The notes under the pieces are model-generated. The model saw only the letters and a list, made by a program, of their open reading frames with translations, had not been told where the DNA came from and searched no databases. A program made the translations under genes and the position numbers. Positions 1 to 64,000 of a DNA stretch of 64,000 bases are shown here, in pieces (the stretch's first letter is position 1; each line of letters begins with the position of its first letter). The DNA is taken from the NCBI RefSeq assembly GCF_000150275.1, contig NW_002060958.1:1258088-1322087 (forward strand). Direction: 5' to 3'. Source of the stretch: Trichoplax adhaerens. Lineage: Eukaryota > Animalia > Placozoa.

Positions 1-2221
1 ATCTTGATTCGAAAATTCGATAAATGCATAACCACGCGATCGACCGCTTCTTTTACTGCGTGATAGCCTAATTTTATTGATGTCGCCAAACTGTGAAAAG
101 AATCCTTTCATTTCCTCTTCATAAAATCCATGAGGAATGTGTCCAACGTAGATTACACCAGGTTGTACATTATCTGCCTATTTTATGAATTGATCACAAA
201 CATTATGAACCTTTCTAATTCAATACCAAATTCATACCTACGGTTTAACTCTTACGATATCGTGTAATATTTAATAAATGAAATTTTTATATATATAATT
301 ATGCGTACAAAATATGATATCGGATGTCAATACTGTATAGTATTTCTAGTAGGGTATTGACAGACCGTATAATGATTGTCCGGGGCTTAGTCTTGCGATA
401 AGTAATGGTATTCTGAGCAACTTTAATACTAATTCAATCAAATGCTTTCATACCATGAATCCTACAGACTCTAACTATATATGTATTGATTAAAATCTCA
501 TCAGCAGCTGTATGAACTTCGAGTTTACTGTTAGACACTCTCCTCAATGGTAGCTCCTCTTACAGTTCAGTATCATTGACTTTTGATAACTTAGACGTGA
601 AATCAACTGCATTTCAAGAAAGTAGAAGACTTTGATAGAGGTTCTCCTGAGCTCGGCTATCCAATAAAATTGGCGACATAATAACTACTAAGGATTTTAT
701 AGAATCCTAGTCAGCTCCTGGCTAGTCAATCTCTTCAATGGTTGGTCTCTTATGGTATGTCCGGTAGCATAGATCAACTGTAATTGTGTCCTACTTATTG
801 AACTAAAAATGTCATAAGTATCAAGTGTACATGAAGAATTTGAAGACGTTGGTAAAACTCTTTTAAGCTCGACCTGAAGGTAAATGAATCATTTCACGAT
901 AGATTAAGCATCTTGAATATTACTAACATTCGTTCCGTTCTGTGGTCGTCAAGAACTGCAGTTACTGTGTACGTGCTCTACCAGCGAGCTCCACGGGTCG
1001 CCGTGATGGGCGGTATTCTACATAACCATACAATCAACTCTCACTACTTCTAACTTTTACATGATATCAGGTCATAATCCTGCAAAGTCAGTTAAACTCA
1101 CTCAGGTATATTTCGAGAAAGTAATCGTGCACATTCATAGCGTGATAGATTAAGCATTATGACTATTACCAGTATTAAAATAATTAGTTTAATTAGTTCC
1201 TTCCTTGGTCGTCAAGAGCTGAAGCTGCATGTGCGTTACTAGCGAGCTCCCTAGTAGCCGTGCTAGAATCAACCCTGACTACTTCTAACTTTGATATTAG
1301 GTAGATTAAGAAAGTGATCGTGCTGATGAAGATAGTGATAGATTAAGTAACTTGAATATTACCAACACTACAACAATTAGTTCCTTCCTTGGTCGTCAAG
1401 AACTACAGCTGCATGTGCGTTACTAGCGAGCTCCATAGCGGCCGTGCTGGGTAGTATTCTACATTGCCATAGAGTCAATTGCCACTACTTGAAACTTTTA
1501 CATGATATCAGGTACATTTCAAGAAAGTGATCGTGCTCATTAAGATCAGTATTCTACATTATCATAGCATCAACCCTTGCTACTTGTAATTTTTACATGA
1601 TATCAGGTATATTAATAAGAAAGTGATCGTACTCATTTACATTAGTATTCTGCATTACACTAGAATCAACAACCTTCACTATTTCTAACTTTCACATGAT
1701 ATGAAGTAAATTAAGAAAGTGATCGTGCTGATTAAGATTGTGATAGATTAAGCATCTTGAATATTACCAACATTACAACAATTAGTTTAATTAGTTCCTT
1801 CCTTGATCGTCAACAACTACAGCAGCATGTGCTTTACTAGCGAGCTCCATGGTGGCCGTACTGGGCAGTATTCTACATGACCTTAGAATCAACTGTCATT
1901 ACTTCCAACTTTTACATGATATCAGGTATATTATCAGAAAGTGATGGTGCTCATGAAGATTCTTCTGAGCTTAACCTTACTATAACTCAACAATATACTG
2001 CAATAACCTCTTGAGCATCTCCTATAAAACGAGTTGCAGTTGTGCAGTAGCTGCATCAACCGAACAACTCTACCTCCTCCATGATCGAAATAGCTAACCT
2101 TAGTTGGCAATTTTTTGAGCTTTTTCTCAAATTCTTTCTGTTGCTTTGGGTCTAAACTAAGACCATCAACAGCAATACTTGCAGCACTATCATGCTCTGA
2201 GTGATCTTTGCCATCTTCCAT
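1..2221 (-). CDS. NIFK: NIFK / Nop15-like nucleolar RRM protein, 5' part (exon 1 2221-2099; exon 2 177-<1, runs off window)
   Basis: Exon 1 MEDGK...LSLDPKQQKEFEKKLKKLPTK ends at AAG|GTTAGC. Exon 2 follows aaatag| in phase 0 and reads ADNVQPGVIYVGHIPHGFYEEEMKGFFSQFGDINKIRLSRSKRSGRSRGYAFIEFSNQD, matching the NIFK/Nop15 RRM (RLSRSK.TG.S.GYAF.EF). Confidence 0.92.
897..1956. repeat. Compound tandem repeat in NIFK intron 1 (modules A ~115-125 bp and B ~70-90 bp)
   Basis: Module A (gatagattaagca...ccttggtcgtcaag...tagcgagctcc...gccgtg) at ~897, 1144, 1337 and 1741. Module B (agtattctacat...agaatcaac...catgatatcaggta...agaaagtgatcgtgctc) occurs about 6 times. Order is roughly AB-AB-ABBB-AB. Confidence 0.9.
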
Positions 2222-2770
2222 TACTAAGCTCTCATCAGTTCAATGTCGGGAGATTCTTTCAGCTCGAAATGAGGAAAATGCCAGCAGTCCACCAAACGTT
2301 AGGAGGATTGATGGCATTGCCGTCATTAGGTTACGTTGTAAACTAGTCTGCGAGCGCATAGTAAAGCCATTGTTGGACTCCTTCCCGTGCTCAAGTAGGC
2401 AAGACCGTAGTGTGCATTGGGGACTTGCTGCCACCGTACAGCAATGCGGCAACGCACAAAATAAATGTCATGGGCCGAAGCTATAATTTAAAGTAAAGAA
2501 CAAGACATTAAGTGACTTCATGCGACATAAGTTTTACACATTTTTCCTGGACTGTAGTGCTTGCTTTAGAACAGAGTCAGTATGGGCAATTAGTACGCTA
2601 GTCTACAATCATCAGATAGAAAGTAGATGTCGTAAGTTGGGCATTTTTTACGGTATAAAATCAAGCCCTACTACGACATATATTTTACACACTCGTTACA
2701 GTACTCGGTACCGTACTGTACGCAAACGAACTCGTCGGCCACTGTCTGCGCGTCTTGACGTCTGTATTCG

Positions 2771-2808
2771 TCCAATCATGGTCAGTGTGCGTCGTGTATC
2801 TAGGCAAC
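2771..2808 (+). promoter_or_regulatory. CCAAT box plus RFX X-box-like site in the divergent NIFK/MDH1B promoter
   Basis: TCCAATCA at 2771-2778 and GTATCTAGGCAAC (rc GTTGCCTAGATAC) at 2796-2808, in a CpG-rich patch about 320 bp upstream of the MDH1B ATG. Confidence 0.55.
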
Positions 2809-3128
2809 AGAAGTTGTCGATTCCGAGATTGCTGTTATCGTTTAATAAATTATATTATATAATCATATAGAAACCTACAGAGAGACGTTACTGTACTCAA
2901 TCCTCCAACGATAGGAGTATAAACGCTAGAAGTAAATGTAATAGAACCGATTCGTTTGAATTGAATTGCTGTAGGAGAGCCAATTTTAGCCATTATTTTC
3001 TAAATTGGAATCATAGAAGTGGACTAATAGCATCCAAGTTGAATCAAGACTCAAACAGTCGTGCAAAGAATTAATAATAATTTGTTTATTAACATAAAAC
3101 TGACTTTATCCATTACCAAGAATTAGCC

Positions 3129-4820
3129 ATGGTACTAATCGTCATTGCAGGAAGATCAAATTGCCCCTTTTATGCCAAAGCAGAGTTATTAGCCGATGAG
3201 TTAGCCATGAATTTGCCCAATTTTAAGGTACACAAAATTTCGAAACATCCGTCCGAATGGGAAGCTTGGCTAAGACAGACTTGTTTAGGTATGGGATTTG
3301 AGCATGATACCTCACCTATAGTGTGGCGAGAGTTAGTTGAACGTGGTGGCGCCGGCAAACTTATTGGCGATTGTAATGATTTTCTAGAATATGTTGAAAG
3401 TAAGTTCCGATCGTTTTACATTTGGATGACTAGGATACATCAGTAATTAGATCAATGATATTGCCAAGGCTTCCATTAAATGAAATGGCTATAGTAGTTG
3501 CATTACAGTTAATTGTCAGCTTGCACTACGATACGAGTGTATAGATATTTAATAAGAGGGTTACCAATGCATAACATTGAAACCTTTTCCTTATCGTTTT
3601 GATAGGATTACCATGTGTAGTTTTAACTTGAATTTTTTCTTCCTTTTTCAGGTTATTATCACTTCTCGTCAAGCATGATGAGTGAAGAATTAACTGTTGT
3701 CGCTGATGAAAACATGGAAACTTTAGCTAAAGATCTGGCAGAAGCTAAAATAGTTAAAAGTTGGCCTTTAAGAGTATGCATAACTAATGCGAGCAGTTCT
3801 TTAGTTTACAATATCGTCCTTAGCCTTGCTAATGGTGATGCTTTCGGAAAGAACGAAGAATTAGATTTGCGTTTAGTTGATTCAGGTGAGAATTTAGAAA
3901 AACTGCATGGACTTGTCATGGAACTAGAAGATTTAGCTGGGCCTCTACTGAGAAAGATAACAGCTACAGGCCAGTTAGACGTTGGAGTGAAAGATGCTCA
4001 AGTAGTTATTTTAACTGATGGAAGCTCCATTCCTATTGATGCTTCTGATGAAGATAAGCAAACCATCATTAATGCGAATAGAGCAATTTATCAAGACTAC
4101 GGTCCAGTTATAGAAGAGGGCATAGACAAAGATGGAATTATATTTATTGGCGGTGAAGCCGCTAATTATCAGGCATCAGTTTTAAGTAAATATGCCCCTA
4201 AGGTACCTAAGCGTAAATTTATTGCGTTGTCATCCAGATTACAGGAAAATCGGGCAAAATCTGTTCTCAGCAATCGCTTGAAAGTTAATTCATCAAAAAT
4301 TAACAATGTTATTGTATGGGGAAATCCACAAATAAATCAAGTTATAGATGTTTCCAAATCACATGTATATGACTGCGACAGTGCAATAATGGGACCAGCA
4401 GATTATTCAAGATCGGTTGTGGAATTAGTTCATGATAATAAGTGGATAAACGGGACATTTCAAGCTACTGTCAAAGATAGACACGAAGAAATTACTAAAC
4501 TACGCCCAGGAGAGACGTCTATTTCAATTGCTAATTCTATTATTGAACAATTATCCGATTTTTGGCACGGAAAAAACGACGACATAATAACATCAATGTC
4601 GATCATTTCTGAAGGTTGGTATGGTATTCCGTACGGAATTGCTTTCTCATTTCCTGTCCAATTGAAAGCTAGAGGTGAATTGCAAGTAGTAACAGACTGG
4701 GGATTAGATGAGACGTTAAGAGGTAAATTGGTTGCTATAGGCAGAGAGTTATTCAAAGTTTTAAACGCTTCGTCCGAGGCGCAAAGCAAAAAGCCGAAAA
4801 AGCTTCATTTTATGATCTAG
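3129..4820 (+). CDS. MDH1B: MDH1B-like malate dehydrogenase-fold protein, 479 aa (exons 3129-3399, 3652-4820)
   Basis: N-terminus IAGRSNCPFYAKAELLADELAMNLPNFKVHKI...SPIVWRELVERGGAGKLIG matches the MDH1B-specific N-terminal domain. A phase-1 GT-AG intron (3400-3651) joins it in frame to the MDH-fold ORF (VIVWGN, SEGWYGIPYGIAFSFPV). Confidence 0.95.
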
Positions 4821-5693
4821 AAGCCAATGCAGTGTTAGCAACACTCGTTACTTCGTAATTGTAGCTATTTCTATTAAAAAAGATTAATTGATCCATATCG
4901 TGAATATTTACGATCAAGATCGCTATCGAATGATTAATAAGCTATTAATGCTATAGCACTTAGCAAACACTATTATAGAGACGAATAATTACATAATTGT
5001 AGTCATGAGTTTTATCCCCAAAATGTGCTTCCTTTGCGGTTATAAATAATTTATTAACGTGAAGGGGTAAAAACAAATCATTAAATTACATAATAATCAA
5101 TGTCAAAAGCAATATTATAATTAATAAAAATTTCTGTAGGCTAACTATTTCTAGTTCATTAAATTCGTAATAATACATTTTTGTAATTGATCTGGTCCTG
5201 CGTAATTCATTTTATTTAGTTGATTTCATGTATTATTTATGATTATGCTAGGTAATAATATGGGTAATAATAAAGTAGTACAGTATTATTAATCAGGCAT
5301 TACAAGCTGGTACTTGCCAATGTATATATATATATATACTGTATAAGTAATAATACTGCGAACGCTACAGCTACATGTTTTGTAACATGCAACAAACTGC
5401 ATCAATATTAGAGCTTATGTACATATAATACTAAAATTTCGATTCATTTTCGTAAAGCAAAATAAAAGAATTTGAATAGCATTCTACCACAAAATATTTT
5501 TTATACCTTCCGTAATATAGAACAGAGTGACGCCATAAAACATTGCATTAATATTTAAGTTTTTTTCTAAAATAATTACTTTCCATAGCATTAAACATTA
5601 CATGCCATTAAATTGAGGGATGCATTTGACACTGTAACGGACAATTGCTTCATATACGACTACAATTGTATAGTAGTAGTAAAATTAATTAAT

Positions 5694-8600
5694 TTATCGA
5701 CCGGTGAAATTTGCAGCAGTAGTCGCTTGAGATACAGATCGCTTGATGTAGAGATGTAATAGCTTTATCTGTAAATGCAATAGTAATGTCTTTAAGTTAG
5801 CATTCAGCGTAACATTATGTGTTATAGCTTAAATTTATAAAATCTTTTACATGGATAGCGATATTTCATTAATATATCATTACATCTACCTGTGATCCCG
5901 TTAATCCAGTCAGGTAATTCTTTAGATCTTCTCCAATTATTTTATGTAGTGCAACCAGACAGAAAACACAAGCTTTCCTAACGCTGCTTTCATTATGTTG
6001 AAAAGACTGGCAAATAAAAGATAATTGCAAGTATTAAGTTAAATGGAAAGAATTGTACTTTTTATTCGCTATGCTATAAATTGACAATAGATACCTTAAC
6101 CAATGCGGGCATTAAATAGTCTAAACTAGGAATGATGTCTTCTTTTTGAATTTCATCTAATATCTGTAGCAATAATACGTAGCAATCACAAATAAATTTT
6201 TTATTAATTTCATTTGAATAAATTCTTTGAATTGGTCATGATACAAAACTCACCTTATTCAATAATTTCAAACCAGACAAATTGCTTGGATACTTAAATT
6301 TTTCAATAATAGGAACTAAGACTGGAAGTATTACTTCTCCAGGGACGGCGGCAGCGTACGCAAAGAGTGCTTCTTCAGAAATCCGAGAAACCTATAGGGG
6401 CATTTTAATCCATTAATTCATCATCATTTCGTTAAAGTTATTATATCATATTTACCTCTCTATCGTCATTAGTGACTTCGAATGCAATAAAATTATTTAT
6501 TATTTCATTCGCTAAATCCGTTAACTTTGAAAACTGCAGGTCGAATAGATATTTCATAATTCGAAAAGACAGTACTTTGATCGAAGTCTAGATTGTTTAC
6601 ATGCATAGAAAGCAATTTCAGAAATAGTTTTAAAATCGTTTTATTTACGAGGAATACGCTAAGATGATTTACCTCAGTAGGGTAGGTTGTAATAAGCTGA
6701 AACAAATTCGAGACCAAGCCTTTTAAATGTTTATCCCAATGAGATAGAGTTACATCTTCACTTATCAATTGCAGTAGATTCTTAAGGGTAATTGTGACTT
6801 CGTCCAAACTGCGTAGCAACGTCATTAATCATTACTTTTTGTATAACATGTTACAATGACATACTGTAACTAACAGCATCTTACTCAAGCGATACTAGTA
6901 CCTTTGCAATTGTGTTGGTAAGGCAGCGGCTAACTTTGATATAAGATCTAACAAATCGGAGTAACAAACATCATCATTTATTCCGTCAACTCATTATAAA
7001 GTTTTAAAATAGCAATTCCTCATAATTGGCTATGAAAAATGGACTCTTACCGATGCTTTCTGATCGCCGGCTAGGCTGCTTAGGCATCTGTTACCCAATA
7101 TAATATTTTAATTGATCAGTTCATATCAGCTGAAATGAGCAATAACTTAGAAAGGATTATAAAACACCTACATGATTACTAACTGGTGATGGAGGTTCAT
7201 TCTCGTCCTGATAGTAAATTGGATTATATTCATTGTCTTGCTTGTAATGATCTAAAACATTATAAACTTTTGCTGAATCATCATTTACCTTCAAGTTCAA
7301 TACTTGACTGACATGATTGTATAAAATCGTTGTAGGTTTTCATGAGTTTACTATGTCATTACATATACGATATAAAGAACTACATAAAGGAAAACTACAG
7401 TCGTTGTGAAAATTTAAGACAGCAGGCGACTACCTTCCATTGAATTCTTTCTAGCCATAAGTGGTTTTGTTGTATTCGTGTTTACAGGTGAATAGATATC
7501 CTTGCCAGGCATATTTTTTTCCATCCCTCTTGGGCTGCTTCTTACTTTACTACTGGCTCTAGGTGACTAAGCAAATATATTCTTAATTAAGAACTTTATA
7601 TAAAACAAGATTTCAAGCTTGGATTTAATAAATCATTACTTCAGGAACTTCCATGCAACCACTGTCAAGATATTGTTGTAGCATGCTACTTGCGATATCC
7701 TATTATTATAAATTATAATATGGTTAAATTACGAATATAAAATGAAATGGTATGATATGGTTTTTATTCCTCGATTTTTAATGTAATGGGGTAAGTAGAA
7801 ACTTCGTAACATTATCATAATTGTCGGTAGATATCATTACCTGGAAAGATTTCGGTAAATTGGATAACAAAGCAGAAAATTCGGATTTATTTAATTCAAA
7901 TATAGCTATAATGACAATATTGGCCGCCTAGTGTATTGATAGCATAATAGATTAAACGTCTTAGTAAGATATACAAGATGCATAAAAAACGATGAAAGTC
8001 AAAGAAACGACCTTTCTTAGAGCTACGTTTTTTGGATCGGTGCTCCATGTTATGATACGAGACATTGCACGTCGATTATCTATGAAGTCCAGTAAATATC
8101 AATAATTCTAACTTATCGTTGCAAAAACGAGTATAACAAAAGTATGCATCCTTACCAACACTATTCACAAATACAGATGGGTCCATTAATTCCGCGACTT
8201 CTCGAGCAAAATTAAGGAAAGCCAATTTTACCTACGCATTAATTACAGAAAAACGATATGTAGATAAACAGCCACAAGCCTATACTGCTAACAACGTGAG
8301 TACGTAACATTTTACAAACTTTTATATTGATATGATCTCCATTCTCAGATATAAATTTAACAAGGGCTATGAATTGGATGTCATAGGAAAAGGTTCGTCT
8401 AAAAATGAAGTCAAGGTTATTATGGCACATATTCCACGTCTATAGCACATATTACAACTTACGAACCGAATGGTATCCAAAGCATCGATCAACTTAGAGT
8501 AAACTGGTGGTGGCATGTCACTGCTTACTCTTAGCAGCAATTTGGTAAATATAGTAAAGAACCAGTCTTGCAATTTATTATGATATGTGGTAACAAATTC

Positions 8601-11600
8601 ACAAATTGTGTTCAAAAACTTGTTATAAACCTATTTGGTATAGAGTTAATAATATGTATTATACCATTTTTTAATTTTTTTTGTCTTATATAAAATATCC
8701 AGTAGCATACTTGCATATGTTTCTCGTCTAACATTTGAGTAAGGCACTCCTTGATACGGTTGATATCTTTGTAGCTGCATTAACAGTGATGTGTCATTAG
8801 TTAACATCGTAAGCTTACAAACATGATAGTATAGACACATATTAACTTTGAAGGAACAGTTACTATAACCAGGTGTATTACAAATCTACAGTAAATATAG
8901 TAGCGAATGTAGCTGTTGGTTCAGGGTAAGTAAGTAGATGGAACCACATGTACACTTTGTAATAACTAGTGTTCAACAGACTGCTTTTCTCATGAATGGC
9001 TAACATCTTCATCAAATTTCAGATAAACTCAGCCCTAAGGTAGCAGATGCATTTAAGGGCTAACTTTATTTGCACTCAGGGCTGGATAAATCTTCAGTAT
9101 CAACATGACAAGAGTGTAAACTATCAAACAATCACTGTTATTTGATTTCATTCAGATATAGAAGAAAGCGCCATCATTAAGCTCGAGTTTGTATTTATGC
9201 AAAGCAAGAATTATTCTTTCAGCAATTTTGCATTCAATATACACTTGATTTAATAGTCTACAATCTAGTATAACGAGAACTGTAAAAAATATCTTTTACC
9301 TCAGTTTATGTTCCCCAACTAGCAATCCCATAAATTCTTCAAGTCCTTCCATTCGTTCAGACCACGACGAACTTTTACATTTAGTCAGGCCAATTTCAGT
9401 TTCCTACATCAGTAAGCAATATATAATTTAGTACCTTTCAACGTAAGCGCCTCTAAAATTGCTATTGTTCGTTATGGTCCGTACTGTAACTCTTCCAGTG
9501 TGATGTTACCTTTAGGGAGGTGAAGTTACTTCTTACAGAGCTTTCAGATGTCATACTACCAGCATCGGATTCGAAATCCGCTGAAGTATCGCTTTTCCTT
9601 TGAGTCTAAAATCATTAATTCGCTTTATGTTTATATTTTGAGAATGCGCAAATATAAATTTTTATACCCGACTATATATCTTCTTACCAGAGCATTCCAT
9701 ACGTGAGTTTCCACTTCCGTATTACGTGTTAATGTTTTAAGGTCTACCAAACGGTATAATATGAATAAATACACAAGTATATACGATACCGAATAACAAA
9801 CCGAGGTTTTATCTGAGTCATTCTTACTTGTTGTTTTTACTGGCTCCTTCACTTTCGGCGGAGCTGGTGGGCGTAGAGCCTTCGATTTAGTAATATCTAC
9901 GGTCGGTGTATGTACTTTTCGTGTAGGAGTTTTTGCAGTAGATGAAAGTTTACTTAATCGCGGTGGCGAATTGGAACGACTACCAGCTGTTATTTAATGT
10001 ATCGTATAATCAATAGATCATTTTGCACGGATTAAATAAAAAAGTGTACTATACAAATAAATTTTATTTTATATATTACGTTGCGATTGAGAAGCACGTG
10101 GTATTCTCTTAGTCGTATTTCCAGCAGGAGAAGCTCTGCTAGTCGTACTACTTTTCATTCTTAGTGAACTTCGCGCGTTTATCTTGCCATCGCCATTGCT
10201 TCGCCCTCTAACATCTTTAATTAAGCAGGAATCTAAGTTACTTTTGCTTCAATATATTGAAAATTATTTATGACTTACCAGGTTCACTATCTCGGTAAGT
10301 ACTTAACAAATTCGTTTTCGGTTTCACAAACGAGCGCCTGGCATTCGAACTTCTTTCACTAAAAATCAATAAATGATTCAAGGTATAATTCTAAATATCT
10401 ATCGGATAAACAATCAGTAAAATACTAGTATAGGTTGACTCACAAGGCAGCTGCTTTTAATTTCTGGGTACCGTCACTAGTATCAGTTAAGCTGTTAGTA
10501 CTGCCATATGCATCGTTCTCTGCAATCAGCTGCTTTTGTTTAGAGCTATCCAGCGTAAGCATCATTCTAGGGGCAGGAAGTTAAATTATGTACAACACTG
10601 AAAGCGTAATTTTATAGAGATTTACTTGATTTTTATATAAACACCTACTTGTCAGCTCTGCTTTTAAAATGATTGGCGAAACCCCAAAAAGATCTAGAAA
10701 TGTGAAAATAGTAGCAAGCATAGCTTTGATATCGGTCGTTATTTGGCATAATAGCATCAATAATGATTGTTTAGGCGTAAAAGATTACTATTAATATTAG
10801 GTAATAACCTTCTCGCGCTAGCCCTAGCACTTGCATTTGCATCACTTAATCCGGCCTTAACTGTCTTTTCTAATGCTTCAGCCTGCCTGAAAATAAATTT
10901 GGAATTCAGTATTTAAGGTTTGACATTATAGTTTAGTAACTGAGAATAAGCAGTAGAGTCAACTTTACTTTTCTAGGGCTTGCGTAGGCCAAGTGTGCAA
11001 AATTATATTCATAAATTCGAAAGTATAGCTGCAACAGGATCCAATGAAGAAATATTAGAATTATGAGACCTTATTAATTTAGTTTATTAACTCCTTCGAA
11101 AACAAAAACAAATTTGAAGAAAAAGATTACCTTCTCACTACATTGGCTTTCGAAGTTGCGTAACTAAGTATTACAGGAATCAGTTTGAAGGAATGGACGT
11201 GCTAGTGATGTGTAAATTAAAGTAAGAAATATATAATAGCCTAGTTCTTTAACGAATAATCCTTATGAATACCTTGATTATAAACATAATACAGGTATAT
11301 CCAGACGTAGCCATCACCTATTCATTGCAATAAAATTTACTAAAATTATCCAAAAGTTTTAGCACATATAAACTTATGTTTATATTCTTTCATCATAAAA
11401 GGGGCTTACCTTTGCACTATTAGGTAGTAGCTGAAACAGCATAGGAAGTACCATTCCAGCAAAATGATCGAATTTTATTCCAATCGTAGCTGCTAGGAAA
11501 CTATAAAAATAGTGAAAGATCGTGATTGTTTTATTAAATGTATAACCGATCATAGTGACAATTTACAGTACTCGTAACGTGGTACGAAAAATATCGAAGT

Positions 11601-14600
11601 TGATCATTACGATTACCTGACTGTTATACATGCCTCTCTACAAACTTGAGATCGAAGATCTTTGATCTATATAAAGTATAAAAGGTATTAAGGATATTTC
11701 ATTATTACAAATGCAAAATTTAGACGGATACTTACAGCAGACTGATGTGCTAAAACTAGAGTTTTAAGCTGCGGTAGGAAGACATCAAATTCATATCCCC
11801 CAGCGTGTATGACGCCTCGTAATCGTTTTAACTAAGTGATGCAAAAGATGATTACAATATAATATTGGCAGGTGTAAGACAACCAGCATCGTATCCATCA
11901 CTTACTGTATGCACTCTTTGCTCCCATTCTGACTTTTCGCTTGTCAATACCGTATTAATATCAGTTATTAAATCTTGTAGTTCACGAGTTGAACAAAACT
12001 AAAAAGGAGCACAGATGTTATGATAACAAAATATCTCTTTATAATAGTAAAAAACTACCTTACCTGAACGGGAACAAATTCATTAAAAGAATTCAAGAAA
12101 TAATCTTCATTAACTGCACCAGCATCTGTATAATAGTTTAAGGTGATATACATGTACGTACAATTTAGAAGTTAATGGCAATAGATCACTAAAGGAATAT
12201 TCTATAAATTCGAAAATCCATGTTAGTCACCTGCATTACTATTTTTATTTTTGGTTTGACCTATTGGAGGTTTTCTTGACGCAGGTGCAGCACCGGGAAT
12301 GTTCTCTGTGGATGCATAACGAGATGAGGTAGGCGTTTGAAGGCCTGATCGAGTCTTTGGTGTAGCCACTCTAGATCTTCCTTGCATTGGAGATGGCTAT
12401 CAGTGATAAATAAAAAGAAAGCGCTATAAATTAATCATCTAATTCCAATTGAAACTATTATATCGGTTGTAATTTACATTGTACGAGTTCGTTGCAGAAC
12501 TGGCATTATTTTCATATTCAATAGTAGGAACATCCAAAACTACAACAGTATTCGGTAAGAGAAATTTTTTAATATATCAAACATTCATTCAATTTTGCGT
12601 TAAGCTAACAGTAAGAAGGACAAAATTAAACGATTCGTATATTTATATTTAGTTACCGGCGGTATCTAAGAGGTCTCCATTTTCAATTAATTCATTAAAT
12701 TTCGTAAATAACACTGAAAGCCTAAAGTAAGCAATAATATCTTTCCTTGGTACCATATTTTCAATTCCATAATATAGATATCATTTTAACTAGATAAATT
12801 TCACGTACTTTGCGGCAGGGATATTTCTCCTACTAAGATCAGCTCGAACTTTTTCTCCGACATGCCGATAAATGTCAACTAACGTATCTATTGCAGTATC
12901 ACGCACCTGCATGATGTAACGAAATATAACATTAGAAGGATAACACTAAATTATATCTTTAGAACTAATAGAGAATATTTGTAAGATGCTACCTGGCCAT
13001 TCGGATCTGCGAGAAGTTTACATGCATGAGGTACAAACTTGGAAATTGTCAACGATGAAGATCCGAACCTGGTAACAAAGAGGTACTCATGGATTATTAC
13101 CCCGTAATAATAGGACACGAATAGGATTATACTTACCCGTCAAGTGCTTTTTGAAGACACACTAGAGATTCGTCTCTGACTCTAAAATTTTTATGCTGAA
13201 AAGCTGGAATCATTTTCTCTAAAATAAACTACAGATGACAAAAGTTAGCGAAATGCGAACTCCAATAAAATTTATTTACAGATGCAAAAAAAGTATTTTC
13301 ACCTGAGGTGAAGATCCAGGATCCATAAGCTTTTGCAGTAAATTTTGACATTGATCTCTAACCTATACAGAAGCAGTGGTATATCTTTCACTACTGGTAA
13401 TACAGCGTTTTTTACTTCAAAAAGCACACAACCAAATTTGTTACTGAAAAGCTAAATTCACAATTAAATCTCTAAGATTTGATATAATGGTATGCCTACC
13501 TGTCCTCGACTATCCCCCAATCTATCTACAATGGCATTGAATACTAATTGTAAATAAGCAAGGGAAAGTATTAGCCCATTACTATATCAAAAGATGCTAA
13601 TTTACAGAGTAAATAGATTCTACAGAAGCAAACGGATAGATCCGTTTCTAAAAATGTTATTTTTCTATTATAACGTTACAATAGTTATGATTGATAGTAT
13701 CAACTTGATAAGTAATTTCGAACAAAACTATCTTATACGGAAGTAGATTTTACATTAACTTCTACTAAGTAGTAATGCGTTAAGTTATAAGATGCTAGCT
13801 AGCTAGTATAAATAAAGGAAAGGAGTTATTGTAACGTGGAGTGTGTTACATGGTTTTATTGGTTTTCTGATATATGACATTCCATAATGGCTAAAAGTAA
13901 GTATAAAACTATCTAATTTCAAAGTAATCGAGAATGTTTTAAAGAGTACAACATAACTTTTTCCGTTTAGAAAAAAAAACAGCGTTGATGCTTGTGTATG
14001 ATAACGTACTTAATGAAACATACGGCTTAAAACCATCCTGGAGTCTTACAACAACAAGAGAGAGGCACTCGAGTCCAATGAGACTAACCTGAAGTACAAA
14101 AAAGCTAGCACAATTAATAACTTGGAATTCTTTTGATAAATTTAAAACTACAGTCCCTAACAAGTTGTACCTCATACTACAGTATGTTACGTAGGATTAC
14201 TTTCTACAGATTGCTAAATAGCGTTAATATTTCTAGTAAGCAATGAACAAAAATAAAAAATGTAATGGCATTCATAAATTCCGTAAACCTGTCTCTGATT
14301 TTGCGAAAAGATACGTAATACGCTAAAATCCGGTCAGTGATGATCTTCTTAAGTATACTGTAAAGGAGTTCAAAGTATTCTTTCCATATTCAGAATTGTA
14401 ATAGTTTCAAAGCTATCATACCTGAGCGGATATTTACTAATTTACTGAACTATGTGCAGAACTATTTTAGAAGAAAATGAGACTGTTGTATAGCAATCAT
14501 CTTTGTTAAATGTACTGTATTGCAAAGAAGCATTTCATTGGATTTAGTGTCATCTCACAAGTCAACCAACGACTTGACTAAGATCCTATACATAACTTCA

Positions 14601-15816
14601 TTAATATATCTTCGATTTAAGTTACTCATCCATTAATGGATGAGTAAAATTTTAGTCCAGTAAAATCCTGTTTTATGTTGACGCTACATTCAGTATGGGA
14701 TTGGTGGAAGAATGGTTTAACAGTAGAAGTGGCGATACTTGAACGTTTCAAGGTAGAGGGAAATGAATTAGAAAGATTAACTCGATTTTGTTCTCAGAAT
14801 ATGTGCTTGTATAAATAATCTATAGAGCAGTATTGTTAAGATAGTGATTGCAGTCTAATATCAAACCTAATATCCTAGTACTGTGTATCATAGCAGAATG
14901 CAACCTCGAAAACGAATGTACGGTAAGCAAGTTTTTCTACAGGGTTAACCAGAAATTAGTAATCTAACTACACTGCAGTTTCGATGCAACTGCAGACACG
15001 TTCTTTATCGTAAGAATGATTTCGACATAATGTCAAACCTTGTCGAAGAGATCATTCATTGATATGACCGTCTATGATACTGGAGTGCTATATAAATAAT
15101 TAATCGATTAACTTACACTAAATCTAAACATAGTGAATTTGGAATAGAGAATATGTATTGTCACAACAGTTACCACACGTTGATAATATCAGTCATGAAC
15201 TAAGTTATCCAAATATTACGTTGTGCGATGATTCAGAAATTGGAACAAAATCTATTTACATGGTAATCACTCATTCAATGCAGTGATTGCGTAACGCTTG
15301 AATACAATTAAGACATGCTGGAATTGAAAGCAAAAAATTTATATTTCGAAGAATTCGAGTATACGACGGGATGCGTAGGGTAACATTAGTTAAATGTACA
15401 GAATATTCATTGATGGCTATAGGATGATAGCCCGTGAAATGGATTAAAATGATGATTTCAAATTCATTAAAATACAGTCACTATTAAATTGTGAGGAATT
15501 TTGCTTCTTTAACAAGGATTACATTCCAAATTGAAACAAGATACTGTACAAGCAGCAGAAAGCAATCCTACACTGAAACGAACAGATGTGTTAATATTGC
15601 AAATAATTAAAAAAGCGTCAACTCCACCTTATAGTTGCTGCTAGTAATCCAGCCGACAAGACTTTCTAGAAAGGCTTCAAATAGGCTAGGAGAAAAATCG
15701 ATGATTTGGCTATCATCTAATAGGAAATTAATCAATTCTGAACCAGATTCTAATCTTTTCCTGGTGTCTTGTTGCAAGACTGCCGATAAGATTTGCTCGG
15801 CATTCTCGAAAACCAT
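5694..15816 (-). CDS. CLASP: CLIP-associating protein (CLASP/Orbit/MAST), roughly 40 short exons
   Basis: Exon 1 15816-15628 (…LVGWITSSNYK), exon 2 14088-14010 (VSLIGLECL…RLQDGFK), then DRLGDSR, KDLRSQVCREACIT and further TOG-repeat exons. The last exon IKLLHLYIKRS…* (stop at 5694) matches the CLASP C-terminal KLLxLYIKR. Internal exon boundaries were not all resolved. Confidence 0.95.
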
Positions 15817-16675
15817 TTTGATGATTATGTAGTCAGTTGTAGCTTTAGAGTAGTACTATATTTACAAATCAGGTGTAATTTACGCGAGAGAAAATTATGC
15901 CAATAGCCAATTTGGATGAATTAATGATAGCTGTACGCGTATGATCGATGAAACCCACATGGATAGAGCGTTGGGATTGGAGGAGAATCTGTACAAAACT
16001 ACGCCAATAATTATCTTGTTCGTCTAAGAGATAATCATCAATAAGAACATAAATTAGTTTTGATACATGTAAGCTCGACAAGATGAGTAATTTGAAAGAA
16101 TGTTTTCTATCCGGTATAATAAACTAACTGGTTGATTATTAAGACAGTTCAATTAAGACAGGGCAAAAGACAAGGTGAACAAAATTGTCTTTCAAATCAC
16201 CGCTTGCAAACAAGTTAATGACTATTGCGGTAAGCCTAGAGGCTACAGTTGATTACAGTCTATACGTGTGGTTTATTTCTTATTTCATTAATCTTGTAGA
16301 TAGGACAATGGCCATTTTCAATTTCCACCTATCCAGGTCAAATAGACGATTAACTACTGTTATTGGCGACAGTCTCTGAATTTCTTACTGTCCGTAGGGA
16401 ACAAGTCAGGGAAGGAGTGAAATGGGTTCATTTTTAGATTTTGCGTTTTGAGATCGATTGTCTTTGACTTTCAATTACTGTCAGTAAGACTAAGAATGGA
16501 GTTGAAGAATTTTTTTCTTTTTTAATGATTACAAGTATGACCATTGCAAAATAACCGCTGAGCAGTGTAAATGGTTACAGCAGTTGGTTACTGTAAGTAG
16601 TTTCATTTTGCAATGCAATGACTGGAGATGTACATACGTAAGCCGAATTGATTCAACTGCTGCAGTCTAATATTA

Positions 16676-17610
16676 AAGAGGAAAATAAGAAACTCTTACA
16701 AGACTTGCAGTAAAAGATTGCAAAGCAATTTTGACTGAATAACCGGGTAAAAAAAGTCTCCAATTGATTGGTATTCTTTCTTAGAAGATTGTCTATAATC
16801 CTTGAGGATGAACTCGATGAAGTGAGGAGGAAAATAGAAACTATTACTAAATTTGGCTGAATAACCGGGTTAAAAAAAAGTCTGCAATAGATTGGTATTC
16901 TTTCTTAGAAGATTGTATAATCCTTGAGGATGAAGTGGAGAGATGCAACTACTTTTTAAAGAGGAAAATAGAAACTTTAACAAGATTTGCAGTAAAAGAC
17001 TGCAAAGCAATTATGACTGAATAACCGGGTAAAAATAACAGTCTGTAATGGATTGGTATCCTTTCTTAGAAGATTGTATAATCCTTAAGGATGAAGTGGA
17101 GAGATACAACTACTTTTTAAAGAGGAAAATAGAAACTTTAACAAGATTTGCAGTAAAAGACTGCAGTGCAATTGTGACTGAATAACCGGGTAAAAATAAA
17201 AGTCTGTAATGGATTGGTATCCTTTCTTAGAAGATTGTATAATCCTTGAGGATGAAGTGGAGAGATGCAACTACTTTTTAAAGAGGAAAATAGAAACTTT
17301 AACAAGATTTGCAGTAAAAGACTGTAGTGCAATTGTGACTGAATAACCAGGTAAAAATAAAAAGTCTGTAATGGATTGGTATCCTTTCTTAGAAGATTGT
17401 ATAATCCTTGAGGCTGTAGTGCAGAGATACAACTACTTTTTGAAAGAGGAAAATAGAAACTTTTACAAGAATTGCAGTAAAAGACTGCAGTCACAATTGT
17501 GCAATTGTGACTGAATAACCGGGTAAAAATAACAGTCTGCAATTGCTTGGTATCCTTCCTTAGAAGATTGTATAATCCTTGAGGATGCAATGAAGAGATA
17601 CAACTACTTT
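16676..17610. repeat. Tandem satellite of ~161-bp units, about 6 copies (one internally deleted)
   Basis: Unit aagaggaaaatagaaactttaacaagatttgcagtaaaagactgc…gactgaataaccgggtaaaaat…attggtatcctttcttagaagattgtataatccttgaggatg… restarts at ~16676, 16826, 16959, 17120, 17282 and 17444. Confidence 0.95.
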
Positions 17611-18639
17611 GCATTGAGATTCTTCCACTTGGATCCAATTGTAGTCGACCACACCGAGTCATGATGCCTGTGGAAGTGCGTCTACAGTATTGGGCAGTTC
17701 AAATGGCTGATCCCTTGTTACTCCCTGTAGTCTATCCACCTACCGCATGAATTTAGCCATAGTCTTCTCTATCCCTATTCGACATGATATCATGCAATAG
17801 CGTTGAAAAGAAAATGAAGCTATTAAATGCTGATTTTTCAAAGGGTAAAGACTGCCAGTTCAGCGTAGTGGCTAGCCCCTTATTAATTTTGACTAATGGA
17901 GACTGTATTTGAAAGTCCCTGCGTTGAAAGGCAGCAATCTTTCTCAATGGATGTACCAAGGAAAATGAAGTCATTGAAGTCATTGTAAGCATAGTGAACA
18001 TGTGCAAGACTTCATGGATGTATGGGGCCATCATTGGCTGCATAAACTCGTCCTATTCCTGTTCAAGAATGCCTCATCTTGCTAATAACATGGCCATATT
18101 GATTGAATTAAATAGTGATACAGTGCAACTTTCAAAGGACTTACCCACCAGTGAAAGTGGTCTGCCAATGGCGACAACTGCAGTTCAATGCTTCAATTGG
18201 TAATAGTGGAGACGACCAATTTTACAACTGGAATTGGTAAACTCTTTCTATCCGCTTTCACAACAGTTATTCGACCCTTAATGGTCTAATTCAACTAGAT
18301 AGGCTAAAGGAAAGTGCATAGAAAGGCCAAAAGGCAGGACAAAGTTTTGCTTTGGTCTTGCAGCAAATTTGAAATTTTTAATTTACCTGACTGAGCGCTC
18401 AATTCTACTCTTGCAGTAGAGTATCGCATGCTGTTGAAAACTTGTATCGCACAGTATAAGTTACTGGCGTCTGTCTGCGATGATAGCCTCGGCCAATGGT
18501 CTTGGCTCAAATCGCCTTCAGCAGTTAACGGTCGACCAATGGTACAGTACGTTACGTGGGCACTACTGCGTCTGCTCACATCAGCTGTGGAAATTGAACA
18601 GACCAGACGGACAGAGCCCTTGGCGGCTGGACACTCAGT

Positions 18640-19582
18640 GGACAGTGGACAGTGTACAGTACAGTACACTGTACACTGTACACTGTACAGTACAGTACAG
18701 TACACTGTACACTGTACACTGTACAGTACAGTACAGTACAGTATATTACAGTACAATGTACAGCACAGCCAGACTGTAGACTGTACCATGCAGCAGGGAC
18801 TAACTGACAACGCAGTCTAGAACGAAACATCATACTGTACTGTCTACGATTTTCGTCGAAATTAGCCACTTGGTTGATTTTGTACATTGTAGTAGACGGT
18901 TTCGGTTATAGCGTATAATAGAATGACCAGAAAAATGGTAAACCCACTCATTATTTTGCCCTGAACGGCTGTTCCACGTCCGTCTTTCTTTCTTGTAGTC
19001 CGTGACCTTACAGTGTACAGTACTGTATATTACAGTACAATGTACAACACAGGCAGACTGTAGACTGTACCATGCAGCAGGGAATAACCGACAACGCAGC
19101 CTAGAACGAAACATCATACTGTACTGTCTACGATTTTCGTCGAAATTAGCCACTTGGTTGATTTTGTATATTGTAGTAGACGGTTTCGATTATAGCGTAT
19201 AATAGAATGACCAGAATAATGGTAAACCCCCATTCATTATTTTTGCACTGAATGGCCGTTACGCGTCCCTCTCTCTTTCTGTACGTGCGTACAGTACATT
19301 GGTGCAGTGTACAGTACACTACGGTAGACTACAGTACAATACTGTAGTGTACAGTACTGTACAGTGTACAGTACAATGCTAGATACAGTACAGTAGTTCT
19401 GGGTCTGCGACACGTTCTGTCTGTCCATGTTTCCCAGGTCACACTGTACAATAAATGGGCTGCGAAATTTGTAGAGTACAGTGTACAGTACAGTATGATA
19501 GGCGATTGCTGTACTGTACTGTACACTGTACAGTACTGTAATAAACAGACGTCTGAAATGACTGTACAGTACAGTGTACAGG
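18640..19582. repeat. TACAG/TGTACA low-complexity arrays enclosing a ~290-bp direct duplication
   Basis: Runs of cagta, tacactg and tgtacag at 18640-18760 and 19290-19582. Near-identical blocks at ~18735-18990 and ~19025-19280 (tattacagtacaatgtaca…cgattttcgtcgaaattagccacttgg…gaatgaccaga…). Confidence 0.92.
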
Positions 19583-19604
19583 GGAATGACCAGAAAAATC
19601 AGAA

Positions 19605-19770
19605 GCATGCGCATTCATTACCACTCAAAGGCCACTTTGGACTTTCTATACAAGAGACTCGATACACAACCCGTGGGTGATTCTTAATGTGACGCATTAG
19701 CGTACGCATGCTCAATTCTTGCCAACATGGATTCCATTGTCTTGGTAAGTTTCCCATTAGAAAAATGGCG
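19605..19770 (+). promoter_or_regulatory. COPZ core promoter region with housekeeping-type motifs
   Basis: GCATGCGCA at 19605 and CGCATGC at 19705 (NRF1-like), TGACGCA at 19690 (CRE-like) and AAAATGGCG at ~19762 (YY1-like) cluster around the ATG at 19727. Motif matches only. Confidence 0.35.
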
Positions 19771-21775
19771 TTACTAATTGCGATATTCTTGCTATCAATC
19801 CTTGCTTTAAAGTAGTGATATATTGCATGATTACAATTTTAAAAGAAACACTGTCATAGTCATTGCTATTGCTTTAAAGGGCGAAATAGTTCAATATTAT
19901 ACATTAGAAATAAAAATCTCGCCTATCCAAAAAGGATGACAATCGCCAAGCGCTTGTTCTAGGTTGTCCCTATTTCTACTGTAGGATCATCCACCAAGCC
20001 ACTCAATACTAGTATAAAATCTTCCACTTTCTTAACCATCTAACACATGAGATCAACATAAAACCAATTAGTTTAATATTCTACGTTAGAAATGAAAATC
20101 TCGTCTATCGAATAAGGATGATAATTACCCAATGTTTGTTAGACGTTGTTATGATTCCGACGTGTACAGTGGACACGTATGAACAAAGTATATCAAGACT
20201 GCACTGCCATAAAAAATCTCTGGCGCCCGCTCTTGATACTAGTATATGTAAGCTAACTGTGAGAAATCAATGTAAAAGTAGTTCTCTTGGTAACCATGAC
20301 TGTTCTGCATTGATTCCATCTATTGTAAATTAATCTTGTTATAATCAAACTACAATTTGCAAATGGAACGGCTGCTAGACACGACAGTACTGTACACTGC
20401 AGTGAACAGCTTTGACCATGTTGGTATACTAGACTAGAAATTAGTTTGATGTCGATAAAGTGCTTGGGCCATCTAATCAACCCTTCAGAATCGTTATACA
20501 AATGACTAAAATAGACTGGATCAATATCTTTAGGACGTGACGTTATACGCTGTTAAAGCCATTTTGATCTTAGACAACGATGGAGAGAGAATTATTGCCA
20601 AGGTAAGTCGAATGACGTGACAATCAAGTTCAAGATTCCATAGTGGAGCATGCAGCGTAACATGACTGCTTTACTCATTATCATAGCATCGATATCGATG
20701 AAAGATTTACTGTAGCTTTTTATTCTACTTGTTATCCTAACGTATTTGTTGTATTTTTCTAGTACTACGATAATACATTCACTCATCTGAAAGAACAGAA
20801 ACAGTTTGAGAAAAAACTCTACGATAAAACACCACGTAGTAGTGGTAAGATATGCCCTTGTTTCGTATACCTATTACCTACTGACGACAACATCAATGTT
20901 GCTTATTGTACAATATATACGTATATGGATAAATCCCAAAAATGGGTTGTTAGCCGATAGATTACAGTTTATTCAACTTAGGATACTCCTCTATTTTGCA
21001 ATACCAACATGACTAACATGATGCATACTCATTGATCAACATTTGCAGCTGATATCATCATGTTAGACTCCATGACTGCTGTATTTAGAAGTAACGTCGA
21101 TTTAAATTTTTACGTTATTGGATCGTCTAATGAAAACGAGGTATATCCACATAAATATAAAAATGGTGTAGTAAAGGATGAAAAATCACTAAAATTCTAT
21201 TTCAAATGTGTTCTAACGTGATTGCTCTTATTCAGGTGATGTTGAATTGCGTCTTAAACGGATTCTATGACGCTATTAGTACAATGTTAAGAAAGAATGT
21301 AGAGAAAAAATATCTCATGGATAATCTTGATGGTGTTTTCTTAGCTCTTGATGAAGTCGTAGACGGCGGGTATAGATTCACTCTGTCTTGTTTGGCGTTA
21401 ACTCGAATGATTATTGCCATCTCATCATTTCTTCCTATCTTATTTAGGATTATTCTTGAAACGGATTCTACAAACATTATTTCAAAAGTTGCAATAAAAG
21501 TATATCACCATACTTTCATTGGAGTGACTTAGCTTTCTTATACCTTGGTAGTATCTAACAATACGATCATTTGTAACTTTTATCATTAGTCAAATCCTTT
21601 AATTCAAAATGACGACTTACCATTAAGTGAACAAACTGTGGTACAGGTAAGATCGATGATAAATTCATGATACGTTGAAATAGCTTACTTTCTTAATAAA
21701 GAAAGCTTCTAATTTTTTGTAAAATAGGTCTTACAGTCTGCTAAAGACCAACTGAAGAGATCTCTATTAAACTAA
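19727..21775 (+). CDS. COPZ1: Coatomer subunit zeta; 8 exons: 19727-19744, 20534-20602, 20763-20844, 21049-21140, 21236-21369, 21448-21499, 21590-21646, 21728-21775
   Basis: Spliced product MDSIVL|DVTLYAVKAILILDNDGERIIAK|YYDNTF…|…DLNFYVIGSSNENE|VMLNCVLN…LRKNVEK…LALDEVVDGG|IILETD…|…DDLPLSEQTVVQ|VLQSAKDQLKRSLLN*. All introns are GT-AG and phase-consistent. Confidence 0.97.
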
Positions 21776-23772
21776 TCGTTGTGAGATGTATCGACAAATA
21801 ACATGAATAAATGCATTGGCGTTAGTTTCTCGTGCATTCGATATGAAAAATTTATTCTATCATGGTACTATGTCATCAAACAGGGTAATTTATGGCGGAT
21901 TATTCTAACATCCTAACTGGAATGTAAAGATTGCATTTCTAGGATCAAAATGTCTTTGTTTATTATGGAAGTAAATATCATATTGAATAAAATTTAAATG
22001 TAACGTATGTCTCTGCCTGTGGCCGCAATGATTGCAAATGTTCAATGTGCATGAACTGGTTGAAATCGTGTGTCAAACATTCATTTTATTACATGCATGG
22101 TTGTTGACTGGATACTTCGCATACAGTCTTGTAGCGATTCAGAGTATTCTACTACAAAATGAGAGATTTTGTAATTTGCTTTCGAACGATATCATTTTAA
22201 AACATTGTTACTATAGTTGCAGTCTAATCGATACGAATGATGTATTTTGTCTGGCTAAAGCTTTCTCTACTTTCAAATCGGCAACGCAGTCAGGTCGGTA
22301 GTTTTAGTAAACTACAAATTTTCTAGCTGAGTTCTATTAAGGGTAATCTTTATCGCTATTTTGCTTCAAAGATTTCTTTCAACTCACGTAATGTGCTAAT
22401 AAATGAGAAATTGACTGTATCTGAATCAATTGCCAACAATAGTTCTCATTCAAATTTTGAATTCCATCGAAAAATGCTTATAACAGTATCATAATGTTTT
22501 TTAAAGCAATTTAATTTCCGTTTTGCGTTACAATATCTATTCGATTATGAAATTGCTATTGATATTTTATTTATTTCCGACGTCAATGTACAGATGCACC
22601 TGTAACACTTAACCTTTAAATTATAAAAGATATTGCCCCTTACCCTATGAAATTAAATTAAAATTAACCTGCCGGCTATAACCTAGTGCAAGTAGACATT
22701 CGAGTTCGAAGTCAATACAATTTAAAAGATATACCGTTTAATCCTATTTCCTGGCATTGTTAAACATCTGACAAGGTCAAATTTCGAATAGGATTCTTGA
22801 TTTATTCATACAAAAATCTAATGCAATAATATAACCAATATTGGATTGAACCGTTAATATGATGTTCAGCTATGAATTTCTGTTAATAATAATAATGTAT
22901 TTATTAATATTTTTGATTTAGCAACTCCAAGTTAACTTACGCCTTATATTCTAACTTAAAGTGCTAAAAAATATAACTTTTTAAACTTAAGATTCCACGA
23001 ATTAGCGTAAATATATATGTTAATAACTAACGAAATATTACAGCTTTTTGTGCTATGTCCGACATTCTATCATACTATCTTAATCGAAATCGATTGAACT
23101 AGCGTGCGAATAATTTACTGCTTATGCTTACTTTAATGATTCTTAACTATTGATTAATCGCAGTGATGTTTCATTAAATCTTCTATTAATTTTGGATGAT
23201 ATGCTCCATGCCTTTAGATAGCAAGAGATCTTCTATACTGATAATCTTAAATCTTTGTGGCTTTCTATTAATCAGGTTAAGTAAGAATTATTTATTGTTC
23301 GATGATGCAAAGTACTGTAATTATTCTATCTAGAATTAGAAAAGACTTCTCATCGTCAAATGTAATCCAGAACTTTGATCTAAGATATATCAACAGTAAA
23401 TCATTATAAATTGAAAGTATTTTACCTAGTTTAGGAGAATTATAATCTATCTGTGTTATAAGACTGTGACGCTTGAGGATAACATAAAGTATTTGATAAT
23501 TTTCTTCGTAAACCTAACAAAGCTATCTCGTACCTTGCTATGAACTGGAATTTTCCTTCTAATGTTTGTCTCTGTACTAATATCGTTGATAATATTCTAA
23601 CTTTTATGTTACTGACAGCTTTGTGATTATCGTATAGAATTTTACTATAGCTAGCTAGAGCTACAAACTACAGCTCAACTCCGTGACCTTCAATACTTTT
23701 TATTTCATGAATAATCCCTTATGTAGAAATTTCTGATAGTTCGTTAATGAATGAATTAATTAAGATTCTCGA

Positions 23773-23814
23773 TAACACAAACAACAACACAACAACAATA
23801 ACAACTTAACAACA
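23773..23814 (+). repeat. Degenerate (AAC)n microsatellite
   Basis: taacacaaacaacaacacaacaacaataacaacttaacaacac. Confidence 0.7.
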
Positions 23815-26800
23815 CTTCTGAAAATATACTGATCAATATAGCAAATGAACGTTAATATTTTACTAATAATTTTCGCTACAGTCTAAAATTAAATTTACAG
23901 AGAAGCAACAATGATTATTTTTACATTTTTACAATTGTCTCGTACTTACGGATGATAATTGCAGGGAATTTCTAAATCATAAATAAAACCAATCAATTAG
24001 TAATAACGATACCTAAACAAATTTTACTCAAGTAATCTAGTTAAAATTTAATTTGTACTAATAAGCCTATACTACCATGCCAGCCAGTGTCTCGCTTGGC
24101 ATCGATCAATGGGTAGCAAAATAAAATAATAGCAACGTTAAACTACATCTACCTACAAAGAAATTTCTTGCGTTTGATAGTCGTAATCTCGATACTTGCC
24201 ATTTAAATTACGAAAAGATTACTGTAGAATATCCTTCCAAAATATGAGATATTATTGTATTTTATTTAGAATTTGATAATCTGCTATTTTTTAAATGCAA
24301 TTCAATTTGAGAGAAGAATAAGTCTAAAAAGTCTAAAAAAAGTAGCTATGTAATTCTGATGAGTAAAAATATCTGGATGTAAGTTCGTACAATATTTATT
24401 TCTTTTTACGAACAGAGATAAAAAAATTTTAATATATAGTACTCTGTCAATGTATATATATATACAAGGGTAGATGCGAGGATATGATTGATTAAATAAG
24501 GAAATGAAATGTTTGATATTATTCGATGATATCATGGATTAAGAGATTGAATAATTAAAGAATATGTTAGCATGAAAAGATGAGTCATCTCTATTAGTCA
24601 TAGCAACTTAGTCACGATGGAGCTCGTTTTATTCTGTAATTCCTCATTAAAATGCAGAGTCGAACATTAAAAGGGAAAACAGACGGATAGCATTAAAAAA
24701 ATATGAAAACTATATAATAATGAAAGAGTAATAATTTATGTGTGGAAAATGATTTATTTCAGACATTGCCTTGCTTTAAAGAGGGCAATGGAAATAATAT
24801 AAATGAGATTAAGTATGAAATTATACGCTTACGAAATAACTAGTCCTAAACATAGGAACGATCTGTTTATATGTTGTCATCTACTAAGTTATAAATAGAA
24901 AGATCAGACTATTTTACTCCAGACGTAGCGCGTAGAATGCGAGCTTTATTTCTTTATGTAGCCCAGGATTGCTAAGGACTATATGATATAACCAAGATTG
25001 CATTCTATTCATGCATAATTTAATTAAACTTATTTGAATAAATATAGAGAAATGATCAATTGGTTCTATCAAATTCATGATATTTTTCATAGAAAGTCAA
25101 TTTTAGGCTACTTGCCTATATTAGCGGGGACAAATACATTTTTTTTCTGTTGTTTTGATTCAAGCAAACAAGACCGAAACGATGCCCATGGTCTCACTAT
25201 CTATTCATCAATTTACTTGTATTCACATAATTTGCAGACTTCCGTAGAGCAAACTGCAATGCAACGTTATAATGATTAAGCCCCGATAGAAAGCAATATT
25301 TAATAATATTAGCTAACCAATCAATGACAATGGCAAATTTTCCATTTTCATTATCGCACTGCTATATCAGTGATTTTAAGTTTTACTTTATAATCGCCAA
25401 CAATACGACAAATAAAAACAATTTTACTTGATAGGCAATCCTCATTCAATATAGGAATTTTGTAGATATTTATATTCTTTTTTGAGTTAAAGTATGTTAG
25501 AAATTATATTTTTGAAATATACTCTATTTAATCAATGACAACCATGGATATTTACTCGTCCGTAAAAACATTAGACCGGATATAAAGCAAGGCATGATTA
25601 GCTAGGCAGTTTTTGAGAATGCAAACGTAATGCCACTTCCTATTATCGTAGCAAATTCATAATAAAATATGAAAATCTCCCAAGCTAGATTACATTCATT
25701 AAAATTACTTGACTGCAGACCGATAAATTAATTACCTTTTAAATGTCGAATCGGAGATGTACCTGATTGATTTTTTTAAATTAAACAGCAGCATTGCCAT
25801 TTTTAAAGCCTTTAAGCAAATTTCTATGCCACGGCTTGTATTACCATTGCCCTATCAATGAGATCAATATGGCATTGGCTATTTCACGTTATTGCGTTAA
25901 AATTAGATGACAACGTTGTAACTATTGAATCTCATGATCATTGTAATAACTTGATTGATTGTTCCTATAAGATATCACAGCTAGTGGAAAACATCGTTTA
26001 AGAAAAATTTGTATAGGACCATCATCTGAAAAGAAATTTAAAGTGTTGAAAAGGTAGAACTGTAGCTATTACTAAGTAGTGGAAAATTGTAAACTATATT
26101 GGTCTGGTTGAAAATTTAGAGTGTCTCGCATTCATTTTCGCTATTTTTAAAACATAAAAGAACGATTATGAATAAAAATTACAGACAAATATTTTATCAA
26201 TAATATTACGATCAATAGCCTAAAGAAAACATTATCTGAGTTAAATTATAATTAATAAACGAGCACTAGAATTATTCTTTCTTAAATCAATATCACAGTA
26301 ATGATATTAAGATTCATATAATTCGTCTTTAAATATATATTGCCGCAAATTCAAGACAGTGCTCCTGTCACTGAGCTTCGAGCAATTCAAGTTCTAATTT
26401 AATTTTCTTATAATCACTATAGTATCACATTTCCTGTCTTGACGGATTATTTTTAGTCTAATAGTCGTGCACTATATTGAGAGGAACAATACCTTAAAAG
26501 GAGCGCATTGACTTGATTACGCACGAATATTAAATGTAGTATACACGCGTACATGTTATAAATTTGTTTTCCATCTATTAAGTCTTTAATCAGTATAGTG
26601 GCGCAAGCTAATGCATAAATCCCTATAAAGAAGATACGTTTTATTTATTTCATCAGTTCGACCTTACATACCTATTCATCCACAGTTCATACTATGTCTG
26701 CAGTGCTATACTACACTATCCTAAATCTCTCTCTCTTAAAAACTCCCGCCGACAAACTTATATCGTAGGGTGTCTACAGATTCTACAGTAAGCTTTCCTA

Positions 26801-26849
26801 ATACTTACTCCCTTAAAAATTCCAACTTTATATCTTCGACGGCCGGCTT

Positions 26850-27410
26850 ATATTATTTAGTTAACTTCTAATTTGGATATACTGTATTTTAATATAGCAT
26901 TGACTTTTTATGACACTTATACACATACTGAAATTAATAGTTCTAATAGGGAATGCAAATCATCTACTTACAGTTCCAATCATTGTGATTGTAATTTACT
27001 TATGGTAGATTGTAAATTATCATGGAAATGTTCCGTGTTAGGACATATCGTAATCTGAATATTCTGTATTAGTCATTACATGTCTATGTTCGTAAATACT
27101 GTTGTCTGCATTAAAGAAGCAGTAGCTAAAATTAATATCTAATTCAGTAAATGATTCCAAGGTTAATTGTATTAACTATGACTTATGAACTATTGAGAAA
27201 TAGTATATAAATGCAGCATATCGTGAAATAAAGGGAATTCTCAAACTTAGTGTTTAACGTAAAATACGAGGCGTTTAAGTCTTTGTGTAGTCTGCTAGTA
27301 GAGCAAAAGTGTTTGTAATAGTGCAGATATCGTTCCTTGATTGTGGTTCAAGGAATTGACTTATTGATCATATATTGCGTTATCTTGTTGCAAAGCTGTT
27401 TTCTGACATT
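26850..27410 (+). repeat. Old dispersed repeat, copy 1 (inverted partner at 55360-56262)
   Basis: For example tgtgattgtaatttacttatggtagattgta and ttagtgtttaacgtaaaatacgaggcgtttaagtcttt match the reverse complement of ~56100-56135 and ~55490-55527. Roughly 70-80% identity by eye. Confidence 0.85.
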
Positions 27411-28733
27411 ATAATAATGATTTTAATCGTCTAGTAACTTTAAGTTCTATGCTGTACGGTTCTATAGCGCAATGGGCATTCCGGCAGCTACTTGTAACAC
27501 TATTAACTATAGTTATATACTGTGCTCAACTTAATTTCGATAAATACGGTATTAGTTCTAGAATCTGGATAAAGACGAACTAAAATCTATTTTGTGAACG
27601 GTATTGGGAATTGTTTATAATTTCCCTTCTTAACTTTGATCTATGGTGAAACAGAAAAACAACGCGCAGTTACAGATGCCTTGGTTAAATTTGAACTTTT
27701 TAGCTATGTTTAAATAGAGTATACTTGTTATACGTTATACCGATATTAGCCTATATTGTGTATCAGCCAAAATTGAATATTAAGGCCTACATGGACTATA
27801 AAAAATGGTCTTTGCGAGTAAGTGACTGATTCTGATATCATACTAAGTGTCTATATAAGACATATATAAAGCGCAATGGTACGAATTTCAATTATTAGAT
27901 GCTAGCAATATGGGTTAAGAATGTAATTTAAACTATTTACTGTCACCAGCGACTAATCGAGATTAGTAAACGGAGTCATCAGGCGATCTACTGTAATAGA
28001 GAATTTTTTTTCCGTAGCCTGAGCCCTAGTCGACTAGTCCTAGACCATAAATTAGGTCTCAACTTAAAAGGAAATCACAAATTTAATCCGATTGTAATAA
28101 ATACTATCACCAGAAAATCTGATAGATAAAAATCTAGCAAGGACTATAACATACATTAAGTCATCAGTCAGAAAGATACGGAACGAAAGTACTTGAATAT
28201 TAGTCCCTCGGACTTTTGCGACAGATGTTATACCACTTTTAGCAATGTAATATCAAGATTACAATATTTCTCGGTGAAATAGGTTATTTCTAGGCAATAT
28301 CCCATCATATAAAAGGTTACTTAAAGTTATAATTCTTATAGAATCATGATCGTTTAATAACGCCCTTTACAATTTCTGCTTAAGCGTAGTTGGAGAAACA
28401 GCTGCATAGCAAGCATCTCATATGGAACATAGAAATGCAAAGAAGTTCAGATTATTGGTGAAATTTCCCTAAATAACAGGTATCGTAATTACTATGATTT
28501 CTTTCAAATAGTTTGAGCCTTGCTAAAATTTGAAGTATGAAAGACTGAATGTAATTGGAATAACTGGATACAAAAACAAAATTATTTGCGGTTTGAGCTT
28601 CAATGAGGTATTATATAAGATCTTGACAGTTTTTACTTCATATATAAATCCGTATATGATATCTATACCTGATATCCGCAAAAGACACTGAATTTCACAT
28701 GCTTTAATTTCTTTTTCTCATATTATAACGCGT

Positions 28734-29282
28734 TGTAATGGAACTAGTATTGTGATTGTAGACTGTTAGCCATGTTTAGTATAATGTACAGTAGATATTT
28801 ATCCTAAGAGATATTTGGTAGCTATAACTATAGACTGTAGTGGTATAGATTCTATGCTAGCGTACACATGACTATATACAGTAAGGTGTTGAGTTACTAA
28901 TAAGGCTATAGGTAAAAATAGAACTGTAAATCATATATTAGGATATGGTTAATTCATTGTACTTTGGCTGGTGTGAATAATGTCTACGTAAGTACTGTAG
29001 TCGTATCCATATTGGATTAATGATGGTCCGCAGTAGAATAGTCTTACTAAGAATAATATAACTATGTATAATATAATGTAAAAGGTTGCCATGCGGATTG
29101 CAGCTGCGAATGCTACGAAAAGTATAAAAGCATGCAACTTTAGATTATTCTGTTAGTTCGTTGTAGAAGTCTTTAGAAGTAGTATTCGGCTAGAGTAGAG
29201 CTGTGTAGTTAATCTTTGTATAAGATTCAATAAAGCCCTTATTTTTCTAAAATTTGGAATTTCGTGATTGGTATATATCACA
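28734..29282 (+). mobile_element. Solo-LTR-like element, copy 1 (549 bp)
   Basis: TGTAAT…ATCACA termini, TATAAAAG at 29123, AATAAA at 29229, and a near-identical copy at 54796-55346. No PBS, PPT, internal ORFs or TSD seen. Confidence 0.8.
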
Positions 29283-32200
29283 CAGAGGAACGAAAAATTT
29301 TTACATACATATTACAGCTACATTTCTACTTATTCAATGTTTAACTTGATTACTATACAAGTAACTATGCTGTAGCTACAGAAATATTAGCAATGATCGT
29401 TTTAATATTCTTGCTATTTCCGATATTATCTTCTATGCTCTATTCCTTTTTTCGAAGATGTTCTGGATGATATTATTCTTAATTTAAAATTTACTTATCT
29501 GTAAATAGGGAGTTTACGGCAAAATGCAGTAGGGCATTCTTATTGCAAGTTTTGAGAGGGTAACAGTAATGTTATGAGTAGCTATAAAATTGATTAATTT
29601 TCTGCGTCAGTTATTCTATAACGCAGAAATACGATACTGAGGATATAAGCTTTAATTACTTCAAATATTATAATTTACCTATTTGGCAAACAATAATATT
29701 AATTACCGCATATTAAAGCAATGTCAAGGTCAATTTAGAAGTGATTATTTGTTAATATTACTAGGTATTTAACTATTTTTCAGGCCAATTTGCTCACACT
29801 AGTTTCAAATTATAGCAGCTGTCCTATTAAAGAAATTAAAGAACTATGGTAACACTGAAAAATTCTTCATAATTTATTTATAGTACATAGTTACTGTTTA
29901 GATCGGATAATTAACAGCTAAAGACAATATGTTGTAAGGTTAACAACTAGGTATAAAAAAAGCATCGAATAAAATCTACAAGGAATAACCTATTTTCAGG
30001 TAATTTCCGTACTGATGCCAATACATCAAAGTAATTGGATGAATTATTTGCATTACGCATACCAAAGATCTTCTTAATAATTTATATAAAGTATTATTGA
30101 TAGATAAATGGCATATCTAATCAGCGGAGATATTTTCAAGCTATTAATCCAGTGGGATTTTACAAATTTACTTGAATTAGGAAATCAGCTTTAAAAACGT
30201 ATAGATTTACATTGTTGCCTGATATCTTAGGATAACAATACTTTTGGTTATAACGATAATACTACTGCAGATTTAGAAATGGCTAAATCAATAAAGGATT
30301 ATATGTTTTATATAGTGGCTAGCTACCTTAATTTCATGGCGATAGCAAATGACTGAATAGATATATCTTTCCTGTAATAAGTTCCAAGGCATTTTACGAA
30401 TAGCAAAAAACACCCACAGCCGGCTAAAGGAAATCCAAGTTGTATGCTTCTACATAATAACGCGCTGGTGTATACAAATATTTTTTATTAACTAATACAA
30501 ACAATTAATAGGTAAGGGACATTTAAGGTGATGTGTTAGTTTTACTAAGGGAACTTTCGAAAATTTATATAGAATGCTTCAGTTTATAAACCCATTTTAT
30601 TCCCCTTATAGGAATAAAATATTTAGGCTTCGTTTTACGGAATATTTTTGCTCAAATTAAATGACATTATTCTACACTGCTTCTAATAACTTGAATTAAT
30701 TACCGTAACATCTGTTGAGATTTTTTTGGTTCTGGATTTCTTTATTAATAATCTACTGTGAACCGTGATAAACTACCGTACTAAAGAAAAGTTCTAGCTC
30801 GGCACGGTCTCGATCGTAAAGAATTAATTTACAATTGAATGCTTTTAATTTCCGTTTTTGCGGAACCTAAACAAAAATTCTTAAGCAGCTGTAGTTACTT
30901 ATTTTAAAAGATCCTGACTGACACGTTAAATAACAATTAGTTTTGCTTTGCTGAATTTCATTGCGTAAAATTATACTAACATAAGCTAAAATGTATAAAA
31001 GAGTCTCTACATTTTAAATATAGAAATTTAACTAGAATGGAGATCATCCTTTAAGATTTCGTTTAAGTCATTCTTAGCAAGAACTGCACTTGTATGTAAG
31101 TTTGATTTTTAACACACGCAGCTGCATAGTAGATTTAGAATAAGGTGCTAATTAAGTTCAGTTAGGGGCTTTTAAGGGGTACATTACTAAAATGATAATC
31201 GTGATATTTCAAATGATGATATAGTACTTATAACAGGCCATGTAGTACCGTCGGCTGTAAGTAAAAGTACGATGCAATAAAAACATTACGATCTATTTAA
31301 AATCAATTTTACCCGTTATTTCAGATAGATAAAACAATAACTTTACTCAGATCACGCCAAATTGTGTAGATTAGATTTTTGTCTATTTATTCTCATTTCT
31401 AATTCCGCAGTTTATTATGATAGCTCGATAAACTGTACCAGGTTGAAAGCTTTAAAATTTTTCAGTTTTTATTAAAAATTTTCTTTTAATTTGAAATTGA
31501 ATGATTATTGCCATTGATTAAAGTTGGATATTGCACCGGCAGTTGCAGACTCAAGAAAGGAGTACTTATTTACCTTGTCATCAGCAATAGAGTATAATGA
31601 ATAAGAGCTATTATGGAATTACATAGATATTAAAATTAAAAATTATTGTATGATTAGATTCTTACAATAATAGCAATTTGCTACTTAATAATATTGACTG
31701 CATGCGATGAAATCATATGTTGTCATATATTGCAAAACTATTTCTGTGTATTATCTTTCTAATTATTCACTGGAAATTAATCTATTTGCTTACTTAAGTA
31801 TTAAAACAGAATTTTAATTAAAAAATTTAATTGAAGTATTGATTGAATAGACAATGTTTCATGCCTAATTTGAAATAAAAGACTATATTTTAGGGCTGAA
31901 TACAAATTTCTTTATTATCATTGATAAAACTTCTTAAGTCTTATTATGAGATACAGCATTAGATGTATGGGAAAATATAGGAGAAATTAATATTTGCACG
32001 ATGCATCATATTATCATGCTCAAAAATGAGTAGGTACCAGAGTTGCTTGATTTTCTTATGATTTGATGAAATCCGAATTTAACAAGATTCAGGAAAGAAT
32101 TTCTGAGAATTTGTTGTTATATGATCATTATAAATATTTTACATACATCAAAAGTTATAGGAGAATTAGCGAAATTATAATAATAACTCTATTATAAATT

Positions 32201-35200
32201 ATTTTCAATCAATTAGAGCGATACGTGACTCAAATTAAATACCAACTCGATAACTCAAAATCGATTTCAATACTTTCCATTTATTCTATTGATAATAAGA
32301 TCATGCAACAGGAAAATATCATTCATATACAAGCAAAACACTCCATTTTAGATGTAACTTGATTTACTACCTATTATCTTCAACACTTTAATCATCATAT
32401 TCATTAGGTTTAATATATGTTATATCTCTACATTAGTAATGATAATATTACAGTGGACGACAAGAAAAAAAATTAAATTGAGTATCAACTTGGTATTTCT
32501 ATTGAAATTGATCTTACAATACTTTCAGATTATAAACAATTTATTTATTTGTTGGGTTAGACAAGGGAAAGAAACGGAATTTCTTTTTATTAATTAAATA
32601 CTTTATATACTCACGATTCGACCTATCACAAATTATCAAACAGCAGAATCTATCGCTATTGTCATAAGTCCATCCTATCGATTCAATATCAGCCAAGGAA
32701 GGGATATTATCTGCTGCTCTCTTACGTTATCAAAGAATAACAGTTAGCATGAAGAATCAAATAGGAACGATAGATTGAAGTAATAATATTTTGCCTCTTT
32801 TCTCACTTTTGTATTTAACTCGCCGCTTGGCAAATCAGGTCATAACAATGGATCGAATCGAAAGAGAATTAAAGCTTTTATGTCGTTGAAGTACAGTCGC
32901 ATCTTCATTGATTTGTAGTAATATCCCTTTAAGGAAGACAGAGTAATTTGCCTTTAGATGACAAATAATCAAAGGTTGGGCAAATACAATATAATAAAAT
33001 AATAATGATTAAGTAAGCGATGCGTTCAATAACTTGAAGTGTTCATGTAGGCATATTAAGGGTAGAGATAATTGATAGGATAGCTCTGGGGTACGTAGCA
33101 TCTATCATTTATTGATTAGAATCTTGTCGATATGCAGATTATTAAATATGAATGAATATAAATAATTATAACCATTCATTTGTGTTTTCCTTGAAAACTT
33201 GTAAGTCAATCAGTACTTTGGGAATTTTCCCGATATTGTTAATAATTTAGGCATTAGGGCAAAAAATATTGACGTACATGACTAATCCGTTGGAATTTAC
33301 CCCATTTTTAACTTAAGCAAAAACGAAAGAAATCACCTTGCAATCTTTTTACTCGATAGCTAACGAAACTAAAAATGGAACTGGAATAGTTTCTAATTAC
33401 CTTATAATTTAATCAATCTAAGGCGAGGAATTGTTTCCTTTAGCATAGTAATTATCAAAGATTTACTTAGCTTAGTCAAAATTCCGCTGATTAAGACATA
33501 TCTTTCGGCGTAGAAATTGGGATTTGTCATAAAAGGGACTTTAGTAAAGTATTTTTCCTTATAATATTGAAATCAAATACTCGAATATTCTGGTTGACAA
33601 AAGTAGTCAAATGTTTACTGTCAATCCTAGCAATTTCTCATTATAATTAGATATTGGCATTAATCAACGCAACTTATCAATTTATCCAGATATAAGTACC
33701 TCATCTGTCCATTTATAGTATTACCTTACTTCTTTATCAATTTATATACATATCTTATACGTTCATGTATCTATATGTATATGTTATATAAGTCTACTTT
33801 TGTGAATCTATTTGCAACTCTGTCCCTCCTTCTGTCTACCTATACCTAGCTATCTAGCTAACTAAATGTTACAAATCAATATCAATTTTATACTCTAATC
33901 TAGTCAATATTTTTACATTGCAAGCAATTTAAATCATAAATTTGATCAGCTTATATCATTAATTTATGATTAAGAGTAAATAGTTCTCAAGGATGTGGAT
34001 CAGGCTATCTGTGTAGGCGGTGCTGTCGTAAATTCTACCAGAAATCCTCTATAGATTTAAATTTAACTGGAAGGTTTTTTTACTCCATCCGTTTAATAAA
34101 TTACTTACATGCATTCAAATATGTGATAATTTTTTATCACCAAAATATTAAAGAGCGTCTTTTTATTTGGTTCTATATAGTAGCAATTATTATAAAATTT
34201 ATTATAAGGCAAAATATTCATATTTTATTTTGATCTTGTGTGAATTAAATGTGTTGAATCTGAACCATGAGATGGTGATAATATAATTTATCATTTTTCA
34301 AAATACTCCTCAGCTTTCTATCAGATATGACATAGCACTCAGCATACGTCACTTTTAATTTATGAATTATAACTTTAGTTATAGAATTGACTATTATAGA
34401 CTCTAAATAACATCAATGGGTGCTATCTTGATTTCAAATCAATCAAGGATAACTATTTACAATATGGCGTATGGACTGTATCACTGCATACAGTTCTGTC
34501 ACTGATATTTTTATTGAATTAGAATCCTGAGCTAACAGCGAGTTCTGTAATAATTTTTTTTCACACTGGCTATCAAGATGTTGTTCATAAATTGATCTTC
34601 ATTAGTCCTGTTAACTAATTAGAAATAATTTATTCTAAACAGACTTATAATTTCTGTATAATTTCAATTCAAAAATACTTGATTATAGGCTCCAAAACAA
34701 TACCTATTATAATCATCAATAGTTTAATATCTCCTATTAAGCTTGCTTATGACATATTTGATGAATAAGAATGACTAATTGTGCCAACTCTTTATCAATT
34801 ATGTAATTTATTTTAGTATCTATGATAAAGTACCTTCTGCCTATTCGACTAGAATATGAACTTATAACATAAACTCGATCGTCACACGTGTAAAATGACC
34901 TACAGCAATGCCATTATGAACAAAGCAACCGAGCATTAGAACTATTATTGAAAAGTTTTCGTACTGTATCTATGCTTAAGCAGATTTTATGGATTTATTT
35001 ACTGATAGAAGAAAACATCTAGGATTGGAGAAGTATACTAATAAACTTTTACGAAATTAGATTGTCTCGATACTCCACTACAAACGGTTGATCTGATATT
35101 TATACAAGTTCCATGAAATCATATTAAAATGAGCATAAACTAGTTCTTGCACCCCGATATTGCTAATATTGGTCGATAGATAGTAATAGAAGAAATTGCC

Positions 35201-37254
35201 ATTTATCCTTTCGTCTATAGGATATAGAAAACGAGGGAAGAAAGATCTGTTTACATTTCGAAATTAATAGATTGAAATACACGGTTTGATCGAAGATCAT
35301 AATCTCAGCAATATGGAAACAAGAAAATAATTCTAGTACATAACCATGATTGTATTATATGTTTAGATTAAACTATACTATCAGATAGCTGATACTGTAT
35401 TAGTATTTAAAGCTATTTAGCGAAAAATTGATAAATATGCAGACGAAGGGGAATATGAGGCGTAATTTAACCGATTTACACTATAATATTCGTTAAAGTA
35501 ATATTTCTACGTAAAGCATATTTAGTACAGATTAAGCACAGCCTGCAGATTGTTTTCTTTTGATTAACTTATTCTATTTCTCCTTCTATTATACTTAAAT
35601 AACACTACTAGTGACGTGAAATCATAAAAATGGATGTTTACATCTATTGCTAGCAATATGTAAACCTATTATAGTACTTGTATACAAGTATTATCTTGAT
35701 AGAATTGTTCTTATAGCCCGTGTACGCAGGTATAGCATTTGATGTAGAGTAACTACAGTATCTATTATAATATGATAAAACCAGGATTTATGAAAAGGAA
35801 TATTGCAATATCGCAATGCCCCAAAGCCTTTTCCATATACCTCAATTAATACATATGTATTATTGTAATATTAAAATAACTGGTGATAATGCTGTCTAAT
35901 AGTATTGACTTAAAGCAGTAAAAATGAGGGATAACAAACTATAATAACATGGAAATTTTAAAACTGTGTTAGATAACATTTTTATTACAGTATAGAATTT
36001 CGTTTTGCATTTGAACTAGGAATCTTTTTGAAGTAAACAGCCTATCATATCAAAAGGAATCGTAAATACAGTAAATTACTTTGTCGAACGAATTAAGTGC
36101 CTTTGGTCTCTGATAGAAATAATAATCAATTATCTATTATTCAATGATAAAAGAGTTGTATATCGGGTAAATAAAATTTTCAATGATACTATTAGAGTTA
36201 TTAATCAGCAAATCAATCAATAGTAACTTGAAATAGTTAAAATAAGTTTAATTCATTGTAGATATGGAAAGAAATCAGTTCTTTGCTTTATTAGACGATA
36301 TATATTCGTTAGATTAAGGAGATATTCGATAAGAAAATACTCTCTCCTTAAGATTATTGGATCTACAACTATTTCTCAACTCTTTACTGATAAATTAGGC
36401 TTTTCACTCCATTAAGTATAAGTAGATATTTAAATTTTAAGCGGATTAAATAATTTGATAATTCGATAAATTATGAAATTTAAATCTTATTAACATTCAT
36501 TAAAGCATAACTTGATCGTAGGACTGGATCAATAGATCGAATTAGTTATATCAATATTAGCTGATTGATATTTTATGTATAATTCTGAAATTTATCTATT
36601 ATCATCATTTCTTTACACTCCATTGCTTTTCTTAACGGATATATTATATCACTATCAATCATCAACTATTGAATATGATCTTGATAAGGAATGATAACAT
36701 ATTAGCTATAAAAATAGCTGTAATTATAAGTTATGCAATCAGTCCTAGCTGGTTTTTATTCACTGCCATTGATTGCTTAAATAAGTACTTCATTTCTATT
36801 TTAGCGTTTGAAAACATTTTTTTATTTGCCTAATAGTCATGCAATTTTTATACCTTTGTTGTTCGAAGCCTTATTTTCATGCATTGGTTTTAGTAATGAT
36901 GGACACTTGTCATCAATAGCCAGTCAGCGTTTGAAATAAGTTATTGTCTTATACTAATTTGATTTCGTCATGTTTATGTCTACGGTAGCAAACAGAAATG
37001 GTGCTTGGCCTTGGGCTTATTTTTACTTTCAAGCTATTTTGCTGCAGCCCCATATTTTTCCTTAGATCTCCGACAATTTTGTTATTGTTTGTTGTTGTGA
37101 AATCAATTTGGTTGAGTATAAAAGCTTAGACAATACATCATCAATTTATTCACAATAGACGAAACAAATTACACGAGTAAACATTGCGGGGGATAATGAT
37201 ATTATCGCATTAACTTTCTTTTCGATTCAAAAGCTAATTGACTAGTTGTTAACC

Positions 37255-37262
37255 TATAAAAG
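37255..37262 (+). promoter_or_regulatory. Candidate TATA box of Mnx
   Basis: cctATAAAAGgc consensus context about 390 bp upstream of the ATG at 37647. Confidence 0.5.
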
Positions 37263-37646
37263 GCAAGACAGATTGGCACTCTTGATTAGTTATATTTCTA
37301 ACTTCTATTACAGCCAGTACTCCAGTCAAGTCATAAACCGCAATCAAATTTTAATTTGTAGTAACAAATCAATCTGTTCACACTAACGGTATCATATGTT
37401 AGCAATACAATATTAATATCAATCATCACCTACTTAACGGCTTATTGAGTTTATCATCGCTTTAAATTAATCACCTAATTTACTGCTACGTCTATAAATT
37501 ATTTATATTATAATTTGTTTGTAGTTTCAAATTGGAATTGATTACTGCTTGAAAATAGTTATTACTCTTATAGCATTCAATTACTTATAGCAATAGAATT
37601 ATTAAATCGTTTATTTCCCTCTGTATTGATTGCACACTTAGATATT

Positions 37647-46596
<8,950 letters not shown>

Positions 46597-47424
46597 ATTT
46601 TAATCATTGTTATTATATACGAATATTTCGTCCACCTTATTATTTCATGTCGATTTTATTCTCGTCATTCGATGTGCAACTTTGTGAAATTAAGAGATAT
46701 GATACCTCGCATATTAACTCCATTTTTAACTACTTATTTGTGATCTAAATTGAAATCTTAAAAATTTTGCCTTCAGTAGCTGAACTATTTAAAAATATAA
46801 GTTATAATATCCTCATATAGAGCAGAAAGTAAAAATTTTTTTATTTGTTATAACAGGATATATATAGCTTGGTACAAAACCTCTAGTATTTTGATCTCAT
46901 ATTTGATTAAAATTATTCGTAAGCTGAAAGTTTCTAAACTTACATTTGACATTATTATTTTGAGGAATCATCATCTTAATCGTTCTTTAAATACGAGTAT
47001 AACTAAATTTCATGGTAAGGATTGTATTTATAATCAGCTAATGACCGTTGCACTTTTAAATTTGATATTTTAAAAATGAACAACTTATCATTCGTTTTAT
47101 TCCAAAAATGCTACGTCTTATAATGATGATAATAATAATACTAAATTATATACTGCAATATGTATTAGCTATCATTGAGTTGTCATGGTAGGAAAACGAC
47201 ATTATTTATTCCCATCTCCTGAATACATTCTACGCGATGTTCGAATTATTTCATATTTAATAAGTATTTCTATTGCCTACGGCAATAGAAACGGATTGAT
47301 CAACTGAATATTCTCCAACTCATACGTAGTTGCTTTGCTGATTTTTCTTTAATTAGTAGATATTAGGTCGAGGATATAATTCATGATATTATATAAGATG
47401 ATTCTATTATCTAAATCTAATCTT

Positions 47425-47597
47425 ACATATATATGTGCATATAAATATGAAGCTTACAGATTCAAGTAATATATATCTATAACTAGATGTATTGTATATG
47501 TATGTGTATATAAATGCACATATATAAATATGTTATATATATATAAATATATGAAAATGTAGGCCCGTATGTATGCATGTATACTCTGTACGTATGT
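47425..47597. repeat. Degenerate (TA/TG)n low-complexity tract downstream of Mnx
   Basis: acatatatatgtgcatata…tgtatatgtatgtgtatata…tatatatatataaatatat. Confidence 0.65.
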
Positions 47598-50500
47598 TGA
47601 ACAAGATTAAATGTTAAAATTGGTTAACGGAATTTGGCATCTATCAATCTCTTTCTTAATTAGATTGTAATGATCTCAATTTAGTAAAGAAAGATATCAA
47701 AATTTGAGTACTTCAAAATAATCGATCAAAGTGATTTATACTTAACTACATCCGGTTTTTCTAGCTAAAAAGATAATAATTGACATAACGTATATGATCG
47801 CCATTGAATTCATTTTCATACGATATTAGAGTTTGAGATCAAAGTAGTTTGATTAGTGAAATCTACTCGCATTTACTACTGAATGGCACAAAAAGCTACT
47901 ATAGGCTTTACAATTATCACAGAAAGCATCAGACTATCAATCAAAGTTATGGAATGAACATTCAATTTTTAAAATTATTCCTTTTTGAAGAGTATAAGAA
48001 TTATGGATGGCAGTGATCTATATAGCAAATTAACTATAAATAATATTTTGTTACTGGCAGATAATTTAGTTCCAAATTAGAATGAGATACTAGTAAAATT
48101 ATGACCAATGATAATGAAAAAGTCAACTATTAACATGATTAATAAGATAAATTTCGAAACGAGAATAGCACAGAGTACGTTTCTTCTGTTAAAAACATTA
48201 GTTTTATCGTATTTATTAGAGCTAAATTTATCCATATTCTATAACATTAGTTTAGTTGGATATGGCATCAGCAATGAGAATTAAATTGGTGCCACTATTA
48301 TGAACGTAAGAGTGATTTAATCAGCTGCCTTTTTTTTTGAAGAAGGATACCATTATAATCATTAAAGGATCTTAGCTTAGAAGAGCAACCATATGGTATT
48401 CTTTCTTTATATTCAAATGAGTTTGCAATCAAGGAAGTGCATGGTATAATAGAAAGGCAGTATTAATGCCTCATTATTGATTTTATTATAAAAAAGAAAG
48501 TGAAAAATATCTAAATTATAACAACGCGTGCATTATAATCATTAGATATTTCGTCGCTCCTTTTCAAAGACATTATGCCTAAATTTAGGTAAAAGAGTCG
48601 TTTCAGCTTCAGTCCTGTATAGTATAGGCTTTCAGCTTGTTTTTTAAGAGTGTTCAAATTCTATTAAAGCAGCTTTTAGTAAAAATCAGAGGTAATTTAC
48701 AACTGCATAACTTGATCACACTTTTACATCAACTGACAGGCAACCCATATTGTAATGTATAGGCCACTTGAAAATTACAAATATCTGACAATAAAATTTA
48801 TTTTTCACATATTTATTCAGGATAAAATAAAAAAGTTTGATAAATATAATGTTCTTGTAATACTTTTCCATCAATATCTGTCATTGCAGTTGTTCATGTC
48901 TGCTCTTATAATTTTAAATAACAATATAGTTAAATATACAAATGAAATCAAAAGAATACTACTCTGTTTCTAATCGATTAATGGTAGCTTTAGTAGAAGT
49001 ACTACCAATCTATATATACTAACAATATCAACGCTCTAACCCTTGAGTTATTATTCAGAAATACATTGTCATCATGTTCATACATTACGAACAATGCTAA
49101 GTAATACATCGAAGGTGATCACCTGTCTTCTGTTTGTTATTATTCTTAATTGAAATCACTAATCAGCTTTCCAATTTTACGACTGGAATAAAATTATATT
49201 TCAATTCTCCTCACTTAATTATTGGCGCTCCAATCAAGGTCTGAGAATAAGGATCAGAGATCTTTGCAACGTGAAGATTCATAAAAAATTTGAGCATTGA
49301 TTACATGAGTAAATAATTTTAGCATAACAGATGACGTTAATGGTAATTTAATTACAAATATTTAGTTTTGCTAATCATTTAATTTATAAAAAAAGATATT
49401 AGATACGGCCTGTTATAAGTTAATTTTATCAGATTTAATTGAGTCTACCTTGGCTAACTACCATGAGACACTTTCCTTGCTATGACAATGTAATAGAACA
49501 ATAACTGCTCCTAGAATTATTTTTGTTTTATTTTCCATAATCAGGGCATTAATCGTATCTGAAATTAGCGTAATTTGCAATAAAACTTTTAAATTTGATT
49601 AAAATTAATTCATAGTTACGATCGTTAAGATTATTGAAAAGTTGTACATAATGGATATTCATGTATTCATAACTATAGTTTATACATTAAAGATGAAAGA
49701 AATATTAACCTACATTGGGTTAAGTTAAATTCTAAGTCTTTAGACTAAGCGTTAACCAGTACTATATTTCCCGTTTTAATTAAACTAACCTACCTACTGC
49801 CACCGAAATATCTGTATTTCTTTTAAAAGTAAATGCGTTAGGTAATAAAAATTTAAGTTAGATTATTATAATTGAAAAAGCCTAGCAGCTCTGCTTATAA
49901 AAGTTTAAAAAATTTAATTTCTTTGCTTCTATCTAAAGCAAACAAGTTTAAGTGGTAATAAATTAAAGTTGATCTTTAGATCATCTCTAAATTGACATTC
50001 CTGTAAATTTATATGCGTAGCTTAGGATAAATTGGAATCGAAAAGGAAACATTTATTTAACTTCGTAGCGTCGCTCAACATGATAGATGACAGCCTTAAT
50101 CTAAGGCTTTACAGTAAGTTTAATTAACTCCATCCGCAAAAATTGAGGTAAGATCGGAGAACAATGATGAAATTAATTTAAATAAATTAGTTGGAAGGTT
50201 TGCTGTTTAATCATTTACTGCATAATTAACTTTTTCTTCTAAAACAAAATAAGATTTTTACTTTAATTTATAACTATTGTAATGTAAGAATTTAGTTTAA
50301 CCATTCAGGATAGCTGTCGATAGCGGAGGTGCAGTTATATATCTCATTTTTATGTGCTTAGAAAAAGGCAATATAAAACCAAGCATATGCTTCGATATAT
50401 TTAAAGTTTATCTTAAACATAAGAATAAATTTCATCAAGGTTGAAAAAGGAGTTAGCACCAGTAACTAATAATTGATAACCGTAAGAGGTTTTTGGATGT

Positions 50501-53500
50501 AAGGATTTTCCTTATTATAGTAATCGTTTTCGCATTATAATGTTTAAGAGCAAGAAATAAAACTCATTTCTAGCTTCTATACAAAATCGTTGTACTATCA
50601 CGGCAATTATATATTGTGATTGTGCTGATAGTTTGCGATTATTCCCCAGGGCGGATAATTTGAACACGATAGTGAAAGAATGGGTTTAGTTAAATAAGAA
50701 ATGGTTGAAATTTTTCCTTGAAAGATTTCTATAATTAATTTACTCAATCTAACAATGAAGTGGAGAACAAATCGACGATAGCTATGCCTATTTAACCATG
50801 GATTTCAATCATAATAACTATCCGCTCCTGCTCTCATTATTGCCTCATTTTTCTCTGAGCTGTCGTACTCCATCATTCTTGGAATTGTATCATTCTGACG
50901 TCATTGCAATAAACAATATTCAAATAAACCATCTGGGTTAATTGTTCGATATAAACTAATCAGTTAAATGATATCAATTGTAGTTACTTGAAGGGAGTTA
51001 TTGACATTTATTTAAATCATCGATGGTCTAATCCTTGTTCGACAACATGGAAGTACATCATTAAACATTGTCATTGATAAAACGCATCTTCTTTAATTAC
51101 GAAATCAGCAATTGTAATGATTTAATTTACATTGATTTCTATTTTAGTTAGCCTATTTACTCTTAATTTTATCATCTTTGTGATCGTTTACGCTAATACT
51201 GCCAGTGCAATGACTAAATTACTATTATGATATAGTATCCTGTTTTATAATAAGGTTAAAAATTTTATTTTTATTGATAGCACTCTTCATATTATATAAG
51301 TCTGTATTTTCGACAATATATTAGCAGGAGATTCTAAAAAAATCATTTTGATTACTATGATTCCAGATTAGCATTATTTGCTATTAAAATTAATCCATCA
51401 TGGAATGAAAGAATGCAATTTGGAAACTATATTCATAATATTATTTTATCATGATTACATCACAGATATATTGTGTAATTTGGTTCAAGAGACTATTATC
51501 TGTCCATAACTAAATAAAAATGGATGTTTTCCGTTATCCTCTATTAGGTTGACGATAGTTGTATTCGATTTATATACGGTATTTGATTAATTTATTTTAC
51601 GGTCGGCAGATCACATCTAATGAATTACACTATTAGACAATTACCAGAGTGTACATTATAACATCCTATTAATCGATTAATTAATTGTTATCAACACAAA
51701 TTTATCTATTATTATGGAAATTAATAGTATTATTATCTTTTTATTATGATTACATAATTCAATAATGCCATAGCCGGAAGGTTAATGTGCAAGTGATTTG
51801 AATTGAATGACGTTAATGATGAAGTTGGGATTAAATTTTGCATCTAAAGTTTTAAATAGCAACGTACATCAATCGGATATGACGAAAATACTGATAAATT
51901 TTACTTTTATGATATTAATTCAGGAAATTGCCATCTCCTACTGTAAACTGTCTGTTTATTATAAATTATTTGTGTACAGTAATGGGTTGATTACCATTAA
52001 TTTTTTGGTCTTAAATTTACACATATGGTGATGATAAGCAAATTGGTAGTCTCATCTGATGAATTAAATAGCAGATTGAATTGATTGGCTATAAATATAC
52101 ATGCATGCATAACTAGTGGAAAATCACCGGTGATACTTTGCACTTTTAATAAATTCAGGAGCCTTCCTGTTTGCGAGATGCTACTTTAGATGTAATCACG
52201 TACAAGGATATTCTTTGAAATAAATGTATCAGGATTTCTATTTCTGTATTGGTAGTCATAGGGACAAATATTTAGTCTTTTGGGTATCAAATGTTATCAA
52301 TCCAGACATAAAGTTGTCTAGAATAGAATAACAGCTATTATTTAAAAGAGTTAGTTAAACGGATGTTATTACCAATAATCTTAATAAAGTTTAACGAAGC
52401 TATTTTTATTATTCTTTATTGTCACTTTGTAAAAGTTATTTTTTCATAATTACTAATGTAAGAAATATTACCTTACCTTTTGAACTATTAAAGTATCACC
52501 GAAATTATTTAATATTTATACAGCAGAATCTTTTCAAAAAATAGCATATTAATGGTGATGAAAACTAAGTAAACTTTTTACTATCTGATTTAATCCAAAT
52601 ACAATTTCTTATAAAAATTATTAGAGCTATTCTAATCGATTTCAGAGGTTTACTTATTTATTTCAGTATTTTGATCTTAGACCCACTGTTTACAAGTTGT
52701 ACTTTTTCAGCACGTAGAGAAGGACAACAGCAGTAGTACAAGTGAACACATCCCAGTGTCCTTGGTCGTGTTTTAATACGAATACTATAATAAAATAACC
52801 TAAATACGATTACGTCTGTTATTGCAATCACTACATTAACGATAGAAACAAATAAAGACGGAATTTATAGAAATATTAATAGGGAAATATGAAAAAATAA
52901 GCACTGTTTCAATCTCATAAAATGTAAGCCATGTAGTATCATAATTAACCAATATTCCCTTAATAGGGTACGAGTATGTTATGATTATTAAAATTAATAG
53001 GAACACATACGGTACGAAAATCATATCAGATATGTATGTTTTGTCGAATTCAAATTGCTGATACAAAGTGGAATAGTATAGCGAAGGTCATTATAAATTT
53101 ATATGCGATGCTTTTGCTTAAAAATTTCTACATCAAAAGCTGTGTTTCTCTAAAAATTAATGTTTTTATGGCTCAATGACATCAGAATTGAATAATAGAA
53201 TCACAGAACAAAGGCTTAATGTTAGTGACACTAGTATTTACAAATTAGATTTATATAAACAGTTATTAGTAAGAGAATTGATTCATTTATACAATTCTAG
53301 AATGGGTTACTTAACGTAAATTGTTGGTAAATTATGATAAGAAAAGGTAATACGTTTAGTAGTATAAGAATTCATTTAATAATGAATAAATTTCTACCAA
53401 AATTCATATTTTGTTATAATAGGAAGTAAATTAAGTAAAAATATATTTTGTGCAACTATAAATTGTATTTGTTACAAATAATCTGTCTTAAATTGAACTG

Positions 53501-54795
53501 CTAGTAACTAAAGAAAGTGAGAAACGTTAAGAAAAGCAAGTTGTGGATAAATAGCTAAGATTTATGGAAATATTTTAGTATTTTCCTTATGAATATCACG
53601 GCATTATCTATTTTATTTCATTTAAATTGTTTTCTTGCATACGTTAATGAGATATTGTCAACTATTTATAACCTAAATAGAGAAAAAATATTCGTGAGGA
53701 GAAGCATATTTCTAATATATTTGCTGCTGTAGCAGAATACGGGCATAGACTATTTACTTCTTCATTTATGAGCTTAAAATAGTAGTCTATAGCCGAAGAG
53801 TAGAATACTCAACCGTCTATTGATCAATCAATTTCATCCTATAATGCTGGTAGCACAGGTATTTAACATCATATCGAATATTAAAATGGTTACGATGCTT
53901 GATGAAAATTTTGATAGTTATTGATGGGCGTTACATTGCATTCAAATTAACGGATCTGTTATTCAAAACTTGATTTCAGCTCTCATTTCACCTAAGCTAT
54001 ACCTTTAAATCATCCCACAGGTTGTGGCAATGAGCTCATTTGTAAGAGAGAAGGATAAGACATTTATTTCTACTATTTTCAGTTTAATTAAGATGTAATG
54101 TACCCATATAGCTTGCTTTAAACTCCTGAAACTGTAATTTAGCACCTTTATTACTTAAAAATTAATTGGCATATTTCAAATTAAGAAATACGTACTGTAT
54201 TCATGATGTACTCGACCTACCAGACAATAACCATTATACTTTCATTTAAAGCTTTAAATTAGGGCTATCAATCTGCGCTAATATTTGTTAAGCTTGATTA
54301 AATTCAGTGTACCATATCCAATTATAAAATTAGTTCGTTATCGAAATTAAGATTTTATAATTACGCCATAGGTCATAGTTTTTCTGGACAATAGTTGTTT
54401 TGGTGATTGTAATAGCTGATTGAAATCGAGTTTTATTACTTGATAACATAAACTGGAGCAGCTGTAACACTTATATGGTAGCTATAGCTCCGGAAAATTA
54501 TTTTGTTAAGCATATATTTTGTATCATAGAAGTATAACCCTCGAGTTATAAATTATTTTTCTATAAAACAATTATAAACCTTTTGTAATTATCTTTGCAA
54601 AACTAATTTGGTATCATTTAGTGGAAGCAGGGATTGTAGACATACAATTCAGTTAAAAATTAAGTACAATTTCCGTAACATAAGCATGAAAAGTCGTCTT
54701 TAAGTCACGATCTTTACTTCTATGAAAATAATACTATATTTACTAGTACGGGCTTATATGCTAGATTGGTTTAACCTGTTATTTTCCTTACTATG

Positions 54796-55346
54796 TGTAA
54801 TGTAACTTAGTATTGTGATTGTAGACTGTTAGCCATGTGTAGTATAATTTACAGTAGATAATTATCCTAAGAGATATTTGGTAGCTGTAACTATAGACTG
54901 TAGTGGTAGAGACTCTATGCTAGAGTACAGATGACTATATACAGTAAGCTGTTGAGTCACTAATATGGCTATAGGTAAAAATAGAACTGTAAATCATATA
55001 TTAGGATATGGTTAATTCATTGTACTTTGGCTGGTGTGAATAATGTCTACGTAAGTACTGTAGTCGTATCCATATTGGATTAATGATGGTCCGCAGTAGA
55101 ATAGTCTTACTAAGAATAATTTAACTATGTGTAAAATAAGGTAAAGGTTGCCATGCGAATTGTAGCTGCGAATGCTACGGAAAGTATAAAAGCATGCAAC
55201 TTTAGATTATTCTGTTAGTTCGTTGTAGAAATCTTTAGTAGTAGTATTCGGCTAAAGTAGAGCTGTGTGTAGTTAATCTTTGTATAAGATTCAATAAAGC
55301 CCTTATTTTTCTAAAATTTAGAATTTCGTGATCGGTATATATCACA
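54796..55346 (+). mobile_element. Solo-LTR-like element, copy 2 (551 bp)
   Basis: Colinear with 28734-29282 with only scattered substitutions and small indels (about 95% by eye). Same TGTAAT…ATCACA ends; flanks unrelated. Confidence 0.8.
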
Positions 55347-55359
55347 GTTCTATTCTTAA

Positions 55360-56262
55360 ACTATTGTTACAAAGCGGCTTTTCAACAAGATAACTTAATG
55401 CACGATCAATCAGTCGATTCCCTGAACCACGTATCAGGGAAAAATATCTACTCTTTCCGGAATACTTTTCCTATACTAGTAGACTATAAAAAGACTTAGA
55501 CGCCTCGTATCTTACGTTAAACACTAATCATAAGAATTAACTTTATCATACGATTTAGCGCATTTATATACTCTTTTACAATAGCAAAGATATCCTAGTT
55601 GGTAATATTAACGTTGAAACCTGATAATGAATCAAAAGCTAATTTTTTCCTACTACTACCTAATGAAGACAACCATATTTGCGAACATAGCCATTGAATG
55701 ACTAATACAAAACTGTCAAATTAATATATGTCCTTGTCACAAACTCCCGTCTGACAAGATAACGTTGTGATCGAATCTACGATCTCGCAATAATTCGTAC
55801 GCCTTCGATTTCCGTTATACTTCTAACTTTAGGAACTAAGAACTAACTTTTATTAATTTGTCCAATCGTTTAAATAGATTTTATCTACAAGCTTTTACAC
55901 ACCTCTTAGAAACTACTAATCCAATTATAGATATAAATGACCTTTAGCACATCACAATTTAAATCGTACCGTCTACAATCTATATCTGGTTACGTAATCT
56001 CCTCGGCTTACAATATCATTGTAGCCGCAAAGCATGTACTATTTTGGTACGGTGAGTTAGCACCGTGGCAGTCCTATCACGGAACATTTCTACAATAATC
56101 TACAATCTTCCATAAGTAAATTACAATCACAGTGATTTCAATAGTAAGAAGATTATTCTCGATTCCTTAATTAAACTACTAATTTCAGCAGGCTGTATAT
56201 ATCACCATAAAAGCTAGTGCTATATTTAAATATCACATATCTTAATTAGAAACTCTTCATAT
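55360..56262 (-). repeat. Old dispersed repeat, copy 2 (longer; inverted relative to 26850-27410)
   Basis: The reverse complement aligns to copy 1 in two blocks separated by ~330 bp (55740-56070) that is absent from copy 1. Confidence 0.85.
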
Positions 56263-59143
56263 AAGGGTAAATCAACAAAATTATCCTAACATACTGCAGA
56301 TGTTTCTACTATAATCTCGATATCACAGTGTATAACACTGTAACAACTACTCTTCTTAGAATTTTCATTCTCAATGTAAAAGATATATGAGAAGTGGATT
56401 CTCTGATAATCTCTGCAAGTAGTTGATTAGTTAGTGAATTTTTCTTTACAAGACGATCAGTATAAGTTTCCGAAGCCACTACTCGTTATACACACATTCG
56501 CATGTATTGAAATAGATTTCTAAGCAACTAAATACTAACACTAATAGTCATCGATATGTTAACCACGACAGATATTGCTGGTATTGCAAAGTAAACTGGC
56601 ATGGTGTATATCGTTAGTAACATCAAAATGTAAAACTATTACAAAAAACTAAATACTGTGAGACTACAGTCAGGTTTGTCCTCCCTGATATCTATATACA
56701 GTACGACTCTAATACTGACAATCTCCATGATCAAGAGGAACAGCAGCTGCACTAGTTTTTCTTAGACAAAACTGACCTAAACTTTATAAAAATAGGTCAA
56801 TTTATAATAGATCTGCATAAATAATAGTTATCAGTACATAGATAATATTATGGAACTATGACATTATCTACGAAAGAACGTACAACGCCATAGGCAGCCG
56901 CATTCAATAAATGTCAAAGTATGTTACTTGGCAAAAGTAAGACAAGGATTAGTTAGTGAAAGTCACTTCGTGAGAAGCAGAAACTAATTTTTCAATATAA
57001 ATATTGCATAAACGTTGAGTATTTTGCTGAACCTAGATAATCCGATTGTTTTCTATTTCGGTTTAAAATTAGAATATTTCAACCAATATTTATTTCAATT
57101 TAAACATGGCAAAAATGCCTAATAATTTAGGAGAGCCAAAATTGTCCACTTATTGATCTTGGTCAAGAAGTTATTCTGTTCAGAAAATTTAAACAACTAT
57201 CAAAAGTTCGAATTTTTATGATATAGATGAATGCCACAGTTTAATTTTTGCATTAAATGTCGGTAATTGAAAAATATGTAAGATACTTAGCACGCTATGA
57301 TTTTTAGATTTTTATACCTTTTGACATGCTACCGTTAGCAACGGAAACAGCAAAAGTAGGCTATATTTGACTGCTAAGTGTCATTCATATACGTAGAAAG
57401 TCAATACATATATGTATTTATCAGCTAACTTGAACGAAATAATCTTCTTGCCAATGATCTAATGAATAGCTTACCGCTTAAATATTTTATTGCAAAAATG
57501 ATCACGTAAGATATTTTCGGTATTGAGAGGGGAAATAAAATCTATGAATGTTTTAATGGAATGACTTCATAATAAACAGTCGCGGTACCAGGTAAATGTT
57601 GCTGTTGCTCCAAAATGGTAGTAAAATCGTTAGATACACTGTTACTACCTTGCTTCTCCAGAAAATTCGATGCTTCTTGTAGTCTTCATTCTGTTATATT
57701 TGACATATATATCTAAGATATGTCATTTTATATTCTAGGTAATTTTTAATGATTATTGGTTGGTTTTAGTTACTCAAATATATCGTTTTCGGGCGCTAAG
57801 CATTTTAGCCAAAGTTAATTAGGAATGACACTGTACCTGTGATATTGAACTGCTAAAATCATAAAATATTGGTTGGCAATTAGACTCTGCATTTTATAGG
57901 GATAAATAGATAAGTTAAAATTTTAGTCATTATAACTTTAAATTACATAATTAATTACAACATTTCTTCTGACATTAAAACTGAACTATTTATAGTGTAT
58001 TAGTGAATTATATTTTGAAATTTAGCAAATAAAAATAAGGATTTTATAATTCTATCAGATCTAATTTTAGTCTTATAGGATTATGAAAATAAATGATTAG
58101 AATAATTTTCTTAGTAAGTCACGATTTAGTAAAGAACTTTCCATACTTACAGCTTTGAATAAATTACTTGGGATTGTATTTCCGCTAATAAATGTGCGTG
58201 CAAGTTTATCTAGTTCACGGCTTTACAAAATAAGGGATTAGTATTGCTTTCTGGACTGCTTAAGACTAGATGTAAGTTATCTATAACCATCATTCTAGAA
58301 TAAATTTTATTAAGATATTACGTTAGTTTATGCACTTGTGTAAACTAGCTTACTGTATTATACATTTAAACTTAACTACAGCTTTAGACAGGAGACTGTG
58401 TCTTCCAAAAGCATTTTAAAAGGATAGCCATACTATGTACATTTTAATATACCGTCCTAAACTACCTATCATCTGAAACACTAACTAGAATAATCTACTT
58501 GTGCCTAACAGTTGCAGTACAATAATTTGATCAATCATTTTTGTAGTTACTATTATCAGAAATATTGAACTTCACCCATAAATATTAACGACATCATCAG
58601 TACGCTACCTCATCAACATTAATACTGTAGATTTTTGTATTCTGCTGTTAGTTATATTTTTATATAATGTATTATTGTACCCTTAAATTGTGTATAATCA
58701 TATACCACTTCATTAAACGAGTCATAAGCTAATTCGTCGACAAGTTGTTTAACTAAATAAATGATTCTTAGAAATTAGTAGAAATTTCTGCTAATTAGAG
58801 TATAAGTTTCTCTTATTATGTAATTATTTACTTTTTAGACCGATACAATTAGGGGTAGGATTGGCTATATACAAGTATATACTTATTATTGTTTAATGGA
58901 AAATCAAACAGAAATTATACTCTGCGATTTTATTTACATTGCTACTATTTCAAATAAAATACACGCATTGATTGCAATTTTTAGAGACAGACTATTTTGT
59001 TCGAGAATTTCATTGATTTTCTGGAGTGTAGTACCTATCTTAAGGTAAGTAGGGTACGGTGCTGTTTGTTTGCATAAGAGTAGAATAGTTTAAGATCAGT
59101 GTTTATTCAATGTCTTGCTGGGATGGTTAATGTAATCCTGCAG

Positions 59144-59151
59144 TATAAAAG
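59144..59151 (+). promoter_or_regulatory. Candidate TATA box of the divergent homeobox gene
   Basis: gTATAAAAGcc about 250 bp upstream of the ATG at 59396, followed by a plausible leader intron 59230-59395 (ATG|gtaaga … ttctag|ATG). Confidence 0.55.
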
Positions 59152-59395
59152 CCTGCGTAATACAGATAAATTTTAGTGTATTCAATCAGATTTGGAAGAG
59201 TTATATTTTAATTGTCTTACATTTAGATGGTAAGATTACTATTACTTTAACAGAGTCTGTACCTTTTAATTTCTTTCAGCTATTCTACCTACGGTAATAG
59301 GCTAATTATTATTATGCGATAGTTACTACATTATATAGTATTTATCCCTCACAATTCGTTCTTATGTTATTTTCTGATCTCTGATCCAATTCTAG

Positions 59396-62202
59396 ATGGC
59401 TAGTACTAGCATCATAGTTGGCAATCAATCGGAGTTTCACCACTTAATTGAAAAAAATGATAGTCATGAAAGCCAGCATGGTGTTTCATATTTATCATCA
59501 GATCGTAGAAGATATGAAGCCTTCGGCGGAAATTTTAGTACAAGTCAATTCGATCAAGGTTCATTTCAGGTTGATTGCCGTAGCATTCCTTGGCAGGAAT
59601 CTAACTGTTACAATGGTGTTACTCAGCAGAATGCTTTGCAAATGTGTCCAAGAAGCAATTTATCACCTTCAGATCCAATTCTGAATCAACCTGATCCCGC
59701 TAATCATGATGTTTCATATCATCAGCCACCAGTATCGAGAATAATTGACCGTGAATATTCCTATGAATGTAATTCAAAGAACCATTTCGTGAGCCACTAT
59801 AAACCGGAACATCGCCATAGTAATTCATCGAGTCTTAGTTGTAGCACTTTGCAACCAGCAAGCCCATCATCCGATGATTTAAGAACCTCTCAAATGAATA
59901 TTCGAAATATTATTTCTAGTAATACGCAACCAAATGAAAGTTTAAACATCTATCCTGATAGGCATACAGGTAAAAAAGTACTTTATTTATAAAATTAATT
60001 CCAATTTCAGAAATTAATGCAATGATAGATAGTTATACTAATATACTACGACGTTACCTATACATGTCGTTAGTTTTTCACTAGTTTATATTTATCGATA
60101 TTTCGGATGAACTATCCTTAATTGCCTGCTACTTGCTTGCAATCGATGCTTATGGCTTAAAAGATGTAAAGAATCTACTATGTAAAATCAGTAGAAAAGT
60201 AGACGATGACTATCCTAGTCGTTGATTTCTTCTAATGGTAGATTTATAATTATTTTATAGACGGAAAACTGATGCAAAACTCATTTTATAGATATCATTT
60301 TGTACATAAACATCTCGTAACGCTAGATCTAATCGCTTAATTTTCACTCATGCATCTCTTGATCGTTTACTTTCCATCATTAGCTGAATGATGGTTGAAG
60401 CTTAATTAAGTACAAATTTAAACTAAAAATTTTAGTTAAGGCAGTTTAAGGCATAAAAGTTAAAATTTCGTAAATTTGAGAACATCCAATGTTGGAAAGA
60501 ATGTTGCTTCAAGGTGATGATAATTGCTATTATTGCTATATCCTCTCTATGGTGAATAATATCTGTGAGGTATTAGTCATGGGCTAAGAGGAGAATCTAG
60601 TGATCCATGTTTAAACATGCCGATATTGAAGAAGATTTTCCACTAAATGTACGATATGTAAGCATATTGGGTTAGCACATAGATTTATCTATCTACAGTA
60701 TCATCGGTGCGAATTGCCTATTTGCGGTGCGCATAAAGTATCTTCACAACATTAAACTAAGAACTACTATTTGCAGTAAAATTTTGGTGCATGAAATTTG
60801 ATTCTTTTAATTGTTCTTTAATCACTAGATTGAGCTAAATTGACTATCGATTGTAATTAAACGACAAAATAGTAAATTATTCATCATGCTTTACTTGGAT
60901 GTATGCCTTAATATCTGAAAGCCTCAATATTTTCTTGCTATAAAAGACGACATTATATGCCGAAAGTATCGTCTAAGAATAGATACTTGCATAATATTAC
61001 CATCAAACGTACAACATTGGCTATTTTTCACGCAATCTTAAAATTTTTTATATAGCTAATTTTGAATTACACTATTACTACTTTTAAAAGTGATGTAATT
61101 ATGAAAACATTGAATTTTCCCCAATTTGTTATGCCTTTGTTTGCTATTCCTATTTTAAATATAAATTTTCGAAGTAAAACAGAATTTCAAGATTTTACCT
61201 ACATCGCTTCTTTAATTAACAGCGAGGATATTAGAACAAATTAAATAATAGTAAGGATAGCCAGAATAGGATGTCTTTCCTGCTGTTTATATCGTGATGG
61301 AAAAATAACACCTAAATAAATAATCTGCCCGATACAGAACTATTGTCTATACAGTAAAGTCAGAGAAAGCTTTCCAAGAATGATATATTAATTATTTAAT
61401 TATTCGTAAACTGAACTTGTAAACGGATGTTGTTGCCATATTTTGCTAGTCTGACTTTACCTTTAGACGTAGAAATGATCAAATACTTAGATCTAGAGTT
61501 GCTACTGCCGATTTCAGTAGGTAGCTTACAATTACAAATGGAAATACAGATCTTGGTGTAGGTCGCGTGCTTAGTTCTCCTATTACTTAATCGCGAATAA
61601 TGATAAATGGCTATGAGTTCATTAAATTACCAAAACAAAACTTAAGAGCTTATAGATTGTAATAAGATTAAGAAATTCCTACTTTCTATCAAGTAGAATA
61701 TATAATGAAGCTTTGTTACTTTTGTAACACTTAGGATCGACAAAGAAAAGAAGAACTAGAACAAGTTTTTCCCCTGATCAGAAACGAGAATTAACAAATC
61801 GATTCGAAAGTAATCCTTACATCAAATCTAGTGAACGAAGAGCTTTAGCAGCTAAACTTGGTCTTCCTGATAGAGTGGTTAAGAATTACTTTCAAAACAG
61901 GCAAGGATTAATTGACATTATTAGACCCAAACTGTGTAGTGCGGATATAATACAAGATGGCAAGATTTACCTTTCGTTATGAAAATTTGATGATATTGAT
62001 CACCTAGTAAATTTCAATGTGGATTAATTCAATATTATCCGTATAAGTGATTTATGCGTATTACAATATTGAAGAAATATCCTGTTACTAAGCTATAATT
62101 ATAAATTATCATGAAATTTTTGGCTATTGTAGGCGGCTGAAAGATAAAAGATTGAAGCGTTCAGAAAATTTTTACAAACATGGTGGTGCAAACTTTTATT
62201 AA
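59396..62202 (+). CDS. Divergent homeobox protein, probably ANTP class, ~269 aa (exons 59396-59969, 61735-61900, 62133-62202; intron 2 is GC-AG)
   Basis: The Ser/Asn/Gln/Pro-rich exon 1 has a phase-1 donor ACAG|gtaaaa that joins cttag|GA in frame. Spliced homeodomain KRRTRTSFSPDQKRELTNRFESNPYIKSSERRALAAKLGLPDRVVKNYFQNR|RLKDKRLK keeps R5, F8, Q12, L16, F20, Y25, R31, L34, A35, L38, L40, F49, Q50, N51, R53 and K55. Confidence 0.88.
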
Positions 62203-62673
62203 TAGCAGCCTATATGATACAAGTATGTCAATAATATTTTGTCGTTCATAGAGATCTCGACGAAGAATATGATATACGTATCCATTTTTCTGCCATTAGC
62301 AATATTATCTTTATTGCAAACGGAAGATGATTGCAAATTTTATAACCTTCAACAAGTTAGCGATAACTGCTGATAAAATACAACTTTGGGATAAGTAGAA
62401 ACCTTGATGGTTTTCGATGTCTCAATGACTATTTTCGCAATCATTCAAAATTGCGGTATCATCGATTTCTATACATTTAGATTATGATATACTCGTAGAA
62501 CATGTTGCGTTTACGGTATACTGTAATATATAAAATTCAATACATGTTTATGCTATTTATCTAAGCGACGACTCTGTAAACAGATTATTTCTTAACAATT
62601 TTCTCTTTAATTTTACTCGACTGCACCTTTTCCTTTTTATATTCTCCACTATTATTATAATTAACAGTCGTAA

Positions 62674-63162
62674 TGTAGTATTTACTTCTAAATACAGTAT
62701 AGTCTATTATAAGTAAAAGTATTAGTTTGCACTAGACTGTAGCATAATTCTAAAACAGTAACTTAACTCTAAATATGCATGATCTATGTTTAACAATTTA
62801 CTCTGTGAAAGTATCTTCTACTCTAGGTAACTTATACCGTAGCACTAGCTTAACATACAAGTAACCTATTTTCATAAATCATTCGCGCCTTTAAATAATT
62901 TCCTCCCGCTGTGGCCCTAACAATATAAAAGCTATCTTCTTTCGCCTATCGCGTTATGTAGTTCTGGTAGTTACACGGTAAGCTTGCACGCTTTACCGAT
63001 TCTACCCTACTATAGTTGTTCGACTAGTTACATCGTTACTCGCACGATAATCTTACGCGATTATTCTCTTATACTGGCTCAATAAAGGCTACTCTTCCGC
63101 TAACTATTCTATTGCACTTTATTGCGACTAATGCCGAACTCTCAACCTTCTGAAACATCACA
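62674..63162 (+). mobile_element. Candidate solo LTR of a second family (~489 bp)
   Basis: TGTAGT…ATCACA termini, TATAAAAG at 62924, tcAATAAAg at 63081, CpG-rich 3' half, and flanks CGTAA/CATAA (5-bp TSD with one transition). Single copy in this window. Confidence 0.4.
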
Positions 63163-64000
63163 CATAACGTCAGCGCGATTATAGTCACATAATTATAGAA
63201 TTTACGGTTTAAGAAAGTAAAGTATGGCAACCGTAGTTTAATTTTTACCTTCCCAGCAAATCTATATCATAGACTGATATTATTCAGAATTATCTTTTTG
63301 TAACGCCAGTTTCTAAACCAGTAGATCAACCTGAGTTTCATTTAGTGATAGCTTTCCGTGCATAATTATAGCATTGTTAATTATAAGTTATTTAAAATCG
63401 AGTAATTTGTCAAATGATACAATTTATCTTAACCAATAGTACGAACAAAATATGCTGTTCTTGAGTGTTTCAGATTATGTTCGCTAGATTTCGCTAATGC
63501 TTTACATCTCGTGTGTAAGAGCTGAATGCTTTCGAAATCTATTAATATATTTTATTAATCATCACTAGGATATAAAATTTATTGCACCGGTAAAGAAAAA
63601 TAAAGTACAATACTTGATCTAATATGCTGTATCTTTAGATTTAGTTTATCATATTACGATAATAATTACACCTTTACCTACATAATGAAATCTACTTAAC
63701 ATGTACGGTACTTAGCCCTGTAACAAGCACCTCAATTGATCTCAATCATATTATTCATATGCGTAATTCTAAGTTTGATGATATACGGAATCTCATCTAT
63801 TAAGGCGGTAAAAAATATATAAGTATAGTAGCTACCGCGAACAATAGAAATCATTCTCTCTCAGTGATAGATTCAGTTTGTTACGTTTTCAAATTTTAAT
63901 ACTGTAAAGCATAGCCGGAATAGATTATTAAGTAACGAATCAGGACATAAGAATGGTTATTATGTAGTAAATATAAGGTGTAGAATGATGCCATAAATAA

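What the first reader, a model, noticed from the sequence alone, without database searches (positions are those of the whole stretch)
59396..62202. Hidden divergent homeobox gene next to Mnx with an Evx/Rough-type KDKR helix-3 end
Seen: three exons splice in frame into a complete 60-aa homeodomain that the ORF track misses, ending FQNRRLKDKR. Known: D56 in R-R-x-K-D-K-R is characteristic of the Evx (RRMKDKR) and Rough (RRAKDKR) families, and Mnx, Rough and Evx are Hox-cluster neighbours in cnidarians, with Mnx-Rough paired in amphioxus. Against reference sequences recalled from memory I count about 28/60 identity to fly Rough (also S9, N23, I26, S29) and about 26/60 to EVX1 (also A36, P41). 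Inference: this is a fast-evolving Rough/Evx (or Hox-derived) gene still in its ancestral position, in a lineage where these families are usually considered missing if the placozoan assignment holds. I recall an orphan placozoan ANTP gene called Pnx being reported near Mnx. This may be the same gene, in which case the novelty would be the completed helix 3 and the family assignment.
Basis: partly seen in the sequence, partly recalled or inferred. Interest (0 to 1): 0.9.

Follow-up and report, generated by a model that had tools for sequence, protein, structure and literature searches.

The report
Placozoan orphan homeobox gene, model corrected
This is a real, expressed homeobox gene next to Mnx in Trichoplax, already published as the orphan 'NK-related2'; the public gene models checked miss a rare GC-AG intron that completes its DNA-binding helix, and its proposed Rough/Evx ancestry can be neither shown nor excluded.

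Summary
The window is Trichoplax adhaerens scaffold 16. The second intron has GC-AG ends and splits homeodomain codon 52, so helix 3 reads FQNR|RLKDKR and the protein has 269 aa.

The gene is not hidden. It is NK-related2 (EU700383, Schierwater 2008), also called TaNKLX2 (Ryan 2010). In Trichoplax sp. H2 it is RDD36222.1, named 'empty spiracles-like'. All three public versions mis-read helix 3, either by read-through or with a 25-aa insertion.

The Rough/Evx assignment is not supported, and it is not rejected either.
- **Identity:** it is flat across families (Emx-like 33/60, Rough 30, Evx 29, Dbx/Hlx 27, Mnx 27).
- **The KDKR ending:** it recurs in Gsx-like, PRD-like and LIM homeodomains.
- **Family marks:** Rough signature residues, the Rough post-homeodomain motif and the Rough/Evx intron positions are all absent.
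- **Placement:** likelihood puts the gene on deep ANTP branches. The Rough and Evx stems are 4-6 lnL worse under C20 (13 under LG), with AU p 0.3-0.45.
- **Mnx:** a sister relation to the adjacent Mnx is rejected (p 0.04 and 0.001).

Only adjacency to Mnx and the KDKRL end favour Rough. Verdict: a known orphan ANTP gene with a useful model correction.

The parts
59396..59969 (+). Exon 1 (coding part). ATG at 59396 with an in-frame TAG directly upstream (59393-59395). It encodes 191 codons plus 1 nt. The product is Ser/Asn/Gln-rich with no Pfam domain and no strict Eh1 motif. It has a single Trp, in SIPWQE.
   Evidence: sequence, ORF, translation. (covered by spliced contigs of X5 and X10; X10's contig starts at 59395). 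(no domain; motif scan). (it diverges about as fast as the introns).
59970..61734 (+). Intron 1, 1765 nt, GT..AG, phase 1 (codon G|GA).
   Evidence: joint 59967->61733, 'cut +2', GT..AG, seen in X5 and X10; splice sites are identical in Trichoplax sp. H2.
61735..61900 (+). Exon 2. It carries homeodomain residues 1-51 (from 61746) and the first two bases of codon 52. Q50, N51, R3, R5, L16, F20 and Y25 are canonical. N47 and Y48 stand in place of the usual I/V47 and W48.
   Evidence: PF00046, 65.8 bits. (in spliced contigs). (100% identical in H2).
61901..62132 (+). Intron 2, 232 nt, GC..AG (donor CAG|GCAAGG), phase 2 within homeodomain codon 52. Gene models that read through it or splice elsewhere mis-read helix 3.
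   Evidence: joint skipping 232 nt in X5 and X10, with 4-letter ambiguity. (site letters). (donor and acceptor conserved in H2). (public models without it).
62133..62202 (+). Exon 3, coding part. It holds the last base of codon 52, homeodomain residues 53-60 (62134-62157, R-L-K-D-K-R-L-K), a 14-residue tail, and the TAA stop at 62200-62202. Position 62138 is T>A (L54Q) in H2 and in three of the runs.
62203..62400 (+). 3' UTR. It continues beyond 62400: X10's contig holds another 886 nt. One run also shows an optional GT..AG intron at 62223-62299.
   Evidence: tables 5 and 8.
46027..46596 (+). Neighbouring Mnx, last exon (homeodomain 46345-46524). It lies 12.8 kb upstream on the same strand, with no ORF of 90 aa or more in between.
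   Evidence: 83.3 bits; Table S1 coordinates; Q27W40_TRIAD.

Best explanation
**What it is.** The locus is the already described Trichoplax gene NK-related2, also called TaNKLX2. It is a real, transcribed, three-exon gene encoding a 269-aa homeodomain transcription factor.

**The model correction.** Its recognition helix is split in codon 52 by a GC-AG intron. That intron is why published and automatic models truncate or disrupt helix 3. Correctly spliced, the homeodomain is complete: Q50, N51, R52, R53, K55, K57 and R58 are all present.

**How it most likely works (inferred).** It probably binds TAAT-type sites as a sequence-specific regulator. The unusual N47 and Y48 may alter its specificity.

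**Evolutionary status.** It is a fast-evolving orphan of the ANTP class, sitting next to Mnx. A 60-residue domain cannot resolve its family of origin. It is not demonstrably Rough or Evx, and it is not a recent copy of Mnx.
For: **Identity of genome and gene.**
- The genome has 105.6 Mb in 1414 contigs, and window coordinates map to scaffold 16 position 1319833, the published NK-related2.
- The same sequence appears as TaNKLX2 in Ryan 2010.
- The H2 orthologue is RDD36222.1.

**Transcription and splicing.**
- Spliced contigs come from two studies.
- The GC donor and the acceptor are conserved in H2.

**Domain.** PF00046 scores 65.8 bits.

**Orphan status.**
- In a search of 1.84 billion representatives, the best protein matching through a single homeodomain is an Emx-like bryozoan protein at only 47.6 bits and 55% identity.
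- PDB homeodomains score flat at 32-36 bits across Clawless, BARHL2, EN2, HHEX, Eve and TLX2.
- Identities to all sampled families lie between 22 and 33 of 60 (by eye; by script).
- Ryan 2010 placed it with bootstrap 4 on the longest branch.
- In my trees it falls outside the well-supported Ro+Evx clade (99/85).
- Placement puts 99.8% of the likelihood weight on deep ANTP branches.

**Not a Mnx copy.** A sister relation to Mnx is rejected, with AU p 0.001 under LG and 0.04 under C20.
Against: - No orthologue from a distant placozoan could be reached, so conservation rests on H1 versus H2. These are about 99% identical, and zero differences in the 166-nt exon 2 is not significant.
- The runs are labelled 'RNA?' by guess. 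The splicing itself is what shows they are RNA.
- DNA binding is inferred from residues and was not measured.
- Family sampling in my trees is incomplete. There are no Vax, En, Gbx, Mox, Msx or NK1 rows, and only single Emx and Dbx/Hlx rows.
- With full re-search under PMSF, constraining the gene to Ro, Evx or Emx gave trees as good as or better than the free tree. 'Orphan' therefore means unresolved, not shown to be unrelated.
Confidence: 0.72

Rival explanations
1. It is a highly derived orthologue of Rough (Ro) that has stayed in its ancestral position beside Mnx.
For: **Position.**
- The gene is adjacent to Mnx, 12.8 kb away, with no ORF of 90 aa or more in between.
- Rough and Mnx/HlxB9 are immediate neighbours in Nematostella and corals and are linked in amphioxus (PMC1779807; PMC6214176; PMC10719294).

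**Sequence.**
- The corrected end K55-D56-K57-R58-L59 is identical to anthozoan Ro.
- Identity to anthozoan Ro is 30/60, among the highest values.
- I26 and S29 are shared with fly Rough.

**Tests.**
- AU tests do not reject a Ro sister position: p 0.49, 0.22 and 0.30.
- Adding the exon-3 block improves the Ro placement by about 2 lnL.
Against: **Sequence marks.**
- Over residues 1-52 Ro is only 24/52, below Emx-like (28), a sponge NK (27) and TaDlx (25).
- The Ro-specific residues Q4, T7, T13, E19, E24, R28, R30, F32, A54 and E60 are all absent.
- The post-homeodomain motif EKA[QH]xDxQ[YL]R, present in the Ro loci examined, is absent.

**Gene structure.**
- Ro homeodomains are uninterrupted, or split at about 21/22 or 44/45, never at codon 52.
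- The exon encoding the Ro homeodomain starts about 11 codons before the domain; here it starts 4 codons before.

**Scores and placement.**
- The Ro HMM gives 55.8 bits. Clear non-members score higher: TaMnx 85, TaGsx 78, TaNot 69.
- The Ro stem is 5.9 lnL (C20) to 13.5 lnL (LG) worse than the best placement.

**Other.**
- KDKR recurs in other families.
- The R19/E30/S28 pattern is NK-like in the scheme of preprint 10.1101/2023.03.14.532566.
- In Nematostella, Rough and HlxB9 point in opposite directions; here the two genes are on the same strand.
Confidence: 0.2
2. It is a derived Evx orthologue.
For: - It has the K-D-K-R end, A36 and P41.
- Identity reaches up to 29/60.
- The constrained Evx tree was 2.1 lnL better than the free PMSF tree, p 0.56.
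- The Evx stem is only 3.8 lnL below the best placement under C20, p 0.45.
- Evx belongs to the same Hox neighbourhood as Mnx in cnidarians.
Against: - The very conserved Evx core (Y4, and the ENYVSRPRRCEL stretch at positions 23-34) is absent.
- Nearly all Evx loci have their intron at 46/47, not at codon 52.
- Nematostella Evx itself lacks D56; it ends RRMKSKR.
- The Evx HMM gives 54.1 bits, below non-members.
- Under LG the Evx stem is 12.8 lnL below the best placement.
Confidence: 0.04
3. It derives from an Emx-like or NK-like ANTP gene, as the automatic H2 name 'empty spiracles-like' and the 2008 name 'NK-related' imply.
For: - The highest identity of all rows is to an Emx-like protein: 33/60 overall and 28/52 in exon 2.
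- That protein, P0136, gives the best match made through one homeodomain in 1.84 billion representatives.
- Fly ems is 30/60 and EMX2 is 29/60 (counted by eye).
- The Emx-constrained tree was 5.2 lnL better than the free PMSF tree.
- The Emx branch is 3.0 lnL below the best placement under C20.
- The R19/E30 polarity is NK-like.
Against: - The Emx/Vax/Not hallmark V27-G28 (YVVG) is absent.
- The Emx intron in P0136 lies at about 44/45.
- Only one Emx row was available, so the test is weak.
- Under LG the Emx branch is 5.9 lnL below the best placement.
- The five Trichoplax NK-like genes with split homeodomains have their intron at 50/51 phase 0, not at codon 52 phase 2.
Confidence: 0.12
4. It is a placozoan-specific tandem duplicate of the adjacent Mnx that diverged fast.
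For: - The two genes are adjacent and on the same strand.
- Identity to TaMnx is 27/60.
Against: - A sister position to TaMnx is 10.1 lnL (C20, AU p 0.04) and 19.7 lnL (LG, AU p 0.001) worse than the best placement.
- The Mnx HMM gives 45.9 bits, against 116 for TaMnx.
- TaMnx's homeodomain is uninterrupted.
Confidence: 0.03

Closest known systems
Trichoplax adhaerens NK-related2 (EU700383; Schierwater et al. 2008, PMC2515636), also TaNKLX2 (Ryan et al. 2010, PMC2959044)
   Same: It is the same locus (scaffold 16, 1319833 onward) with identical residues 1-52. It was already classed as a highly derived ANTP gene linked to Mnx, and its family was already unresolved.
   Different: The published homeodomain was read straight on as an ORF ('no intron') and ends Q-G-L-I-D-I-I-R. 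Transcripts show a GC-AG intron in codon 52 and the end R-L-K-D-K-R-L-K.
Trichoplax sp. H2 RDD36222.1, 'Homeotic protein empty spiracles-like protein' (294 aa)
   Same: It is the orthologous locus (L152). Exons 1 and 2 and the last 20 or so residues are the same, and exon 2 is 100% identical.
   Different: The model uses another intron and carries 25 extra residues inside helix 3. None of the laid contigs supports that junction. H2 has Q54 where the window has L54.
Rough (Ro) family
   Same: - It has the K55-D56-K57-R58-L59 end (anthozoan type).
- It shares I26.
- It neighbours Mnx.
- It has a Q50 ANTP-type homeodomain.
   Different: - It lacks the Ro signature residues and the post-homeodomain EKAQ motif.
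- Its exon structure differs.
- There is no family-specific HMM signal.
- It does not group with Ro in the ML trees.
Evx family
   Same: It shares the KDKR end, A36 and P41, and it lies in a Hox-neighbourhood context.
   Different: It lacks the invariant Evx core and the 46/47 intron. Nematostella Evx has S56.
Emx (empty spiracles) family, e.g. the Watersipora protein P0136
   Same: It gives the highest pairwise identity (33/60), and it shares the R-T-x-F-S-P start, FExN in helix 1 and ERxxLA.
   Different: There is no V27/G28, and the Emx intron is at about 44/45. Only one Emx reference was available here.
[quoted passage not shown]
   Same: - All have long branches.
- All have an acidic residue at position 56.
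- NPY at positions 23-25 is shared with TaHoxlx, and N47 with TaNKLX1.
- Their introns sit inside helix 3.
- They take most of the placement weight.
   Different: - Intron positions differ: codon 53 phase 1 in TaHoxlx and 50/51 phase 0 in TaNKLX1.
- The pairing is flagged as long-branch attraction.
- TaNKLX1 groups with Msxlx in Ryan's tree.

Membership tests
Homeodomain (PF00046) | Significant match to the Pfam model, with the helix-3 residues F49, N51 and R53 | tested here: met
   Exon 2 scores 65.8 bits, E 3e-18 and 64.8 bits in the genome scan. R53, K55, K57 and R58 are supplied by exon 3.
ANTP class | No proline at position 26 (criterion of preprint 10.1101/2023.03.14.532566), and no PRD, LIM, POU, SIX or ZF companion domains | tested here: met
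   I26. Pfam finds no other domain in exon 1 or in P0272.
ANTP class | Falls inside the ANTP class in a tree that includes non-ANTP homeodomains | tested here: inconclusive
   The placement weight sits on the deepest ANTP branches and on the branch leading to the PRD/LIM/ZFHX rows. Positions inside the LIM/ZFHX group are 8 lnL worse.
Rough (Ro) | Groups with Ro homeodomains in phylogeny | tested here: inconclusive
   It is not with Ro in the ML trees. The Ro stem is -5.9 lnL (C20) and -13.5 lnL (LG). AU p is 0.30, 0.22 and 0.49, so Ro is not rejected.
Rough (Ro) | Ro signature residues: Q4, T7, T13, E19, E24, R28, R30, F32, A54, E60 | tested here: not met
   None of the ten is present. The comparison used Dmro, BfRo and NvRO and 12 metagenomic Ro homeodomains.
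Rough (Ro) | Conserved extension after the homeodomain, EKA[QH]xDxQ[YL]R | tested here: not met
   The motif (with small variations) follows the homeodomain in all 13 Ro loci printed. Here the sequence after K60 is RSENFYKH....
Rough (Ro) | K55-D56-K57-R58 end of helix 3 | tested here: met
   The feature is not exclusive: it also occurs in Gsx-like, PRD-like, LIM and RRTKDKR-type homeodomains and in TaLim3.4.
Rough (Ro) | Genomic neighbour of Mnx | tested here: met
   The gene lies 12.8 kb downstream of Mnx with no ORF of 90 aa or more between them. The expectation comes from the literature. I could not reproduce the adjacency in other animals: the amphioxus Mnx locus +/-10 kb and an anthozoan-type Ro contig each hold only one homeobox.
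Rough (Ro) | Family-specific profile scores above the scores of non-members | tested here: not met
   The Ro HMM gives 55.8 bits, against 58-85 bits for Trichoplax Mnx, Gsx, Not, Hmx, Dlx, NK6, Dbx/Hlx and Hex. As a control, TaMnx scores 116 on the Mnx HMM.
Evx | Invariant core (Y4; the ENYVSRPRRCEL stretch at positions 23-34; M54) | tested here: not met
   It is absent. The comparison used 27 Evx homeodomains and the Hs, Dm and Nv Evx sequences.
Evx | Homeobox intron at 46/47 (widespread in the family) | tested here: not met
   Nearly all Evx loci break before residue 47. This gene breaks in codon 52. The criterion is weak: L112 and Nematostella Evx are uninterrupted.
Evx | Groups with Evx in phylogeny | tested here: inconclusive
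   It lies outside the Evx clade. The Evx stem is -3.8 lnL (C20, p 0.45) and -12.8 lnL (LG, p 0.13). The constrained PMSF tree is +2.1 lnL.
Emx | Y25-V-V-G28 motif and the 44/45 intron | tested here: not met
   This gene has I26-K27-S28. The intron of P0136 lies at about 44/45.
Mnx (recent duplicate) | Sister to TaMnx or to the Mnx clade | tested here: not met
   AU p is 0.001 (LG) and 0.04 (C20), with dlnL -19.7 and -10.1.

The most novel reading that the evidence does not exclude
TaNKLX2 is the placozoan orthologue of Rough. On this reading the Mnx-Rough gene pair of the extended ('Super') Hox neighbourhood already existed in the common ancestor of placozoans, cnidarians and bilaterians. Trichoplax would then retain a second extended-Hox-type neighbour at what has been treated as a Hox-less locus. 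The gene went unrecognised because every published analysis used a mis-spliced helix 3.
Probability: 0.2. Interest if true: 0.6.

Novelty: already known. Interest (0 to 1): 0.33.

Why it matters
Placozoan ANTP genes are used to reconstruct the origin of the Hox, ParaHox and NK clusters. The homeodomain of this gene has entered at least two published data sets (2008 and 2010) with eight wrong C-terminal residues. An NCBI model of the sister species carries a 25-residue insertion in the recognition helix.

The corrected model matters in three ways.
- It restores R53, K55, K57 and R58, so the gene looks like a functional DNA-binding factor rather than a decaying one.
- It shows that GC-AG introns can hide parts of conserved domains from gene predictors.
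- It makes the question 'is the Mnx neighbour a Rough relative?' properly testable once orthologues from other placozoans are added.

It does not by itself change the picture of the placozoan gene repertoire.

Tried and rejected
**Database searches, exon by exon and by reference.**
- Exon 1 found nothing in the 5.8-billion protein set. The H2 protein is hidden behind a 60-aa cluster representative.
- Exon 2 found only its own 60-aa record.
- The 1.84-billion representative search was dominated by proteins with several homeodomains, whose scores add up.
- The ESM Atlas gave only generic homeodomain clusters.

**The joined (spliced) protein was sent to no search tool; that step was left out.**
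- For identities, trees, placement and HMM scoring, the two exon-encoded blocks (homeodomain 1-52 and 53-60) were read from window.fa inside scripts and put in their alignment columns.
- The identity count, the LG placement and the HMM scoring were also run on exon 2 alone, with the same answer.

**Reference sequences without a by-reference handle.**
- I used them only for counts by eye.
- Families present only there (Vax, En, Gbx, Mox, Msx, NK1 and others) are therefore missing from my trees.

**Attempts to reach cnidarian Rough through Mnx.**
- The Mnx search returned only bilaterian Mnx.
- Amphioxus MNX1 +/-10 kb holds no second homeobox.
- An anthozoan-type Ro contig has no second homeobox within 10 kb.

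**Tree searches that gave nothing usable.**
- Full constrained IQ-TREE searches did not finish in time.
- The '-fast' constrained searches were dominated by backbone noise, and I disregarded them.
- One treekit test (query + Mnx clade) did not finish. The placement test replaced it.

**My own idea that the three derived Trichoplax genes form one group is not established.**
- The pairing with TaNKLX1 (89/52) is flagged as long branches meeting.
- TaNKLX1 belongs to Msxlx in Ryan's tree.

**'Pnx':** no placozoan gene of that name was found in the library.

**P0002**, at first taken for a Ro/Evx-like protein, is a lepidopteran gene model that repeats one homeodomain six times.
Full report
**What is there.**

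The genome behind the window has 105,631,681 bases in 1414 contigs. The window is contig C1399, 1258088-1322087. These coordinates match scaffold 16 of the Trichoplax adhaerens assembly used by Schierwater et al. 2008. Their Table S1 lists Mnx at 1304432-1304611 and 'NK-related2' (EU700383) at 1319833-1320012. In window terms those are 46345-46524 and 61746-61925.

A six-frame Pfam scan of the whole genome finds 35 homeodomain matches. Two are in this window: Mnx at 83.3 bits, and the finding's exon 2 at 64.8 bits, covering model positions 1-51 only.

**The observation.**

- An ORF starts at ATG 59396, with an in-frame TAG directly upstream, and runs to a GT donor at 59970.
- An AG acceptor at 61733-61734 opens an exon encoding homeodomain residues 1-52.
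- After a further AG at 62131-62132 the frame reads R-L-K-D-K-R-L-K and stops at 62200-62202.

I laid the contigs of four public runs on 59300-62400. Two runs from different studies (X5, X10) each hold one contig that joins all three exons. Neither contig covers either intron.
- The first joint is 59969|61735 with GT..AG ends.
- The second joint skips 232 nt. Four letters (AGGC) fit on either side.
- The only recognised splice-site pair within that range is a GC..AG intron at 61901-62132, with donor CAG|GCAAGG.
- Whichever placement is chosen, the mRNA is the same and reads Q50 N51 R52 R53 L54 K55 D56 K57 R58.

The CDS is 810 nt, giving 269 aa.

**It is not a hidden gene, but the three public models checked are wrong.**

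- Schierwater 2008 read the homeobox straight on ('no intron, orf'), ending Q-G-L-I-D-I-I-R. They called the gene highly derived.
- Ryan et al. 2010 reused that sequence as TaNKLX2. Their ML tree puts it beside the Hex clade with bootstrap 4 and posterior 26, on a branch of length 1.64.
- The cluster of the 60-aa record also holds a 55-aa NCBI fragment. It further holds the Trichoplax sp. H2 protein RDD36222.1 (294 aa), named 'Homeotic protein empty spiracles-like protein'.
- The H2 model has exons 1 and 2 but uses a different intron. It carries 25 extra residues between FQNR and RQKDKR. No laid contig shows that junction.
- The GC donor and the acceptor are identical in H2.
- I found no 'Pnx' gene of placozoans in the paper library.

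**Conservation.**

Identity between the window and H2 is as follows.

| Segment | Identity |
|---|---|
| Exon 1 | 98.8% |
| Intron 1 | 99.1% |
| Exon 2 | 100% |
| Intron 2 | 97.8% |
| Exon 3 | one difference (L54Q) |

- Nine of the ten coding variants seen across the runs change the amino acid, eight in exon 1 plus L54Q in exon 3; the tenth is a silent change in exon 1, and exon 2 has none.
- The N-terminal 191 residues are Ser/Asn/Gln-rich, with no Pfam domain and no strict Eh1 motif. Their single Trp sits in SIPWQE.
- The homeodomain keeps R3, R5, L16, F20, Y25, F49, Q50, N51 and R53, but it has N47 and Y48.

**Is it Rough or Evx? Similarity.**

Other families score the same or higher.

| Reference (by eye) | Identity |
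|---|---|
| Fly ems | 30 |
| Nematostella Ro | 30 |
| EMX2 | 29 |
| Sponge NK5.7c | 28 |
| HHEX | 27 |
| TaDbx/Hlx | 27 |
| TaMnx | 27 |
| DBX1 | 26 |
| BARHL2 | 26 |
| VAX1 | 25 |
| GBX2 | 25 |
| engrailed | 22 |

A script on by-reference sequences gives the following.

| Reference (by script) | Of 60 | Of 52 (exon 2) |
|---|---|---|
| Emx-like P0136 | 33 | 28 |
| Sponge NK | 30 | 27 |
| Anthozoan Ro | 30 | 24 |
| A Gsx-like group | 30 | 24 |
| Evx (best) | 29 | 23 |

- The rank of Ro and Evx thus rests on six identities in the last eight residues.
- PDB homeodomains score flat at 32-36 bits.
- In 1.84 billion representatives, the best protein matching through a single homeodomain is a bryozoan Emx-like protein at 47.6 bits.

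**Is D56 diagnostic?**

I scanned metagenome contigs for the DNA pattern encoding W-F-Q-N-R-R-x-K-D-K-R. It returned 118 loci. Besides Evx and Rough, the same ending occurs in several other groups.
- A Gsx-like group (RRVKDKR).
- An RRTKDKRERL group.
- Two PRD-like homeodomains with P26.
- A LIM-type homeodomain.

It also occurs in TaLim3.4, and ZFHX homeodomains end K-[ED]-K-K. Nematostella Evx has S56. The KDKR ending is therefore recurrent. It is not a synapomorphy of Evx and Rough.

**Family features.**

- The loci gave 12 distinct Rough and 27 Evx homeodomains by reference.
- Rough is defined by Q4, T7, T13, E19, E24, R28, R30, F32, A54 and E60. None of these is present here.
- A conserved EKA[QH]xDxQ[YL]R extension (small variations) follows the homeodomain in all 13 Rough loci printed, and it is absent here.
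- The exon carrying the Rough homeodomain starts about 11 codons before the domain. Here it starts 4 codons before.
- Rough homeodomains are uninterrupted, or split near 21/22 or 44/45. Nematostella Rough has two exons and an uninterrupted homeodomain.
- Evx is split at 46/47 in nearly all loci.
- This gene is split in codon 52, phase 2.
- Within Trichoplax, NK2a, NK2b, Dbx/Hlx, Hex and NKLX1 are all split at 50/51, phase 0. Hoxlx is split in codon 53, phase 1.
- The Emx-like P0136 is split at about 44/45.
- In the residue scheme of preprint 10.1101/2023.03.14.532566, Hox-like genes, including Rough and Evx, have E19/R30 and R28. This gene has R19/E30/S28, the NK-like polarity.
- Family HMMs give Ro 55.8, Evx 54.1 and Mnx 45.9 bits. 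Trichoplax genes that are certainly not Rough score 58-85 bits on the Ro HMM. The true orthologue TaMnx scores 116 bits on the Mnx HMM.

**Trees.**

The joined protein was sent to no search tool. For the trees, the two exon-encoded blocks were read from the window file inside the script.

- In a 94-row ML tree (LG+C20 PMSF), Ro+Evx form a clade with support 99/85. The gene lies outside it, next to the only other Y48 homeodomain, which sits on a very long branch.
- With the odd rows removed, the gene pairs with TaNKLX1 (89/52). The tool flags this as long branches meeting.
- With full re-search, constraining it to Ro costs 0.01 lnL (AU p 0.49). Constraining to Evx gains 2.1 lnL (p 0.56) and to Emx gains 5.2 lnL (p 0.70). 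The likelihood surface is flat.
- Grafting the gene onto every branch of a fixed backbone under LG+G4 puts 99.8% of the likelihood weight on a comb of deep branches. These are TaNKLX1, TaHoxlx, a sponge NK, and the base of ANTP next to the PRD/LIM/ZFHX rows.
- With exon 2 alone, the Ro and Evx stems are about 2 lnL worse still.

| Position | dlnL, LG+G4 (AU p), | dlnL, LG+C20+G4 (AU p), |
|---|---|---|
| Emx | -5.9 (0.24) | -3.0 (0.21) |
| Evx stem | -12.8 (0.13) | -3.8 (0.45) |
| Ro stem | -13.5 (0.22) | -5.9 (0.30) |
| TaDbx/Hlx | -11.7 (0.26) | -5.95 (0.28) |
| TaHex | -16.95 (0.05) | -9.9 (0.011) |
| TaMnx | -19.7 (0.001) | -10.1 (0.04) |

Rough and Evx are therefore neither preferred nor rejected. 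A recent Mnx duplicate is rejected.

**Synteny.**

- The gene lies 12.8 kb downstream of Mnx on the same strand, with no ORF of 90 aa or more in between.
- The literature documents the order Rough-HlxB9(Mnx)-Hox-Evx in Nematostella. There HlxB9 has the opposite orientation (PMC1779807).
- A SuperHox cluster on Nematostella chromosome 2 is also described (PMC10719294).
- This is the one positive argument for Rough that does not come from the homeodomain.
- I could not reproduce the adjacency in other animals with the loci available.

**Conclusion.**

Shown here:
- The three-exon, GC-AG-spliced, transcribed gene.
- Its identity with a published orphan gene.
- The errors in the three public models checked.
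- The recurrence of the KDKR ending in other families.
- The absence of Rough and Evx family marks.
- The rejection of a Mnx-duplicate origin.

Inferred:
- The protein is a functional TAAT-type DNA-binding factor with possibly altered specificity (N47, Y48).
- The N-terminal region is weakly constrained.

Open:
- The family of origin. I put Rough at about 0.2 (position plus KDKRL), an Emx/NK-like origin at about 0.12, Evx at about 0.04 and Mnx at about 0.03. The rest is unresolvable with present data.

Noticed in passing
L013, L014, L015, L024, L026 (Trichoplax NK2b, NK2a, Dbx/Hlx, Hex, NKLX1/Msxlx) and L030 (Hoxlx): Five Trichoplax ANTP genes share a phase-0 intron exactly between homeodomain codons 50 and 51. 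Hoxlx has one in codon 53 (phase 1) and this gene has one in codon 52 (phase 2). Seven of the 14 ANTP genes are thus split within 7 nt of each other inside helix 3. The Mnx, Emx, Rough and Evx loci of other animals seen here are split at 44/45 or 46/47 instead.
   Followed up: partly
window 62138: T in the reference (CTG, L54) but A (CAG, Q54) in Trichoplax sp. H2 and in runs X5, X9 and X10. Two of those runs carry the same organism label as most holders of this stretch. It is either an allele or an error in the reference assembly.
   Followed up: partly
window 59396-59969: Eight of the nine exon-1 variants seen across runs and H2 change the amino acid, and exon 1 diverges from H2 as fast as the introns (98.8% against 99.1% and 97.8%). 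The N-terminal region looks almost unconstrained.
   Followed up: partly
window 59585-59596 (residues 63-66, I-P-W-Q): The only tryptophan of the N-terminal region sits in a hexapeptide-like I-P-W-Q motif about 130 residues before the homeodomain. It could be a degenerate PBX-contact motif or chance.
   Followed up: no
window 62223-62299 and beyond 62400: One run (X5) shows an optional GT..AG intron in the 3' UTR. X10's transcript contig extends another 886 nt past the end of the laid stretch, so either the 3' UTR is long or a neighbouring transcript is joined on.
   Followed up: no
L038, L052, L078, L088 (metagenome contigs): These contigs carry a group of Gsx-type homeodomains (YLTRLRRIQVA ... 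[13 protein letters not shown]) that end K-D-K-R instead of the usual K-[WH]-K-K. In the tree they are nested with Gsx at 100/90 support.
   Followed up: partly
P0037 (WP_257266176.1) and P0274 (DAM29994.1): A two-homeodomain protein is filed under the bacterium Endozoicomonas sp. ONNA2 on a 3.1-kb contig. A 51-aa Tlx-like homeodomain fragment is filed under a Caudoviricetes MAG. Both look like animal DNA carried into microbial records.
   Followed up: no
P0035 (ENA metagenome protein, 368 aa): This is the only other homeodomain seen with K46-N47-Y48-F49 (VKNYF). It is otherwise extremely divergent, of unknown organism, and it attracts this gene in the tree.
   Followed up: partly
L152:11555-13355 (Trichoplax sp. 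H2): The next called gene downstream of the homeobox gene, 4.3 kb after its stop on the same strand, encodes an ankyrin-repeat protein. It could serve for microsynteny comparisons with cnidarian Rough/Mnx loci.
   Followed up: no
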